A stretch of 64,000 nt of DNA, from positions 18,869 through 82,868 of the forward strand of contig CAJXNP010000021.1 of the NCBI GenBank assembly GCA_913057175.1, written 5' to 3'. A program made the position numbers and the translations under genes. Shown one piece after another: positions 1 to 64,000 of this stretch. The DNA is from an uncultured Cytophagales bacterium (lineage in GTDB: Bacteria; Bacteroidota; Bacteroidia; Cytophagales; Cyclobacteriaceae). A model generated the notes under the pieces. That model had not been told where the DNA came from, did no database searches, and was given only the letters and a program-made list of their open reading frames with translations. The number at the start of each line of letters is the position of its first letter. Position 1 is the first letter of the stretch.

Positions 1-1146
1 ATCTCCAATGGAAATAGTATCAGCCAAATGAGAATATATTTTATCCTCACCATTAACAATTACTTTGAAAATAAAAGCATTTGTTTCCACAGGATGCGGT
101 GAAAAGCATGGCTTAACTTCCATTCCATCAAGGTTATTCCAGGCACCCAACTCCAGGTCAACAACATCGAAAAAGTAGTGAAAGGATTCTTCAGCCAATC
201 CAAGCAAGCTGGCAAACTTTTTCTGTGCTGTCACCCTAACCATTTTTGAGCTGAAAAACCTGATCTTCCTGGTTGACTTGGTAAGATCGACTAAACCGGC
301 ATAGTGATCATCGTGAACATGCGTGAGAAAAACACCTTCCAGGTCCTGTATATCCAGTCCCAAATGGTTGATGATATCCGCAAACCCGGGACCGGTATCT
401 ATGGCATAAATTTTACCTTCGTGCATTAAGAGGCTTCCCATACAAGGATTTTCAGGCTCCCAACCATTCCCTTCTCCACAGTGAATTACACTAAAATCAT
501 TGTATTCAAAGAAGTGATCATTCAGTGAAAAAGGCAATTTATTTGTATCCTTATCATTGGCAAAATCTATGATGCAACTGTCCTTTTTATATTCAATTTT
601 GAATTTATCGAAAGACAATCGATGGATCATCACTCCATTTTTAATTTCAATCGCTTTTTGTTCAAGAGGCATGAGCCGACATAGCTCATCAAAATTGTAG
701 ATCCTGTTTTGTGCAAAATGCAATTTGTAATGCATCATTTTTCTTGCAAATGATTCATCAAATCCATTTTCAAGAAATTCTTCCACACTATAATGTCCGT
801 AATTTCCTCTGCATATGTATTTTGCCTGCTGCTCGATAATTTCTCTTAAACCAATTAAAATTGGCAGGGGTTTTTGCGTCCCGACATGTTGGATCATTTC
901 ATTATTGTAAAGCATGTTCATGATCAGGAACTCTGAAAAATTGGTCAGCCTGCCTTTCTGAACTTTGCTATCTGGTAAAAGTATCGCATTCGGAGAGGAA
1001 GCATATTCGGATTCGACTAAATGACCTGCCTTTTTTAGAAATTTGACAGCATCCGGAGGACAACCGCAACACAATCGAAGATCTGCATCTTCAATTTCCA
1101 CCAAATGCAATCCGCGGGTAAGCTTAGTTTTTTGTATGTATGACAT
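1..1146 (-). CDS. MBL-fold metallo-hydrolase with an extra N-terminal domain; C-terminus cut by the window edge
   Basis: Not in the ORF track because it runs off the edge. My own reverse-complement translation from the ATG at 1146-1144 reads MSYIQKTKLTRGLHLVEIEDADLRLCCGCPP... It was checked codon by codon and is stop-free from 1146 down to nt 301. The rest, down to base 1, was only read by eye, and its end (...DTISIGD) is in frame. The metallo-beta-lactamase HxHxDH motif is present (FLTHVHDDHYAG, about nt 301-330). Confidence 0.65.
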   Translation of the reverse strand, partial: MSYIQKTKLTRGLHLVEIEDADLRLCCGCPPDAVKFLKKAGHLVESEYASSPNAILLPDSKVQKGRLTNFSEFLIMNMLYNNEMIQHVGTQKPLPILIGLREIIEQQAKYICRGNYGHYSVEEFLENGFDESFARKMMHYKLHFAQNRIYNFDELCRLMPLEQKAIEIKNGVMIHRLSFDKFKIEYKKDSCIIDFANDKDTNKLPFSLNDHFFEYNDFSVIHCGEGNGWEPENPCMGSLLMHEGKIYAIDTGPGFADIINHLGLDIQDLEGVFLTHVHDDHYAGLVDLTKSTRKIRFFSSKMVRVTAQKKFASLLGLAEESFHYFFDVVDLELGAWNNLDGMEVKPCFSPHPVETNAFIFKVIVNGEDKIYSHLADTISIGD

Positions 1147-1282
1147 TTGAAAATTTAACGAACCAATTTAATCTTTGATGGATGAATTGAAAAACCGATA
1201 TTCATAATTACTAAATAAATTTGTTTCAGTTATTGCTAAAAAAGAAGAAATCGAGACATTGGTCAGCATTTGCAAAAAAGAC

Positions 1283-1543
1283 ATGCAAATTGAACAAAAA
1301 TCGTCTATTTATTTTAAACACATAAATGAAGTAAAAACATGGCTGGAAAAAGAAATTCAATATTTACTGGATCATGACTTTCAAAAGCTCATCCAAATAT
1401 TGTATCGAATTGACATTCCAGAGGAAAAGGCAAAAGAAATTTTGAATAACACCAACCCTGGTCAAATGTCAACCAGCTTTGCTGAGCTAATCATTGCACG
1501 GGAACTACTGAAAGTGGAAATGAGGAGGAAATACAAAAGCTGA
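1283..1543 (+). CDS. small hypothetical protein (~86 aa)
   Basis: ORF 1259..1543 opens on TTG. The first ATG is at 1283 (MQIEQKSSIYFKH...). No motif recognised. It sits cleanly in an intergenic slot. Confidence 0.4.
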   Translation: MQIEQKSSIYFKHINEVKTWLEKEIQYLLDHDFQKLIQILYRIDIPEEKAKEILNNTNPGQMSTSFAELIIARELLKVEMRRKYKS

Positions 1544-1562
1544 AATTTAGGAATTGCGTATC

Positions 1563-3323
1563 TCAGGAAACAACTTTTTCACTATGCTCCATTACCTTCT
1601 CTTTCACTTCGATTGGTAGCTCAATGATGAAATCCGATCCTTTTCCGTACTCAGTTTTCAGATGTAATTTACCATCGAGTTTTTCGGTCATTTCCTTGGC
1701 AATGTACAGCCCAAGTCCCGAACCTTTGGATTTATCAGACCCACGGTAGAACATGTCAAATATTCGTTCTTTTTTCTCTTCGTTGATGCCATCACCATTG
1801 TCACTTACCTTAATCATGACCCTATTATTATTCTTTTCTGAACTAATATTTATATATGGGTCATTTTTCAGTAAATTATGGTATTTGAAGGCATTAGAGA
1901 TGAGGTTTCTCAAAATGGTTTGCACCCTTTTCTTGTCTGATATCAAAACCAGGTCTTCGTTGAGGTCAATTTGTACATCTATTTTATGATAATTTTCAAT
2001 GAACTGAAGATCGTTGATAATTTCTTTTACGAGCTCTTCCAGGTTGATCTCTTCATGCAAGACTTCCAATCTGGAGTTCCGGGAAAAATCAATGATCTCA
2101 CCGATAAATTCATCCAGTCTGTTCACACGATTGGCCATCAGGTCCAAAAATCCATGCAAGTCAACCTTTTTCCTGGCATTTTTCGCGAGATCGATCAGTC
2201 CTAAAATGGACATGAGCGGCGCACGTAAATCGTGACTGGTGCTATAAACAAATTGATCGAGCTCGGCATTTGTCTTTTCAAGCATCTTATTTTGAAGGGT
2301 TATCCGCTCTTCAGCTTCCTTCATTTCAGTGATGTCAATAATTGACCCAACCATCCTGACAGGCTCTCCTTCTTCATTCCAAAGTGCCATTCCGGAATCC
2401 ATAAACCACTTATACTGATCGTTTTTGGTTCTCAGGCGGACCTCCTCAACATATTTGGATTTCTTAGCCAGCAAATCATCAATTTTTTGCTTGATCCGAC
2501 CGCGATCTTCAGGATGTGCAAAATCAATGAATTGTTCAATCTGAAAATCTTCTAATTCGTGGTCCTCATAATCAAGCATATTTTTCCACATGGGTGAATG
2601 GTAAATGTTGTTCTTTTTAATATCCCAATCGTATAACCCGGCATTCGACCCTTTAAAAGCAAGTTCAAACCTTTGCTTACTCGCTTCTAACTCCTCCAAT
2701 ATTCTATTCAGATATTGTTCGTTGCTTTTCAGATAAGCTTCTGTGGTATGATTCAGGCGAATAAAAAACAGAATGATCAGGAATGTGGCTAATGTGGAAA
2801 CACAAAAATGAAGCAGAAAGCTCATTTTTAGACTATTTTCGTCCACTTCCTGAACCGGTATGATGGAATAATCAGAATTGAACATGAGGAAAAACAGTCC
2901 GACCGCAATGATAGAGAAGATCATCGCGTATAGCCTATGCTTATAACCATACAAAGCAAATGCTGCCAACAAAAGCGGAAAAAAACTGAGGAACTTTCCC
3001 GATTCCATGGGCTCTGAAGATCCAAAAACAAAAAGCATGGCAAGTGTGGAATACAGCAGAGTCACTTTGGCAAGGGAATAATACTTCATCCTGTTTAGAA
3101 AAAAAGCTGTCGCTGCAAACCCAATCAATAAAAAATAGAAGGGAGCCGAAGTCTTGATTCCGGCATATAGATCAAATATTAAATAAACAAAACAGATGAA
3201 AATGACAAGCATACTCAACAATCCCGTCAAAATGGATCGTTTGTACACACTTGTGGATTTGACAAAAGCATGTTCGCCGAGAATAAGGTTTTTATAAAAC
3301 TGCTCAAAAAGTGGATTATGCAT
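1563..3323 (-). CDS. membrane-bound PAS sensor histidine kinase
   Basis: 586 aa. The N-terminal ~190 aa are multi-pass hydrophobic. A PAS-like segment follows (AGLYDWDIKKNNIYHSP...VRMVGSIIDITEMKEAEE). H-box STSHDLRAPL. G1 box SDNGDGI. G2 box GSGLGLYIAKE. Confidence 0.9.
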   Translation of the reverse strand: MHNPLFEQFYKNLILGEHAFVKSTSVYKRSILTGLLSMLVIFICFVYLIFDLYAGIKTSAPFYFLLIGFAATAFFLNRMKYYSLAKVTLLYSTLAMLFVFGSSEPMESGKFLSFFPLLLAAFALYGYKHRLYAMIFSIIAVGLFFLMFNSDYSIIPVQEVDENSLKMSFLLHFCVSTLATFLIILFFIRLNHTTEAYLKSNEQYLNRILEELEASKQRFELAFKGSNAGLYDWDIKKNNIYHSPMWKNMLDYEDHELEDFQIEQFIDFAHPEDRGRIKQKIDDLLAKKSKYVEEVRLRTKNDQYKWFMDSGMALWNEEGEPVRMVGSIIDITEMKEAEERITLQNKMLEKTNAELDQFVYSTSHDLRAPLMSILGLIDLAKNARKKVDLHGFLDLMANRVNRLDEFIGEIIDFSRNSRLEVLHEEINLEELVKEIINDLQFIENYHKIDVQIDLNEDLVLISDKKRVQTILRNLISNAFKYHNLLKNDPYINISSEKNNNRVMIKVSDNGDGINEEKKERIFDMFYRGSDKSKGSGLGLYIAKEMTEKLDGKLHLKTEYGKGSDFIIELPIEVKEKVMEHSEKVVS

Positions 3324-3495
3324 GTTAAGAATCCAAGTTAGTTCAAAAAAGTAATCACAAGCTTCCGCTAAAATACTGTTAAATCACTACAAATCAGTGA
3401 AATTCAGCTAGTTTTTAAATATATACCTTACTTCTTTGCGAATTTGTAAAGAAAAGATGATTTTAAATCAATTTGTATCAAATCGGTTTTAACAA

Positions 3496-4311
3496 ATGAA
3501 TCTAAAAAAAATCAGTGTTTTGGGTTGTGGATGGCTGGGGCAACCCCTCGCTGTAGAATTAATTAAATCAGGATATCAAATCAACGGCTCTACAACGAGA
3601 GAAGATAACTTAATTTCCCTTTCTAAAGTTGGTATTCAATCATACCTGATCAATATTACGGACCAATCTATCAAAGGTAAAATCGAACTCTTTTTGGAAA
3701 GCGATTTATTGATTTTCAATATCCCACCGGTTAGAAGACCTGACATCCTTGACTTTTACCCAAAACTTATCGGCTTGCTCCTCCCCCACATAGAAAAATC
3801 ATCGATAAAAAAAGTCTTGTTCATAAGTTCAACTTCCGTTTACCAAAACATCAATGGAACGGTTGACGAAACAACAATACCTGAACCTGAAAAAGACTCA
3901 GGTATGGCGATATTAAAAGCAGAGTCAATGTTACAAAATTGCGATAAATTTAAAACGACCATTCTCCGGTTTGCAGGTTTGGCAGGCCCTGACAGGCATC
4001 CCGGACGTTTTCTTGCTGGCAAAACTGGACTTTCGGGAGCTTTAAATCCAGTAAACCTGATCCACCTGGACGATTGTATTGGAATCATTATTTCCATTGT
4101 TAAAAATGAGAAATGGGGAAAAATATATAATGGCTGCTATCCGAATCATCCAACAAAAATGGAGTTTTATACCCATGCAGCCACCCAATTAGGACTTACA
4201 CCTCCTGACTTTAGTTTGGACAAAAGAAGTGATTTCAAAGTAGTGAATGGGCAAAAAGTGGAAAGAGAACTAAATTATCAATACAAGAAAGACATTTTTA
4301 AACTTTCCTAA
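3496..4311 (+). CDS. NAD(P)-binding Rossmann-fold protein, SDR / NAD-dependent epimerase-dehydratase like
   Basis: 271 aa with an N-terminal dinucleotide-binding loop VLGCGWLGQPLA. Length and layout fit atypical SDR/epimerase proteins. Confidence 0.6.
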   Translation: MNLKKISVLGCGWLGQPLAVELIKSGYQINGSTTREDNLISLSKVGIQSYLINITDQSIKGKIELFLESDLLIFNIPPVRRPDILDFYPKLIGLLLPHIEKSSIKKVLFISSTSVYQNINGTVDETTIPEPEKDSGMAILKAESMLQNCDKFKTTILRFAGLAGPDRHPGRFLAGKTGLSGALNPVNLIHLDDCIGIIISIVKNEKWGKIYNGCYPNHPTKMEFYTHAATQLGLTPPDFSLDKRSDFKVVNGQKVERELNYQYKKDIFKLS

Positions 4312-4341
4312 AACTTTCTTTAAATCTCTCGTTTATAATTG

Positions 4342-4349
4342 TACATTTG
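4342..4349 (+). promoter_or_regulatory. candidate Bacteroidota sigma-A -7 box (TACATTTG) for the thi operon
   Basis: Exact match to TAnnTTTG, placed a few nt upstream of the riboswitch start. I found no clean TTTG -33 element at the canonical spacing. Confidence 0.4.
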
Positions 4350-4351
4350 AT

Positions 4352-4432
4352 AAAACTTTAGGGGTGTCCATTCGGACTGAGATTATACCCTCAAGACCTG
4401 ATCCTGGTAATGCTGGCGAAGGGAAAAGTATC
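4352..4432 (+). promoter_or_regulatory. TPP (THI-box) riboswitch
   Basis: GGGGTGTCC-ATTC-GGACTGAGATTATACCC...ACCTGATCCTGGTAATGCTGGCGAAGGGAA matches the conserved TPP aptamer core (GGGGUGC..CUGAGA..ACCC..CCUGAUCUGGAUAAUGCCAGCG.AGGGAA). It sits directly upstream of thiS-thiC. Confidence 0.9.
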
Positions 4433-4522
4433 CTACTCAGTTCGCTATACACTTCTTATTATTAATCAGGTTAATTGTGTTTCAATCGGATTAATTCCGA
4501 TCAAATATTGATTCAAAATTCT

Positions 4523-4726
4523 ATGAACATTAGTCTTAATGAAAAAGAAGTGTCCATTGACAAACAAATTTCACTGGAGGAGCTTTTTAATCAATACGAT
4601 ATAAAAGCCACAAAAGGAGTGGCTGTGGCAGTAAACGAAATGATCATACCAAAAAAAGAATGGTCGTCTTACAATCTGAGGGACAATGACAAAATATTGG
4701 TCATTACGGCAACTCAAGGAGGGTAG
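4523..4726 (+). CDS. thiS: sulfur carrier protein ThiS
   Basis: Internal ATG of ORF 4475..4726 gives a 67-aa protein, MNISLNEKEV...ILVITATQGG, ending in the diagnostic C-terminal Gly-Gly. It lies inside the thi operon. Confidence 0.85.
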   Translation: MNISLNEKEVSIDKQISLEELFNQYDIKATKGVAVAVNEMIIPKKEWSSYNLRDNDKILVITATQGG

Positions 4727-4807
4727 GGCAAATTAAAAACCGAAATACCAAGTAAGTAAAGTAATTGGTATTCGGTAATTGAAATCATTAAATCGACAGA
4801 TCACTAA

Positions 4808-6694
<1,887 letters not shown>

Positions 6695-7306
6695 ATGAAG
6701 ATTATTCTCATCACATCACCGGAAGAAGTCAAGCTGGAATTGGAAACAATCGACAGACTTTTTGAAGAAGGATCAGACCTTCTCCACATTCGGAAACCAG
6801 AATGGAGTGATGAGAAGCTATTGAAATATGTTCTTTCATTGCCTCAAAGTTTTAGAAATCAAATGGCTATTCATGGAAATGCATCAATAGCATTGGAATT
6901 GAAAGTTGGCGGTATTCATCAAAAATCGAATCAAAAGCCGGATGAAATTCCTACAAGTTGGAAAGGAAGAAAAAGCCGGTCGACTCATAGCATTGAGGAA
7001 ATTGAGAGTTATCAAAACAAATACGACTATTATTTCCTGAGTCCAGTGTTTGAAAGCATTTCCAAGCCTGGTTATAAGAGTTCTTTTGATGCAGATGAAT
7101 TGAATAACTATCTGACCAAAGAACGAGAGTTTGAAATCTTTGCCCTTGGAGGGATCGATTCTTCCCATGTACAACAGTGCGCTGAAATGGGTTTTGATGG
7201 AGTTGCAATCATGGGATCGATCTGGCAGAAAGATTCTTTGGAAGAAAGATTGAAGGAATTCAGGAGTATTAAGAACGGAGTAGATCAATTGAAGCAAGAA
7301 GTTTGA
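6695..7306 (+). CDS. thiamine-phosphate synthase-like protein (ThiE/TenI family paralog)
   Basis: 203 aa TIM-barrel-like protein with ThiE/TenI-type blocks (LLHIRKPEWS, YYFLSPVFESISKPG, ALGGI). It is the second member of this family in the same operon. See finding. Confidence 0.7.
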   Translation: MKIILITSPEEVKLELETIDRLFEEGSDLLHIRKPEWSDEKLLKYVLSLPQSFRNQMAIHGNASIALELKVGGIHQKSNQKPDEIPTSWKGRKSRSTHSIEEIESYQNKYDYYFLSPVFESISKPGYKSSFDADELNNYLTKEREFEIFALGGIDSSHVQQCAEMGFDGVAIMGSIWQKDSLEERLKEFRSIKNGVDQLKQEV

Positions 7307-7311
7307 TTAAG

Positions 7312-8070
7312 ATGCCAAAAAAACTGAAATATATCTTAAGCATTGCCGGACACGACCCATCAGGGGGTGCGGGAGTCCTTGCTGATATCAAGGTATTTGA
7401 ACATCATCAATTAATGGGTTTTGGTGTTGTAACGTCTATTACATTTCAAAATGATGCTGAATTTAATGGACTGGAATGGATAGCTCCTGAAAATATTTTC
7501 AATCAGCTCAAACCATTATTTAAATACGATATCGATGTTATAAAAATCGGATTGATAGAAAATCTGGAGGTTCTGTTGAAGATCATTGACTTATTAAAAA
7601 AGCGATGGCCTGAAGTAAAGATCATTTGGGATCCGATCTTAAAAGCATCTGCCGGGTATGAATTTCATTCCGAAATGGACTTGCAGGCATTGGTGAATGT
7701 TTTGAATAAAATTTATCTGATTACACCCAATTATCCTGAAATGGAAGCGATCGGAAGTGAAGATGCGTTGACGAATGCATTGAAAATCAGCAACTCCTGC
7801 TTTGTTTTCCTGAAGGGAGGACATCATTCTGAAAACGCAAATGACTTATTAATAAAAGATGGCAAAGTCCTTCGGGAATACAAGCAGGGGAAAATTTATG
7901 GTATTGAAAAACATGGCAGCGGATGCGTTTTGTCAAGCGCTATCGCTGCCGGGCTGGTTTTGGGAAAAGATGTTGAAACATCTTGCCGTGATGCAAAGGA
8001 ATACACACTTGATTTCCTGATCAGCAATGAGACATTATTAGGTCAGCATAATAATCCACTAATCGCATGA
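7312..8070 (+). CDS. thiD: hydroxymethylpyrimidine / phosphomethylpyrimidine kinase ThiD
   Basis: ORF 7303..8070 opens on TTG; ATG at 7312 (MPKKLKYILSIAGHDPSGGAGVLADIK). The GHDPSGGAG motif is typical of ThiD. Confidence 0.9.
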   Translation: MPKKLKYILSIAGHDPSGGAGVLADIKVFEHHQLMGFGVVTSITFQNDAEFNGLEWIAPENIFNQLKPLFKYDIDVIKIGLIENLEVLLKIIDLLKKRWPEVKIIWDPILKASAGYEFHSEMDLQALVNVLNKIYLITPNYPEMEAIGSEDALTNALKISNSCFVFLKGGHHSENANDLLIKDGKVLREYKQGKIYGIEKHGSGCVLSSAIAAGLVLGKDVETSCRDAKEYTLDFLISNETLLGQHNNPLIA

Positions 8071-8717
8071 AAATTGAAAAATTACATTATATCACACAAA
8101 GTTTGAATGGCAAAAGCCATGCTGATATGGCTCGCGAAGCATGTCAGGCGGGCGTAAAATGGGTCCAGCTTAGAATAAAGGATTCCAATGAAAAACAAAT
8201 GTTGTCTGAAGCCGAAAGGGTCTTAGCTATCTGCAAAGTTTATGGAGCTAAATTTATCATGAATGACCATGTCGAATTGGCCAAATTTATCCAGGCTGAC
8301 GGGGTTCATTTGGGTAAATCTGACATGAGGCCGGAAGTGGCAAGGAAAATCCTTGGCGATGAAGTAATTATTGGGGGAACTGCCAATACCCTGGAAGATA
8401 TTATTTCGCTACATGCCCAGGGTGTCGATTACATTGGCCTGGGACCTTTGCGATTTACCGATACTAAAGCGAATTTGAGTCCAATTCTTGGCTTTAGCGG
8501 ATACAAAGACATCATCCGCCAGTTGATTGAAAAAGGGATTGAGACTCCGATTATTGCTATCGGAGGAATTCAGGTTGAAGATGTTGAAGAATTGATGAGG
8601 GTGGGAGTACATGGAATAGCAGTCGCTTCACTTATCAATCATTCCGAGCAAAAGAAACAAACAATAAACCACGTACATAAACAGCTAAGTTATTATGGAG
8701 AAATTGCACATAGCTGA
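8067..8717 (+). CDS. thiE: thiamine-phosphate synthase ThiE
   Basis: 216 aa with ThiE blocks ([43 protein letters not shown]). Its ATG overlaps the thiD stop (ATGA). Confidence 0.9.
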
Positions 8718-9465
8718 TAAAACTTTCAGCAGCAGATTATTTACCGGGACGGGTAAATTCAGCTCATCACCTTTGATGGGTGAAGCGATAAAAGCTTCGG
8801 GGTCGGAACTGGTAACAGTTGCCCTTAAACGGGTCAACCTGGATAAACGGGAAGATGATCTGCTTGAAACACTTAAATCAAATAACATACATTTACTTCC
8901 CAATACTTCCGGCGTGAGAAATGCCAGGGAAGCAATTTTTGCCGCACAATTGGCGAGAGAGGCGTTGGAAACCAACTGGATCAAACTGGAAATCCACCCT
9001 GATCCCAAGTATTTAATGCCCGACCCGGTCGAAACCCTCGAAGCGACACGGGAATTGACGAAAATGGGGTTTGTCGTACTGCCATACATCCACGCCGATC
9101 CCGTTTTGTGCAAAAGATTAGAAGAAGTTGGTTCGGCAGCAGTCATGCCGTTGGGCTCTCCTATCGGAAGCAACAAAGGCCTGAAAACCATTGATTTCCT
9201 TGAAATCATCATCGAACAAAGCAATGTGCCTGTTGTGGTTGATGCAGGAATTGGAGCGCCATCAGACGCAGCCAAAGCCATGGAAATTGGCGCTGATGCC
9301 GTTTTGGTCAATACAGCCATTGCTGTCAGCGACAGCCCTGTTGAGATGGGAATAGCCTTCAAAATGGCTGTGGAAGCCGGAAGGATGGCGTATGAAGCAA
9401 AGCTGGCAAAACCAGGCAAATTGGCCTCTGCCAGCAGTCCGTTAACAGCATTTTTACATGAGTAG
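8695..9465 (+). CDS. thiG: thiazole synthase ThiG
   Basis: 256 aa with strongly conserved ThiG blocks ([59 protein letters not shown]). Confidence 0.97.
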
Positions 9466-10615
9466 TTTTAAAGAAATATTTGATCAATACCATTGGGATG
9501 ATGTCAAATCATCCATTTACAACAAAACACAACAGGATGTGGAACGAGCATTGGCAAGTGAGGAGCGCTCGATCGAAGATTTCAAAGCGCTGATTTCCCC
9601 TGCTGCCAAACCCTACCTGGAAGAAATGGCTCACCAAAGTAGGGAAATTACCTTGAAGCGTTTCGGCAATACCATGCAGCTATATGCCCCGCTCTATCTT
9701 TCAAATGAATGTCAGAATATTTGTACCTATTGTGGGTTTAGTTACAATAATAAAATCAGGCGAAAAACGCTTTCCAATGTCGAAATATTGAAGGAAGTCG
9801 AGGCGCTCAAAAAAATGGGTTTTGAGCATGTCCTGCTGGTGACTGGCGAGGCCAATCAAACTGTAGGCATGGATTACTTCCGGAATGCCATGAATATCAT
9901 CCGGCCGCATTTTGCCAATGTCAGCATCGAAGTACAACCATTGGATGAGGAAGATTATGCAGAGCTTTCGGATTTGGGTGTCCATGCCGTGTTGGTGTAC
10001 CAGGAAACGTATCATCAGGAAGACTACAAACTGCATCACCCGAAAGGGAAAAAGTCGAACTTTTACTATCGGTTGGACACACCAGATCGGCTTGGAGAAG
10101 CGGGAATCCACAAAATGGGCCTCGGCGCATTGATCGGACTGGAAGACTGGCGCACTGAAAGTTTTTTTGTCGCACTGCATCTGCAGTACCTTGAACGGAA
10201 ATACTGGAAAACAAAATATTCCATCTCCTTTCCAAGGTTAAGGCCTTTCTCGGGAGGACTGGATCCGAAAGTGGAAATGACCGATCCGGAACTCGTCCAG
10301 TTAATATGCGCCTACCGCCTTTTGAATGAGGAGGTAGAGCTTTCGCTTTCTACCCGGGAATCGGAAAAATTCAGGGACAATGTGATGAAACTGGGAATCA
10401 CATCCATGAGCGCCGGCTCCAAAACCAATCCCGGCGGCTATGCCGTCGAAAAAGAATCGCTGGAACAATTCGAGATCTCAGATGAGCGAACCCCGGCAGA
10501 AATAGCTGAGCTTATTCGAAGGCAAGGCTATGAACCAGTTTGGAAAGATTGGGATGCGGTGTTGGAAAGAAAAGGGACGACTATGGATGTGAATTTGGTT
10601 GGGGATGAGAAGTGA
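9458..10615 (+). CDS. thiH: 2-iminoacetate synthase ThiH (radical SAM)
   Basis: 385 aa with radical-SAM cluster motif [10 protein letters not shown]. It is the last gene of the thi operon and overlaps the thiG stop. Confidence 0.9.
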
Positions 10616-10827
10616 AATGTGGTTGGTGGGGGTTGGTTGGTGAGACACCAACCAGGGTGTGCTTAATGAGATGCCAAACAGGCTAATGTTAATTTAATTT
10701 TTTCCATTTTATATTCTTCCGTCTACTTATTCATTTGAATAAGCCAGTGCTTACAGACAAATAATTACATGTGATTAACTGAAAGTCACGCTATTTATAT
10801 TTAAGAAATTGTTCTTAACTTATAAGT

Positions 10828-11916
10828 ATGAAGTTATTTGTCTTCAGTCTCTCTTTTATACTTTTTTTGACTGGGTGTCAGGAAGAAGGAAACGACGACC
10901 CAAGAAGTGGGTTAAACCTTCCTGAGGATGTAGCTTTCACACACCTGCCAACTGACCTTTCCCGTATGTTGGAGTTTGGGGCAATTGGACAAATAAATGT
11001 CATACCGAAAGCCCATGGAGGTTTTGGAGTAAAAGATTATTACTCACCTACCCCCGACATACCTGTTTACGCCATGTCAGATGGCATTATTTACAACATT
11101 CGTTATGAAGCCAGGCACTATGAGGCGCCTTTCGCACCTGACTCACTAGTAGGGAAACCTTATGATGATTATACTCTTCATATTTATATTTCTCAAACTG
11201 CGGAAATGCATTTTGGCCACTTATCTAAATTGGCACCGGAAATATTGGAACAGGCCGGCAACCTGGAGATCGGAACTACCGAAAATGATGTAAGAATCCC
11301 TATCAGGGAAGGCCAGGTGTTGGCTAATATCGGCACACATCCCGGATTTGATGTTGGTTTATATGATGTAAAAAAGGAACATTATTTTGCTAATCCCGAT
11401 CGATATAGCATTGACTATCGCTCTGCCATCCCATTTACTGATTTTCTTCCTGAAAATTTAAGGGAAAAAGTTTGGGAAATTAATCCCAGAACTGTTGAAC
11501 CGCTGGGTGGGAAAATAAATTATGACCTGGATGGTACCATTTCAGGCAATTGGTTTCTGGAAGGAACAACTGGAGGAACCACCTGGGAAAATCAGCTCAT
11601 CATTGCTTACCACGAGCGATATGCAGATAGAATTACCATAGCAGATGCCAGTCCTCAAAAAGAAAGAGGCGAAAGCAATATTTGGTGGATCATAGGTAAT
11701 CAACCCTACCCTGAGGAAATCACTCCTGAATCCGGGAAAGTAAAATTAAATGTAGCGACCTGGTATAAATTTGCCACGACAGACACCCCACCCTCCGAGG
11801 GTATAATATTAATAGAGCTTACGGAAGACAATTTTTTAAATTTTGAGTACTTCCCGGGAGAATTACCCGAAAATGTCGAAGATTTCACCAGTAATATGAG
11901 GGTATATGAGAGGTAA
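10828..11916 (+). CDS. hypothetical lipoprotein
   Basis: 362 aa. Signal peptide plus lipobox-like LFLTGCQEE. A weak resemblance to the M23/LytM barrel (MHFGHLSKL...REGQVLANIGT) is not enough for a functional call. Confidence 0.6.
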   Translation: MKLFVFSLSFILFLTGCQEEGNDDPRSGLNLPEDVAFTHLPTDLSRMLEFGAIGQINVIPKAHGGFGVKDYYSPTPDIPVYAMSDGIIYNIRYEARHYEAPFAPDSLVGKPYDDYTLHIYISQTAEMHFGHLSKLAPEILEQAGNLEIGTTENDVRIPIREGQVLANIGTHPGFDVGLYDVKKEHYFANPDRYSIDYRSAIPFTDFLPENLREKVWEINPRTVEPLGGKINYDLDGTISGNWFLEGTTGGTTWENQLIIAYHERYADRITIADASPQKERGESNIWWIIGNQPYPEEITPESGKVKLNVATWYKFATTDTPPSEGIILIELTEDNFLNFEYFPGELPENVEDFTSNMRVYER

Positions 11917-12197
11917 GGTTTGTCGAAATTATTTTTTGTGGAAACGGACAGCTAAGATGAGTATGCCCCCAGTTGCTATTAGCGCTGGAGTTTATTTCTG
12001 GAAGAAGACTTTCAAATGTCTTCGTTCGCATATTCATTTTTAACGTTTGTTGGCATTTCGTTTTATCCCAGATTAAGCTAAAGCTTAATCTGCACTATCG
12101 GTTGACGAAAAACTGCGTTTTTGTCAAGGTTAACCCTGACAAAGCTCCGCTTTCGTCAGCCCAAAGGGCAAATTCCGCTCCAATGCGGAATTTGGGT

Positions 12198-12752
12198 TTA
12201 TTCATGTTGTATGTAAAACCGTTCTAATAAATCCATAAGTAAATCAGAAGGGTCTTCATTTCTATCTTTAATTAGCAGCATTTCTTTCAATTGGTCTTTA
12301 GTCATGAATAGAATAACTTTATTGTCTTGATTAAAAACTGTGTTTCTTTGACGATGTGCCGCTTCATTTGGAGTCCTGCTACAGATCATTACAGAAAGCC
12401 TCCCCATTGCTGCCGTCATGTAGTTTCGAGTTTGATTTACTTCTTCATGTCCGATTTCTGTGACATCATAATTTTTAAATTCAAAAAGGATCATTCTCGC
12501 ATCTAGCTCTAAAAATAGATGATGCCAATTTTTTGAATTAAAACTATTGGTTGGAGTAATATTCCGATTAGGTATTATTGCATCTCTTCTGTTTACCCCA
12601 GAGAACGTTCTTGCATGTCTTGTAGCAGGGTTCAAAGGTGGAACAAATAAGTAGGTTAATATTTCTGTGCAAATATTCTCAAATTGAGACCACCCTGCAT
12701 TACCTAACGGACAGGCATCCAATCTTTGTATGAAATCGTTTACCTGACTCAT
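12198..12752 (-). CDS. small PD-(D/E)xK nuclease-fold protein (gene C of the candidate defence operon)
   Basis: 184 aa. Motifs: GWSQFENICTEIL, then RRDAIIPN (D57), then ILFEFKNY (E91-x-K93), then VNQTRNYM. This is the spacing pattern of a minimal restriction-endonuclease-like core. Its ATG overlaps the stop of the upstream gene (ATGA at 12749-12752). Confidence 0.6.
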   Translation of the reverse strand: MSQVNDFIQRLDACPLGNAGWSQFENICTEILTYLFVPPLNPATRHARTFSGVNRRDAIIPNRNITPTNSFNSKNWHHLFLELDARMILFEFKNYDVTEIGHEEVNQTRNYMTAAMGRLSVMICSRTPNEAAHRQRNTVFNQDNKVILFMTKDQLKEMLLIKDRNEDPSDLLMDLLERFYIQHE

Positions 12753-13591
12753 TTCAAGAAATATTTATTCAGGAGTCTCTTACGTTTTGAAACTACTTTT
12801 TTGAGCTTTGTTCCATCCAAAACTTTAATTTCTATATTTCGGCTTCTCTGAATATCTTCTATAAATTCATCAGCTACAGAAGTCAAAACACTATTCGTAA
12901 TAAGAAGGATTTTAGCATCTATCCGATTTATATATTTGAAAGATTCAACAATTTGATGCAGGACACTGATACTAAACCTTTCCTCTCGATAAAACTTGGT
13001 CTCTATCATCCATATCTCTTTGGATGGGAAGCCGAATACATCCTTGTAGTAGGATTCAGCAATAAAATCAATACCAAAATCATTAACTCTTTGTTCCCTT
13101 TGAATATTTTTAAAGCCATATGCTCTCAATATGTCATATGACAATTCTTCAAAATCTCTAGGTGAAAAGTAATCAAAGGATAATTCAGGAATAATTTTAA
13201 GCTTTTGAATAATTTTCTGTAAGCCTTTATTAAAGTCGTTAGTTAGGTTTATAACTTCATATTCAAGAAAGTCACTTGGGATTTGGCACTTTTCTACTAA
13301 TACAGGAATGATGTTAACCTTTCTTTTTCGGGCTTCATCAAAAAAGTATTTTGGAAATTCAAAACGGAAATAATCAGAACCAAATAGTGATTGAGAAAGT
13401 AAAACCATCACTGTTTCGCTGGACTCATACATATACCTGATTTGGTCAAATACATTCTCTCCAACGCTTATGTCTTTGTAGTCAAAAACAACATCAATGT
13501 TCTCATTTTGTAATGCATCGGAAATTCTGTGTGCAACAGAACTATCATTGTGATTATATGAGATAAATACTCGATTACGACTATTAGTCAT
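12749..13591 (-). CDS. TIR domain - Mrr_cat restriction-endonuclease-domain fusion protein (gene B)
   Basis: 280 aa. The N-terminus VFISYNHNDSSVAHRISDALQNENIDVVFDYKDISVGENV...VMVLLSQSLFGSDYFRFEF is a TIR-type module with Glu78 at the conserved catalytic position. The C-terminus FEELSYDILRAYGFKNI...NDFGIDFIA (D175)...IWMIETKFY (E197-x-K199)...ILLITNSVLTS...VLDGTKLKKV follows the Mrr_cat consensus. Confidence 0.75.
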   Translation of the reverse strand: MTNSRNRVFISYNHNDSSVAHRISDALQNENIDVVFDYKDISVGENVFDQIRYMYESSETVMVLLSQSLFGSDYFRFEFPKYFFDEARKRKVNIIPVLVEKCQIPSDFLEYEVINLTNDFNKGLQKIIQKLKIIPELSFDYFSPRDFEELSYDILRAYGFKNIQREQRVNDFGIDFIAESYYKDVFGFPSKEIWMIETKFYREERFSISVLHQIVESFKYINRIDAKILLITNSVLTSVADEFIEDIQRSRNIEIKVLDGTKLKKVVSKRKRLLNKYFLK

Positions 13592-13601
13592 TTATTTAAA
13601 T

Positions 13602-14519
13602 TTAATGCATTCTATAGTAGATGTCCCCTGTCTGCGAGGCATGTCTACGTTTAATTAAAATGAGATCATTAAGTCTTATTCGTCCTTCAAGAACTTGCAT
13701 TAAATCCATGCCGTCCATTAGAATCATTGACTTTGTTAATGGGCTTCCGGTATCTGTACATTCTGCTGAAAATGGCCCTAGAGAAATGAATAAACCCAAG
13801 GTGTTCTTAAGCTTACCCTGAATTTTTCCTCCGAATTTGTAAAGGTCAGCAGCATTGACTGCTTGTTCTTGCCATTTGGCCTCTAAAAGATAGTCTGCAT
13901 TATCAAAAGTGAAAGCTCCATCAATTTGCTCTCCAGTTACTTTAAAGGCAGATTTAGGGTCTAAGTCGAAGAAATTAAAGAGTTTGTTTAGAAACTTCTC
14001 AAATTGAAATCCTTTTTGTTGAGAATTCGAATTTGAAGAAATTGAATAAAATTCAAGCTTTAACTCGTCAAGTTTTTGTTGATAAGAAATACTGTTATTT
14101 AACTTCTGCTTATTCTGCTCTCTTCTTTCTTCAGCCTTCTTTAGTTCTTCTATAATATCAAAATGCCCCTTGGCTTGTTGTCTCAATTTGTCTACAGCAG
14201 TTTTCGCTTTTTCAATCAGTCCTTTGTTTTGTTTTTCCCAGTATTCTAAATGGGAAAAATCGTTCATATTACCCACTTCCTGAATCAACTTCAATAAGTC
14301 AGTTTGAAACATGTCTTGTCGTTTAATCATCCTATCAATTAACTGAGAGACACTTTCATACTTTATATTCTCAGTCCAATCAATGGTAGCAATAATTGCA
14401 GTGTTGTCTATAGTTAGTTCTATGAATTGTCGGAGGTCTTTCTTGCGATAATAGATAGCGACCAAGGCGTCTTTTAAAGCCAGAACTGCATTTGCCGATA
14501 TTTTTTTTGTGAAGCCCAA
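13602..14519 (-). CDS. coiled-coil protein with C-terminal Mrr-like restriction endonuclease core (gene A)
   Basis: 305 aa if started at the TTG at 14519, which comes 2 codons after an in-frame TGA. The first Met is residue 64, so the start is uncertain. Central charged coiled coil (KKAEERREQNKQKLNNSISYQQKLDELK). The C-terminus GFQFEKFLNKLFNFF...GEQIDGAFTFDNADYLLEAKW...LGLFISLGPFS matches the REase (Mrr-type) D...E-x-K pattern. Confidence 0.65.
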   Translation of the reverse strand: MGFTKKISANAVLALKDALVAIYYRKKDLRQFIELTIDNTAIIATIDWTENIKYESVSQLIDRMIKRQDMFQTDLLKLIQEVGNMNDFSHLEYWEKQNKGLIEKAKTAVDKLRQQAKGHFDIIEELKKAEERREQNKQKLNNSISYQQKLDELKLEFYSISSNSNSQQKGFQFEKFLNKLFNFFDLDPKSAFKVTGEQIDGAFTFDNADYLLEAKWQEQAVNAADLYKFGGKIQGKLKNTLGLFISLGPFSAECTDTGSPLTKSMILMDGMDLMQVLEGRIRLNDLILIKRRHASQTGDIYYRMH

Positions 14520-14814
14520 ATTTGTTCAGTTAATGACTAACGTGTTTGTTTAGATACCAAGCTACTATTATTTTGACCATTACTCAACGTCCCTTAACAC
14601 TAACAAACATTTATTAGTTGCTAGAAAGCTATTTGATAGCATATTAATATCTAATGGTAAAATTCATTTCTGAATATAATGATAAGTAGTTAATAAGGTT
14701 TGTACTTGATGTGATTTTTCAGGTATGCTAATTTCCAAATAGGTATTGTTAATAGATATACTTTTTCAAAAAACTGAATCTTGAGGCCACACTGATCTGT
14801 AATAGATCAATCCC

Positions 14815-15459
14815 TCAAAGCCTCCTTACATTTGGCCCATAAGGCTCTGCTGGTTCGCTTACCATGTCCTGGAAAAGTTCATTTAGGTCGATTTCAAATC
14901 CTTTCAGATAACTGCTTCGTGCAATATCCCCTTTTGTCAGGGGTTTGGAGGAAAGGTATGATCCATTTTCACCAAGCGTGAAAATGGTGAGGGTGTTATC
15001 GTTAGGTTGGACAACCCAATATTCCCTGACACCAGCCGATTCGTACAATTCAAATTTTTCATGTAGATCTTTTGAAACAGAACTTTTAGACACCACTTCC
15101 ACAATCAAATCCGGCGCTCCATTGCACCCTTTCTCGTCAAGCTTTCCCTGGTCGCAAACTACTGTTATATCGGGCTGAACTACACTAACAACATCCTTTT
15201 CGCTTTCAGAAGAAAACCGTGAAAAACGGACATCAAACGGAGCAGGAAACACTTTGCAACCTGTCCCCATTACAAATTTGTAAAAATAAAAATTGAGGGT
15301 TGAAACTATTTGCTGATGTTGCGAGGTTGGCGCAGGCGACATCCTGAAAATTTTTCCTTTGATCAGCTCTACCCTTTCACTAAACCGCCACAGCAAGTAA
15401 TCGGCGTAGGAATAAATTTTGTTGGTATCGAGCTGATTGATATCGGTGATCAACTTCAT
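14815..15459 (-). CDS. Uma2 family (DUF820) endonuclease, copy 1
   Basis: 214 aa. Motifs: YADYLLWRFSERVELIKGKIFRMSPAP, then VVQPDITVVCD, then GAPDLIVEVVSKSS, then KFELYESAGVREYWVV. This is the classic Uma2 / putative restriction endonuclease pattern. Confidence 0.85.
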   Translation of the reverse strand: MKLITDINQLDTNKIYSYADYLLWRFSERVELIKGKIFRMSPAPTSQHQQIVSTLNFYFYKFVMGTGCKVFPAPFDVRFSRFSSESEKDVVSVVQPDITVVCDQGKLDEKGCNGAPDLIVEVVSKSSVSKDLHEKFELYESAGVREYWVVQPNDNTLTIFTLGENGSYLSSKPLTKGDIARSSYLKGFEIDLNELFQDMVSEPAEPYGPNVRRL

Positions 15460-15554
15460 TTTTTACATTTTAATGATCAAATTTAGCCAAACCTGATAAA
15501 TAATAAATGGCTTTTGGGTAGTTATCAATTTAAAAATTTTGATTAAAAAAACCC

Positions 15555-16199
15555 TCAAAGCCTCCTTACATTAGGCCCATATGGTTCCATGGGCTCTTCT
15601 ACAATATTTGGGAATATGTTGTCGATATTGATTACCAATCCATTAATCACCCGACTTTTTGCCGTATCACCGCTGGTTAGCAACTTACCCGGCATATATT
15701 TACCCTCGTCATCAAGTACATTAATTTGAATGGTATTTGCTACAGGGCTTACTATCCAATATTCTAAAACACCAGACGATTCATACAGCTCATATTTCTC
15801 ATGAAGATCCCTATTTGAACTCGATTTAGATAAAATTTCAAATACAACATCGGGAGCCCCAACACAGCCTTTTTCATCAATTTTATTATGATCACAAATA
15901 ATGACAATATCCGGTTGAACGACCGTGTAAATCTCTTTATCGCCTTCCTTTTGTTTATTTGGAAACCTAACATCAAAAGGTGCATGATAAACACTACATG
16001 GATTGTTGTTCAAATAGTCTGCAAGTTGTTTCAAAATATTGAAAGAAATCCTTTGATGTACTTCCGAGGGCGAAGGTGACATCCGGAAAATTTTTCCCTT
16101 GATCAGCTCTACTCGCTCACTAAACCTCCACAAAAGATAGTCGGCGTAGGAATAAACTTTATCGGTATCGAGTTGATTGATATCGGTAATCAGATTCAT
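15555..16199 (-). CDS. Uma2 family (DUF820) endonuclease, copy 2 (tandem paralog)
   Basis: 214 aa, same length and motif set as copy 1 (VVQPDIVIICD, GAPDVVFEILSKSS, KYELYESSGVLEYWIV). The N-terminal ~45 aa and the C-terminal PYGPNVRRL are nearly identical to copy 1. Confidence 0.85.
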   Translation of the reverse strand: MNLITDINQLDTDKVYSYADYLLWRFSERVELIKGKIFRMSPSPSEVHQRISFNILKQLADYLNNNPCSVYHAPFDVRFPNKQKEGDKEIYTVVQPDIVIICDHNKIDEKGCVGAPDVVFEILSKSSSNRDLHEKYELYESSGVLEYWIVSPVANTIQINVLDDEGKYMPGKLLTSGDTAKSRVINGLVINIDNIFPNIVEEPMEPYGPNVRRL

Positions 16200-16487
16200 T
16201 TTAACTTTAAAATTGATTTTTAAATTTAACGAAAATTAAGGTTAAGTGTAAATCAGCTTAAGTTGACAAAACAGAACTTCTAACATATTAACCAATTTAT
16301 TCTCCCCTACTCTGAATCCATTCCACAAAACTTGCAAATTATTTAAAGCCATTCAACAAACAGCTACAAAGTGAATAACGCCAGATGTAGATTCATTGCC
16401 ACCGGATATTGATTCCAGATAGCGACGAAACCAAACCAGGGCTACATTTGAGCTGTAAAAATTATTATTCACTAAAACCAAACAAAC

Positions 16488-17126
16488 ATGAAAGCGAGTT
16501 GTCAAAGCTTAACTTCTAAGGTAATAGAAGTAGCAGGAGATTATCTGGACGAATACCAGGAATTTCGCAAAAACGCAGCCAAGGTACTTGTACCAAACTT
16601 TTTGAACATTCCTATTCCTACCAATGTCCTGAACGACCTGATAGACCAGGCCATTGACCTTCAGACAAAAGCCTTAAAATCATACGGCGTTGTTGTTGGC
16701 CAGGGCAAGGGAAAGATTGGCCCGCGGTATCAAATCGTTCCGACCAAAAAGGTTACGGGCAAATTGGTGACAGAAAGGACCTTTTGTGTCCTTCCATCCA
16801 CTTTTGATAAACTGATCATCACTATTAAAAAAACAGATGGGAAAGCCGGCGCTGATGTAGCAGTTTGTGCCAAATATTCTAATGGCTCGATATACAATGA
16901 AAAAAGAAAAAGCATTGATAAGGGCAAAGACAGCAAAGGGGATGAAATTCGATTTGTCCTGGCAAACATGGAAGATAAATTCCTGACCATTCATTTGGTC
17001 CAAACCGGATTGGTCACAAATACCTGTAGCTATGACCTGTCAATTGAGGGCGAATACAACCCCAACAAACTGGAAGAAGAGACAAGTAGCGCCAAGGTTA
17101 TTAAAAGGGCCGTCAGGGTAAGTTAA
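16488..17126 (+). CDS. hypothetical protein
   Basis: 212-aa ORF in a clean intergenic slot, followed by a good intrinsic terminator. No signal peptide or recognisable motif. Confidence 0.55.
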   Translation: MKASCQSLTSKVIEVAGDYLDEYQEFRKNAAKVLVPNFLNIPIPTNVLNDLIDQAIDLQTKALKSYGVVVGQGKGKIGPRYQIVPTKKVTGKLVTERTFCVLPSTFDKLIITIKKTDGKAGADVAVCAKYSNGSIYNEKRKSIDKGKDSKGDEIRFVLANMEDKFLTIHLVQTGLVTNTCSYDLSIEGEYNPNKLEEETSSAKVIKRAVRVS

Positions 17127-17159
17127 TAATATCCATTCTTCACATAGTTCGATAAAAGA

Positions 17160-17197
17160 AGCGCAGATAAGGAATATTGTTATCTGTGCTTTCTTAT
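17160..17197 (+). terminator. rho-independent terminator after 16488..17126
   Basis: AGCGCAGATAA-ggaatattg-TTATCTGTGCT forms an 11-bp stem (one G-U pair), followed by TTCTTAT. Confidence 0.6.
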
Positions 17198-17542
17198 ATT
17201 ATTCAAATCCAATAAATAAAGTCAACCTTCATTTTTATTAAAAACTTCAAGCAAGAAGAAAGCGATTTTTCCATTTCATCCCATTTCAAAAATTCAACTC
17301 TCATCTAACCCGAATCCACTCTATTTATTTTAAACAAGCCTAATCGATAAAAGTAAAAATCACCCTCACATTTTGCAATTTTCCGTAAAATTTGGGTTGC
17401 TTTTTAATACTTATATCATTAAGAAAAATTAATTTTATACTGCGTGAAAACACCTGATACAGTATGCATCATACTTTGTGTTTTATTGTTATTTGCAAAA
17501 TTCAACTCATTCTCATCTAATATATATCGTCGAAAAGATTAA

Positions 17543-19534
17543 TTGAATACAGTGAATCGACTTATCACAATCATATTAATCATCGCATTGGGTAATTCTT
17601 TTGGTCATGCCAATTCTTCAGACCAGGAAAAGCTGGACAGTCTGCTAAATCACCTGAAGGTATTGCCCGACGACTCGGTTAAAGTCTTTGTTTACGGACG
17701 TGTATCCCGGGCATATTTTTACATGCGTGACCAAAATGACATTGCCCGAAAATATGCTGATAGCATGTCCTTCTTGGCAAAAGAAATAAATTTTGAAAAA
17801 GGCCTGATCGACTCCTACTACCGGCATGGAGAAATTGAAATATTTGAAGGAAACTACAGCAATGCCATTGAATACCTTGAAAAGTATCTTCAATATTACG
17901 AAAACCAAAACGCCAAATATCAAATGGTCAATGCGTTGATAGCCCTCGGCAAGTCATACAAATACCTCGGTGAATTTGATAAAAGCCTGAATTATTATTA
18001 CGATGCTGTAAAAATCTGTGAGGAGACGGATGACCTGGAAGGCCTGGCTATGGCCTGGAATAGCATAAGCGGAATTGACAGGCAAATGGGCAATCACAGA
18101 GACGCCATCAATCATTATTCCAAAGCAAATGAACTTTACTTAACGACGGGCCAATCCAAGAATTATGCTATGGGTTTACAAAACCTGGCAAATGTGTACT
18201 CAGAAATACAAGAATACGACAGCGCTGAATATCTCTATGAACAAGCTTTAAAAGAAATTCAGGTTCTTGATTTCAAATATGAAGAAGCGATCATTCTTGG
18301 GAACATTGGTGAGCTATTCAATCATCAAAAACAGCCACAAAAGGCGCTGAATTATCAACTAAAATCATTAGAAATAAGAAGGAAATTATCCAACGACAGA
18401 TCTCTCGCTTTTGGATTAAATTACGTTGGGAAAACCTATTTTGAATTAAGAAATTACCCTTTGGCCAATAAATATTTAACGGAGGCCCTGCATTTATCGC
18501 AAGAATTGCAATCCAAAGATTTATTGCAAGATATCTACCAATCCTTGTCCGATGTATCACTGGCAAGCCATGATTACAAAAGCGCCTATGAATATAATTT
18601 GCTGTCAAATAAATGGAAAGACAGCATTTATAATGCTGAAACCGCGAAACAAATAAATGAACTGCAAACGAAATACGAAACCGATAAAAAGTCGCAACAA
18701 ATCACCATTCTGGAAAAAGAAACCGAGCGGCAATCCACTTTAAAAAAAGCCTTTATTATCGGGTTTATTCTGATTTCGCTCCTTGCAGCTTCGGTTATTT
18801 ATTCCATTCAACAACGGCACAAAAACCAGAAAGCGCTTGCAGCCAAGGACAATGAAATCAAAGAGGTCAATTTCAAAAAACAACTTGGCGAACTCGAATT
18901 GAAAGCGCTTCGGGCACAAATCAATCCACATTTTCTCTACAATTGCATGAACTCGATCAACCGCATGATCCTTGAAAAAGAAAATGAAAATGCTTCCAGA
19001 TACCTGTCCAAATTTTCGAAGCTGGTTCGGCTGATTTTAGAAAATGCTGAAAAACCACGGGTAACACTACAGAATGAGCTCGAGATGCTGGAATCCTATA
19101 TCAACCTGGAAAGCCTGAGGTTTAAAGGGAAATTCAGCTACTCCATTGTGGTTGATGAGTCGATCGATACGGATGCCACATTTTTACCATCGATGGTGTT
19201 GCAGCCATTTGTAGAAAATGCCATCTGGCATGGCCTGGTCAATAAAAATAATGGAGAAGCCGGCATGATAAAGATTTCTGTCAATGAGGAAAATGAAATC
19301 CTGAATTGTGCCATTGAAGACAACGGAATCGGTCGGGAAGCGGCACGTGAGATCAGGGAGAAATCAGTTTTAAAGACAAAGTCGATGGGAATGAAAATTA
19401 CGGAAGAGCGGTTAAAATTGATCGCCAAAGAAGGTTGGGAAAGGCTCGTGAAAATCATTGATTTGAAGGATCAGCTCAACCATGCGTTAGGAACAAGGGT
19501 CGAGATCAACATTCCGGTAAATTATCAATTATGA
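17543..19534 (+). CDS. TPR-repeat sensor histidine kinase, LytS/YehU type
   Basis: 663 aa. There is no ATG start; the options are TTG at 17543 or GTG at 17552. Layout: signal peptide, about 8 TPR-like repeats, one TM helix (AFIIGFILISLLAASVIYSI), a coiled coil, the His_kinase signature LRAQINPHFLYNCMNSI, the N-box FVENAIWHG and the G-box IEDNGIG. Confidence 0.85.
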   Translation: MNTVNRLITIILIIALGNSFGHANSSDQEKLDSLLNHLKVLPDDSVKVFVYGRVSRAYFYMRDQNDIARKYADSMSFLAKEINFEKGLIDSYYRHGEIEIFEGNYSNAIEYLEKYLQYYENQNAKYQMVNALIALGKSYKYLGEFDKSLNYYYDAVKICEETDDLEGLAMAWNSISGIDRQMGNHRDAINHYSKANELYLTTGQSKNYAMGLQNLANVYSEIQEYDSAEYLYEQALKEIQVLDFKYEEAIILGNIGELFNHQKQPQKALNYQLKSLEIRRKLSNDRSLAFGLNYVGKTYFELRNYPLANKYLTEALHLSQELQSKDLLQDIYQSLSDVSLASHDYKSAYEYNLLSNKWKDSIYNAETAKQINELQTKYETDKKSQQITILEKETERQSTLKKAFIIGFILISLLAASVIYSIQQRHKNQKALAAKDNEIKEVNFKKQLGELELKALRAQINPHFLYNCMNSINRMILEKENENASRYLSKFSKLVRLILENAEKPRVTLQNELEMLESYINLESLRFKGKFSYSIVVDESIDTDATFLPSMVLQPFVENAIWHGLVNKNNGEAGMIKISVNEENEILNCAIEDNGIGREAAREIREKSVLKTKSMGMKITEERLKLIAKEGWERLVKIIDLKDQLNHALGTRVEINIPVNYQL

Positions 19535-20280
19535 TCAAGGCCATTATCATCGATGATGAGGAAGACAGCAGAAAAACCCTCGAGATTCTGATCAGGAATT
19601 ATTTTAAAGATATTTCCATTCTAAAATCCTGCGAATCGCCTCACTACGGTTTAGAAGCCATTCAAACATTAAAACCGGAACTTGTATTCCTTGATATCCA
19701 AATGCCCGAAATGTCCGGGTTTGACTTGCTGAGAAAAGTTTCTCCTGTTGAGTTCGAAGTGATTTTTGTTACTGCTCACGATCAATATGCCATCAAAGCT
19801 ATTCGTTTCAGCGCTTTGGATTACCTGCTCAAACCCATTGACCTGGATGATTTAAGAAATGCCATTGAAAAAGCAAAGCAGCGACTGGTTGATAAAAACA
19901 GCTCACTGCATTACCAGTCAGTCATTCAAAATGTGCAGCATAAAAATGGGCGGATAGAAAAACTGGCAGTTCCTACCTTTGAGGGCATTGAATTTTACAA
20001 TACGAAGGATATTATTTTTTGTAAAGCAGATGGAAGCTACACCACACTTTTTATGAAGGACAATACCAGCAAATTGATCTCACGAAATTTAAAGGATTGT
20101 GAAAATTTCCTGGTTGATTCTGGTTTTTGCCGTGTGCACAACTCCTACCTGATCAACCTGCGTCATATTGAAAAATATGTGAAAGGGGAAGGAGGATATG
20201 TAATTTTAACCGGTAATCAACACGTGGATATTTCAAGACGTAGAAAAGATGAGTTTTTGAATTTATTGAATAAATTATAG
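19531..20280 (+). CDS. LytTR/AlgR-family response regulator
   Basis: 249 aa. Receiver domain (IIIDDEE...FLDIQMPEMSGFDLL...KPI) plus a C-terminal LytTR DNA-binding domain (IIFCKADGSYTTLFMKD...CRVHNSYLINLRHIEKY). Its ATG overlaps the kinase stop (ATGA). Confidence 0.9.
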   Translation: MIKAIIIDDEEDSRKTLEILIRNYFKDISILKSCESPHYGLEAIQTLKPELVFLDIQMPEMSGFDLLRKVSPVEFEVIFVTAHDQYAIKAIRFSALDYLLKPIDLDDLRNAIEKAKQRLVDKNSSLHYQSVIQNVQHKNGRIEKLAVPTFEGIEFYNTKDIIFCKADGSYTTLFMKDNTSKLISRNLKDCENFLVDSGFCRVHNSYLINLRHIEKYVKGEGGYVILTGNQHVDISRRRKDEFLNLLNKL

Positions 20281-20320
20281 TACTATTCCAGCAACACCTT
20301 CGTCAATTATTCCCTCAACC

Positions 20321-20350
20321 TGCCAGCTACAAACTGAGTTGCACCAGCTA
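20321..20350 (+). promoter_or_regulatory. candidate LytTR operator: two 9-bp direct repeats with a 12-bp spacer
   Basis: TGCCAGCTA (20321-20329), then caaactgagttg (12 nt), then CACCAGCTA (20342-20350). 7 of 9 positions are identical. The site lies 59 nt upstream of the ATG at 20409 and about 35 nt upstream of a near-consensus -7 box TATTTTCG (20385-20392). Confidence 0.45.
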
Positions 20351-20408
20351 TTAATCGCCTCTTAATTTCCCCATTCCCCTCTGCTATTTTCGAATAGCCA
20401 ATCAAACA

Positions 20409-21659
20409 ATGAAAACCATGAATACCTCATATGAAATTTACAAATTTTTATGCCAGCTATTGCTTTTAACCATTCTGCTGTCTTTCTATGCATGTCAAAA
20501 TGACCCCGACATTGAACCTGATAAAAACGAGCAAAAAGAGGAAAACGAAGAGCCAGAAGAAGAAAACGAAGAAGAAGATGAAAACAATAATTCCGGAAGT
20601 ACATTCACTTCCGATGAGCTTTCTTCTTTCCTGGTATTTAGCGAAAATCCAACGCAAATATCTGGTAATCTTTCCTCAGCGCCGGATGGTCAAATGAAGA
20701 TTGATGTTGAAGACACGATTTATGTGGTAAAAGGATATCCCCTGGGAAACAGGATCAGCTTTTTGAAGGATCCATCACAGGATATTACCGGATTTTACAT
20801 CTCCGTGGCAGGGGCCTCCCACTATTTTGATGTGCCGAAAACGATTGAAGAAGATCAGTTTGTAGCCGAAGGTGAAGATGATACCGTTTCGGTTATCCTT
20901 CTAGGTTTTGACCCTTCGGCTCAAAACGGCCGTTTGGCTGAAACGAAAGAAACAACCTATCCTGTCACAACAGAAATTAAGATCCAGCCGCATGATAAAA
21001 ATGGAACGGCTATCGATGAGTTCACAAAATTTATTACGGTAGAAGACCCGGAATCCGGGGCAAATTGCAACTCCATTCTTGAAAAAACCTGGGAATGGAA
21101 TTTCACTTTCAGAATAAATAATGGAGAAATCGTCAATATATGGGCACCCGGATTGGGCATACCGATCAATACAAAAGGCGGAGGATGTTGCAATGGCGAT
21201 GGTAAAAGTTTCACTGTGACTGATCCCGGATGCGTGGCGAACATTAATGAGCCGAATATGAAATGGATCGAAGTATACCCTAATGATTTCTACGTTCGTC
21301 CATTTGAGATCCTGCATTTTTATAGCGGTGACAAAGTGCTGGCTTTTCAGAAAGAGATCATTAAAAACTGGGACTTGTTTAACACGGATTTTTGCAGTCA
21401 AAACCTCACCTATACCAGTAAGGTAAACGACAATTTCGCAAGGCAAGGTGAGCACGATTTTACACCTGGAGCAAGCAGGATAAAATTAAGTTTTCCGGAT
21501 TGGAAAGGTGGCTGGAGACCAACGGGAGGTGACATTGTCTACACTTGCAATACCCTTGTAATAATCGCCGGAAATGAGGGAGATACTTTTCTCTACGTCT
21601 ACCGGCTATGGAACGGATTCTCATTGATTACGCAAACACAAGTCATATGGCATGACTAA
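20409..21659 (+). CDS. Cys-rich secreted lipoprotein, paralog 1 (unknown function)
   Basis: 416 aa. Signal peptide with lipobox-like LSFYACQND. Acidic low-complexity linker (KEENEEPEEENEEEDENNN). Then a ~340-aa domain with conserved Cys positions (GGGCCNGDGKSFTV, FCSQN, YTCNTLVI). Confidence 0.7.
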   Translation: MKTMNTSYEIYKFLCQLLLLTILLSFYACQNDPDIEPDKNEQKEENEEPEEENEEEDENNNSGSTFTSDELSSFLVFSENPTQISGNLSSAPDGQMKIDVEDTIYVVKGYPLGNRISFLKDPSQDITGFYISVAGASHYFDVPKTIEEDQFVAEGEDDTVSVILLGFDPSAQNGRLAETKETTYPVTTEIKIQPHDKNGTAIDEFTKFITVEDPESGANCNSILEKTWEWNFTFRINNGEIVNIWAPGLGIPINTKGGGCCNGDGKSFTVTDPGCVANINEPNMKWIEVYPNDFYVRPFEILHFYSGDKVLAFQKEIIKNWDLFNTDFCSQNLTYTSKVNDNFARQGEHDFTPGASRIKLSFPDWKGGWRPTGGDIVYTCNTLVIIAGNEGDTFLYVYRLWNGFSLITQTQVIWHD

Positions 21660-21832
21660 GAATGGTAATGAATTTTAAGAAAAAGCGGTCTTCTCTCGCT
21701 ACTGCCAGATACTTCAAAAACCGGCCACCTGCAAATTCAAACTTCCCAACCGAGAAGTGGGGCTTCGATCAGACAGATACAGCATTTAACTTAAATGACA
21801 ATAAAACATTAAAAGCTAAAACCAATCAAATA

Positions 21833-23074
21833 ATGAAAACCAACCATAAAATTTATAATCCTACTAGCATTTTATTGATTTTATCCTTGTTGATAATTTT
21901 CAATTCCTGTCAGGATGAACCGGAAGTTGAACCAAGTGATAATAATAAGGTGCAAAACGAAGAAGAAAAAGAGGAGGAAGAGCAAAACAATTCAGGAAAA
22001 ACATTTTCGCCCGATGAACTTTCATCCTTCCTTGTTTTTACTGACAGCGTCTCAAAAACAGATGGAGAATTACCATCAGCGCCAGATGGACAGATAAAAA
22101 TCGATGTCGAGGACACCATATTTGTTGTAAAAAATTATCCAATAGGTAAAAGAATTCACTTTAAACATAACCCTTCCCAGAAAATATCAGGGTTTTATAT
22201 CTATGTTGGCGGTTCGTCTTTTTATTACGACGTACCTGAAACGGTTACCGATGACCAATATATTCCCGAGGGGGATGAAGATACAACATCTGTCATTCTC
22301 ATCGATATTGACCCACCTGCTGATGAAACAGACTATCCTTTCACTACGGAAATTGTCATACAACCCCATGGTGAATCCGGCACTCCGCTTGACGAATTTA
22401 TAAAATGGATCACCGTAGAGGATCCTGGAAATAACTCAGGTGGTTTATGCAATTCGATAACTGATTCCAAATCTACCAACGATGCAGGCAAACCAGTAAA
22501 AACCTGGGTGTGGGATTTTACCATCAGGGAATACAACGGCGAGGTATTAAATGTCTTTGCTCCAGGCCTTTCAACGGTTATCAATTCACAAGGATCTGGT
22601 TGTTGTAGTAGCAGCGGCATAAGCTTCACCGTAAATGGCAGTCCATATTGTTTTGTGGATACACCTCACATGACCTGGGTGACATTGGATGTGAATGATT
22701 ACAGTGTCCGAACCTATGAATTATTGACATTTTGGGATGATGGGGAAATTTACCAGCATAGCAATGAAGTAAAGAAACAATATGATATTTCGATTACTAA
22801 CTTTTGCTCCGGTACAGTTGGGTACACATTTGACAACAATTATTATTCAAACATCGGCACCCATGATTTTACACCAGGCGCCAGCCATATCAATTTGGAA
22901 TTCCCTCAATGGAAAGGCAGCTGGCGTACGCAGGGAGGACAGCTGATTTACACTTGCAACACCCTGATCATGAGCTGGGGTGGCAACGACAAGTTTACTG
23001 CGATTTATCGCAAAAAAGAAGTTGACGAAGACCTGTTTGGTTTCTACAACCAATGGAAACCCTGGTTTGATTAA
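21833..23074 (+). CDS. Cys-rich secreted lipoprotein, paralog 2
   Basis: Internal ATG of ORF 21662..23074 gives MKTNHKIYNPTSILLILSLLIIFNSCQDE (signal peptide plus lipobox). It has the same acidic linker and is collinear with paralog 1 (SAPDGQIKIDVEDTIFVVKNYP, GSGCCSSSGISFTV, YTCNTLIM). Confidence 0.7.
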   Translation: MKTNHKIYNPTSILLILSLLIIFNSCQDEPEVEPSDNNKVQNEEEKEEEEQNNSGKTFSPDELSSFLVFTDSVSKTDGELPSAPDGQIKIDVEDTIFVVKNYPIGKRIHFKHNPSQKISGFYIYVGGSSFYYDVPETVTDDQYIPEGDEDTTSVILIDIDPPADETDYPFTTEIVIQPHGESGTPLDEFIKWITVEDPGNNSGGLCNSITDSKSTNDAGKPVKTWVWDFTIREYNGEVLNVFAPGLSTVINSQGSGCCSSSGISFTVNGSPYCFVDTPHMTWVTLDVNDYSVRTYELLTFWDDGEIYQHSNEVKKQYDISITNFCSGTVGYTFDNNYYSNIGTHDFTPGASHINLEFPQWKGSWRTQGGQLIYTCNTLIMSWGGNDKFTAIYRKKEVDEDLFGFYNQWKPWFD

Positions 23075-23133
23075 CCTAATTAAATCATACTCAATTAATT
23101 AACAATTCAATTTTCAACAAAACCAATCAAACA

Positions 23134-23439
23134 ATGAAAACGATTCAAAACAATGCAAAAAGAGTCATGCTATTTATCTGTTTAAGCATGGCCGTTCTCT
23201 CATTTTCAATGTGTGGCTCCGAAGGTGATGACAATAATGATGGAGAAACAGGCCCCTGCGAACACCTGGAATGCCAAAACGGTGGTGAAGCCATTGTAGA
23301 TGTCGAATTTGATGGTTGCAGGTGTAATTGCCCAACGGGATTTACCGGTGAATTCTGCGAGACAACTTACTGCCCGGGAAATATCGAGTGCCCCAACGGA
23401 CAATCACCCAACCCGGCCAATGACTGTCAATGTGAATAG
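23134..23439 (+). CDS. small secreted Cys-rich protein with EGF-like signature
   Basis: 101 aa with a signal peptide (MLFICLSMAVLSFSMCGSE). The mature part, CEHLECQNGGEAIVDVEFDGCRCNCPTGFTGEFCE, fits the six-Cys EGF pattern, including NGG and C-x-C-x2-G-F-x-G-x2-C. Confidence 0.65.
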   Translation: MKTIQNNAKRVMLFICLSMAVLSFSMCGSEGDDNNDGETGPCEHLECQNGGEAIVDVEFDGCRCNCPTGFTGEFCETTYCPGNIECPNGQSPNPANDCQCE

Positions 23440-23499
23440 AATTCTGATTCGAATTTTTCACCGGTAAAAAGTGTGTTTTACACGATTTTGGGAATTGGC

Positions 23500-23533
23500 A
23501 TTTCAACCATGTCAATTCTCAAATTTCAACCAT
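23500..23533 (+). repeat. perfect 11-bp direct repeat ATTTCAACCAT x2 with a 12-bp spacer
   Basis: Copies at 23500-23510 and 23523-23533, ending 17 nt upstream of the ATG at 23550. Confidence 0.8.
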
Positions 23534-23549
23534 CAAAAACCTGTCAATC

Positions 23550-25655
23550 ATGAAAAACCCATCAACCAACCAAAAATATTGCAAAAAGTGGATATTGCTC
23601 ACTTTTCTTTATTTGCCAGCAATAACATTATTTGCCCAACCCAACGACCATTGCGCAGATGCAATTGAGTTAACCATTTCATCAAACTGCAGTGTCAAGG
23701 TTTTTAGCAATGAAAATGCAACCGTAGAAGAAAAATCCATTGCAGCAGACCCCTCTTGTGGTCACTTTTCAGGCAGGGACATCTGGTTTTATTTTGAAGT
23801 TCCTGCTTCAGGTTATTTGCGTTTAGAAACCCAAAACCAATCCGGTTCTGTCGCCCATTCTATGACCCTTTATTCAGGAGCTTGCGGCGACTTTCAGGAA
23901 GAATTATGTATCAGCCTTGATAGACAAAGAACCATTTACCGGCCAGACCTTGCCGGACAAACTCTTTATTTAAGAATGTTTAACTATGCCAAAACAAATC
24001 CGGAGGGTAGTCCATTTGATCTTTGTGTTTATGAACCGGAAGTTCCTGTAAATGACCTTTGTTCTAATGCAACCGAGATTGAAATTGAAAACATTTGCCA
24101 ACTTCGCTCCTATTCCAACGCCTTTGCCACCGCTGAAGAAACTACGGTGGCAGCGCTTCCCTCGTGTGGTCAGTATTTTGGAGGTGATGTATGGTTTAAA
24201 GCAGTTATTCCCGATACGGAAAACCTTCGTATCGAAGTTCCACGTTCAGTTGCGCTCTATTCAGGATCGTGTGGATCCTTTCAGGCAATTTTTTGCAATC
24301 AAATAGACAAAGAAGAAATTTTCCCAGTCGAACCGTGGATTGGTGAAGAAATTTACATTCGAGTGTTTACTTATGGATCTGAGGAAGGATCAGATTTTAA
24401 TATGTGCCTGTTTAATCCCGAAACGCCAACAAATGATGATTGCGCAGCAGCCATTGAAATTGCAGGTTCTGAGACTTGCAACAAATTTGTTTACACCAAC
24501 CAATACGCTACCCCTGAAAATACCTCCGTTGCTCCACTTCCATCCTGTGGCCAGTATCAGGGTGGGGATGTTTGGTTTAAAACCACCATTTCCCAATCGG
24601 GTATTTTACGAATTGAAGTACCACGGTCCGTCTCAATCTATACCGGTACCTGTGGGAATTTATCTGAAAAATACTGTCATCAACTAGATAAGCAAAAAAC
24701 GTATTACGATGATTCATGGATTGGTGAAGAGGTCTATATCAGGGTATTTACCTATGGATCGGAAGAAGGAAGTGAATTTGAAATTTGTGTATATTCTCCG
24801 GATTTGCCACCTAACGATGACTGCAGTCAAGCCATCGATCTGCCAGTTTCAGGCGAATGCAATCCTTCAAAATATTCGAATAACAAGGCTACCTCAGAAA
24901 CATCAATTGCGTCGATACCGTCCTGTGGTCAGTACAAAGGTGGTGATGTCTGGTTCAAATCAACGGTACCTGCATCAGGCAATTTAACTATTAAAGCCAA
25001 TTTAAGTACAACAAACAATCAGCAATCTGTTACTATGTATAGTGGAAAATGTGGAAGTTTTACTGAGTTGGTATGTAGCGAGCTCACCGATGAAGCCACT
25101 CTCTCAGATTCTGCATTGGCCGGAGAAGAAATATATATCCGGGTTTACAGGTATGGTACTGATGAAGGTACGGATTTTGAAATATGCGCATATGAATCCA
25201 ATTGTAAAAATGGTAGTCATGATGCTGGAACCATTTCGATTTGTGAGGGAGATCAATACCGGTTTGGATCTCAAACCTTAACACTGCCAGGTACCTATTC
25301 AGAATTATTTGAATCGAAAAACGGTTGCGACTCCATTGTCAACATTCAACTGGAATTCCAGATAGAAGATTGTCCCGACAATGAAATTACCAGCCTGGGT
25401 GAGGATACTAGTGAAAAGGATAAAATTAACATTTATCCAAACCCGTTCAATGAAAGTTGTCAAATACAGATGGATGAAGAATATGAAACATTGAAAATTG
25501 CAATTGTGAATACCGTTGGGCAAAAGGTTTATTCAAGGCAATTCACCAACCAATCTTTTGTAAACCTGGATATGAATGAAATATCAAACGGTCTTTATTT
25601 TTTGTCGATAGATACAAACAAACACCTATTCGTTCGGAAAATCTTAAAACGATAA
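23550..25655 (+). CDS. secreted four-repeat Cys-containing protein with T9SS C-terminal sorting domain
   Basis: 701 aa. Signal peptide (WILLTFLYLPAITLFAQ). Four ~125-aa repeats. C-terminal Por/T9SS-type CTD (INIYPNPFNESCQIQM...GLYFLSIDTNKHLFVRKILK). Confidence 0.85.
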   Translation: MKNPSTNQKYCKKWILLTFLYLPAITLFAQPNDHCADAIELTISSNCSVKVFSNENATVEEKSIAADPSCGHFSGRDIWFYFEVPASGYLRLETQNQSGSVAHSMTLYSGACGDFQEELCISLDRQRTIYRPDLAGQTLYLRMFNYAKTNPEGSPFDLCVYEPEVPVNDLCSNATEIEIENICQLRSYSNAFATAEETTVAALPSCGQYFGGDVWFKAVIPDTENLRIEVPRSVALYSGSCGSFQAIFCNQIDKEEIFPVEPWIGEEIYIRVFTYGSEEGSDFNMCLFNPETPTNDDCAAAIEIAGSETCNKFVYTNQYATPENTSVAPLPSCGQYQGGDVWFKTTISQSGILRIEVPRSVSIYTGTCGNLSEKYCHQLDKQKTYYDDSWIGEEVYIRVFTYGSEEGSEFEICVYSPDLPPNDDCSQAIDLPVSGECNPSKYSNNKATSETSIASIPSCGQYKGGDVWFKSTVPASGNLTIKANLSTTNNQQSVTMYSGKCGSFTELVCSELTDEATLSDSALAGEEIYIRVYRYGTDEGTDFEICAYESNCKNGSHDAGTISICEGDQYRFGSQTLTLPGTYSELFESKNGCDSIVNIQLEFQIEDCPDNEITSLGEDTSEKDKINIYPNPFNESCQIQMDEEYETLKIAIVNTVGQKVYSRQFTNQSFVNLDMNEISNGLYFLSIDTNKHLFVRKILKR
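23640..25196 (+). repeat. four tandem in-frame coding repeats (~380-400 nt each)
   Basis: Repeat units start at P31 (23640), P166 (24045), P293 (24426) and P420 (24807). Each has NDxC..AIE, then PSCGQY.GGDVWFK, then YSG.CG.F, then GEE.YIRVF.YGSEEGS.F..C. Confidence 0.85.
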
Positions 25656-25768
25656 TGATGGATCGTTGAAATAAATAGACTCAAATGTCGTGTAATATAT
25701 CCATAGGAATTTATCTGAAATATATTTAGATAATCCAATATTTGGCCGTAATTTCGTGCACACACAAG

Positions 25769-26374
25769 ATGAGCGGAGAACAGACGATAGCACTTTACCA
25801 ACCTATGCTTCAGGCAATAGCCGTGAAAATAGTAGGTTCTATACACGATGCTGAGGATATTGTTCAGGACACCTTTCTGAAATATCTTACGATCGACAAG
25901 AGTAAAATCCAGAATTCAAAAGCCTATCTGATCAAATCCGTAACCAATAACTGCCTGAACCACATCAATTCATTCAAGCAAAAAAAGAAAGAATACCTTG
26001 AGTCCATCAAATTGCCGGAATTTATTGAGAAAATTGACCTCTCACATCTGGATATCAAACATGATATTGATGCAGCAATGGAAGTCCTTCACAAAAAACT
26101 TGAACCACTGGAGCGCTCGATTTTTATACTCAGAGAATGCTTCGATTTTGAATATGACGAATTGCAGGAAATATTTGACAAGAAAAAGGATCACTGCAGA
26201 CAATTGGTCTGCCGGGCTAAAACCAAACTTTCTGATAAGTCATTTAAATTCAATACTCAAATTCCTTCTCTTAAAGGAAGCTTTTTAGACACGCTGAAAA
26301 ATGCCTTCTCAAAGGGTCAATTAACCGAATTAGTCGAACATCTTAAGAGCAATTCAGAAAAAACTGAAAATTAA
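25769..26374 (+). CDS. ECF-type sigma-70 family RNA polymerase sigma factor
   Basis: ORF 25742 opens on TTG; ATG at 25769 (MSGEQTIALYQP). Region 2-like AEDIVQDTFLKYL. Region 4-like LEPLERSIFILRECFDFEYDELQEIF. Confidence 0.8.
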   Translation: MSGEQTIALYQPMLQAIAVKIVGSIHDAEDIVQDTFLKYLTIDKSKIQNSKAYLIKSVTNNCLNHINSFKQKKKEYLESIKLPEFIEKIDLSHLDIKHDIDAAMEVLHKKLEPLERSIFILRECFDFEYDELQEIFDKKKDHCRQLVCRAKTKLSDKSFKFNTQIPSLKGSFLDTLKNAFSKGQLTELVEHLKSNSEKTEN

Positions 26375-26459
26375 TTTCAGTTTTCTGTCACAACCTCACA
26401 CCTTCTTTGTCTACTTAGTAGATATATATCACAAAATCTTAAATTAGAACTGAATCAGA

Positions 26460-27242
26460 ATGGAAGTGATCATCCCCTTTTTTATTGCGCATTGGTACTT
26501 GTCTTTGTTTTTCCAGACATTCTTTCTTCATCGCTATGCCTCTCACATGGCATTTTCGATGAGTAAACGGACAGAAAAAATATTCTTTATATTAACCTGG
26601 TTCTTCCAGGGATCCAATTATTTAAGTCCCTACGGATACGGAATCATGCACAGAATGCACCATGCATTTGCTGACACCCCGAATGATCCGCATTCTCCCA
26701 AATATGATGAAAGCATCTTCAAAATGATGTGGAAAACCAAAACCATTTATTCAGACATTACCAGTAAAAAAGTTAAGGTTGACCCCCGGTTTACCAAGGA
26801 TGTTCCGGAGTGGCCTGCATTTGACAAATTTGCACGCTCATGGGTATCAAGATTGATGTGGGGAGCGCTTTACTTTTCGGTTTACCTAGTATTCGCTGAT
26901 CAGTGGTGGTTATGGTTATTCTTACCGATCCAGTTTGCTCTGAGTCCTATTCATGGAGCGATCATCAACTGGTTTGCCCATAAATACGGTTACAGAAATT
27001 ACGAAGTGGGCGACACTTCCAGAAATTTTCTTCCTGTTGACTTCTTGATGATGGGCGAAAGCTATCACAATAATCACCACAAGCATGGTTCACGACCAAA
27101 TTTCGGGGGTATTCGCTGGCACGAAATCGATCCCACGTATTACATGATCAGACTCCTTGATAAAATGAAAGTCATTAAGATCAATGAATACGCCCGGGAA
27201 GTTAAGATAGAGAAAAAAGAACGCAAAAAGGAGGCTGCATAA
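26460..27242 (+). CDS. membrane fatty-acid (acyl-CoA/acyl-lipid) desaturase
   Basis: 260 aa with the three histidine boxes HRYASH, HRMHH and HNNHH in a hydrophobic context. Confidence 0.85.
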   Translation: MEVIIPFFIAHWYLSLFFQTFFLHRYASHMAFSMSKRTEKIFFILTWFFQGSNYLSPYGYGIMHRMHHAFADTPNDPHSPKYDESIFKMMWKTKTIYSDITSKKVKVDPRFTKDVPEWPAFDKFARSWVSRLMWGALYFSVYLVFADQWWLWLFLPIQFALSPIHGAIINWFAHKYGYRNYEVGDTSRNFLPVDFLMMGESYHNNHHKHGSRPNFGGIRWHEIDPTYYMIRLLDKMKVIKINEYAREVKIEKKERKKEAA

Positions 27243-27504
27243 GGAAGAACCACTTCCTTCCTATATTAAGTTTCCATCAACTAAATTAAAGCTGATTTTG
27301 GGATAGTTATATTATCACCAATATCAGCTTTAATTGCGTATATGGCTGATGTGATAAATTATCAGACACCTATTTCAGAAATAAAAAAAGGTTAATGCCC
27401 CAAAATTTTAGTGAGTTATATTTTTGGTAAAGCCATATAATAGTTAGATTATAAAATGATTTAGATCCAAATCAAATCAATTTTCAAATCTTAACTGTCT
27501 AACT

Positions 27505-28497
27505 ATGAAAAACAGAATCTTAGCTACATTAGCGATCTTTACCCTTTTTATCAGTTCTTGTACCGAAATGGATGAAAAAGGAGAATCCCATTTGGTACAA
27601 ACTTTAACCCCTAAAGTTCCTGAAGCTGTGAAAATTGCCCAGGCAACAAATAAGCGGGTGACTGCAGAAGGCATCAAGGGAATGTTAAATGAAACCTTAT
27701 TTGCAGGTAAGCCATACCAAATCTCCTCCATTTGCATCTATAAAAATGTTGAAAAACAAACAACCGTGGAAACCATTGACCAACAATTTCAATCGACATT
27801 ATCACACCGATGGGTTCCAAATGACACCCGGCGGAATTGGAATGGAGATGGAAACCTAAATGATATCGATTTTACATACCTGGCTCCTTTTGCTACAGCA
27901 AACGGGTTTGATGGTCCTATCAATGCCATTCCGGTCTATGATGCCATGCTTTCAAAGTGGGAAAATGAAGGCTATTGTAATACAGTATCATTAGATATTT
28001 CTGTCTATGATCTGTCAACTGGAATTAATCCAAGCCTGATTTTGGATTTTGGTTTAACTCCGGGCGATCCTCTCTCTGACGTGCAGGTTTTAGGTTTTGT
28101 ACCTCCAGAAATCATGGAGGCTGTCCTGGGAAGTCCAAATGTCTTGGGTGTTGCCTTTGCTTTTGTTTTCATTGATGAAAATGGCAATCCAATAAAAACC
28201 AAAAGAGGAAAAGATGATAAAGCTTATTCGGAAGTATGGTTCAATGAAGGCTATCCGTGGTCTAATTCCTTAAATGGCATCAATATCCAATCCGTGGTTT
28301 TACACGAATTCGGTCACACGTTAAATCTTGGTCATTTCGGTATTCTTCAGTCATTTACTACAAATGGAGAGACTGAATTAGTTTATCAACCGGTAAATAC
28401 CATGAATGCGTTGTATATCGGTGAGTACCGAAATTTCCTGGGACCAAATGATAAAGGGAATTACTGCGAAGCATGGGGTAGCTGGCCCTGGAACTAA
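27505..28497 (+). CDS. metzincin-type zinc metalloprotease lipoprotein
   Basis: 330 aa. Signal peptide plus lipobox (LFISSCTE). Extended zinc-binding motif VLHEFGHTLNLGHF (HExxHxxGxxH). Confidence 0.75.
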   Translation: MKNRILATLAIFTLFISSCTEMDEKGESHLVQTLTPKVPEAVKIAQATNKRVTAEGIKGMLNETLFAGKPYQISSICIYKNVEKQTTVETIDQQFQSTLSHRWVPNDTRRNWNGDGNLNDIDFTYLAPFATANGFDGPINAIPVYDAMLSKWENEGYCNTVSLDISVYDLSTGINPSLILDFGLTPGDPLSDVQVLGFVPPEIMEAVLGSPNVLGVAFAFVFIDENGNPIKTKRGKDDKAYSEVWFNEGYPWSNSLNGINIQSVVLHEFGHTLNLGHFGILQSFTTNGETELVYQPVNTMNALYIGEYRNFLGPNDKGNYCEAWGSWPWN

Positions 28498-28539
28498 CGA
28501 AAAAAGAATCTAAATCATAAAAGGACTTAAAGACGAAAT

Positions 28540-28566
28540 GACTCGTTTTCGAGTCCTTTTTTCTTT
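28540..28566 (+). terminator. rho-independent terminator after the metalloprotease gene
   Basis: GACTCG-TTTT-CGAGTC perfect 6-bp stem, followed by CTTTTTTCTTTT. Confidence 0.6.
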
Positions 28567-28593
28567 TCATTCTTTCGAAAGAAAATTATAAGA

Positions 28594-31500
28594 CTATTTT
28601 GCTATCTTCTTTGAAGATCTTGGTACGGTAAACTTAAACATACTTCCATTGTTAGGCTCACTTTCTACCTCAATTGAACCGCCGTTTCTTTCAACAAAGT
28701 CCTTGCACAAAACTAAACCGAGGGCAGAGCCTCTTTCTCCATCCGTTCCAAGCCTGGAGTTTTTCTTTTCAATCTTAAACAGATTATTCTTTACAGTATC
28801 ATCCATTCCAATTCCATTATCAGAAATGCTTATTTCCGCATAGTTTTGTTTTTCTTCAACCGAAATGGTGATCTTCCCTTTCTTAGGAGTGAATTTGATG
28901 GCGTTGCTTAAAATATTTCTGATCGATGTATTGATCATATCCCGGTCAATTCTCACAAGTACCTCCCTTTTTCGGATTAACTCAATACATATCTCTTTTT
29001 CCTCAGCATTGTTTTCCAATAGTTTGATCGATTCACAAATCAGCTCAAAAATATCGATATCTACCGGTTGATAAATGATCTGATTGGTTTGCGACCTTGC
29101 CCAGTTGAGGAGGTTATCCAACAAGCTGTAAACAACTTTTGTTGACTGGTTGATGTAGGTTGCCATTTTGGATTTCTCCTCATCGCTTAATGATTCAAAC
29201 TTGTTACTGAATAAATCCGATAAGCTCAAAATACCATGAAATGGGTTCCGAAGATCATGTGCCACAATGGAAAACAGCTTGTCCTTCGTCACGTTCAACC
29301 GCTCCAATTCTTCATTTTTTACTTTCAGGTCATCTGTCTGATACTGTAATTTGACGGCTTGCTCCTCAACCTGCTGTTGGCGTTCCTCTAACAGCGTATT
29401 TATTTCGTTAAGGTCCTTTGATTGCTGCTTGAGAATAACATTCTTTTCATTAAGTGATTTGGTCCTCTCATCGACCATCTTGGTCAAAGCCAGCTTTTGA
29501 TTTCTCAGCTGATTGATCCGTATAAAATAAAAGGAAACCAACACAGCAGTTGAACCAAATATAGCCAACAGCTTAAACCACCATGTCATCCACCATGGAG
29601 GTTTGATGATAATGCTGACAGAAGCCCCCATATCATTCCAAACCCGATCATTATTGGATGCCTGAACACGGAAAACATATTTGCCCGGATCCAGATTGGT
29701 GTAGGTTGCTTCTCTCTTTGGCCCAACATCATTCCAATCTTTATCAAAGCCTTCCATCTTATATTTATAAAGTGTCTTTTCAGGATTGATTAGATTAGAA
29801 GCAAAGTATTCGAATCCGATCACATTCTGACTGTATTCAAGAGTAATCTCATCTTCAAAAATGACATTCTTATCCAATATGGAATTTTTAGTGTAATCAA
29901 TTATTTCCTCATTAAATAGCTTGAATTTGGAAATATAAACAGGAGGAATTGTTGTATTGTAGAAGAGATCTTCCGGATTAAACTTATCTGCTCCACTTAT
30001 TCCTCCGAAAAAAATTGTGTTTTCAGTATTTTTATATGTTGCCCTGGGATTGTATTCACCAACCTGCAACCCATCTGATCGATCAAAATTGAAAATTTGG
30101 TATGTATCTGGATTGAACATTACCAATCCATCATGGGTACTCAACCAAAGACCTCCATTCGCATCTTCCTGAATAGAGCAAATAAAGGAATTTTTAAATC
30201 CTTTCTTATACCGAACAAAAGAATCTGAAGATCCAACATAAAGATTGAGCCCATCGGAAGTTCCCGCCCAGATCCTGCCCTTCGAATCCTCGAAAAGACA
30301 GTTAATTTCATTGTTGCTAATGGATGTGCTATCCTTTACATCATAGAAATAATTGACAAAATAATCCTCACCACGTGACAATTTATTTAAACCCCAGGAT
30401 GTTGCTACCCAAACATTCTCACCCTGATCCTGTAGAACCTGGTAGGTCCAGTTTCCTGAAAGATTACTGTTGTCTTCGTTGTAATTCCGAAAAGTATTTC
30501 CTTCCATGGTAAATTTATCAATCCCTTTGCCATGCACAACCAGCCAAAGATTCCCATCGGAATCCTCGTGGATATACCTGACATCATTGCCCGAAATAGA
30601 ATTTGGATCATTGGGAATATGCCTGTATGATATAAAATTGCTGTCAGCAACATTAAAATACTGTAAACTACCTAAATTGGAACCTAACCAAACTGTCCCT
30701 TCACTATCCGTAAAAATGTGAAAAATCGTTCCTTTCCCAATTCCATTTTTATTTTTAGAATTGTATTTAAACGTTCTTACACCTCCTTTATTCCAATCAA
30801 AAATATCAATACCATTGTGATGGTTGCCAAACCACCAATTACCAGCGGCATCAGAACCAATGGCCGTAATATTATCAACAGTCGTTCTCCAATATGACTG
30901 AGGAGCGGTATTGATTGTCTCGAAACCACGGGGTTTGAGGCGAAATGTCAATCCTCCCGGTGAATGCAATGTCCAGTAATTGCCTTGTTTATCCTGAAAT
31001 ATGTTTATAGGATTTTCCTTTATGGAATACAAACCTTGTCCGGGATAATATCCATGGAAAAAATCGGAGCCCTCATCATACAATGTGATCCCGGAAAAAT
31101 CACAGGTCCAGAGACGATCCTCCTGATCTACAAAAAGATCTACAGCATACATATCATAGTTGCCTTTGGAAGGATATCTCTTGAAAGTATAATCCAGTAA
31201 ATTCATTGAATTGATCCCTCCACCGGAGGTTGCAATCCAAAGTTTATCATGATAAAATGTGATGTCAGTCACATCATTATTTGACAAGCTTTTCGGGTCG
31301 AAAGGATCATTTTTGAAATTCCGGAGGCTTTTCTCCTTTCTATCAAAATAAGTCAATCCCCCGCCCTGAACCCCGGAAATCCAAATATTATTATGTTCGT
31401 CAAATATGAATCTGGAAATTTCCCCGCTTCCAATTTCCATGATCTTTTGAAAAGTTTGAGTAGATGGATCAAATTGATACAAAAATCTTTCCGTAGAAAC

Positions 31501-31950
31501 ATAAATAACTGAATCCCTGTCCTGATTTATCGATGTGATGTAGGGACTGATGAGGCCCTTGAAATCCCTGTGATCTAAAACAATATCAAAATTGTCAAAC
31601 AAACCGTTGTAGGTACACAAGCCGGTATTTGTCGCTATCCAAAGCTTGCCTGACTTATCAATAAACAAATCAAGTATATGATTATTGACCAGACTCTGAC
31701 TATCGAGCGGATCGTGTTTATATTTGTTTATGTCATACCCATTGTAGGAATTTAATCCTTCCTGTGTGCCAATCCAGATCACCCCTAAACTATCCTGGGC
31801 AATTGAGGTGGTAAATGTGTTTGTCAGGGATTGCTCTTTAAAAGGATCTACAAATTTCATGTCCAACCTCTGACCATATCCGGAAAACTGATGGACAGTT
31901 AAGGCCACAAAAAAAAGCACTGTCTTAAATGAAGTAAAACAATTATTCAC
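28594..31950 (-). CDS. sensor histidine kinase with periplasmic two-component-regulator-propeller (Reg_prop) repeats and Y_Y_Y domain
   Basis: 1118 aa with a GTG start at 31950. It has many W/G-rich beta-propeller repeats (LWIATNTGL, VWLGSNLGSL, IWAGTSDGLNLY) and one TM helix (WWFKLLAIFGSTAVLVSFYFI). A coiled coil follows, then the H-box FSIVAHDLRNPF, G1 ISDNGIGM and G2 GSALGLVLCKDF. No receiver or AraC module is fused. Confidence 0.9.
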   Translation of the reverse strand: MNNCFTSFKTVLFFVALTVHQFSGYGQRLDMKFVDPFKEQSLTNTFTTSIAQDSLGVIWIGTQEGLNSYNGYDINKYKHDPLDSQSLVNNHILDLFIDKSGKLWIATNTGLCTYNGLFDNFDIVLDHRDFKGLISPYITSINQDRDSVIYVSTERFLYQFDPSTQTFQKIMEIGSGEISRFIFDEHNNIWISGVQGGGLTYFDRKEKSLRNFKNDPFDPKSLSNNDVTDITFYHDKLWIATSGGGINSMNLLDYTFKRYPSKGNYDMYAVDLFVDQEDRLWTCDFSGITLYDEGSDFFHGYYPGQGLYSIKENPINIFQDKQGNYWTLHSPGGLTFRLKPRGFETINTAPQSYWRTTVDNITAIGSDAAGNWWFGNHHNGIDIFDWNKGGVRTFKYNSKNKNGIGKGTIFHIFTDSEGTVWLGSNLGSLQYFNVADSNFISYRHIPNDPNSISGNDVRYIHEDSDGNLWLVVHGKGIDKFTMEGNTFRNYNEDNSNLSGNWTYQVLQDQGENVWVATSWGLNKLSRGEDYFVNYFYDVKDSTSISNNEINCLFEDSKGRIWAGTSDGLNLYVGSSDSFVRYKKGFKNSFICSIQEDANGGLWLSTHDGLVMFNPDTYQIFNFDRSDGLQVGEYNPRATYKNTENTIFFGGISGADKFNPEDLFYNTTIPPVYISKFKLFNEEIIDYTKNSILDKNVIFEDEITLEYSQNVIGFEYFASNLINPEKTLYKYKMEGFDKDWNDVGPKREATYTNLDPGKYVFRVQASNNDRVWNDMGASVSIIIKPPWWMTWWFKLLAIFGSTAVLVSFYFIRINQLRNQKLALTKMVDERTKSLNEKNVILKQQSKDLNEINTLLEERQQQVEEQAVKLQYQTDDLKVKNEELERLNVTKDKLFSIVAHDLRNPFHGILSLSDLFSNKFESLSDEEKSKMATYINQSTKVVYSLLDNLLNWARSQTNQIIYQPVDIDIFELICESIKLLENNAEEKEICIELIRKREVLVRIDRDMINTSIRNILSNAIKFTPKKGKITISVEEKQNYAEISISDNGIGMDDTVKNNLFKIEKKNSRLGTDGERGSALGLVLCKDFVERNGGSIEVESEPNNGSMFKFTVPRSSKKIAK

Positions 31951-32594
31951 CCGACTTTATTAGAAATAACAATAAAAAATTACCTCAAAACTGTCTGCCA
32001 TTTAATTTATCTATCTGAATTCGAGTAATTATTAAAAAAATCGAAATTGGAAATCAACTTATTAATTTCGGTTTTTGAATTCAGATCCCCGTTTCTTCTC
32101 ACGATATCCTGGAATAATAAAAAGGACATCTCAGCCTCAAATATGAAAAAAAACAGTACTACAAAGAAATAGCTAAAACCAATGAAATAGTACTTGAAAA
32201 GTGTTTTGAGGGTTTTTTGTTAATATATGATTTTGAACAAAAAGATATTGTAAAACGAAACCTGAATAAAAACAAACAGCCAAATAAAAAATTTCAAAGT
32301 ACTAATGGTCGTTATCAACATCAAAATAACAAACATAATACCGTACACCAAACAGGCAAATGAATATAGATGCAGGATATGAAGATATGCTGGATATACA
32401 GATAATCTTTCCTTCTTTAGATGAATGCCTGGAAAAAATTTTTATATATTTTGATCAAAAATGATTTTACTCATTAGCAAAATCAAAATATCTTGACATT
32501 TTTGGAAGAAAAACAAAAATAATCCATCGATCATATAGTATTTATTTCATTATTGAAAGTATAAAATTTAGGGATAAAAAATTTCAAAGCTCAA

Positions 32595-33827
32595 ATGAAT
32601 CATTCAAGGAGAAAATTTATTTTAAATTCGGGAAAGGCGCTGACTTTAACCAGCCTGGTAAGCACAGCTACATTAGGACGGGAATTATTCCAAAAATTTG
32701 GGCCAAACGATACGGTGAACATTGGTGTGATTGGTACAGGTGGAAGAGGAAGCTGGCTGATCAAACTGATCAGCGACCTCGAAGGAATCAATGTCACTGC
32801 CTGCTGCGACATCCTTCCATTTCGATTGGAAAAGGGCTTGGCACTAGCAAGTCCGGGAGCAAAAGGTTATACCGAATACCAAAAACTACTCGAAAACAAG
32901 GATTTGGATGCAGTCATCGTTTCTACTCCCCTTTCGCTTCATTATGAAATTGCAGACGCTGCATTGAAAGCCGGAAAACATGTCTATTGCGAAAAAACAA
33001 TGGTTTTCACAATAGAACAGGTCAAGGCTTTAGAAAAGACTTATAAAAATTCGGGACGGTTATTCCAGGTAGGTTATCAGCATCGGTACAATTTACTTTA
33101 TCAGTGGGTGAAAGATTTTGTGAACAGCGAGAAGTTTGGAAAGCTTTCGCACATCGAAAATTACTGGAACCGTAACTCTGATTGGAGACGTAGTGTACCA
33201 AGTCCGGAATTGGAACGAATGATCAACTGGAGACTTTACCGTGAATATTCCGGAGGATTAATGGCCGAACTTTCTTCCCATCAACTTGATATCATTGACT
33301 GGATCGTGGAAGACCATCCTGTAAAAGTAACAGGCTTTGGAGGCATTGACTACTGGAAAGATGGTCGTGAGACATTTGATAATATCCACACAATCTTTGA
33401 GTTTGAAAATGGCTTGAAAGCAAATTTCAGCTGTTTGACCTCTAATGCACAAATGGGATATCAAATGAAATTTTACGGAAGTAAAGCAACCATTCAAGTC
33501 AAAGGAGCACAAAGCCATCGCGCTTACCTGTACCTTGAACCTGAGGCGTTGGATGACCAGGAAATTTCAAATGGTCTGGATGCAGTCTCCGGCGCAACAA
33601 AAAAAGTACTCCAATCCGGAGAACCCGTGGAAATCAAACTGGATGATGAGGGATATAAAAATGATATGCCAACCAGTAAAGCCCTTGCAAGTTTTGCCGA
33701 TTGCATCCGCAATAATAAGGAACCACTGGTTAGTTTTGAATATGGAAAACAGGGCTCGATTGAAGTGGTCATGGCTAATAAAGCTATGAGGAACGGCACC
33801 GTTGAACATTGGGACGAAAATGCCTGA
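32595..33827 (+). CDS. Gfo/Idh/MocA family oxidoreductase with Tat-like signal
   Basis: 410 aa. N-terminal SRRKFILNSGKALTL (twin-arginine-like). Rossmann loop NIGVIGTGGRGS. Conserved EKTM. Confidence 0.8.
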   Translation: MNHSRRKFILNSGKALTLTSLVSTATLGRELFQKFGPNDTVNIGVIGTGGRGSWLIKLISDLEGINVTACCDILPFRLEKGLALASPGAKGYTEYQKLLENKDLDAVIVSTPLSLHYEIADAALKAGKHVYCEKTMVFTIEQVKALEKTYKNSGRLFQVGYQHRYNLLYQWVKDFVNSEKFGKLSHIENYWNRNSDWRRSVPSPELERMINWRLYREYSGGLMAELSSHQLDIIDWIVEDHPVKVTGFGGIDYWKDGRETFDNIHTIFEFENGLKANFSCLTSNAQMGYQMKFYGSKATIQVKGAQSHRAYLYLEPEALDDQEISNGLDAVSGATKKVLQSGEPVEIKLDDEGYKNDMPTSKALASFADCIRNNKEPLVSFEYGKQGSIEVVMANKAMRNGTVEHWDENA

Positions 33828-33987
33828 TTTGTTAGTGGCTTCACCAATCTTACAATATAAAGAAATCAAAAACGATAGGTAATCCCTTACAATTATCTAT
33901 TTTTGCAATCTTAAAATGGTAAACACACTTATTTTTTAAGATGGTCGTTTTTATCCGGTTTAGAGCAATGAAAATAAAATTGTTTTG

Positions 33988-34857
33988 ATGCGAAGATTGT
34001 TGATTCAGGGAATTGTGGCTGTATGGCTGTTGGTATTATCCATTCAATTCAGTTTTAGTCAGGACAGCTCAATGTTTATCGGGAGGATGTGGTATTTGCA
34101 GGGAACAGATGAGTTTTATACAACCATCAGCTTTAAGCCGGAACTCAATGACTCCACCTCCAGGTCCGAATTAATCCCTCAACTTGATAGCGTTATTACA
34201 AAAGAATATTACCTGACCAGAAGAGGCCTTTCCAAAGAGCTGGCAGAAAAATATTTCAATCTCCAAAATTACCAGCAAGTTGTGGTTTTTAACCAATCAC
34301 ATGACAAGGTAACAACGTGCAGACTCCATCATGTGGAATATTATGAAGACATGATTGACGGAATGTTTATCGCCGTTTTTGATCACGAAGAAATGGATGA
34401 TGAGTCAAAAAGTGAACTCGTCTTTTATGGAACAAGCGCTCAACTTAGTCCAAAACTCGTTGATAAGTTTAAACATGAAGAATTAACCAAGAATCAACTA
34501 GATAAAAACATCATTAACTTTCTGCAATACAACAAGGATGACCTAATGAAATCCAAACACCTGGAGATCAAAAAAGGCAACCTGAAAAAAGTATCTATCC
34601 TATCCATTGAAGACCTGGAAAATTTCACCTATCAATCTTATATGCTTGAACATAATGGCAACCGAGTAAGTATTTTGAAACAGTTGAAAGGTGATTATGT
34701 GTTCTGGGACCTGCTGCCCGTCCCCTATCTTATCCATGACAAACCGGTGTTTATTGTAGAGATCATCATACCTGATTCTGATTATACCGGCTACATGCTT
34801 GCCATTTACAATGGAGCTGAATATGAATTACAAAACAGGATGGAAATAAGTATTTGA
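33988..34857 (+). CDS. hypothetical secreted protein
   Basis: ATG at 33988, one codon after the TTG of the ORF track. N-terminal hydrophobic signal (LLIQGIVAVWLLVLSIQFSFSQ). No recognised motif. Confidence 0.55.
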   Translation: MRRLLIQGIVAVWLLVLSIQFSFSQDSSMFIGRMWYLQGTDEFYTTISFKPELNDSTSRSELIPQLDSVITKEYYLTRRGLSKELAEKYFNLQNYQQVVVFNQSHDKVTTCRLHHVEYYEDMIDGMFIAVFDHEEMDDESKSELVFYGTSAQLSPKLVDKFKHEELTKNQLDKNIINFLQYNKDDLMKSKHLEIKKGNLKKVSILSIEDLENFTYQSYMLEHNGNRVSILKQLKGDYVFWDLLPVPYLIHDKPVFIVEIIIPDSDYTGYMLAIYNGAEYELQNRMEISI

Positions 34858-34876
34858 ATACTATTTTCAAGTTAAT

Positions 34877-34891
34877 TATTTGTATGTACAA
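34877..34891. promoter_or_regulatory. candidate MarR operator, copy 1 (TATTTGTATGTACAA)
   Basis: 15-nt sequence containing the inverted repeat TTGTA-TG-TACAA, 25 nt upstream of the marR-family ATG. An identical 15-mer recurs at 35370-35384. Confidence 0.45.
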
Positions 34892-34915
34892 ACATATTAA
34901 TTAAATTGATCGTAT

Positions 34916-35347
34916 ATGCCTGAAAGTGAAAACCCATATTGTCAATGCTTGTATTACTCGGCAAATGCCTTAAGCAGGCTCATCACAAAAATGGCAGAAG
35001 AGGAATTTGCCACTACGGGATTGACCCCGAGCTATGCGTTTATCATGATGAGCCTGAATAAACATGAAGGTCTTTCACCAGGGGAACTGGCTAATATTAT
35101 GATGCTCACGCCATCCACTATCACCAGATTGGTAGAAAAGTTGGAAGTAAAGGGCTTGGCAAAAAGAACATTTAAAGGTCGAAACACAATTATTCAATCA
35201 ACTACAAAAGGAAAAGAGTTGAATGATATAATCCTGAAAGCCTGGAATAATTTATTTAAAAGATATTCAGAAGTGCTAGGTGAAAACGAAGCTTCCAGGT
35301 TGACTTCAGCTTTATACGCATCAGCTGAAAAGTTGAACAAAAGTTAA
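34916..35347 (+). CDS. MarR family transcriptional regulator
   Basis: 143 aa with winged-helix layout (LTPSYAFIMMSLNKHEGLSPGELANIMMLTPSTITRLVEKLEVKGLAKR). Confidence 0.85.
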   Translation: MPESENPYCQCLYYSANALSRLITKMAEEEFATTGLTPSYAFIMMSLNKHEGLSPGELANIMMLTPSTITRLVEKLEVKGLAKRTFKGRNTIIQSTTKGKELNDIILKAWNNLFKRYSEVLGENEASRLTSALYASAEKLNKS

Positions 35348-35369
35348 CATGTATAAAAAACAAAACGAA

Positions 35370-35384
35370 TATTTGTATGTACAA
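35370..35384. promoter_or_regulatory. candidate MarR operator, copy 2 (TATTTGTATGTACAA)
   Basis: Identical 15-mer to 34877-34891, 16 nt upstream of the ATG at 35400. Confidence 0.45.
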
Positions 35385-35399
35385 CCAAAATAAATCATT

Positions 35400-36050
35400 A
35401 TGAAAGACAAAATTGGAATAATTGGCTCAGGTATTGTGGGAAAAGTACTCGCTGGTGGCTTTTTGAAACATGGATATGATACCATGATAAGTGCCAGATC
35501 ACCTGAAAAATTAAACCCTCTAAAAGAAGAATTAGGAAACAATTTACAAACAGGTAATTTTAATGAGGCATCTGAATTTGCAGATATTATCGTTCTTGCC
35601 GTAGGTGGCGGGGTAGCTAAAAGTGCTCTCAACCTGGTCGATGAAGCAAACTTGAAAAATAAGATAATCATTGATGCCACAAACCCGATTTCAGATGCCC
35701 CACCCGTAAACGGTGTCCTTCAGTTCTTCACCGGTCCGAACGAATCACTTATGGAAAGACTTCAGGGTGAATTTCCTGATGCAAAATTTGTGAAGGCCTT
35801 TAGCAGCATAGGAAATGCTTTCATGGTCAACCCTCAGTTTCCTGAAGGTAAACCAACTATGTTCATTGCAGGAAACGATGAAAACGCAAAGAAAAAGGTA
35901 AGTGAAATCCTCGATCTATTTGGACATGATGTAGCTGATATGGGAAAAGCCGAAGCTGCCAGGGCGATCGAACCACTTTGTATTTTGTGGTGTATTCCAG
36001 GATTCAGAGAAAATACCTGGAACCATGCTTTTAAGCTGATCAGACAGTGA
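35400..36050 (+). CDS. NADP oxidoreductase, coenzyme F420-dependent-type / ProC-like Rossmann protein
   Basis: 216 aa. N-terminal IGIIGSGIVGKVLAGGF dinucleotide loop. Size and layout match NADPH-dependent F420 reductase-like proteins. Confidence 0.65.
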   Translation: MKDKIGIIGSGIVGKVLAGGFLKHGYDTMISARSPEKLNPLKEELGNNLQTGNFNEASEFADIIVLAVGGGVAKSALNLVDEANLKNKIIIDATNPISDAPPVNGVLQFFTGPNESLMERLQGEFPDAKFVKAFSSIGNAFMVNPQFPEGKPTMFIAGNDENAKKKVSEILDLFGHDVADMGKAEAARAIEPLCILWCIPGFRENTWNHAFKLIRQ

Positions 36051-36074
36051 AAATAGTTACAGATCATCTATAGA

Positions 36075-36101
36075 GGCTATCCTTTTGTCGTGGGGATAGC
36101 C
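36075..36101 (+). terminator. possible terminator hairpin
   Basis: GGCTATCC-11 nt-GGATAGCC forms an 8-bp stem after the stop at 36050. The downstream T tract is weak. Confidence 0.35.
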
Positions 36102-36251
36102 ATCATTATCTAAAAGGATTAATTAGCTGGTTTTTCTCCTTATCTATATCTACTACCTTTATCAGGTAAGTTTTCATTAAAATATACCTGACATTGGTTG
36201 TCATTTTTGATATATTTGTTTTTGATTTTTTTATTCCGACTTTATTTTTTC

Positions 36252-38108
36252 ATGAATTATAGAAATGGAATTATTTTTTTAGGCATTGTCTTAATTTCTC
36301 AAATTGGCATTGCTAGAAATCCCGGCGCTGAGCTTATCGAAAGAATATCGGATTATTCAATCATCAATCAAAAACTGGTATTAGAAGAAAAATACACCAT
36401 TCAAATAAATGACCGGTCGGGAGAAAAATATGCATCTGTCAATATTCACTTTTCGAAGCAAACGCCACTCAAAAACTTTAATATTGCTCTGACAGACCGA
36501 CACGGCAATGGTATCAGGAAAATTAAGAAGGATGAAATCATCGATGTTAGTGCCTATTCATCAGGTTCATTTTATGAGGATGAATTTTATCGAACTATTG
36601 ACCTGAAACACAATGAATACCCCTATCGGGTGTCCTATTCCTACCGCAAAGAATATGATGAATATTTCACCATAGCCTATTGGTATCCCTTTTATGATAC
36701 CGAAGTCCCTATTCACCATGCGGAAATTAACTTTACAGCGCCAAATGACTTCCTATTCAGAAACAGGCAATTAAATATTCCGGAACCGGAAATGAAAGTT
36801 GTTGAGAATACAACTCATCTTCGTTGGGAAGTAAAAGATTACATTCCTATGAAATCAGAACTGTACTCCCCTCCCATTGAGCAGTTCATTCCGAGGGTTC
36901 AAATCGTACCAATAAATTTTAGTTACGGGGTTGATGGCAGTTTTGAGAGTTGGAAATCTTTTGGTGACTGGATTTATTATCTGAATGAAGGTTTGGATAA
37001 ACTTCCACCACAGGATATTCAAAAGATCCAGTCGCTGGTCAAAAATTGCCCGGATGAAAGAGCGAAAGTTAAGAAACTGTATCAATATCTCCAGGAGAAC
37101 ATGCGATACGTCAGCATACAACTGGGAATTGGTGGATTACAATCCTATCCGGCAGAATATGTATCGCGAAACAAATATGGCGATTGTAAAGCGCTTACTA
37201 CCTACATGAAAGGAGCTTTAAAAGAGATTGGAGTCTCGTCTTACTACGCAATGATCGATTCAGATGAACACATTCCGGTTGTTGAAGAAGATTTCCCCAT
37301 TCAACAATTCAATCACGTCATCTTATACGTTCCATTGGACGGGGAAGATATCTGGCTGGAATGCACCAGCAACAATGATCCTTTTGGTTTTCTGGGAAAG
37401 CATACTCAAAACAGGAAGGCTTTAATTGTTGAAGAAGGAAAAAGCAGGCTACTCCAAACCCCTAAACCCAATCTCTCTGATTATTATAATATCGGAACAC
37501 ATCAATTAACCATACGCGAGGATCATACTTGTGATATTCATTCCGGATTCTCTCTTAGAAACACTCCACAGTTCGAATTTTTCAGCTATTTATATCACAA
37601 TTCATCAGCCCAGGACCAAAACAAGTATATCAGCTATCTGAATTCATTCCCAAATGCCCAGATAAATAAAAAAAAGATTGAGAGAAATCTGAGCGATCAG
37701 GATGAAATAAAAGTATTCACAGAAGCTATGACTACCCAAGCACTAAAACAATATGGAAATGATGTATTAATGGATTTTCCAAAAATTGACCTTCCTTCTT
37801 TCGAATTACCCGACAAAAGAAGACTCCCAGTACAAATCGATTTTCCTATCCATAAAATCGACACCGTTAGCATCAAATTTCCTGATGATGTAACTGCTAT
37901 TCAAAATCCGGAAAATCTAACTATTCATTCAGAATTTGGGGAATATGCGTTCACCGTATATGAGAAATCAAACGAAAATGAATTTCAATATATCCGGTCA
38001 TTCAAACTTTTTGCAGGAGCTTATTCATTATCAACATACAGTGAATTTTACTCATTTATTTCATCCATTAAATCAATAGAAAACAGAAAGATCATTTTTT
38101 CATACTAA
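36252..38108 (+). CDS. DUF3857-type protein with transglutaminase-like cysteine-protease core
   Basis: ORF opens on TTG at 36198; ATG at 36252 (MNYRNGIIFLGIVLISQ). Transglutaminase-core Cys context YGDCKALTTYMKGAL and downstream FNHVILYV. Confidence 0.7.
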   Translation: MNYRNGIIFLGIVLISQIGIARNPGAELIERISDYSIINQKLVLEEKYTIQINDRSGEKYASVNIHFSKQTPLKNFNIALTDRHGNGIRKIKKDEIIDVSAYSSGSFYEDEFYRTIDLKHNEYPYRVSYSYRKEYDEYFTIAYWYPFYDTEVPIHHAEINFTAPNDFLFRNRQLNIPEPEMKVVENTTHLRWEVKDYIPMKSELYSPPIEQFIPRVQIVPINFSYGVDGSFESWKSFGDWIYYLNEGLDKLPPQDIQKIQSLVKNCPDERAKVKKLYQYLQENMRYVSIQLGIGGLQSYPAEYVSRNKYGDCKALTTYMKGALKEIGVSSYYAMIDSDEHIPVVEEDFPIQQFNHVILYVPLDGEDIWLECTSNNDPFGFLGKHTQNRKALIVEEGKSRLLQTPKPNLSDYYNIGTHQLTIREDHTCDIHSGFSLRNTPQFEFFSYLYHNSSAQDQNKYISYLNSFPNAQINKKKIERNLSDQDEIKVFTEAMTTQALKQYGNDVLMDFPKIDLPSFELPDKRRLPVQIDFPIHKIDTVSIKFPDDVTAIQNPENLTIHSEFGEYAFTVYEKSNENEFQYIRSFKLFAGAYSLSTYSEFYSFISSIKSIENRKIIFSY

Positions 38109-38121
38109 TTCATCAAATGCA

Positions 38122-40086
38122 ATGAAACCACTTTTTTTCTTAATGCTACTATCCATCATTCTTTATTCTAACACTTTCGGTCAACAATATTCCCATGAAT
38201 TTGGAGAGGTCAACACAATTGACTTCCAATATGTTTATGAGGACGATAAAAATGCTGAGGCCATTGTGCTTTATGATATAGGAGAAACAAAGTTTAAAAG
38301 AACCGACAATGGGTTTGTACTCCATTTCGAAAAGCGAACAAAAATTAAGATTCAGTCCAAATCTGCTTTGGAGAAATTCCTGGAAGTGGAGGTACCCTAT
38401 TATAAAGAAACCCACAAAATTGAAAAAGTAGAAAACATTGAGGCTAGCACTTATAATATTGAAAATGGCCAGATAACAGAAACAAAGCTCTTGAAAGATG
38501 CCATTTTCGAGGATGTTATAAATGAAAACTGGTATGTGAAAAAATTCACAATTCCCGATGTCAGGGAAGGATCCGTGATTGAATACAGATATACGGTCGA
38601 ATCACCGTTTTTTGTCAATTTAAAGGATTGGGAATTTCAGTGGACAGTACCAACTGCATATAGCGAGTATACTGTCAAAATGATTCCGTTTTACGAATAT
38701 GTATTTATCCTTCAGGGAACTAATAAATTTGATGAGCAAAAATCATATACCTCACAAGGAATGAAAAGACAATTTGGAAGTATAGAGTTCAACGACAATG
38801 TTCACCATTTTGTAATGAAAAATGTACCGGCATTTAAAGATGCTGAATACATCACTTCAGTCAATGACTATATCATTAAGCTCGATTTCCAACTAGCGAG
38901 GATCTACCCCCTTACAGGAGGCAAAATTGATTATATCACAACCTGGCCCGACCTGATCAAAGAGCTTGACAAACATCAGTACTTTGGAGATTTTATCAAA
39001 AAAAGTGAAAAACAGTTTTCCAAGTCGGATTCCTTTGTTGACATAGAAAACAAGCCTGATATGGAAAAATTCGAATATGGGGTTAATTACGTTAAGGCAA
39101 ATTATTCCTGGGACGGTCGAAATGGCAAATATGCTAATAAAGATTTCAAAGAATTTGAACGGGAAAAAACGGGAAATGCAGGCTGCATAAACTTGTATCT
39201 TACCGGTGTTCTACAAAGTATGGGATTGGAAGCCTATCCGCTAATCCTGAGCACAAGGAATCATGGAAAAATAATTGAATCCTACCCCTTTAGCAGTTTT
39301 TTCAACTACACGGTTGTAGCTGTAAAAACTAACAATAGTTATCTTCTGACAGATGCGACGGATATATTAAATTCTCAATTCAGGATACCTATTAAATGCA
39401 TGAATGGTAATGGGCTGATCATTAAGGAAGACGAGGAATTTTGGTTAAACCTGAATCCCAATTTCATTTCAAGAACTGAAAAATTCTTTAAAATATCACT
39501 CAATGAAAACCTGGACTCAATTAGAGTAAATGAAGAAATTAAAGCACATGAATACGAAGCTTTGTATTTCAGAAACAGATATTATAATGACACTGAAAAA
39601 TTAGACGAATACATCACCTCCAAAGAAATTTTCGGGACAAATAATCTAACTGTTGAAAATGCAAATGATGCCAGCAAACCATATATTCTAAAATTTTGTG
39701 GCACGCAGTCGGCAGAAGTGTATCAAAACAAAGTATATATTTCCCCTTTCTTAAACCAGGTTGTCGCCGAAAACCCATTTAAACAAGAGACCCGGAATTA
39801 CCCTATTGACATGATCTATCCAAATTCACATAGTTTTAGTTCAATTATATCAATTCCAGAGGGATATGCTATTTCTGCCATACCTAATTCTTTTAATTTT
39901 TCAAATGAATTGGCAGATATCAACTATGCAGCCTTTATAACAAGTGATAATGAGGTCAAAATTAGTGGCTGGTATACCTTTAAACATGCCTTATATCATC
40001 AGGATTACTATTCGAAATTGAAATATTTCTATATGGAAATCATCAAACACTTCAATCAGCAGGTTGTTTTGGAAAAAGAAACTTAG
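38122..40086 (+). CDS. DUF3857/DUF3858-type transglutaminase-like protein (partner of 36252..38108)
   Basis: 654 aa with a signal peptide. Core-like GNAGCINLYLTGVLQSMG. This type of gene pair is common in Bacteroidota. Confidence 0.65.
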   Translation: MKPLFFLMLLSIILYSNTFGQQYSHEFGEVNTIDFQYVYEDDKNAEAIVLYDIGETKFKRTDNGFVLHFEKRTKIKIQSKSALEKFLEVEVPYYKETHKIEKVENIEASTYNIENGQITETKLLKDAIFEDVINENWYVKKFTIPDVREGSVIEYRYTVESPFFVNLKDWEFQWTVPTAYSEYTVKMIPFYEYVFILQGTNKFDEQKSYTSQGMKRQFGSIEFNDNVHHFVMKNVPAFKDAEYITSVNDYIIKLDFQLARIYPLTGGKIDYITTWPDLIKELDKHQYFGDFIKKSEKQFSKSDSFVDIENKPDMEKFEYGVNYVKANYSWDGRNGKYANKDFKEFEREKTGNAGCINLYLTGVLQSMGLEAYPLILSTRNHGKIIESYPFSSFFNYTVVAVKTNNSYLLTDATDILNSQFRIPIKCMNGNGLIIKEDEEFWLNLNPNFISRTEKFFKISLNENLDSIRVNEEIKAHEYEALYFRNRYYNDTEKLDEYITSKEIFGTNNLTVENANDASKPYILKFCGTQSAEVYQNKVYISPFLNQVVAENPFKQETRNYPIDMIYPNSHSFSSIISIPEGYAISAIPNSFNFSNELADINYAAFITSDNEVKISGWYTFKHALYHQDYYSKLKYFYMEIIKHFNQQVVLEKET

Positions 40087-40169
40087 AGGTTCGTTCATCC
40101 TATTGAAACTTTTCCTATTTTGAATAGATTGAATCAATTTCTATCAATCCGGAATTTAACAAATATCTA

Positions 40170-40454
40170 TTGGCAAAATTCAGAAAAAGGCCTGTTGAAG
40201 TAAATGCCATTCAGTGGACAGGGAAAAATCTCGATGAAATAACTGAATTTCTTGAAGAAAAAGCTATTAAAAATAGCGTATCGTCAGGGTATAATTTCTA
40301 TCTGGATTATCAAAAAGTAGATGGAGGATTGGTGATAAAAACATTGGAAGGCGAACACATAGCATCAATCGGTGACTGGATTATCAAAGGCGTGAATGGC
40401 GAATATTACCCATGTAAACCTGATGTTTTCCGGGATACTTATGAGGCTATTTGA
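40170..40454 (+). CDS. small protein of a family I associate with phage genomes (tentative)
   Basis: 94 aa with a TTG start. KFRKRPVEVNAIQWTG...EGEHIASIGDWIIKGVNGEYYPCKPDVFRDTYE resembles a small phage-borne protein family. The call is from recognition only. Confidence 0.45.
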   Translation: MAKFRKRPVEVNAIQWTGKNLDEITEFLEEKAIKNSVSSGYNFYLDYQKVDGGLVIKTLEGEHIASIGDWIIKGVNGEYYPCKPDVFRDTYEAI

Positions 40455-40497
40455 TTAGAGCTTAATTTTTAGAACTTATTGATAACTTGATTTCCCA

Positions 40498-41715
40498 TCA
40501 ATAAAACACCACAAAATACTGTAGTAACCCAGCAATGCCTCCCAGTGCTGCTCCAACTAAAATCAATGTCATTTCATCTTCCTTAAAAACTGGCCTGAGA
40601 AATGCCTCAAATTCCACAGGAGTTAATTCTTTCATTTTCCGTTGGAGAACAATTCTTAGATTCAAGGCCTCCTCTGTATACCCAAAAACGGTCCGGATAT
40701 TCTGAGGCAATTCCTGCATAAAGCGGAAACTGGCAATATTTTTTATGTATTCAAACATCTTGCTTCCACTGACACTCTCTATGAGTTCCTTAGCGGTTCC
40801 TGCCGTTTGTTCAATGGTTTGTTGAATATGCTTTTGTACAATGGTGTACATTTTCTGTGATCCTGGCCCACGAATAATGTACTCAAAAATATTCTCAACA
40901 GTAATGATTTTAGAAGCAATTATTGCAGAATATTCTTCACTCACTTCATTTTGCCTTTTGATAAATAGGCCCTGTATTTGCATTCTCCCGATTCGAAAAG
41001 GATTGAGTGGACGAAAAATCAGCTTAAGTGCCAGCAAATTTGTGAAATAACCAACTAATAAGCCTGCCAAAGGCAACGTCCACCAAAGAGGAAAATAAAC
41101 CCATAGCACCATCTGGATGATTCCGAAAAGAAATCCAAAGTACAACCCCGACCGCTCTATGAATTTAAATTCCCGGGCGCCACAACGGATAAACACCAGG
41201 TTCAGCAGCTGCCTGTTCTGCGTAAGGGAAGAAACCGCCAGTGCTTTAAGGTCCAATAAATTATTGAAATTCGACTTCACATCTCCCATGATTTCCTTCA
41301 TGATCTCAGGAAGCTCTTTACTGACATTTTCATAGATGCTTTCCTTGACAAACCCAGGAGTCTTTTTCCAAACTTTTCCCATTTGGGCATCCATCACTTC
41401 ATCGATAATTTGTTTGGATAGCCGGTCAACCGAAGGCATCATCTCCTGCGCTACCTTATCGGGTTCTACACGCGCAAATTCTTCTTCCATATTAATGAGC
41501 TTTCCTGTCCACAGATCAACCGCAGTCTCAGCCATTTTTTTTGCTTTCGATGGAATGATCCCCTGCCAGCCAAAGGGGCGAATTCCTTTGAATTCTAAAG
41601 GATAAAACGTCATTTTGATAGCAATAAGATTCGTGATCCAGCCCACAAATGCACTAACAAAAGGAATGGAGAGAAAAACCGGGTTTTGAATAATATTATC
41701 GAAAAAATCTTCCAT
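40498..41715 (-). CDS. DUF445-like membrane protein
   Basis: ATG at 41715 (MEDFFDNIIQNPVFLSIPFV...). Terminal TM helices flank a long soluble middle, as in DUF445 proteins. Confidence 0.6.
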   Translation of the reverse strand: MEDFFDNIIQNPVFLSIPFVSAFVGWITNLIAIKMTFYPLEFKGIRPFGWQGIIPSKAKKMAETAVDLWTGKLINMEEEFARVEPDKVAQEMMPSVDRLSKQIIDEVMDAQMGKVWKKTPGFVKESIYENVSKELPEIMKEIMGDVKSNFNNLLDLKALAVSSLTQNRQLLNLVFIRCGAREFKFIERSGLYFGFLFGIIQMVLWVYFPLWWTLPLAGLLVGYFTNLLALKLIFRPLNPFRIGRMQIQGLFIKRQNEVSEEYSAIIASKIITVENIFEYIIRGPGSQKMYTIVQKHIQQTIEQTAGTAKELIESVSGSKMFEYIKNIASFRFMQELPQNIRTVFGYTEEALNLRIVLQRKMKELTPVEFEAFLRPVFKEDEMTLILVGAALGGIAGLLQYFVVFY

Positions 41716-41942
41716 AACGCTATCAGCGCCCAATTAACCGATTTGTATGCACAACAAAAATGATTTGGGTTTTATTTTTTGGGATATGTGTGGAATTCAA
41801 TAGGTAAATTTCTGATACAACAAGGGAATCGGTAGGGATCGGGTAAGTAAAAATTGATCGGTGAAAAGAAAGTTTTACTGACGACAGATCACCGATTATT
41901 GTTTACTTTCTTTCAGGAAAATATCCTTTCCACGATTCCCGT

Positions 41943-43100
41943 CTAATTGCTCATCCTGGCAATCTTCTCCCGCATCATTTCATACTCTTCAGGTTTATTG
42001 GCATTGATCAATTCCTCCGGTCGATCGGGTTTGATCATTTCTATGTTGGAATTGATAAGTACTTTGCGAGGACATCCATAACCTAAACCCAGAAAATTGA
42101 GCAGAACAGGATATGCTTTGGGTTCCCAGATGGTAATAAGGGGTTCCGGAAAATCTGTTTCCCTGTTGTAAAAGGCCGTTGCAATTTTACATGGGTTTCT
42201 CGATTCAACCAGTTGTTGTATTGTTTCTTCGGATAGAATAGGGAGGTCAACTGCCAACACCAACCACGCCTGATCAGGGTATTCCCTGAATGCACTTAAA
42301 ATCGCGCCATACGGACCGAGATCATCAAATGTATCGACAATTAAATCAAACTGACCAGCGAGTTCTTCTTTCTGATCTTTTCTACATGAAACAAATGTCT
42401 TTGAAGTGAATTTGCTCAATTGATTGTGTAAATATTCCCGGTGTGGAACTCCATGATATTCCAGCAATCCCTTATCCCGGTTCATTCGCTGACTTTTTCC
42501 ACCGGCCAAAACCAATCCCCATAGTTCCGGAACCTGATCACCGAGGTATTGATCAATATCTCTTGAGATATTTTCAATATCGGTGATGGAATATTGAGGA
42601 AGCTGATCAATATTTTCAATGTGATCCTTCAGGTATCGGGGAATTTCAGATTGTCCTTCACTGAATAGGATCATGACTACGTCGGTAACTTTTTCCAGTT
42701 TCTTTTCCAGTGGTTTTCTCTCGTCAATGACAACAATTTGCTTTTTAGAGCTGAAATGATTCCCATTTATAAGCACCAGATCATATTCATTGAATCGAAG
42801 GTTTCTATGAAATTTGTCCATTGGCTGAACAGTGTCAAATCGCTCAAATGAGATTTTATCAGTGTAGACCAATTGGCTTCCGGCTCTGAGAAATTTAGAT
42901 TTTTCTTCCTCCTCGGTTTTATGATCTGCATCGACATAAGCAATCTGTTTATCAGCTAATTTTCCAATAATTTGCTCGCTAAGTTGTTTAATGTCTCCAC
43001 ATGGTGTGCCAAGGATAGACAACTCGACACGGCCGAATTCTCCAAATTTAGCCCTTACTGTTTTCCCATGTTTTTGATGATTACTTTGATTGGTAGTCAT
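41943..43100 (-). CDS. mobA: molybdenum cofactor guanylyltransferase MobA domain with ~190-aa N-terminal extension
   Basis: 385 aa. The C-terminal half carries the MobA signature GLVLAGGKSQRMNRDKGLL. The N-terminal half has only a degenerate P-loop-like ILGTPCGDIKQ. Confidence 0.7.
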   Translation of the reverse strand: MTTNQSNHQKHGKTVRAKFGEFGRVELSILGTPCGDIKQLSEQIIGKLADKQIAYVDADHKTEEEEKSKFLRAGSQLVYTDKISFERFDTVQPMDKFHRNLRFNEYDLVLINGNHFSSKKQIVVIDERKPLEKKLEKVTDVVMILFSEGQSEIPRYLKDHIENIDQLPQYSITDIENISRDIDQYLGDQVPELWGLVLAGGKSQRMNRDKGLLEYHGVPHREYLHNQLSKFTSKTFVSCRKDQKEELAGQFDLIVDTFDDLGPYGAILSAFREYPDQAWLVLAVDLPILSEETIQQLVESRNPCKIATAFYNRETDFPEPLITIWEPKAYPVLLNFLGLGYGCPRKVLINSNIEMIKPDRPEELINANKPEEYEMMREKIARMSN

Positions 43101-43557
43101 TTTTACCTCCGGTTTTTTCGATTAATTGAATTTCACTGATCACAATCTTTTTTGAAAAGGCTTTACACATATCATAAATGGTTAAGGCTGCAATCGAAGC
43201 ACCTGTCAAAGCCTCCATTTCCACACCTGTCTTAGCGCTAATTTTAGCAACGCAAATTATTTCCAACTGGTTATGACCAATATTCTTTATCTCGACCTGA
43301 CAGTTGTCTAATGCCAAGGGATGGCAAAGAGGTATCAGCTCACTGGTCTTTTTAGCTCCCATGATCCCAGCCAGGACTGCCGTTTGAATAACGCTTCCTT
43401 TTTTTGTCTTAATGTCATCATTTTCAAAATTCTCAAAGACTTCCTTTGGCAGGGTAATAATGGCCCTGGCCCTGGCTGTGCGCTGTGTTTCCGATTTGTG
43501 CCCCACATCTACCATCATTGGTTTGCCGGCCGGATCAAGATGCGTAAACTCTCCCAT
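43081..43557 (-). CDS. moaC: cyclic pyranopterin monophosphate synthase MoaC
   Basis: 158 aa with conserved MoaC blocks (HLDPAGKPMMVDV, KGSVIQTAVLAGIMGAKKTSELIPLCHPL, TGVEMEALTGASIAALTIYDMCKA). Confidence 0.93.
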   Translation of the reverse strand: MGEFTHLDPAGKPMMVDVGHKSETQRTARARAIITLPKEVFENFENDDIKTKKGSVIQTAVLAGIMGAKKTSELIPLCHPLALDNCQVEIKNIGHNQLEIICVAKISAKTGVEMEALTGASIAALTIYDMCKAFSKKIVISEIQLIEKTGGKNDYQSK

Positions 43558-43627
43558 AATGTGTGTCGATTAAGTTCCGAAATTATTAGATTGCAGGGAC
43601 AGATGCTTGTTTTTAAATGAATATTTA

Positions 43628-44833
43628 ATGATCGACGTAGCCGAAGCCGAAAAAATTATCCTTTCCAACACGTTTACTCCCAACATTATTGAGATTCCCT
43701 TAGAGCTTTCCATTGACAGGGTTTTACAGGAAGATGTGTTTACCGATACGGATTTTCCACCTTTTGACCGGATCATGATGGATGGGATCGCAATCAATTT
43801 CGATGAATATGAGAACGGCAGAAGAGAATTTAAAGTAGCTGGTATTCAAGCTGCTGGAAAACCTCAACAGACCCTGATTGATAAGACCGAGTGCCTGGAG
43901 GCAATGACAGGAGCAATTTTACCGAATGGTACCGACACCATAATCCAGTATGAATTGCTTGAATTTAATGATGAAAAAACGGTTGCAAGAATTAATGATG
44001 AAGATATAGAAAGAGGCCGAAATATTCACAACAAAGGAACTGATAAGAAAGCGGGTGATCTCCTGATCAAAAAAGGAGTCATTGTATCTGCAGCAGAACT
44101 AGCTGTGATGGCATCGGTTGGAAAAACGTCTGTAAAAGTTTCTCAACATCCGAGGGTAGCTGTTATTTCAACCGGAGATGAATTGGTGGAAATCGATCAG
44201 GAACCCCTGCCACATCAAATTCGCCGATCCAATATTTATGCTATCCAGGCAGAGTTAAATAAGCTTGGTCTGAAATGTTCCAAGCATCATTTGAATGATG
44301 AAAAAGACGAACTGGAAAAAAGCATTCTGAAAATTCTTGAAGATCACGAAGTGCTCATTCTAAGCGGCGGCGTTTCTATGGGAAAGTTTGATTTTGTGCC
44401 GGAAGTATTGGATACATGCGGGGTTAAGAAATTGTTTCACAAGATTAAACAAAAGCCCGGCAAGCCCTTTTGGTTTGGTGTTAGGGATCAAAAAAATGTC
44501 GCCTTCGCCTTCCCAGGAAATCCGGTTTCGACCTTCATGTGCTTTCATCGATATTTTAAACCATGGCTGATGAAAAGCATGGAAATAGCTGAAGTCAAAA
44601 AATATTATGCTGTTTTGAACGATTCCATTGACTTTAAAGCACCGCTAACCTATTTCTTGCAAGTAAAAACCCACTTTGATCAAAACGCCAATTTGTGTGC
44701 CCAGCCCATAGTAGGTCGAGGTTCGGGAGACCATGCTAATTTACTCGAAGCTGATGGCTTTTTGGAAATACCTGGCGGATCAGAAGCCATAAAAAAAGGG
44801 CAGGTTTTTCGATATTTTCCATTTCGAAATTGA
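43628..44833 (+). CDS. moeA: molybdopterin molybdenumtransferase MoeA
   Basis: ORF opens on TTG at 43607; ATG at 43628 (MIDVAEAEKIIL). MoeA blocks are present (FPPFDRIMMDGIA, AVISTGDELVE, IRRSNIYA, LILSGGVSMGKFDF, KPGKPFWFG, FAFPGNPVSTF). Confidence 0.9.
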   Translation: MIDVAEAEKIILSNTFTPNIIEIPLELSIDRVLQEDVFTDTDFPPFDRIMMDGIAINFDEYENGRREFKVAGIQAAGKPQQTLIDKTECLEAMTGAILPNGTDTIIQYELLEFNDEKTVARINDEDIERGRNIHNKGTDKKAGDLLIKKGVIVSAAELAVMASVGKTSVKVSQHPRVAVISTGDELVEIDQEPLPHQIRRSNIYAIQAELNKLGLKCSKHHLNDEKDELEKSILKILEDHEVLILSGGVSMGKFDFVPEVLDTCGVKKLFHKIKQKPGKPFWFGVRDQKNVAFAFPGNPVSTFMCFHRYFKPWLMKSMEIAEVKKYYAVLNDSIDFKAPLTYFLQVKTHFDQNANLCAQPIVGRGSGDHANLLEADGFLEIPGGSEAIKKGQVFRYFPFRN

Positions 44834-44917
44834 GACATACACCTTATTTTCAGATTTAATCAATATTTAAAAAATATCGATTAGATTTAGAATGTGTATT
44901 TAGAATAACTACTCAAC

Positions 44918-46318
44918 ATGGACGTAAGAATAAAATTTCTGGGAGGTGCTGGCACCGTGACCGGTTCCAGGTACCTGCTGGAAATAGACGATTTTAAACT
45001 TCTGGTCGATTGCGGATTATTTCAGGGTGTTAAGGAACTTCGAATAAAAAACTGGGAACCTTTTCCCATAGATCTTTCAGAAATTGATGCAATTGTTTTA
45101 ACCCATGCTCACATCGATCATACCGGATATCTTCCGAGATTAGTAAAAGAAGGTTATACCGGCCCTATTTATTGCAATGATGCGACAGAAGACCTGGTAA
45201 AAATATTGCTTTTGGACTCGGCTAAGTTACAGGAAGAAGAAGCAAACTACGCAAGGAAAAAGGGCTATTCCAGACATGAGGAGCCCTTGCCGCTATATGG
45301 AATCAAAGACGCAGAAATGGTTTTTCCCCTAATCCGTTCGACAGACTATTTCCAGGAGATCACGATCCGGGAAAAGATCCGCGTGAAGTTTAAAAATGCC
45401 GGGCATATTTTAGGGGCATCTATCGTGGAAGTGAAAATTCAGGGAGATCAGCAGGAAAAGAAAATTGTCTTTTCAGGCGACCTGGGTCGATATAATGACC
45501 CCATGCTTTACCCTCCGATACCAATTGAAAAAGCTGATATTTTACTAATTGAATCAACTTATGGTGACCGGAATAATCCAATGGGGGATATTTTTAGAAA
45601 CCTGGCTGAAATTGTCAACAGGGCCATGGACAGAGGAGGGTGTTTGCTCATACCTGCATTTTCTGTTGGCCGCACACAACTTATGCTTTATTACTTCAAG
45701 CAAATGATTGAGAATGGGAGTATTCCCGATATTCCCGTTTATCTGGACAGCCCCATGGCCATCAGCGCTACTGCTCTGCACAAACGTCATTTTGAATATC
45801 ATAAGTTGGACGAGTTTGACCTGGATAATCAGCATGCTGTTTTTGATTTTAAAAATTTTAGATACAAAAGCTCTCAGGAAGAGTCCGTTCAATTGAACAC
45901 CCTGAAGAACAATGCCATCATCATCTCTGCGAGCGGAATGTGTACGGGAGGCAGGATTATGCATCACCTTTACAACCGGTTGCAAAATGAAAACGACACG
46001 ATCATGTTTGTCGGGTACCAGGCAGAAGGTACCAGGGGTAGAAAGATCCTGGATGGAGAACCATCAGTCAAAATGTTTGGCTATGAAATACCGGTAAAAT
46101 GTCATGTTGAGAAAATTGAAGGCCTGTCCGCTCATGCTGACAAAACCGAATTGATAACCTGGCTGGATCAGCTGGGGGATTCGCCAAAAATGACATTTGT
46201 TGTGCATGGCGAGAAGGAGGTTTCAAGAAAATTTGCTGCGACAATTGTTGATAACTATAGATGGAATGTCACCTTACCCGAGCTCAATCAATCCTATGAA
46301 TTGTTCAAGGGAATCTAG
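44918..46318 (+). CDS. MBL-fold beta-CASP family hydrolase (RNA-metabolising type)
   Basis: 466 aa. FLGGAGTVTGS, the HxHxDH motif LTHAHIDHTGYLP, and a C-terminal SAHAD motif typical of beta-CASP proteins. Confidence 0.85.
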   Translation: MDVRIKFLGGAGTVTGSRYLLEIDDFKLLVDCGLFQGVKELRIKNWEPFPIDLSEIDAIVLTHAHIDHTGYLPRLVKEGYTGPIYCNDATEDLVKILLLDSAKLQEEEANYARKKGYSRHEEPLPLYGIKDAEMVFPLIRSTDYFQEITIREKIRVKFKNAGHILGASIVEVKIQGDQQEKKIVFSGDLGRYNDPMLYPPIPIEKADILLIESTYGDRNNPMGDIFRNLAEIVNRAMDRGGCLLIPAFSVGRTQLMLYYFKQMIENGSIPDIPVYLDSPMAISATALHKRHFEYHKLDEFDLDNQHAVFDFKNFRYKSSQEESVQLNTLKNNAIIISASGMCTGGRIMHHLYNRLQNENDTIMFVGYQAEGTRGRKILDGEPSVKMFGYEIPVKCHVEKIEGLSAHADKTELITWLDQLGDSPKMTFVVHGEKEVSRKFAATIVDNYRWNVTLPELNQSYELFKGI

Positions 46319-48537
46319 TCTTGTTTGAGATTGGCTAACAATCGCTCAAGTAAATATCCGGAAAACCTGATCATTTTCCTGATCTCATTAGGAGTTGCAA
46401 GCCGCATATGTCGGAAGACCAATAAAGATTGCCCATTGCTTTCGAGATGATAAACATCCCCCTTATTAAAAAAGTCTATTAACTCCTGGGTAAAAAACTC
46501 ACGAATCTCATTTTTCCTCGGGCCTTTAAGCAAATACCTTTTTGAAAATTTTGTTTGTCCCTTAAAATCAATATCCTCATTTGCCGCTAACTGAATTACC
46601 TTATCAAGCAGGACTTCCTTTTCAAGTGAAAAAACCGGAAGATCGATTGGTAATTTCAGTATTTCAACGCTTGTATGATAAACTTCACGGGCGATAAGAG
46701 CTCCTTCATCAAAGGTAATATCGCAAAACTCCCAATCCACATCAAAATTTTCATACCTCCCCTTTATAATATTTTTCTTGTATTCGACCGGACGGGTTCG
46801 AAAGAACAAAAATTCCCTTAGATCCGAAGTATCAAAATTTAATTCCGGCGAAAAGGTAAGATTGTATTCACCAGCTATTTGCTTAATCTCCGATTGTCGC
46901 TTGGTTAATCTGATCATATCCTTTCTTGGTCGCTCATGGAAATGAAGTGAATACGGATGATATGACGAAGTTTTCAACACTCCCAATCCCACAATTTCAA
47001 ATTTTCCACCCCGGATGCTGTAATCATCGGCATATTGGTGGATGTACTCGAGCGTGGTATTATCTACAAGGCGAACATGAGCAAAATCTGCAATAATTAA
47101 TTTTCGGGAGGGCAGTCGATGCAATACCTTTCTCAAATACATGATATTAAGGAAGTTTGCCACACCTTTGATCTTTAGGACAACCTTACGATTCTCTTCA
47201 TCTACCACTTTAACAAATGGATTAAAGACATATTTGTAGAAGGCGCTAAATCCTAAACCGAGTTTGAAATAGTGAATGATTAATATAATGATCATTCCAC
47301 TCATAATTCCGTATAACAGTCCCAACCAAAGAGTAAATAATAACGTCCCGAGGAACACAACAAATTGCTCCCATCCCATTCGCGACATCTCTGTGAAAAG
47401 CTTGGGAGATGCCAGTTTATATCCTGTGTAAACCAGGATAGCAGCCAGAGCAGCAAGCGGCAGCTTTTGAATAAGACCTGGAAGAAAGGTCACATACATC
47501 AGGACAAATATTCCGTGATAAAGATTGGACATTTTGGTCTTTGCACCATGATTGACATTGACAGAGCTTCTGGATATGACAGAATAGGTTGGAAGCCCAC
47601 CAATACCAGCGGAAATTACACTGGCAAACCCTACACCAATCAGATCCCGGTTGAAATTTGTTTTTCTCCTTTCGGGATCCATTTTTTCAATAGCACTCGC
47701 ACTTAGTATATTTTCAATGGTGGATATAATCGTAATATTCAAAACAGCATTCCAAAAGATGAATGTGTTCATCTTCGAAAAATCAGGCATCATAACTCCT
47801 TTCATTATATTTTCAGGAACCTGAATGAGTAAATGAGGCCCGGTTTCATAAGTTGTTCCAAAAGCAGTAATGGTGTTATAACTGAAGAAATCAAATACAA
47901 AAACCAAAGTGACAGACGCCAGCACAACCCATATCACTGAAGGTATATGATGAATTAACTTACTTTTGAACTTATGGTGAAAAATGAGAATGAGCAATGA
48001 GACAAGGGCAATGAAAGTCGTAAAAGGATTCAGATGCTTTAACAGGCTGGGCAATTCGATAATTGCATCAAGGGTGTTGGATGCTTCTGAGGTGACATCA
48101 AGGGAAACGTGAAGTTGTTTGATCATGATGATTACACCAATGGCAGCCAGCAAACCCTGAATAACCGTGGATGGAAAAACATGGCTGTATTTTCCCAGTT
48201 TCAGAAAACCAAAAAGAGCCAAAATTAATCCGCTTATTATGAAAGCAGCCAACACATACTGAAAGGTTTTGCCATCACCAAAATTCAGGCTTTCAACCGC
48301 AGAAAGTGTGATGACGATCAAACCGGCTCCCGGACCTTTGATTACGAGATGTGTACCCGTAAGAAACGTACAGAAAATTCCTCCAACAATTGCCGAAAAA
48401 ATACCTGCAAAAGCCGGTGCCCCAGACGCTAGTGCAATCCCAAGTGCAAGGGGTAGGGCAACAAGAGAGACGCTAAATCCCGCTAGCAAATCATGATTCC
48501 AATGTTTTAGCGTTTCTTTCCGAAACAGATCTAACAT
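46315..48537 (-). CDS. SulP family anion transporter with STAS domain and ~220-aa extra C-terminal domain
   Basis: 740 aa. N-terminal SulP membrane core (DLLAGFSVSLVALPLALGIALASGAP). STAS-like VVLKIKGVANFLNIMYLRKVL...VRLVDNTTLEYI. A further soluble tail has no motif I recognise. Confidence 0.85.
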   Translation of the reverse strand: MLDLFRKETLKHWNHDLLAGFSVSLVALPLALGIALASGAPAFAGIFSAIVGGIFCTFLTGTHLVIKGPGAGLIVITLSAVESLNFGDGKTFQYVLAAFIISGLILALFGFLKLGKYSHVFPSTVIQGLLAAIGVIIMIKQLHVSLDVTSEASNTLDAIIELPSLLKHLNPFTTFIALVSLLILIFHHKFKSKLIHHIPSVIWVVLASVTLVFVFDFFSYNTITAFGTTYETGPHLLIQVPENIMKGVMMPDFSKMNTFIFWNAVLNITIISTIENILSASAIEKMDPERRKTNFNRDLIGVGFASVISAGIGGLPTYSVISRSSVNVNHGAKTKMSNLYHGIFVLMYVTFLPGLIQKLPLAALAAILVYTGYKLASPKLFTEMSRMGWEQFVVFLGTLLFTLWLGLLYGIMSGMIIILIIHYFKLGLGFSAFYKYVFNPFVKVVDEENRKVVLKIKGVANFLNIMYLRKVLHRLPSRKLIIADFAHVRLVDNTTLEYIHQYADDYSIRGGKFEIVGLGVLKTSSYHPYSLHFHERPRKDMIRLTKRQSEIKQIAGEYNLTFSPELNFDTSDLREFLFFRTRPVEYKKNIIKGRYENFDVDWEFCDITFDEGALIAREVYHTSVEILKLPIDLPVFSLEKEVLLDKVIQLAANEDIDFKGQTKFSKRYLLKGPRKNEIREFFTQELIDFFNKGDVYHLESNGQSLLVFRHMRLATPNEIRKMIRFSGYLLERLLANLKQD

Positions 48538-48614
48538 GTAAGCCCGTCAGTTTACTATCAATTTGTATTATAAAGAATAAATAAGAGATAGCCAAGTAAA
48601 AAAGAGTGATCACC

Positions 48615-50873
48615 TCAAAACCAAAACCCAATATTGAGATAAGTTTTCCAATTCTTCCGGTCAATATCTTTTGCCAGGGCCACCATGATAGGGCCAAGTT
48701 TTGAATTATATCCGGCGGAAAATCCAAACCCAAACCTTCTGGTCAAATCCCCAAAAGTATTTGATTCATAATCCTTTAATAAGAATTCCATTGGAAATTC
48801 TCCATCAATATAATTGACCAGCCCCTGCAGATAGATGTCTTTAAATGGTTCATACTGGTACATCAATTGGAAATAAGAATAGCTGGTCACTGTAAATTCT
48901 TTATCATTTACACCCCAAAATCGATTAGCATGAATATACCTTGGATTAAATCCACCTACATACTGATAATCAGTAAGGTTTAATGATAGAGTATCGATAT
49001 CGGATATAACGGCCTTTGCCTGAAGCATGAATGTTGACTTGGGACTCAGTTTGAAATATTGAATGTAATTGATCATAAACTGAAAAAATCCATCCACATC
49101 AACATCCAACTCAATTGCATCAAGAGAATCCGCAAGATCATATGTCAGAGAATTATTAATGCCAAACTCATATTTTGCATTTGAAGTCAACAATGTGCCT
49201 TTCGTTGGATAAAAAGGCCTGTTAAGTGTATTTCGATTATAAAAAACACTCACTGAATGATTTCGTAATTTAACCTTTTCAATCGCTGCTAACTCAGGAT
49301 CTGCAATTTCGGGTTTTAATTTCGAAAATTCACTTGCATATCTTAGTCCAAATGTATAATTCTGGTGATTGGTCATTTGCCATTGCAAAAAATAAGTAAA
49401 ATAATCAGTCCCGAATACCCCACGCTGACTTCCATCGTCTTCATAAACCGGAAGAGGGAGATTTTCATAGTTAACGCCAAGGTTTAGTGCTGTTCTTTGT
49501 TTAATACCAAGGTATTTAAAATAGGAGGCATAAGCTCGTGGAGACTCTGCAATATCCACTTCCGTTAAAATTCGTGAGTTTTTCAATAATACATTTCTGA
49601 AAGTTAGGTTAAAGTTCGCTCCCATCCGGTTTTCGGAATCATAGTGTAAGGCTACACTCAGTTTACTTTGTAATGCTTCTTTCACATCCAGGACCAGCAG
49701 ATTACCATTTGCATTTTCATCAATTATGTAATTAATTTTTGTGAAATACCTTGTGCCATACAAAAGATCAATTCGTTTTTCAATATCATCTATTGATATT
49801 TCGGTGTCTGGTGAAATATTAAGCTTCCCAAGTATGAATTCCGAATCAATATGCTCATTCCCATTGACGATTATTTCCGAGATAAAATAACCTTCGGATT
49901 CACGAAGTTTCCGGGCAGGCTTCATTTCTTTTCCAATCAGGTATTTTTCCTTAAAGGTTTTAATAGAATCGAGCAGATCCAGAGCTGATACTTCCCCTGC
50001 TTTAACGATATCTAATCCTTCTTCAAAGCTTTGTGTATAGTATCCTTCCAAATCCGGAGTAATCAAAAAATCAACCAACTTGGATTGTTCCCGTGTATCA
50101 AAAGCACTAAAAATGAATGCTGACTGGCTCAATACCTCAATCATGTTTGTAAGCTCCTCTTTAGGGTTAAGGTCGGAACTAACAAAAACACCAATAACAA
50201 TATCTGCCCCCATATCGCGGGCTTCCTGAACGGGAAAGTTTCTTACCAATCCTCCATCAACGAGAAGCTTTCCATCAATTTCGACTGTAGTGAAAATAGA
50301 TGGAATGGCCATGCTGGCTCGCATTGCCTCGGGCAGAAACCCGTGATCAAGTATAACTTTCTCCCCCGTGCTGATATCTGAAGCTACGCAAGCAAAGGGT
50401 ATGGGGAATTCTGAAAAATCATGGATATGATGAACCGATCTGGTCAGCCTGGAAAATAGCTCATTGAGTTTTTGTCCCTCGATTAACCCCCTTGGAAGAA
50501 CGATCTTTCCCTTTTCAAGACCCAGCTCTAACAGATACCGTCCATAAAAAGGCTTTTCTTCAATAGTAATTTCACTTAAAGGTGTACTGTTTGTTAACAG
50601 ATGATCCCATTCTATATTTCTGACAACCTCCTCCATCTCATCAGGCGTATAGCCAATAGAATAAAGCCCCCCAATCAAAGCGCCCATACTTGTCCCGGTA
50701 ACATAATCCGGATAAATCCCTTGCGACTCCAACACACGGATCACTCCTATATGAGCTAAACCTTTCGCACCGCCACCACTCAAAACCAGGCCAAGCTTAG
50801 GTTTTTCGTTTTGTGCAAGACATATTGCGCTGATATTGATGAAGAGGGTAAAATAAAAGACAAACTTTTTCAT
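48615..50873 (-). CDS. patatin-like phospholipase fused to POTRA/Omp85-type outer-membrane domain
   Basis: 752 aa with a signal peptide. Patatin motifs [23 protein letters not shown] and VDGGLV. The C-terminal ~400 aa are beta-barrel-like and end in aromatic ...NIGFWF. Confidence 0.85.
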
Positions 50874-50918
50874 TTAGTATTTTGTTATTCAAACCACCAA
50901 AACAAATTAAAAAATCCT

Positions 50919-51551
50919 ATGTATAAATTTGTAATGAGTTTCCTGGTTATTTGTCAATTATTCATGACAAATTTAGCTTTGGGTCAAAATACACAAAAAG
51001 ATATGTCTGATAATCAAAAAATGGAAAAAGCTACTTTTGGCGCAGGTTGCTTTTGGTGTGTAGAAGCCATTTTCCAACGTCTGGATGGAGTTCAAAAAGT
51101 AGAATCCGGATATTCCGGTGGAAAAGTAGCTAATCCTACTTACAAGGAAGTTTGCACGGGTACAACAGGGCACGCCGAAGTGTGTCAGTTAACGTATGAC
51201 CCTTCCGAAATCTCCTTCACTGAATTGCTGGAAGTTTTCTGGCAAACACATGATCCCACGACACTAAACAGACAGGGGAATGATGTTGGCACACAATACC
51301 GGTCTGCTATCTTTTACCACGATGATGAACAGAAAAAACTCGCTCAGGAATACAAAACCAAGCTGGAAAAGGAAAAGGTTTTCGATGATCCTATTGTCAC
51401 TGAAATTGTACCGTTTAAAACATTCTATGTGGCCGAGGATTACCACCAGAATTACTTCAATGAAAACGGTAGCCAACCCTATTGTTCCATTGTGATTGCT
51501 CCAAAGGTGGAGAAATTTAAAAAGGTTTTTAAAGATAAGCTTAAAGATTAG
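50919..51551 (+). CDS. msrA: peptide-methionine (S)-S-oxide reductase MsrA with signal peptide
   Basis: Internal ATG of ORF 50811..51551 ([23 protein letters not shown]). Catalytic [10 protein letters not shown] and conserved [23 protein letters not shown]. Confidence 0.9.
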
Positions 51552-51568
51552 AAATATCAGGCTTATAC

Positions 51569-52540
51569 CTACTCGAGGATAAATTCTGCAACCTTTTCGG
51601 AATAGTCTTTCTTGTATCGGGGATCCTGATAGATCTTTACATGATCAACGCTATCGTAGGTCTCCAAACGAATGTTTTGGTTAACCAATTTGTTGTACTC
51701 TTCCTCCATAATATGGTAGAAAGTAAGCTTGTCCGTATTGCCCATCAAAATAAGTAAGGGGATATTGCTTCCCTCCATCAGATAGGACATTTTCATACTA
51801 TCAGCGTATCCGTCGGTTAGTTTGTTAAATCTTTCATACCCTCTTTCTACAAGAAAACCGGGAAGCTCCATATCTCGCGCATTATATATCAATGTTTCTT
51901 TTACGTTTGTCAATGGGCTATCGAAGACCAGCTTTTCAAAAACTATTGAATGTTGACTCAATGTATCTGAGAGATCCGACCTGTTAAGCGCGGTCATGAT
52001 CGCCATGGCGCCCATGGAAAAGCCGTATAAAATAAAGGTATCCTGTTTCATTTCCTGATGGAGAAATAGCAGGTAAGTAGTGAGGTCTTCAGCAAATTTA
52101 TATCCCATCATCGTTTTGGATGGTTCTGATTTTCCGGAATTCCTTAGATCGGGAATGCAAATGTTATATAGCGAATCAATTCCATAATCCCGAAATAATT
52201 CAAGGTATTTCATGGTTTTCAGGCGATTGGAGGTACGCCCATGAACGAGAACAATGCACTTTGAAGAAGATGCCGTAGGAAGATACCATGTGTTCAGCTT
52301 TTTCTGATCATATAATGAAGAAATATTGAATTCATCATAGTTTTCAAATCCATAATCAGCTGGTGACACACGATTTTCAATTCCATAATTGATCCGCATA
52401 CTATCATCTTCCAATACTCTGCTGAATGTATATGGATCGTAATTCACGATCATACTGGAAATTTTAATTGGGATTACATAGAACAGGATTAACAAGATTA
52501 CAACCAGGATGGAAGTAATAATAATGGCTCTTTTTCGCAT
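51569..52540 (-). CDS. alpha/beta hydrolase with N-terminal membrane anchor
   Basis: 323 aa. TM anchor (AIIITSILVVILLILFYVI). Nucleophile elbow GFSMGA. Confidence 0.75.
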   Translation of the reverse strand: MRKRAIIITSILVVILLILFYVIPIKISSMIVNYDPYTFSRVLEDDSMRINYGIENRVSPADYGFENYDEFNISSLYDQKKLNTWYLPTASSSKCIVLVHGRTSNRLKTMKYLELFRDYGIDSLYNICIPDLRNSGKSEPSKTMMGYKFAEDLTTYLLFLHQEMKQDTFILYGFSMGAMAIMTALNRSDLSDTLSQHSIVFEKLVFDSPLTNVKETLIYNARDMELPGFLVERGYERFNKLTDGYADSMKMSYLMEGSNIPLLILMGNTDKLTFYHIMEEEYNKLVNQNIRLETYDSVDHVKIYQDPRYKKDYSEKVAEFILE

Positions 52541-52869
52541 AGGTAGGATTGCTTAGGTAATCTGTTTTGAAATTAAATAATTGATTTCACAATATCATCG
52601 ATGAAACAATAAAATAACTTTTTCATGATTTTACTCTCATCCCTTATATAGCTCACTCAAATGGAAAGAGTATAACTATATGATTATCAATTGTTTGGAA
52701 TCAATAGTGGTATGATATTATAAGTTGAGACCTTTATGATGGAAAAAACTCATCTATACCTCAACACCAAATCGTTAGTACAATAGAAGCTTGGTAAGGA
52801 TATGAGGATAATTAAAAAGCTTTAAGATTAACAAAGATTTCATGGTTGGTTAGGTTGTTTGGTTAATGA

Positions 52870-52905
52870 GGCGAAGGGGCCACCCTTCGCCTTGATTATT
52901 TTTGA
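52870..52905 (+). terminator. orphan intrinsic terminator-like hairpin
   Basis: GGCGAAGGG-GCCA-CCCTTCGCC perfect 9-bp GC-rich stem (52870-52891), followed by TTGATTATTTTTG. There is no ORF of 60 aa or more upstream on this strand. Confidence 0.5.
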
Positions 52906-53007
52906 ATTCTCAGGGTTTTTTCATCTAAAATAAAAGAGAATTTCCACGAAAGATCAACAAGGTTTACCCGATAGGGGAATAACAAATGGATTCAGTATCG
53001 ACTTTAA

Positions 53008-53988
53008 CTATTTCTTGTAAAGTGAACGAGGTGGGACGGCAAAAAGAGAAAAATTGACAAATGGTGTGAACTGATGGTTAAAATCGTGAACGTTAAATCG
53101 CGAAGCTTTTCCTGGCTCAACTAATACGGAATTGATCGGTTGAGTGATTCCCACATCCATTCCAACCCAAATAAAATCTTTGATTTCTTTTTCAAGTCCT
53201 AATTTTAGATCAACAGCGCTTCTCCTGTACTCGATATTTGAGAATTCGTCAATCGGATTATTCAGAAAATAGGCAGCGGCATTTCCTTCAATTGTGCCTT
53301 TCAGATAAAAGTTATCAGGAATGATAGCGTGAGTTAAAGTCAATTCTTTTGGCAATTTCATTTTTAGATGCCATTTTTCGCTCAATTGATTTTCATAGAT
53401 TAAAAGCGGAGCAATTCTAAAACGTCCAAAGCTATTGCCAAGCAATACTCCAATCCCAAAGTTCTTTTCTCCATTTTTCATCCCCCATACAAATGAGCTA
53501 TTGTAATCGAGAATGGATGACATTCTTTCGAATTTATATTCATCAGATTTAAAAGACCCGCTGGCATGGCCTGCGATGTATTTGGAATCCTGGTAAAACC
53601 ACTGATAGGCCAGGGTAAACCCCGCATTATTGAGTTTTATTTTTCGTTCGTAAAAATCATTTTCTCCCAGGTTTAATATTTCATTTTTATAACGCAACTG
53701 CCCGATCAACCGGAAGTTGTCCTTCATAACAAAAGGAATACTCAATTTCATTTCAAGCAGCCTGTTGGATTCAAATTCCTCATCTCCACTAAGATATTCC
53801 GCCGGATAAGCATTAATTGAAGGAAGTGTCCGATAGCTGATTTCAAAAAATTTGGGACGTTGAAAACAACCGATATCATGATATTCAGAATCACCATCTG
53901 ACGACAGGCTATCCGGTTGCACGGTTTTAGCACACACAAAAAATGGCGCTACTATCAATACCCATAAAACAATTCTTGCAATGATCAT
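53008..53988 (-). CDS. hypothetical secreted / outer-membrane protein
   Basis: 326 aa with a signal peptide (IVLWVLIVAPFFVCAKT). Alternating beta-strand-like composition. No motif recognised. Confidence 0.55.
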   Translation of the reverse strand: MIIARIVLWVLIVAPFFVCAKTVQPDSLSSDGDSEYHDIGCFQRPKFFEISYRTLPSINAYPAEYLSGDEEFESNRLLEMKLSIPFVMKDNFRLIGQLRYKNEILNLGENDFYERKIKLNNAGFTLAYQWFYQDSKYIAGHASGSFKSDEYKFERMSSILDYNSSFVWGMKNGEKNFGIGVLLGNSFGRFRIAPLLIYENQLSEKWHLKMKLPKELTLTHAIIPDNFYLKGTIEGNAAAYFLNNPIDEFSNIEYRRSAVDLKLGLEKEIKDFIWVGMDVGITQPINSVLVEPGKASRFNVHDFNHQFTPFVNFSLFAVPPRSLYKK

Positions 53989-54130
53989 TTTAAATCTATA
54001 AGCAAACTTTTAACTCTGGAAAAATCGGATTGTTTGAACGTTATAATTTGAAGTGTATATAAATATCCGCAAATAACCGGATTATTTCAAAAAATTCTGT
54101 CAGAAACATTTTATGATTAGATGAAATCCG

Positions 54131-54436
54131 TCAACTATTCGATGAATAATGAACCAGTAGTTCTTCACTTATTTCTTCCCACTCCTTCTCCAGGCTCACA
54201 GCGGGCATATGCCTGCCTGCTTTATTGTACCAGTAGTTGGCATTCCAGTTGTCTCCTTCCTTACGATGTAAATAAGCATGGATCCAGCTACCTGTATCAT
54301 TGGGGATATCCTGTGCAATCTGGTGAGCTTTGTTCCAGTTTCCCATCGCATCTTCAAACATCGCCTCGAGGTATCGATTGAGCCCTTTTGGTTTTTCTTT
54401 CTGCTGAACAAAGTCTTTAAATTCATTAATATCCAT
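54131..54436 (-). CDS. hypothetical protein
   Basis: 101-aa ORF ending 3 nt after the upstream gene's stop, so likely co-transcribed with 54439..55023. Several overlapping antisense ORFs in the track were disregarded. Confidence 0.5.
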   Translation of the reverse strand: MDINEFKDFVQQKEKPKGLNRYLEAMFEDAMGNWNKAHQIAQDIPNDTGSWIHAYLHRKEGDNWNANYWYNKAGRHMPAVSLEKEWEEISEELLVHYSSNS

Positions 54437-54438
54437 AT

Positions 54439-55023
54439 TTACAGATTTAGTGCTTTCCTGATCAGGTACGTTGATTTCTCATCCAATTTCAGCTTTAAAG
54501 CTTCACTTTTTGCTTTTTCAGACATTTTTGCCCAGGTCTTTTGAACAATGCTCAACACCTTCTCTTCATCGTGCTCTTCCGCAAAATCATAAAAATAATT
54601 TTCCAGAAATACCAGGCAAACCACGTCTTCCAACGTTTGTGTTTCTTCGTCTTTCCTTAGCTGCTTTTTCTGTACCAAAAATTTCACCCTTTCAATAACG
54701 TCTTTCGAATAACCGATTTGAGACAGAGTCTTTTCAGCAATTTCGGCATGATGTTCTTTTAGTTTGTTTCTCCATTTTAAATACCCCACCCTATCCTTCG
54801 GATAGCTATCCCGTGGTATTTCCCAACGACCGATATGTTGACATCGTATGGCCAAACGAAGCGCCTCTGTCGCATCCGGTTGAAAATCTACTAATTTCCT
54901 GCTCATCCGCTGTGCATAGAGCAATTCTTTGGGGAAAATTTTATCACCCGCCTTTTCCGTATTGGGATCTTTTTGATTGTACTGATCAAAGGCTTCAATG
55001 GCTTTTTCAAAAAGTGCTGACAT
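54439..55023 (-). CDS. DUF4202-like protein
   Basis: 194 aa. PKELLYAQRMSRKL...LAIRCQHIGRWEIPRDSYP...YLKWRNKLKEHHA...LEDVVCLVFLE matches my memory of the DUF4202 family. Confidence 0.6.
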   Translation of the reverse strand: MSALFEKAIEAFDQYNQKDPNTEKAGDKIFPKELLYAQRMSRKLVDFQPDATEALRLAIRCQHIGRWEIPRDSYPKDRVGYLKWRNKLKEHHAEIAEKTLSQIGYSKDVIERVKFLVQKKQLRKDEETQTLEDVVCLVFLENYFYDFAEEHDEEKVLSIVQKTWAKMSEKAKSEALKLKLDEKSTYLIRKALNL

Positions 55024-55119
55024 ATCCGGAAGATTATTTTGGTCTAATTAAACATATTTCGTATTTAATATCTACTATTTCTGGAGTAGTAATTAATTTT
55101 ATCAAAATAAAATTGACTT

Positions 55120-56130
55120 ATGCGTACAATGCCCGCTGAATGGGAGCCTCAATCCGGGGTCTTGCTTGCCTGGCCACACGAAAAAACCGATTGGTCGGAA
55201 AATCTACTGGAAACAGAGCAGTGTTACCGCAAAATCATTGGAGCGATTTCTGAGCGGGAAAAAGTATTCCTTCTTACCCATGATGTAGATGCTACCAGAA
55301 AAAAACTGGATGATCTCAATCTGGACAATATTCTCCTGATCAATGCTGATTACGACGATACCTGGGCCCGGGATTTTGGTCCCATTACTGTGACGGAAAA
55401 TGGCGAGATCATTTTGCTGGATTTTAAATTCAATGGGTGGGGAGAAAAATTTGATGCCCAAAAGGACAATCGGATCAACAAAGCCCTCCAGCAAACACTA
55501 TTCAAAGGCGTAAAAACAGAAGATCATAATCAATTTGTACTGGAAGGCGGAAGCATTGAATCGGATGGGAAAGGCACCATCCTTACCACCTCCCATTGCC
55601 TGATTGCAGAAAACCGGAATCAACCTAAAACCCGCGAAGAAATCCAGAATTACTTGCTGAAATCGCTCGGTGCGGAAAGGATCATTTGGCTGGAATATGG
55701 CTGGCTGGAAGGCGACGATACGGATGGTCATATCGATACCCTGGCAAGATTTTGCAATGAAACAACCATTGCCTATGTAAAATGTGACGATCACAAAGAT
55801 TCACATTATCATGATCTGCGCGATATGGAAAATGAATTGAAAGAACTGGTAGATCTGAACGGCAGGCCATATCAGCTTATACCCTTACCGATGCCTAGTC
55901 CGGTTTATGCACCCGATGGAAGAAGGTTACCCTCCACTTATGCGAATTTTCTTATCATTAATGGCGCCGTCTTAATGCCGGTTTACAACTGTGAACAAGA
56001 TGATCTTGCCCTTCAACAGATGGTTTCGGCATTTCCGGACCACGATATAATCGGAATAAATTGTTTACCCTTAATTTTGCAACACGGATCACTGCATTGC
56101 GTAACGATGCACTTACCGAAAGGAATTTGA
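55120..56130 (+). CDS. aguA: agmatine deiminase
   Basis: 336 aa. N-terminal MPAEWEPQ...LLAWPH, DTWARDFGP, DGHIDTLARF, and C-terminal catalytic GSLHCVTM. Confidence 0.9.
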   Translation: MRTMPAEWEPQSGVLLAWPHEKTDWSENLLETEQCYRKIIGAISEREKVFLLTHDVDATRKKLDDLNLDNILLINADYDDTWARDFGPITVTENGEIILLDFKFNGWGEKFDAQKDNRINKALQQTLFKGVKTEDHNQFVLEGGSIESDGKGTILTTSHCLIAENRNQPKTREEIQNYLLKSLGAERIIWLEYGWLEGDDTDGHIDTLARFCNETTIAYVKCDDHKDSHYHDLRDMENELKELVDLNGRPYQLIPLPMPSPVYAPDGRRLPSTYANFLIINGAVLMPVYNCEQDDLALQQMVSAFPDHDIIGINCLPLILQHGSLHCVTMHLPKGI

Positions 56131-56135
56131 TCATT

Positions 56136-57020
56136 ATGAATAAAATTAAAATAGGCCTCATCCAGCAATCCAATAAAGGAGATATTCAACAAAATATTGA
56201 GAAATTAAAAAATAATATTCGATCCTGCTCTGAACAGGGAGCACAACTTGTCGTGTTACAAGAACTTCATAACAGCCTTTATTTTTGTCAAACAGAAGAA
56301 ACCGATTTGTTTGATCTGGCGGAAACTATTCCTGGACCTTCAACGGAATTATTCGGTTCATTAGCCAGGGAGTTAGGAATCGTATTGGTCACTTCCCTGT
56401 TCGAAAAAAGAACCAAGGGAATGTACCACAATACAGCGGTAGTATTTGAGAAGGATGGAAGTATTGCAGGTATTTACCGTAAAATGCACATTCCGGACGA
56501 TCCGGCCTATTACGAAAAATTTTACTTTACACCAGGAGATAAAGGATTTGAACCTATTCAAACTTCGGTCGGCAAATTGGGTGTACTCGTGTGTTGGGAT
56601 CAGTGGTTTCCGGAGGCTGCCAGAATTATGTCGCTAAAAGGAGCTGAGTTGTTGATCTACCCAACCGCTATCGGATGGGAATCAACCGATTCAGATGAAG
56701 AGAAAAACAGACAAAAAGATGCCTGGATTACATCACAGCGAGGTCACGCAGTTGCAAACGGTCTTCATGTCGTTTCTGTCAACCGGGTAGGACATGAACC
56801 CGACCCTTCCGGTACGACAAATGGGATCTCATTCTGGGGTAACAGCTTTGTTGCGGGTCCTCAGGGAGAGGTGATTGAGTTGTGTTCCGATGATAAGGAA
56901 GAAATCAAAATACTGGAAATTGATCTGGATCGGACCGAGCAAGTCAGAAGGATATGGCCCTTTTTCAGGGATCGAAGGATCGACGCCTTTGAAGATCTGT
57001 TGAAAAGATATGCTGATTAA
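56136..57020 (+). CDS. aguB: N-carbamoylputrescine amidase (carbon-nitrogen hydrolase)
   Basis: Internal ATG of ORF 56061..57020 (MNKIKIGLIQQ). CN-hydrolase triad contexts VLQELH (Glu), YRKMHIPD (Lys) and VLVCWDQWFPE (Cys). Adjacent to aguA. Confidence 0.88.
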   Translation: MNKIKIGLIQQSNKGDIQQNIEKLKNNIRSCSEQGAQLVVLQELHNSLYFCQTEETDLFDLAETIPGPSTELFGSLARELGIVLVTSLFEKRTKGMYHNTAVVFEKDGSIAGIYRKMHIPDDPAYYEKFYFTPGDKGFEPIQTSVGKLGVLVCWDQWFPEAARIMSLKGAELLIYPTAIGWESTDSDEEKNRQKDAWITSQRGHAVANGLHVVSVNRVGHEPDPSGTTNGISFWGNSFVAGPQGEVIELCSDDKEEIKILEIDLDRTEQVRRIWPFFRDRRIDAFEDLLKRYAD

Positions 57021-57044
57021 AATGAGGAGAGTTTTCGAGGAAAA

Positions 57045-57716
57045 TTACTCGTTATAGCTCCAATATTTCCTGTTTTTCTCCAATTTATCAAACAGGTCTA
57101 GGATGACACTCTCCACAACATTATTGATGGTGCATTGCCACGAACCTTCGTTGCAAGACAATTGACCTCCAGGATTGTTTGCATTTACCGTATAGGTCTT
57201 ATCGAGAAAAATGCGATTGGAAATAGAATTATAAAGCACCACATGGGCAATCATGACTTTACCAGCATCTGTATATTTCATTTCAATAAGAACCGGGTTA
57301 ACCACCCAATCTGCTCTAAATGTGGTTGATATCTGCTTAAGTGATGCATGATCCGGCCGGGAAGTTTTCTTAATTGGATAGATCAACAAATTATCGTGAT
57401 AGTCATAAACTTTGTATGTCAGGTTGCTGGAGACATAAAAAGGAAGGGCACTAAAGAAATCCTGCTTTTGGATAAATTCCAATTCTTTGGTCCGGATAAT
57501 TTTCCAGTTTTCTGCCAGGTTTTCCTGCACATAATTTTTTCTGATCTCATCAGTAATAACCGTTTCTTTCTCATATCCCTTCAACCCGGTCAATATTGAA
57601 TCTTCAGCCACAATTTCGTGAGGGTACATTATGACAACAGTCGGACTAAAACGATTTTGGCCAAACGAACTCAATGTAGCCACCAGAAGTGTTACCGCTA
57701 AAAAAAGCTTTTTCAA
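57045..57716 (-). CDS. hypothetical secreted protein
   Basis: 223 aa with a TTG start giving a textbook signal peptide, MKKLFLAVTLLVATLSSFGQ. Confidence 0.55.
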   Translation of the reverse strand: MKKLFLAVTLLVATLSSFGQNRFSPTVVIMYPHEIVAEDSILTGLKGYEKETVITDEIRKNYVQENLAENWKIIRTKELEFIQKQDFFSALPFYVSSNLTYKVYDYHDNLLIYPIKKTSRPDHASLKQISTTFRADWVVNPVLIEMKYTDAGKVMIAHVVLYNSISNRIFLDKTYTVNANNPGGQLSCNEGSWQCTINNVVESVILDLFDKLEKNRKYWSYNE

Positions 57717-57841
57717 GGAGAAACATTCAAAATTAAAAAAAGCAAAGGTATTTAAATGCGATAAACAAGAGCCAGACTTGTAGGATAATAGTGATTTTAG
57801 TCTAAAAAACTTTTCAATTCACAGCCAAACAAATTGGGATT

Positions 57842-59446
57842 TTAGTTGTCTGAGGGAAGAAACTTTGGAACTCGCCGATGTTTTGTAGCCGCTTCATAAG
57901 CATAGGCAATTTCGATGAGAACAGGTTCACTCCATGCTCTTCCAAAAAAAGAAATACCTACCGGCAATTCATCAATAAATCCCATGGGAACAGAAATATT
58001 CGGATATCCCGCAAGCGCTGCCGGTGTCGAAGTTCCTATATGATAATTATCTCCATTGACATGGTCTGTCACCCAGGCAGGGCTTCCGGTTGGAGCGATG
58101 ATGGCGTCGAGATCATGTTCATCCATTACCCGATCGACACCCTGTTCGCGGCTTCCCCTCAGCATTTTCTCCAATGTATTTTTATAATCCTCAGATGTAA
58201 GGTCATCCTTTTCCAAAGCCATTTCCAGGTATTTCTGATTGTGATACTTCAATTCAATGGAATCAGCCAGGTTAAAAGCAATCAAATCTTCAATACCTTT
58301 TAACGATGCATTTTCACCCAAAGACTCAAAATACTTATTCAAACCATCCTTGTATTCGTAGAGAAGAATCTGGAAGGAAGAGTTTTCCGTTTCTTCCGTC
58401 AGAATTTCATCAATCTCGATGATCTCCACACCCTGGCTTTTCAGGAAATCCACAGATGTATTCATAACCGAATCAACTTTATAACTGATGCCAAATGGTT
58501 GGGTGAATAATCCAATTCTTTTTCCCCTTAATCCATCTTCATTCAGAAACTGAGTATAGTCTGAATAATAATTTCCCCGGCTAGCCAAGGTCTTTTCGTC
58601 TGTAGAATCTACTCCTACCAAAGCTCCGAGACAAATGGCGGCATCCTTCACCGTTCGAGCCATTGGTCCAGGTGTGTCCTGGGTAAATGAGATCGGTATG
58701 ATTCCCGAGCGACTTATCAAGCCAACAGTAGGTTTGATCCCCACTACACCATTGCTTGTAGCTGGGCACACTATTGATCCATTTGTCTCCGTTCCAATAG
58801 CCAGAACGGTAAAATTAGCGGATACAGCTGCTCCGGAACCAGAACTGGAACCACAAGGATTTCTGGTCAGAACGTAAGGATTTTTGGTCTGGCCTCCTAC
58901 TCCACTCCAACCACTTGACGACATTTCTCCACGAAAGTTCGCCCATTCACTGAGATTTGCTTTCCCCAGGATTACTGCGCCGGCTTCCCTCAGTTTCTTA
59001 GCTACAAAAGAGTCCTGAAGCGGGTAGGAATCGATCAATGCCCTTGAACCTGCAGTAGTAGCCATCTTATCATGTGTATCGATATTGTCTTTCAGCAAAA
59101 CGGGAATCCCGTGGAGAGGCCCTCTTATTTTTCCGGCATTCATTTCAGCATCTAATTCTTCGGCTATAATCAGTGCATCAGGATTCACTTGAAGGACAGA
59201 ATTGAGTTGTGGCCCATTTTGGTCTATTTTTTCAATGCGTTCGATATAAGCCTGAGTGAGCTCTTTGATGGTAAAATCGCCGTTTTCAAACCCTTGTCGT
59301 ATTTCTGTAATATCAATCTCCTCAAACCGAAAAGGTTGATCAGAAAAGGTTTGAACCTGTGCCGAGTGACAGGAAATGAAAAGTACAACCAGTACAATAC
59401 AATGAATGATTTTGAAAAAATAAGTCGATTTAAGGTGTTTATTCAT
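57842..59446 (-). CDS. amidase-signature family amidase, secreted
   Basis: ATG at 59446 (MNKHLKSTYFFKIIHCIVLVVLFISC). AS-family Gly/Ser-rich block NPCGSSSGSGAAVSA and upstream KDNIDT. Confidence 0.85.
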   Translation of the reverse strand: MNKHLKSTYFFKIIHCIVLVVLFISCHSAQVQTFSDQPFRFEEIDITEIRQGFENGDFTIKELTQAYIERIEKIDQNGPQLNSVLQVNPDALIIAEELDAEMNAGKIRGPLHGIPVLLKDNIDTHDKMATTAGSRALIDSYPLQDSFVAKKLREAGAVILGKANLSEWANFRGEMSSSGWSGVGGQTKNPYVLTRNPCGSSSGSGAAVSANFTVLAIGTETNGSIVCPATSNGVVGIKPTVGLISRSGIIPISFTQDTPGPMARTVKDAAICLGALVGVDSTDEKTLASRGNYYSDYTQFLNEDGLRGKRIGLFTQPFGISYKVDSVMNTSVDFLKSQGVEIIEIDEILTEETENSSFQILLYEYKDGLNKYFESLGENASLKGIEDLIAFNLADSIELKYHNQKYLEMALEKDDLTSEDYKNTLEKMLRGSREQGVDRVMDEHDLDAIIAPTGSPAWVTDHVNGDNYHIGTSTPAALAGYPNISVPMGFIDELPVGISFFGRAWSEPVLIEIAYAYEAATKHRRVPKFLPSDN

Positions 59447-59676
59447 GACCAAAGTGAATATTAAAAAAAGGTGTTTTCTTATTGCATTGAATATAAAAAG
59501 GAATCACTAATTTTCAGATTGTATTGGATAAAGTTTATTAAGAATGAGCTTGAAAGTGATCGGGTTCTTGAAAAATTACCCAGGCGAAAGGATAAAGATA
59601 ACCTTTACTTTGATCTAAAATTACACATTTCATAAATCTTAATTTTAATTCTTCTCGATCTTTACCTCAAAAATAG

Positions 59677-59709
59677 TTTGGAATTAATGTGACTTTTCAC
59701 TTACATTTG
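59677..59709 (+). promoter_or_regulatory. canonical Bacteroidota promoter: TTTG (-33), 21 nt, TACATTTG (-7)
   Basis: TTTG at 59677-59680 and TACATTTG at 59702-59709 (exact TAnnTTTG). The 21-nt spacing is within the known range. Confidence 0.55.
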
Positions 59710-59717
59710 CATCCAAT

Positions 59718-59795
59718 ATGAAAACTAGGAAAGTAAATAAGAAAATTGATCTGCTAAAAGCGATGGCCCTGTGGCCAATAATGCCTGGACTTTAA
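59718..59795 (+). other. 25-codon ORF (MKTRKVNKKIDLLKAMALWPIMPGL) inside the predicted short transcript; coding status unknown
   Basis: The ATG lies 9 nt after the -7 box, so the mRNA would be leaderless or nearly so. The stop is at 59793-59795, 25 nt before the terminator. Confidence 0.25.
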
Positions 59796-59819
59796 AATAT
59801 TAAAAAATATAAATATGAG

Positions 59820-59847
59820 AGCCCGGGCATTTGTCCGGGCTTTTTTG
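59820..59847 (+). terminator. rho-independent terminator
   Basis: AGCCCGGGC-ATTT-GTCCGGGCT forms an 8-9 bp stem, followed by TTTTTT. Confidence 0.75.
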
Positions 59848-59970
59848 TTATGAAGTGTTTCAATCAAATATCGTCAATGCAAACATCTGATATGACCCAG
59901 AGGGATATTAAACGTGTGCAATGGCCGGACCGGAATACCTGAACCACTTCAGTAAATTAAACTTAAATGG

Positions 59971-60010
59971 AAAAAAACCCGGTCCGATTACAACTGACCG
60001 GGTTTTTTTG
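59971..60010. terminator. bidirectional-looking intrinsic terminator
   Basis: AAAAAAA-CCCGGTC-cgattacaact-GACCGGG-TTTTTTT. Confidence 0.7.
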
Positions 60011-60037
60011 TGTGTCACTATTTTTAACAATAAAACA

Positions 60038-60553
60038 ATGTCTCAATTACAAATTGAAGAGTATTATCTGGAAGCCCTTGACCAACTGGAATATGGGGAA
60101 ACGGTTGAGGCGAAGCGATCGTTCGAAAAGATCATTCAGGAAAATCCCGAATATGGCAGGGCATACAACTACCTGGGATGGATCTTTCATAAATACTTTT
60201 ACGATTTTCGAACGGCAGATGAAATGTACCGGCTGGCAATCAAATACAATCCGGAGTTTCCATTGACATACCTGAATTACATATGTCTGTTGGTTGAAAC
60301 CGACAAATGGGAACACCTGAAATACGTGCTTGACAAAGCCATAAAAGTGCCGGGGACTCAAAAGTCCGTTATTCTCTATCACTACGGAAGGCTATATGAA
60401 TACAATGAAAATTTTGAAACAGCACTTGAATTTTATGCCAAGGGCATGAAAGCGACCGTAGATGAGCAGGAATTGGGCAAGTTTGAGGAAAGTATTAACC
60501 GATGCTATTCCAAAAAATCGCACCATAAGCACTGGAATAGTGTCATTATTTAA
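60038..60553 (+). CDS. TPR-repeat protein
   Basis: Internal ATG of ORF 59921..60553 (MSQLQIEEYYLEAL). TPR-like helices (AYNYLGWIFHKYFYDFRTADEMYRLAIKYNPEF). Confidence 0.65.
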   Translation: MSQLQIEEYYLEALDQLEYGETVEAKRSFEKIIQENPEYGRAYNYLGWIFHKYFYDFRTADEMYRLAIKYNPEFPLTYLNYICLLVETDKWEHLKYVLDKAIKVPGTQKSVILYHYGRLYEYNENFETALEFYAKGMKATVDEQELGKFEESINRCYSKKSHHKHWNSVII

Positions 60554-60586
60554 AAACTAATTAAAACACCTAAACAACAATTAACC

Positions 60587-61084
60587 ATGGTTCGCACAAA
60601 TAAATATATCGAAGAATTATTGATCGATGTCGGTAGCGCGATTAATAGTAATAAGCCAAAAGAGGCGAAAAATCTACTGGAAGAAGTTTTGGTAATTGAG
60701 CCTTCTTACAGCATAGCACACAATGATCTCGGCTGGTTATATATGTATTATTTCAAGAATTATGAAATGGCTGAAAGCCACCTGAGGTTGGCAATTAAAT
60801 TCAAACCTCCTTACCCGGCAGCATTTCAGCACCTGGGAAGGTTAATGATCTGGAAGAACAAGCTGGATGATGCCAGAAAGATCCTTGAATATGGCCTGGA
60901 ACTGGAAGGTATTTACAAACCTGCTGTTTACCAGGAGTTGGGAAATATCGCTGAAATGAAAAGTAAGTTCTTTTTGGCAAGGAAATATTATAAACTTGCT
61001 ATCAGGAATTGTATTGATGACAATTTCCTGAAAGAGCTAAGATCCAACTTAAAAAGATGCCGCATTAAAATGTTTATGTTTTAA
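60587..61084 (+). CDS. TPR-repeat protein, paralog of 60038..60553
   Basis: 165 aa. AHNDLGWLYMYYFKNYEMAESHLRLAIKFKPPY parallels the upstream gene. Confidence 0.65.
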   Translation: MVRTNKYIEELLIDVGSAINSNKPKEAKNLLEEVLVIEPSYSIAHNDLGWLYMYYFKNYEMAESHLRLAIKFKPPYPAAFQHLGRLMIWKNKLDDARKILEYGLELEGIYKPAVYQELGNIAEMKSKFFLARKYYKLAIRNCIDDNFLKELRSNLKRCRIKMFMF

Positions 61085-61086
61085 AA

Positions 61087-61128
61087 GATCAGGTTGTTCC
61101 AATAAATGCGGGCAACCTGATTTCCCTT
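61087..61128 (+). terminator. possible terminator hairpin
   Basis: ATCAGGTTG-16 nt-CAACCTGAT forms a 9-bp stem, followed by a T/C-rich tract. Confidence 0.4.
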
Positions 61129-61326
61129 TCTCTCCAGATATTAATTGTCACTCCTACACTAACAATGTTACTTTAAAGATTAAACCTATCTATTATTTAC
61201 ACAACATTTACAAACTTTATCGTTATTTATGTCGTTTAGCAACAAATACGTTCCACTTAGCGAAAAAATATGTTGTTACGTTTTATTGTCTTTACATTTA
61301 AATGGCTTTGAACTAAATGCAGGGTT

Positions 61327-61743
61327 ATGGAATATGCGAGTTTCGAAAAGGTTAGTGAAAATTTGCTGCTTGTTAAATTTGATGCATTTAGGCCTACAAA
61401 CGAAGGGTTTGAAGAATACTTGGCCAAATTGAAAGAAAATATTGAGCAATTCAGCGATCTGGCAATTGTCGTTTTTGACACAAACAATCTGAAACACATG
61501 AGTTCCGAATTGAGACACAGACAAGCTGAATGGATGAAAGAAAATGAAGTGTTAATAACTAATAAGTGTTTACTATCTATCTATGTGATCAACAATCCAA
61601 TAATCCGGTTCCTACTGGAGGCAATTTTCCTTGTGCAAAAATCACCAATTCCCTATCAGGTTGTCAGATCATTTTCCAATGCACAGGAGATTGCAAATGA
61701 TTTCTTCGATGTGACTTCTGTTAACGTTGAAGGAGTGAAATAA
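61327..61743 (+). CDS. hypothetical protein
   Basis: 138-aa ORF followed by a strong terminator. No motif recognised. Confidence 0.5.
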   Translation: MEYASFEKVSENLLLVKFDAFRPTNEGFEEYLAKLKENIEQFSDLAIVVFDTNNLKHMSSELRHRQAEWMKENEVLITNKCLLSIYVINNPIIRFLLEAIFLVQKSPIPYQVVRSFSNAQEIANDFFDVTSVNVEGVK

Positions 61744-61760
61744 AATAATGCTAAAAGTCC

Positions 61761-61799
61761 AAAAAAAGGAGCGGCAGCCTACAACCGCTCCTTTTTTTA
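61761..61799. terminator. bidirectional intrinsic terminator between convergent genes
   Basis: AAAAAAA-GGAGCGG-cagcctacaa-CCGCTCC-TTTTTTT. Confidence 0.75.
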
Positions 61800-63272
61800 T
61801 TCCAAAGTAGTGAAATATTGATACTTATCTTGTCGCATATCCGAGCGATAGAACTCATTGGTTTTCGAAGAATACTCATAATCCTTTATCCAATCGTGAT
61901 GATGTTCTCTAATTTCAGCTAATGCCTGCGCCATAAAGCGAACTTCATCATTTGTTGTAGTTGGATGAAGGGAAATACGCACCCATCCAGGTTTCTGGCT
62001 CATATCGCCCTGGTTGATCAAATCTGTTATTTTATGACTCATTTCCTGATCGACATGCAGCAAATAATGACCATACGTTCCAGCACAAGAGCATCCTCCC
62101 CTAACCTGAATTCCAAAACGATCGCTTAGTAATCTTACAATTAAATTATGGTGAATATTTTCCATGTAAAAAGATATCACGCCAATTCTTTCATGTACCT
62201 GGTCAGCAAGTATCATTAGCCCTGGAATTTTGCACAATTCCTCAAATGCCAATTTTATGAGTTCTTTCTCCCTTTTTCTCATGTTTTCCACCCCCATTTT
62301 TTCCTTAAGTTCCAAACTCAAAGCAGCTTTAATGGTTTGAAGAAAACCAGGAGTTCCGCCATCTTCCCTTATTTCAATGTCATCGAAATAGGCATGTTCT
62401 CCCCATGGGTTTGTCCAGGTTACTGTTCCACCACCCGGATGATCTGGAATCCTGTTTTTATATAATTTTTTGCAAAAGATGAGTATTCCCGAAGAGCCGG
62501 GGCCGCCCAGGAACTTATGGGGAGAAAAGAAAATGGCATCCAGTTTTTGATTTTCATTTTCCGGGTGCATATCGATCTTGACATATGGGGCTGAAGCTGC
62601 AAAATCAACGAAACAATAACCTTCGTGCTCGTGCATAACCTCAGCCAGTTCATAATAAGGCGTTTCAATTCCTGTTACATTGGAACAAGCTGTAAACGAC
62701 CCGATCTTTAATTCCCGGTTTTCATATTTTGTTAATTGCTCACGCAAACAATCAGGGTTAACCAATAAGTTTTCATCAGGCGGAAGGACCACTACATCGG
62801 CCAGGGATTCAAACCACGGGGTTTGATTGGAATGATGCTCCATGTGACTGAGGAAAACAACCGGCCTTTCGTTTTCATTTAACTGACAAAATTTCTTCAA
62901 TTTCTCAGGAACCTTCAGGCCAAGAATTCTCTGGAATTTGGCTAATGCCGAAGTCATCCCATATCCAGAAGAAATGATCACATCCTCGGCATTGGCATTG
63001 ACAAGTTTCTTAATTTTCTTATGTGCTTCATGATAAGCCAGGGTCATCGCCTGACCGGTTTCGCTGGATTCGGAATGGGTATTGGCAATAAAAGGACCAA
63101 TTTCGTAACTGATTTTCTGCTCGATGAGACGATAAAGTCTGCCACTCGCTATCCAGTCAGCATAAAGCAGCTTCTTCTCTCCATAGGGCGTTTGAATCAC
63201 CTGATCAATACCGATAATCTGGTTTCTGAACTGCTGGAAATATCCTTCTAACTTCGTCTTGCTTTCATTCAT
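61797..63272 (-). CDS. class V aminotransferase / cysteine-desulfurase-like PLP enzyme
   Basis: 491 aa. PLP-lysine context FFSPHKFLGGPGSSGIL. Fold-type I layout. Confidence 0.75.
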   Translation of the reverse strand: MNESKTKLEGYFQQFRNQIIGIDQVIQTPYGEKKLLYADWIASGRLYRLIEQKISYEIGPFIANTHSESSETGQAMTLAYHEAHKKIKKLVNANAEDVIISSGYGMTSALAKFQRILGLKVPEKLKKFCQLNENERPVVFLSHMEHHSNQTPWFESLADVVVLPPDENLLVNPDCLREQLTKYENRELKIGSFTACSNVTGIETPYYELAEVMHEHEGYCFVDFAASAPYVKIDMHPENENQKLDAIFFSPHKFLGGPGSSGILIFCKKLYKNRIPDHPGGGTVTWTNPWGEHAYFDDIEIREDGGTPGFLQTIKAALSLELKEKMGVENMRKREKELIKLAFEELCKIPGLMILADQVHERIGVISFYMENIHHNLIVRLLSDRFGIQVRGGCSCAGTYGHYLLHVDQEMSHKITDLINQGDMSQKPGWVRISLHPTTTNDEVRFMAQALAEIREHHHDWIKDYEYSSKTNEFYRSDMRQDKYQYFTTLE

Positions 63273-63330
63273 AAGACAAAATTAGGGCTAATTTTATTTT
63301 TTCATGAACAATTTAATGAATATGGAAGGC

Positions 63331-63385
63331 TAAACATCACAAATCATTACCCGCTGACTGATTTCAACTTGTCATCGTACTTTAC
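63331..63385. repeat. direct repeat copy 1 flanking hicBA
   Basis: TAAACATCACAAATCATTACCCGCTGAC-TGATTTCAACTTGTCATCGTACTTTAC aligns with 63941-64000. Confidence 0.75.
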
Positions 63386-63398
63386 TAAAAAGATAATT

Positions 63399-63632
63399 TT
63401 ACAGTTTGCGAATCATTTCAATAAATTCTTCTGGGGTAATTTCAATCTGCCGTAGAATAGCTCTTAGTAAAGTTCGGGAAATATCCTTATTCCCATGATG
63501 CGGAATAGTGGTGTATCTACCATCAGGATGACGATAAAATACATGACTACCTTTTTGCCTTTTTATTTCAAATCCAATTTTCAGTATGAGTTTTTCTAAT
63601 GTTTTTGCATCGATTAGGGGTAACCTGCTCAT
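63399..63632 (-). CDS. hicA: HicA family type II toxin (mRNA interferase)
   Basis: 77 aa. AKTLEKLILKIGFEIKRQKGSHVFYRHPDGRYTTIPHHGNKDISRTLLRAILRQIEI is the HicA/YcfA pattern (GSH...H). Confidence 0.85.
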   Translation of the reverse strand: MSRLPLIDAKTLEKLILKIGFEIKRQKGSHVFYRHPDGRYTTIPHHGNKDISRTLLRAILRQIEITPEEFIEMIRKL

Positions 63633-63856
63633 ACAGCAACAGAGATTTGCTGAAATCCGATAAAGTCCGATAAATTAGAAATATCCTCCTCTGTTAATTC
63701 TTCCAAACATAGCTGGATTACCTCTTCTAAATTGGCTCGTAATTCATCTAGTGTTTCAGCCTGGGAATATGCACCTGGAAGATTAGGAACAATACCAACG
63801 TACATTCCCGTTTCCTTATCTTTTTCAATTTGCGCAGTAAACAGATAATTTTTCAT
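63629..63856 (-). CDS. hicB: HicB family antitoxin (UPF0150 type)
   Basis: ATG at 63856 (MKNYLFTAQIEKDKETGMYVGIVPNLPGAYSQAETLDELRANLEEVIQLCLE). It overlaps the hicA start by 4 nt. Confidence 0.8.
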   Translation of the reverse strand: MKNYLFTAQIEKDKETGMYVGIVPNLPGAYSQAETLDELRANLEEVIQLCLEELTEEDISNLSDFIGFQQISVAV

Positions 63857-63940
63857 AGCTATAAATATAACGAATTCAGAGCTCAATCGAATCTTGGAAT
63901 ATTAACACAAAATTTCAAAATCTGTGAAATGAATTATCCT

Positions 63941-64000
63941 TAAACATCACAAATCATCACTCCTTGCTTCAATGATTTCAACTTATCGTCATATTTAGGC
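63941..64000. repeat. direct repeat copy 2 flanking hicBA (runs to the window edge)
   Basis: TAAACATCACAAATCATCACTCCTTGCTTCAATGATTTCAACTTATCGTCATATTTAGGC aligns with 63331-63385. Confidence 0.75.

What the first reader, a model, noticed from the sequence alone, without database searches (positions are those of the whole stretch)
12198..14519. Three-gene operon combining a TIR domain with three different PD-(D/E)xK nuclease folds: candidate uncharacterised anti-phage defence system
Seen in the sequence:
- Three same-strand ORFs are packed with a 10-nt gap (13592-13601) and a 4-nt ATGA overlap (12749-12752), so they are almost certainly one transcription and translation unit.
- Gene B (280 aa) fuses a TIR-type module to an Mrr_cat-type core. 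The TIR part reads VFISYNHND...LLSQSLFGSDYFRFEF, with Glu78 at the position of the catalytic Glu of NAD-cleaving TIRs. The Mrr_cat part reads NDFGIDFIA / IWMIETKFY, giving D175 and E197-x-K199.
- Gene A (305 aa) has a helical/coiled-coil N-terminal half. Its C-terminal half is a second Mrr-like core (GFQFEKFLNKLF, then GEQIDGAF, then YLLEAKW).
- Gene C (184 aa) is a third, minimal D...E-x-K protein (RRDAIIPN, then ILFEFKNY).

Established knowledge: bacterial TIR domains act as NADases or signal-nucleotide synthases in Thoeris, some CBASS systems and other abortive-infection systems. Mrr_cat folds bind or cut DNA.

Inference:
- There is no methyltransferase, so this is not classical R-M.
- There is no SIR2/Macro/SLOG ThsA-like effector, so it does not match Thoeris as I know it.
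- There is no ATPase, helicase or cyclase.
- I do not recognise the TIR-Mrr_cat plus two nuclease-fold partners as a named system.
- A plausible logic is that the nuclease-fold modules sense foreign DNA and couple this to TIR-mediated NAD+ depletion or signalling.
Basis: partly seen in the sequence, partly recalled or inferred. Interest (0 to 1): 0.9.

Follow-up and report, generated by a model that had tools for sequence, protein, structure and literature searches.

The report
Two-gene TIR–nuclease module plus unrelated neighbour
The three genes are real, but only two of them (a TIR–Mrr nuclease fusion and a very conserved small nuclease-fold partner) travel together across bacteria and archaea; they look like an unnamed, untested anti-phage module, and the third gene is an independent neighbour.

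Summary
The sequence observation holds. Three minus-strand ORFs lie at 12198-14519 with a 10-nt gap and an ATGA overlap.
- B is TIR_2 (3e-19) plus Mrr_cat (1e-12).
- A has a C-terminal Mrr_cat domain (2e-7).
- C has an invariant D…ExK motif and models as a divergent PD-(D/E)xK fold.

The three-gene interpretation does not hold.
- In 80 species-level genomes carrying C, from about 12 bacterial phyla and three archaeal groups, a TIR–Mrr_cat gene sits directly upstream. It usually overlaps C by 1-8 nt (about 75 of 77 assessable loci).
- An A homologue is nearby in only 4 of 84 loci, at varying positions and strands.
- The closest relatives of B lack A, and the closest relatives of A lack B and C.
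- A belongs to a large family of its own (2,758 clusters).

B's Mrr_cat domain plus C is a split form of a widespread single-chain Mrr_cat–C-like protein. Full TIR–Mrr_cat–C fusions also exist.

C is unusually conserved: 64% mean identity, against 37% for B.

I found no PADLOC, NCBIfam or Pfam model for the pair, and no paper that names it.

Most likely function, by inference only: B and C form a nuclease complex that couples DNA recognition or cleavage to TIR NADase activity. A Thoeris-like signalling route remains a live rival.

The parts
12749..13591 (-). Gene B: 280-aa TIR-Mrr_cat fusion, core component 1
   Evidence: ORF. Pfam TIR_2 3e-19 plus Mrr_cat 1e-12. 61 full-length homologues. Found directly upstream of C in about 75 of 77 assessable species loci.
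13211..13570 (-). TIR domain of B (residues 8-127); catalytic-position Glu78 is the codon at 13358-13360
   Evidence: E78 is conserved in 92% of 77 orthologues. The Foldseek neighbours are NAD-consuming TIRs: SPARTA TIR-APAZ, TIR-STING, Cat1 and SARM1.
12797..13171 (-). Mrr_cat domain of B (residues 141-265); D175 at 13067-13069, E197 at 13001-13003, K199 at 12995-12997
   Evidence: These residues are 96-99% conserved. The structural neighbour is the MspJI nuclease domain. The domain is homologous to the Mrr_cat domain that precedes the C-like domain in single-chain relatives.
12198..12752 (-). Gene C: 184-aa highly conserved PD-(D/E)xK-like protein, core component 2; D57 at 12582-12584, E91 at 12480-12482, K93 at 12474-12476; invariant C-terminus FYIQHE
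   Evidence: Mean pairwise identity is 64% across bacteria and archaea. It matches only the C-terminal ~160 positions of the PADLOC PDC-M36A models.
12749..12752 (-). ATGA stop/start overlap of B and C (translational coupling)
   Evidence: An overlap of 1-8 nt recurs in most of the 80 species loci.
13602..14519 (-). Gene A: 305-aa protein with a helical N-terminal half and a C-terminal Mrr_cat domain (D200, E213, K215). An adjacent gene, not part of the conserved module.
   Evidence: It occurs without B/C in L093, L094 and L097. It is present in only 4 of 84 B+C loci, at variable positions.
12169..12194 (+). GC-rich hairpin just past the stop of C, between convergent genes; a possible bidirectional terminator
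   Evidence: Consensus scan only. This is not evidence of function.

Best explanation
The functional unit is a two-gene module, B (TIR-Mrr_cat) plus C (a small PD-(D/E)xK-like protein). It moves horizontally as a pair among bacteria and archaea and most likely acts in defence against phages or other invading DNA. Gene A is an independent Mrr_cat gene that lies next to the module in this genome.

Shown here:
- B and C are translationally coupled and co-inherited.
- B's Mrr_cat domain plus C correspond to the two domains of a widespread single-chain Mrr_cat-C-like protein. They therefore very probably assemble into one heteromeric nuclease-type module carrying an N-terminal TIR.
- The catalytic residues of all three domains are conserved.

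Inferred:
- The Mrr_cat/C module binds or cuts a nucleic-acid trigger, such as non-self or modified DNA.
- Assembly on that trigger brings TIR domains together.
- TIR NADase activity (Glu78) then depletes NAD+, possibly alongside DNA cleavage. The result is growth arrest or abortive infection.

The confidence of 0.5 is for the whole statement. The two-gene architecture alone is about 0.9, a defence role about 0.7, and the specific trigger-to-NADase mechanism about 0.35.
For: - Pairing: in 80 species-level loci found with C, a 276-300-aa TIR_2+Mrr_cat ORF ends at or overlaps the C start in about 75 of 77 assessable cases.
- Co-variation: B and C pairwise identities co-vary (Spearman 0.67).
- Natural fusions TIR-Mrr_cat-C exist: L032 at 488 aa, and P0304 and P0307.
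- Of 108 longer proteins with a C-like domain, 45 have Mrr_cat immediately N-terminal to it. B's Mrr_cat domain aligns to those domains (E down to 7e-20) and ends where their C-like domain begins.
- Active sites are kept: E78 92%, D175 96%, E197 97%, K199 99%, and C D57/E91/K93 at least 95%.
- B's TIR is structurally nearest to oligomerisation-activated NADase TIRs: SPARTA, TIR-STING, Cat1 and SARM1. Its best PADLOC hit is the CBASS TIR-SAVED effector.
- C-like domains are also fused to SIR2, Macro, an ABC-type ATPase, HEAT repeats and a C5 DNA methyltransferase. This is typical conflict-system modularity, and the methyltransferase fusion fits a real DNA endonuclease.
- Neighbours include Hachiman (HamA plus helicase), Cap4 plus DUF87, SIR2 plus DUF87, an OLD-type ATPase, methyltransferases, integrases, HerA/DUF4297, reverse transcriptases and Cas1. 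Here they are two Uma2 genes (PDC-S03).
- The island has low GC: 0.34 against 0.44 in the flanking thiamine genes.
- A is dispensable.
Against: - There is no experimental evidence for defence, NADase activity, nuclease activity or B-C binding.
- Defence-island enrichment was judged qualitatively, not statistically.
- C is far more conserved than B (64% against 37%). That is the pattern of a conserved effector with a fast-evolving sensor, so it fits a Thoeris-like scheme at least as well as the proposed one.
- Conserved catalytic residues in both nuclease-fold domains suggest they cut rather than merely sense, so the TIR could be a regulator or a signal generator instead of the killing activity.
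- The fold assignment for C rests on weak structural matches (E >= 3e-3, TM 0.3-0.5).
- C was not found in the phage collection, and the true B+C pair was not seen on plasmids, so mobility is inferred from phylogenetic spread only.
- One locus (L077) has C without B. One (L089) has a B whose N-terminal domain is not recognised as TIR.
Confidence: 0.5

Rival explanations
1. Thoeris-like signalling. B is a ThsB-type sensor whose TIR makes an ADPR-derived signal on infection. C is the signal-activated nuclease effector.
For: - The arrangement is a two-gene TIR-plus-small-partner operon.
- B is variable and C is strongly conserved (37% against 64% mean identity), as with ThsB and ThsA.
- B has weak hits to ThsB models and to Thoeris type III ThcB4.
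- Yirmiya et al. 2025 (bioRxiv 10.64898/2025.12.03.692087) report 29 putative Thoeris configurations whose effectors include 'DNases', most of them untested.
Against: - C-like domains most often occur fused to Mrr_cat with no TIR at all (45 of 108), so the domain does not generally depend on a TIR signal.
- B+C is a split form of that fusion, and full fusions exist, which points to a physical complex.
- C has no recognisable SLOG, Macro, SAVED or other ligand-binding domain.
- B scores far below the NCBIfam cut-off for ThcB4 (36 bits against 220).
- B's TIR is structurally closer to NADase effector TIRs.
- Peptides from the TIR domains of six B orthologues were not found in the stored part of that paper's Table S1. 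That table is truncated, so this is not conclusive.
Confidence: 0.22
2. One reading: A, B and C are one three-component system in which all three nuclease-fold modules cooperate.
For: - A sits 10 nt upstream of B on the same strand.
- An A homologue also abuts B+C in Marivirga (L015, 11-12 nt downstream of C) and lies 211-216 nt downstream in an Ignavibacteriae MAG (L028).
Against: - A is missing from about 80 of 84 B+C loci.
- A is missing from the nearest B relatives.
- A's nearest relatives stand alone.
- When A is present, its position and strand vary.
- The A family is much larger than the B+C family: 2,758 clusters found for A against 715 for C at 90% identity, in capped searches.
- A's Mrr_cat domain shows no similarity to the domains that pair with C-like domains.
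Confidence: 0.06
3. B+C is essentially a restriction-type (type IV-like) nuclease that directly degrades invading DNA. The TIR serves only as an oligomerisation or regulatory domain, with no NAD+ chemistry relevant to the phenotype.
For: - Both nuclease-fold active sites are conserved.
- The TIR-less Mrr_cat-C-like single-chain proteins are the commonest architecture.
- A C5 methyltransferase-C-like fusion resembles a combined restriction-modification enzyme.
- B's Mrr_cat domain resembles the nuclease domain of the modification-dependent enzyme MspJI.
Against: - The TIR catalytic-position Glu is retained in 92% of orthologues across phyla. That would not be expected for a purely structural TIR.
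- Related C-like proteins carry other NAD-linked domains (SIR2, Macro) in the same N-terminal position.
Confidence: 0.17
4. B+C is not a defence system. It is an addiction or toxin-antitoxin-like selfish module, or a DNA-repair function.
For: - The distribution is patchy and looks horizontally transferred.
- The gene pair is tightly coupled.
- There is no direct evidence for a defence role.
Against: - The domain content (TIR plus nuclease folds) and the neighbourhoods match defence islands.
- B is homologous to defence-associated TIR models.
- No antitoxin-like small DNA-binding partner is present.
Confidence: 0.05

Closest known systems
Thoeris (ThsB TIR plus effector; types I-XI)
   Same: Both are two-gene units with a TIR protein that keeps the catalytic Glu. 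Both occur in defence-island contexts. Both pair a variable TIR protein with a conserved partner.
   Different: The partner C has no known signal-binding domain. The TIR protein itself carries a catalytic Mrr_cat domain. B+C is a split version of a single-chain protein and also occurs fully fused. Scores against ThsB/ThcB models are far below the cut-offs.
SPARTA short-pAgo systems, including the Mrr-TIR-APAZ subclade (Koopal et al. 2022, PMC9097488)
   Same: A TIR NADase is combined with an Mrr-type nuclease domain in one polypeptide and works with a co-encoded partner. The TIR is structurally closest to the SPARTA TIR. The proposed logic is the same: nucleic-acid recognition, then TIR oligomerisation, then NAD+ loss.
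   Different: There is no APAZ domain and no Argonaute. The domain order is TIR then Mrr, not Mrr then TIR. The partner is a 184-aa PD-(D/E)xK-like protein.
PADLOC candidate system PDC-M36 (component A)
   Same: C and all C-like domains match the C-terminal ~160 positions of the two PDC-M36A models (E 1e-17).
   Different: Only that domain is shared. The N-terminal ~280 positions of the model are not matched, and B hits no PDC-M36 model. The enterobacterial plasmid relatives are ~540-aa 'ATP-binding proteins' with a different neighbour.
Mrr / type IV modification-dependent restriction enzymes (Mrr, MspJI)
   Same: Both have an Mrr_cat catalytic core with D...ExK. B's domain resembles the MspJI nuclease domain.
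   Different: There is no Mrr_N or SRA-type DNA-recognition domain. A TIR domain is added. An obligatory second nuclease-fold subunit is present.
TIR effectors of CBASS, Pycsar and type III CRISPR (TIR-SAVED, TIR-STING, Cat1)
   Same: The TIR domains are similar by sequence and structure. These TIRs are activated by oligomerisation.
   Different: There is no cyclase, SAVED, STING or CARF sensor, and no signalling enzyme in the locus.

Membership tests
Thoeris | TIR-domain protein with a conserved catalytic Glu | tested here: met
   TIR_2 3e-19. E78 is conserved in 92% of 77 orthologues.
Thoeris | Match to a curated ThsB/ThcB model above its cut-off | tested here: not met
   NCBIfam ThcB4 scores 35.8 bits against a cut-off of 220. 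PADLOC ThsB hits score only 15-28 bits over part of the profile.
Thoeris | Separate effector with a domain that binds the TIR-made signal (SLOG, Macro, DUF2270, DUF6650, SLATT and others) | tested here: not met
   C has no Pfam or NCBIfam hit. Its fold is PD-(D/E)xK-like only. An unrecognised pocket cannot be excluded.
Thoeris | The TIR produces a diffusible ADPR-derived signal on infection | not testable with these tools
   This needs LC-MS of lysates from infected cells.
PADLOC PDC-M36 | Full-length match to PDC-M36A together with a PDC-M36B partner | tested here: not met
   C covers only profile positions 289-449 of 457. Neither A nor B hits any PDC-M36 model.
SPARTA / short pAgo (Mrr-)TIR-APAZ | APAZ domain on the TIR protein and an adjacent short Argonaute | tested here: not met
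   B is TIR+Mrr_cat only and ends at residue 280. C and the flanking genes show no PIWI/MID hit. No recurrent third gene appears in 84 loci.
Type IV restriction (Mrr family) | Mrr_cat catalytic domain with D...ExK | tested here: met
   B: 1e-12, with D175/E197/K199. A: 1.8e-7, with D200/E213/K215.
Type IV restriction (Mrr family) | N-terminal DNA-recognition domain (Mrr_N winged helix or SRA) | tested here: not met
   No such Pfam hit in A, B or C.
Classical restriction-modification | Cognate methyltransferase in the unit | tested here: not met
   There is none between 10.8 and 17.1 kb of the window. Methyltransferase-like neighbours occur in only about 7 of 84 loci, at variable distance.
CBASS / Pycsar TIR effectors | Adjacent CD-NTase or pyrimidine cyclase, and a SAVED/STING-type sensor on the TIR protein | tested here: not met
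   No such domains in the locus.

The most novel reading that the evidence does not exclude
B+C is a so-far unnamed defence system found across prokaryotes. In it, a TIR NADase is wired to a split two-domain PD-(D/E)xK nuclease. The small subunit C is held at about 64% identity between bacteria and archaea, and it represents a domain family (about 1,900 clusters at 50% identity) that Pfam does not cover. If the TIR either licenses or is licensed by DNA cleavage, this would be a new way of coupling DNA sensing to NAD+ chemistry without an Argonaute, a STAND NTPase or a cyclic-nucleotide relay.
Probability: 0.4. Interest if true: 0.7.

Novelty: new variant of a known kind. Interest (0 to 1): 0.55.

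Why it matters
If B+C protects against phages, it adds a compact two-gene TIR system (about 1.4 kb) that occurs in Bacteroidota, Cyanobacteriota, Acidobacteriota, Pseudomonadota, Bacillota, Planctomycetota and archaea.

It would also give a function to the C-like domain. That domain is missing from Pfam and NCBIfam, yet it appears in roughly 1,900 protein clusters fused to Mrr_cat, TIR, SIR2, Macro, ATPase, HEAT and methyltransferase modules.

The very strong conservation of C, including its exact C-terminus FYIQHE, alongside a fast-evolving TIR-Mrr_cat partner is unusual for defence genes. It points to a constrained interaction worth solving structurally.

For annotation, the practical lesson is that the unit is two genes. 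Tight spacing with gene A does not make a three-gene system.

Tried and rejected
- Three-gene system: rejected on co-occurrence.
- A variable 'third component' upstream of B: the upstream genes in other genomes are unrelated to each other and to A. They include DUF4365, RelA_SpoT, 4HBT, a BlaR peptidase and lipoprotein-like unknowns. Clustering 690 neighbouring ORFs gave no recurrent family.
- A conserved small partner for A: the ORFs downstream of A in L094 and L097 are unrelated to each other.
- C as a diverged Mrr_cat copy: hhalign found nothing.
- Sequence search of C against PDB chains: no hit even at E 10.
- Membership in PDC-M36: rejected, because only one domain is shared.
- Literature: I found no paper containing 'PDC-M36', 'TIR-Mrr', or Mrr_cat together with TIR_2.
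- Yirmiya et al. Table S1 is stored truncated, at about the letter D of the effector names. I therefore could not establish whether B+C is among their untested putative types.
- Promoter and terminator scans were no better than shuffled controls and were not used as evidence.
- No tRNA or flanking repeat marks an integration site.
- The PADLOC scan of 119 neighbour ORFs returns only per-family counts. I therefore make no quantitative claim of defence enrichment.
Full report
**1. The observation**

- A is 13602-14519 (305 aa, TTG start).
- B is 12749-13591 (280 aa).
- C is 12198-12752 (184 aa).

The A-B spacer is 10 nt (ATTTAAATAA) and B and C overlap by ATGA.

Domain content:
- Pfam gives B a TIR_2 domain (residues 8-127, E 3e-19) and an Mrr_cat domain (residues 141-265, E 1e-12).
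- Pfam gives A an Mrr_cat domain (residues 169-276, E 1.8e-7) after a helical N-terminal half.
- C has no Pfam or NCBIfam hit.
- Glu78 of B aligns with the Glu of TIR-STING and TLR TIR domains.

All three are real genes with many full-length homologues. The 12.2-14.5 kb stretch has 34% GC, against 44% in the adjacent thiG/thiH region. Two Uma2 genes lie just upstream.

**2. Which genes belong together**

Contexts of B homologues all show a 184-aa gene overlapping the end of B by 4 nt, but a different gene upstream each time. This was seen in Tenacibaculum, Empedobacter and Paraflavitalea. Contexts of C homologues show the same pattern in a marine deltaproteobacterial-type contig, an Ignavibacteriae MAG and Winogradskyella.

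A scan of one genome per species with the C alignment gave 107 confirmed loci, of which 80 were kept. They come from:
- Bacteroidota, four classes of Pseudomonadota, Ignavibacteriota, Bacillota and Cyanobacteriota;
- Planctomycetota, Acidobacteriota, Chloroflexota, Methylomirabilota, Armatimonadota and Actinomycetota;
- three archaeal groups.

In these loci tblastn finds the TIR and Mrr_cat halves of B immediately upstream of C almost everywhere. The upstream ORF is 276-300 aa and usually overlaps the C start by 1-8 nt. Loci that looked like exceptions also carry TIR_2+Mrr_cat by Pfam.

The remaining exceptions are few:
- three cases at contig edges;
- one orphan C (L077);
- one B whose N-terminal domain Pfam does not recognise as TIR (L089);
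- one locus where B and C are a single 488-aa ORF (L032).

Gene A behaves differently.
- An A homologue is near B+C in only 4 of 84 non-redundant loci. The offsets are +12 nt and +211 nt downstream of C, 1.7 kb upstream, and 4.3 kb away on the opposite strand.
- The closest B relatives (81-82% identity) have B+C but no A.
- The closest A relatives (83-88% identity) have no B or C.
- The A family is large (2,758 clusters), with invariant D200, E213 and K215.
- Clustering 690 ORFs that neighbour B+C found no family that recurs as a third component.

The conserved unit is therefore B+C. A is a separate single-gene Mrr_cat protein that is adjacent here.

**3. What B and C are**

Conservation across 77 species:
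- B keeps E78 (92%), D175 (96%), E197 (97%) and K199 (99%).
- C keeps D57, E91 and K93 (at least 95%), together with about 50 other positions.
- C also keeps the exact C-terminus FYIQHE.
- Mean pairwise identity is 64% for C against 37% for B (TIR 33%, Mrr_cat 40%).
- B and C identities co-vary (rho 0.67).

Structure of C:
- The AF2 model (pLDDT 83) has a PD-(D/E)xK-type order of elements, with D57 and E91-x-K93 on consecutive core strands.
- Foldseek finds only weak matches, all PD-(D/E)xK folds: RPB5 N-domain, FokI, Nt.BspD6I, EcoT38I and Shedu.
- There is no profile similarity to B's Mrr_cat domain.

Structure of B (pLDDT 81):
- The TIR half matches SPARTA TIR-APAZ, TIR-STING, Cat1 and SARM1.
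- The Mrr_cat half matches the MspJI nuclease domain.

A profile search of 1.84 billion representatives with the C alignment found 1,940 clusters, nearly always with the C-like domain at the C-terminus. Of 108 longer members:
- 45 have Mrr_cat directly N-terminal to the C-like domain (the ~330-aa class);
- two are TIR-Mrr_cat-C fusions;
- others carry Macro, SIR2, HEAT repeats, an ABC-type ATPase, a receiver domain, a QueC-like domain or a C5 DNA methyltransferase.

B's Mrr_cat domain aligns to the Mrr_cat domains of those fusions (E down to 7e-20) and ends where their C-like domain starts. A's Mrr_cat domain does not align to them. So B(Mrr_cat)+C is a split form of a common two-domain protein, with a TIR added at the N-terminus.

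In PADLOC, the C-like domain is the C-terminal ~160 positions of PDC-M36A and nothing more. Enterobacterial conjugative plasmids carry ~540-aa 'ATP-binding proteins' with this domain. No phage record has it.

**4. How it most likely works**

Shown: co-inheritance, translational coupling, fusion and fission with Mrr_cat, and conserved catalytic residues in all three domains.

Inferred: B and C form a heteromeric nuclease-type module. Engagement with a nucleic-acid trigger assembles the TIR domains and switches on NAD+ hydrolysis, with or without DNA cleavage, giving abortive infection. This reading rests on three points:
- the SPARTA-, TIR-STING- and Cat1-like TIR;
- NAD-linked domains (TIR, SIR2, Macro) occupying the same position in relatives;
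- defence-type neighbours.

The main rival is a Thoeris-like relay, with TIR-made signal activating C.
- The variable-B, conserved-C pattern favours it.
- Disfavouring it are the TIR-less Mrr_cat-C majority, the full fusions, and the lack of any signal-binding domain in C.

A restriction-only reading, in which the TIR is purely structural, is weakened by retention of Glu78.

**5. Comparison with what is known, and novelty**

The pair fails the tested defining features of these families (see the membership table):
- Thoeris (score cut-offs and effector type);
- PDC-M36;
- SPARTA (no APAZ, no Argonaute);
- classical or Mrr-type restriction;
- CBASS/Pycsar.

Koopal et al. 2022 (PMC9097488) describe Mrr-TIR-APAZ proteins in a SPARTA subclade. 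That is the nearest precedent for Mrr and TIR in one chain.

Yirmiya et al. 2025 list 29 putative Thoeris configurations, including 'DNase' effectors. None of the 30 cloned operons resembles B+C. Their Table S1 is stored truncated, so I cannot exclude that B+C is among their untested candidates.

No other paper in the searchable library names the pair.

I rate it a new variant of a known kind: a TIR-based defence module.

**6. Verdict**

- The defence role is likely but untested.
- The mechanism is inferred.
- Interest is moderate (0.55). The system is compact, widespread and apparently unnamed, and its small subunit is strikingly conserved. However, TIR-plus-nuclease modularity is itself familiar to the field.

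Noticed in passing
window 14815-15459 and 15555-16199 (- strand): Two tandem 214-aa Uma2-family (PD-(D/E)xK) paralogues, 740 nt apart. They match PADLOC candidate PDC-S03 (E 1e-52 and 3e-53). With A, B and C they make five nuclease-fold genes in a row on one strand.
   Followed up: partly
L032 5050-6516; proteins P0304 (464 aa) and P0307 (471 aa): Natural single-chain TIR-Mrr_cat-C fusions, in a Leptolyngbyaceae MAG and in two representatives from the 1.84-billion-protein library. An assembly frameshift in L032 was not excluded.
   Followed up: partly
L010/L028 (Ignavibacteriae MAG) 3999-7692: A 362-aa RelA_SpoT-domain gene lies 72 nt upstream of B, and an A-like gene (44% identity) lies ~211-216 nt downstream of C. 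This may be a small island of stress or defence genes.
   Followed up: no
L089 5164-5994 (Bacillus siamensis KCTC 13613): The B orthologue has a clear Mrr_cat domain, but Pfam does not recognise its N-terminal 130 residues as TIR at E<0.01. This may be a degenerate or replaced TIR. The strain is a tractable Bacillus source of the pair.
   Followed up: no
L077 5962-6516 (Armatimonadota MAG): An intact C gene with no TIR-Mrr_cat gene upstream. This was the only orphan C among the assessable loci.
   Followed up: partly
L098 3942-5570 (Enterobacter roggenkampii IncF plasmid; similar hits in 132 plasmid records, mostly Escherichia and Klebsiella): A 542-aa 'ATP-binding protein' with a C-like C-terminal domain (27% identity), followed by a 334-aa hypothetical protein and flanked by IS elements and a mer operon. 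It probably corresponds to PADLOC PDC-M36.
   Followed up: partly
P0370 (556 aa), P0448 (492 aa), P0351 (602 aa), P0347 (712 aa): The C-like domain is fused to a C5 DNA methyltransferase, a SIR2_2 domain, an ABC-type ATPase (AAA_15/AAA_21) and HEAT repeats respectively. It looks like a widely reused nuclease-type module that Pfam does not cover.
   Followed up: partly
L094 6906-7457 and L097 5925-6416: In two genomes gene A is followed, at 6-11 nt, by a small ORF (183 aa with DUF8327; 163 aa with predicted hydrophobic stretches). The two are unrelated to each other and to C.
   Followed up: partly
window 16488-17126 (+) and 10828-11916 (+): The genes flanking the island are a 212-aa protein with no Pfam hit and a 362-aa protein with only a weak lipoprotein-signal match (E 0.43). 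Neither has a recognisable family.
   Followed up: no
L003 6924-7862, L060 5858-6820, L092 2829-3491: DUF4365 proteins, another PD-(D/E)xK family and the effector domain of SPARDA systems, recur next to B+C in 3 of 84 loci.
   Followed up: no
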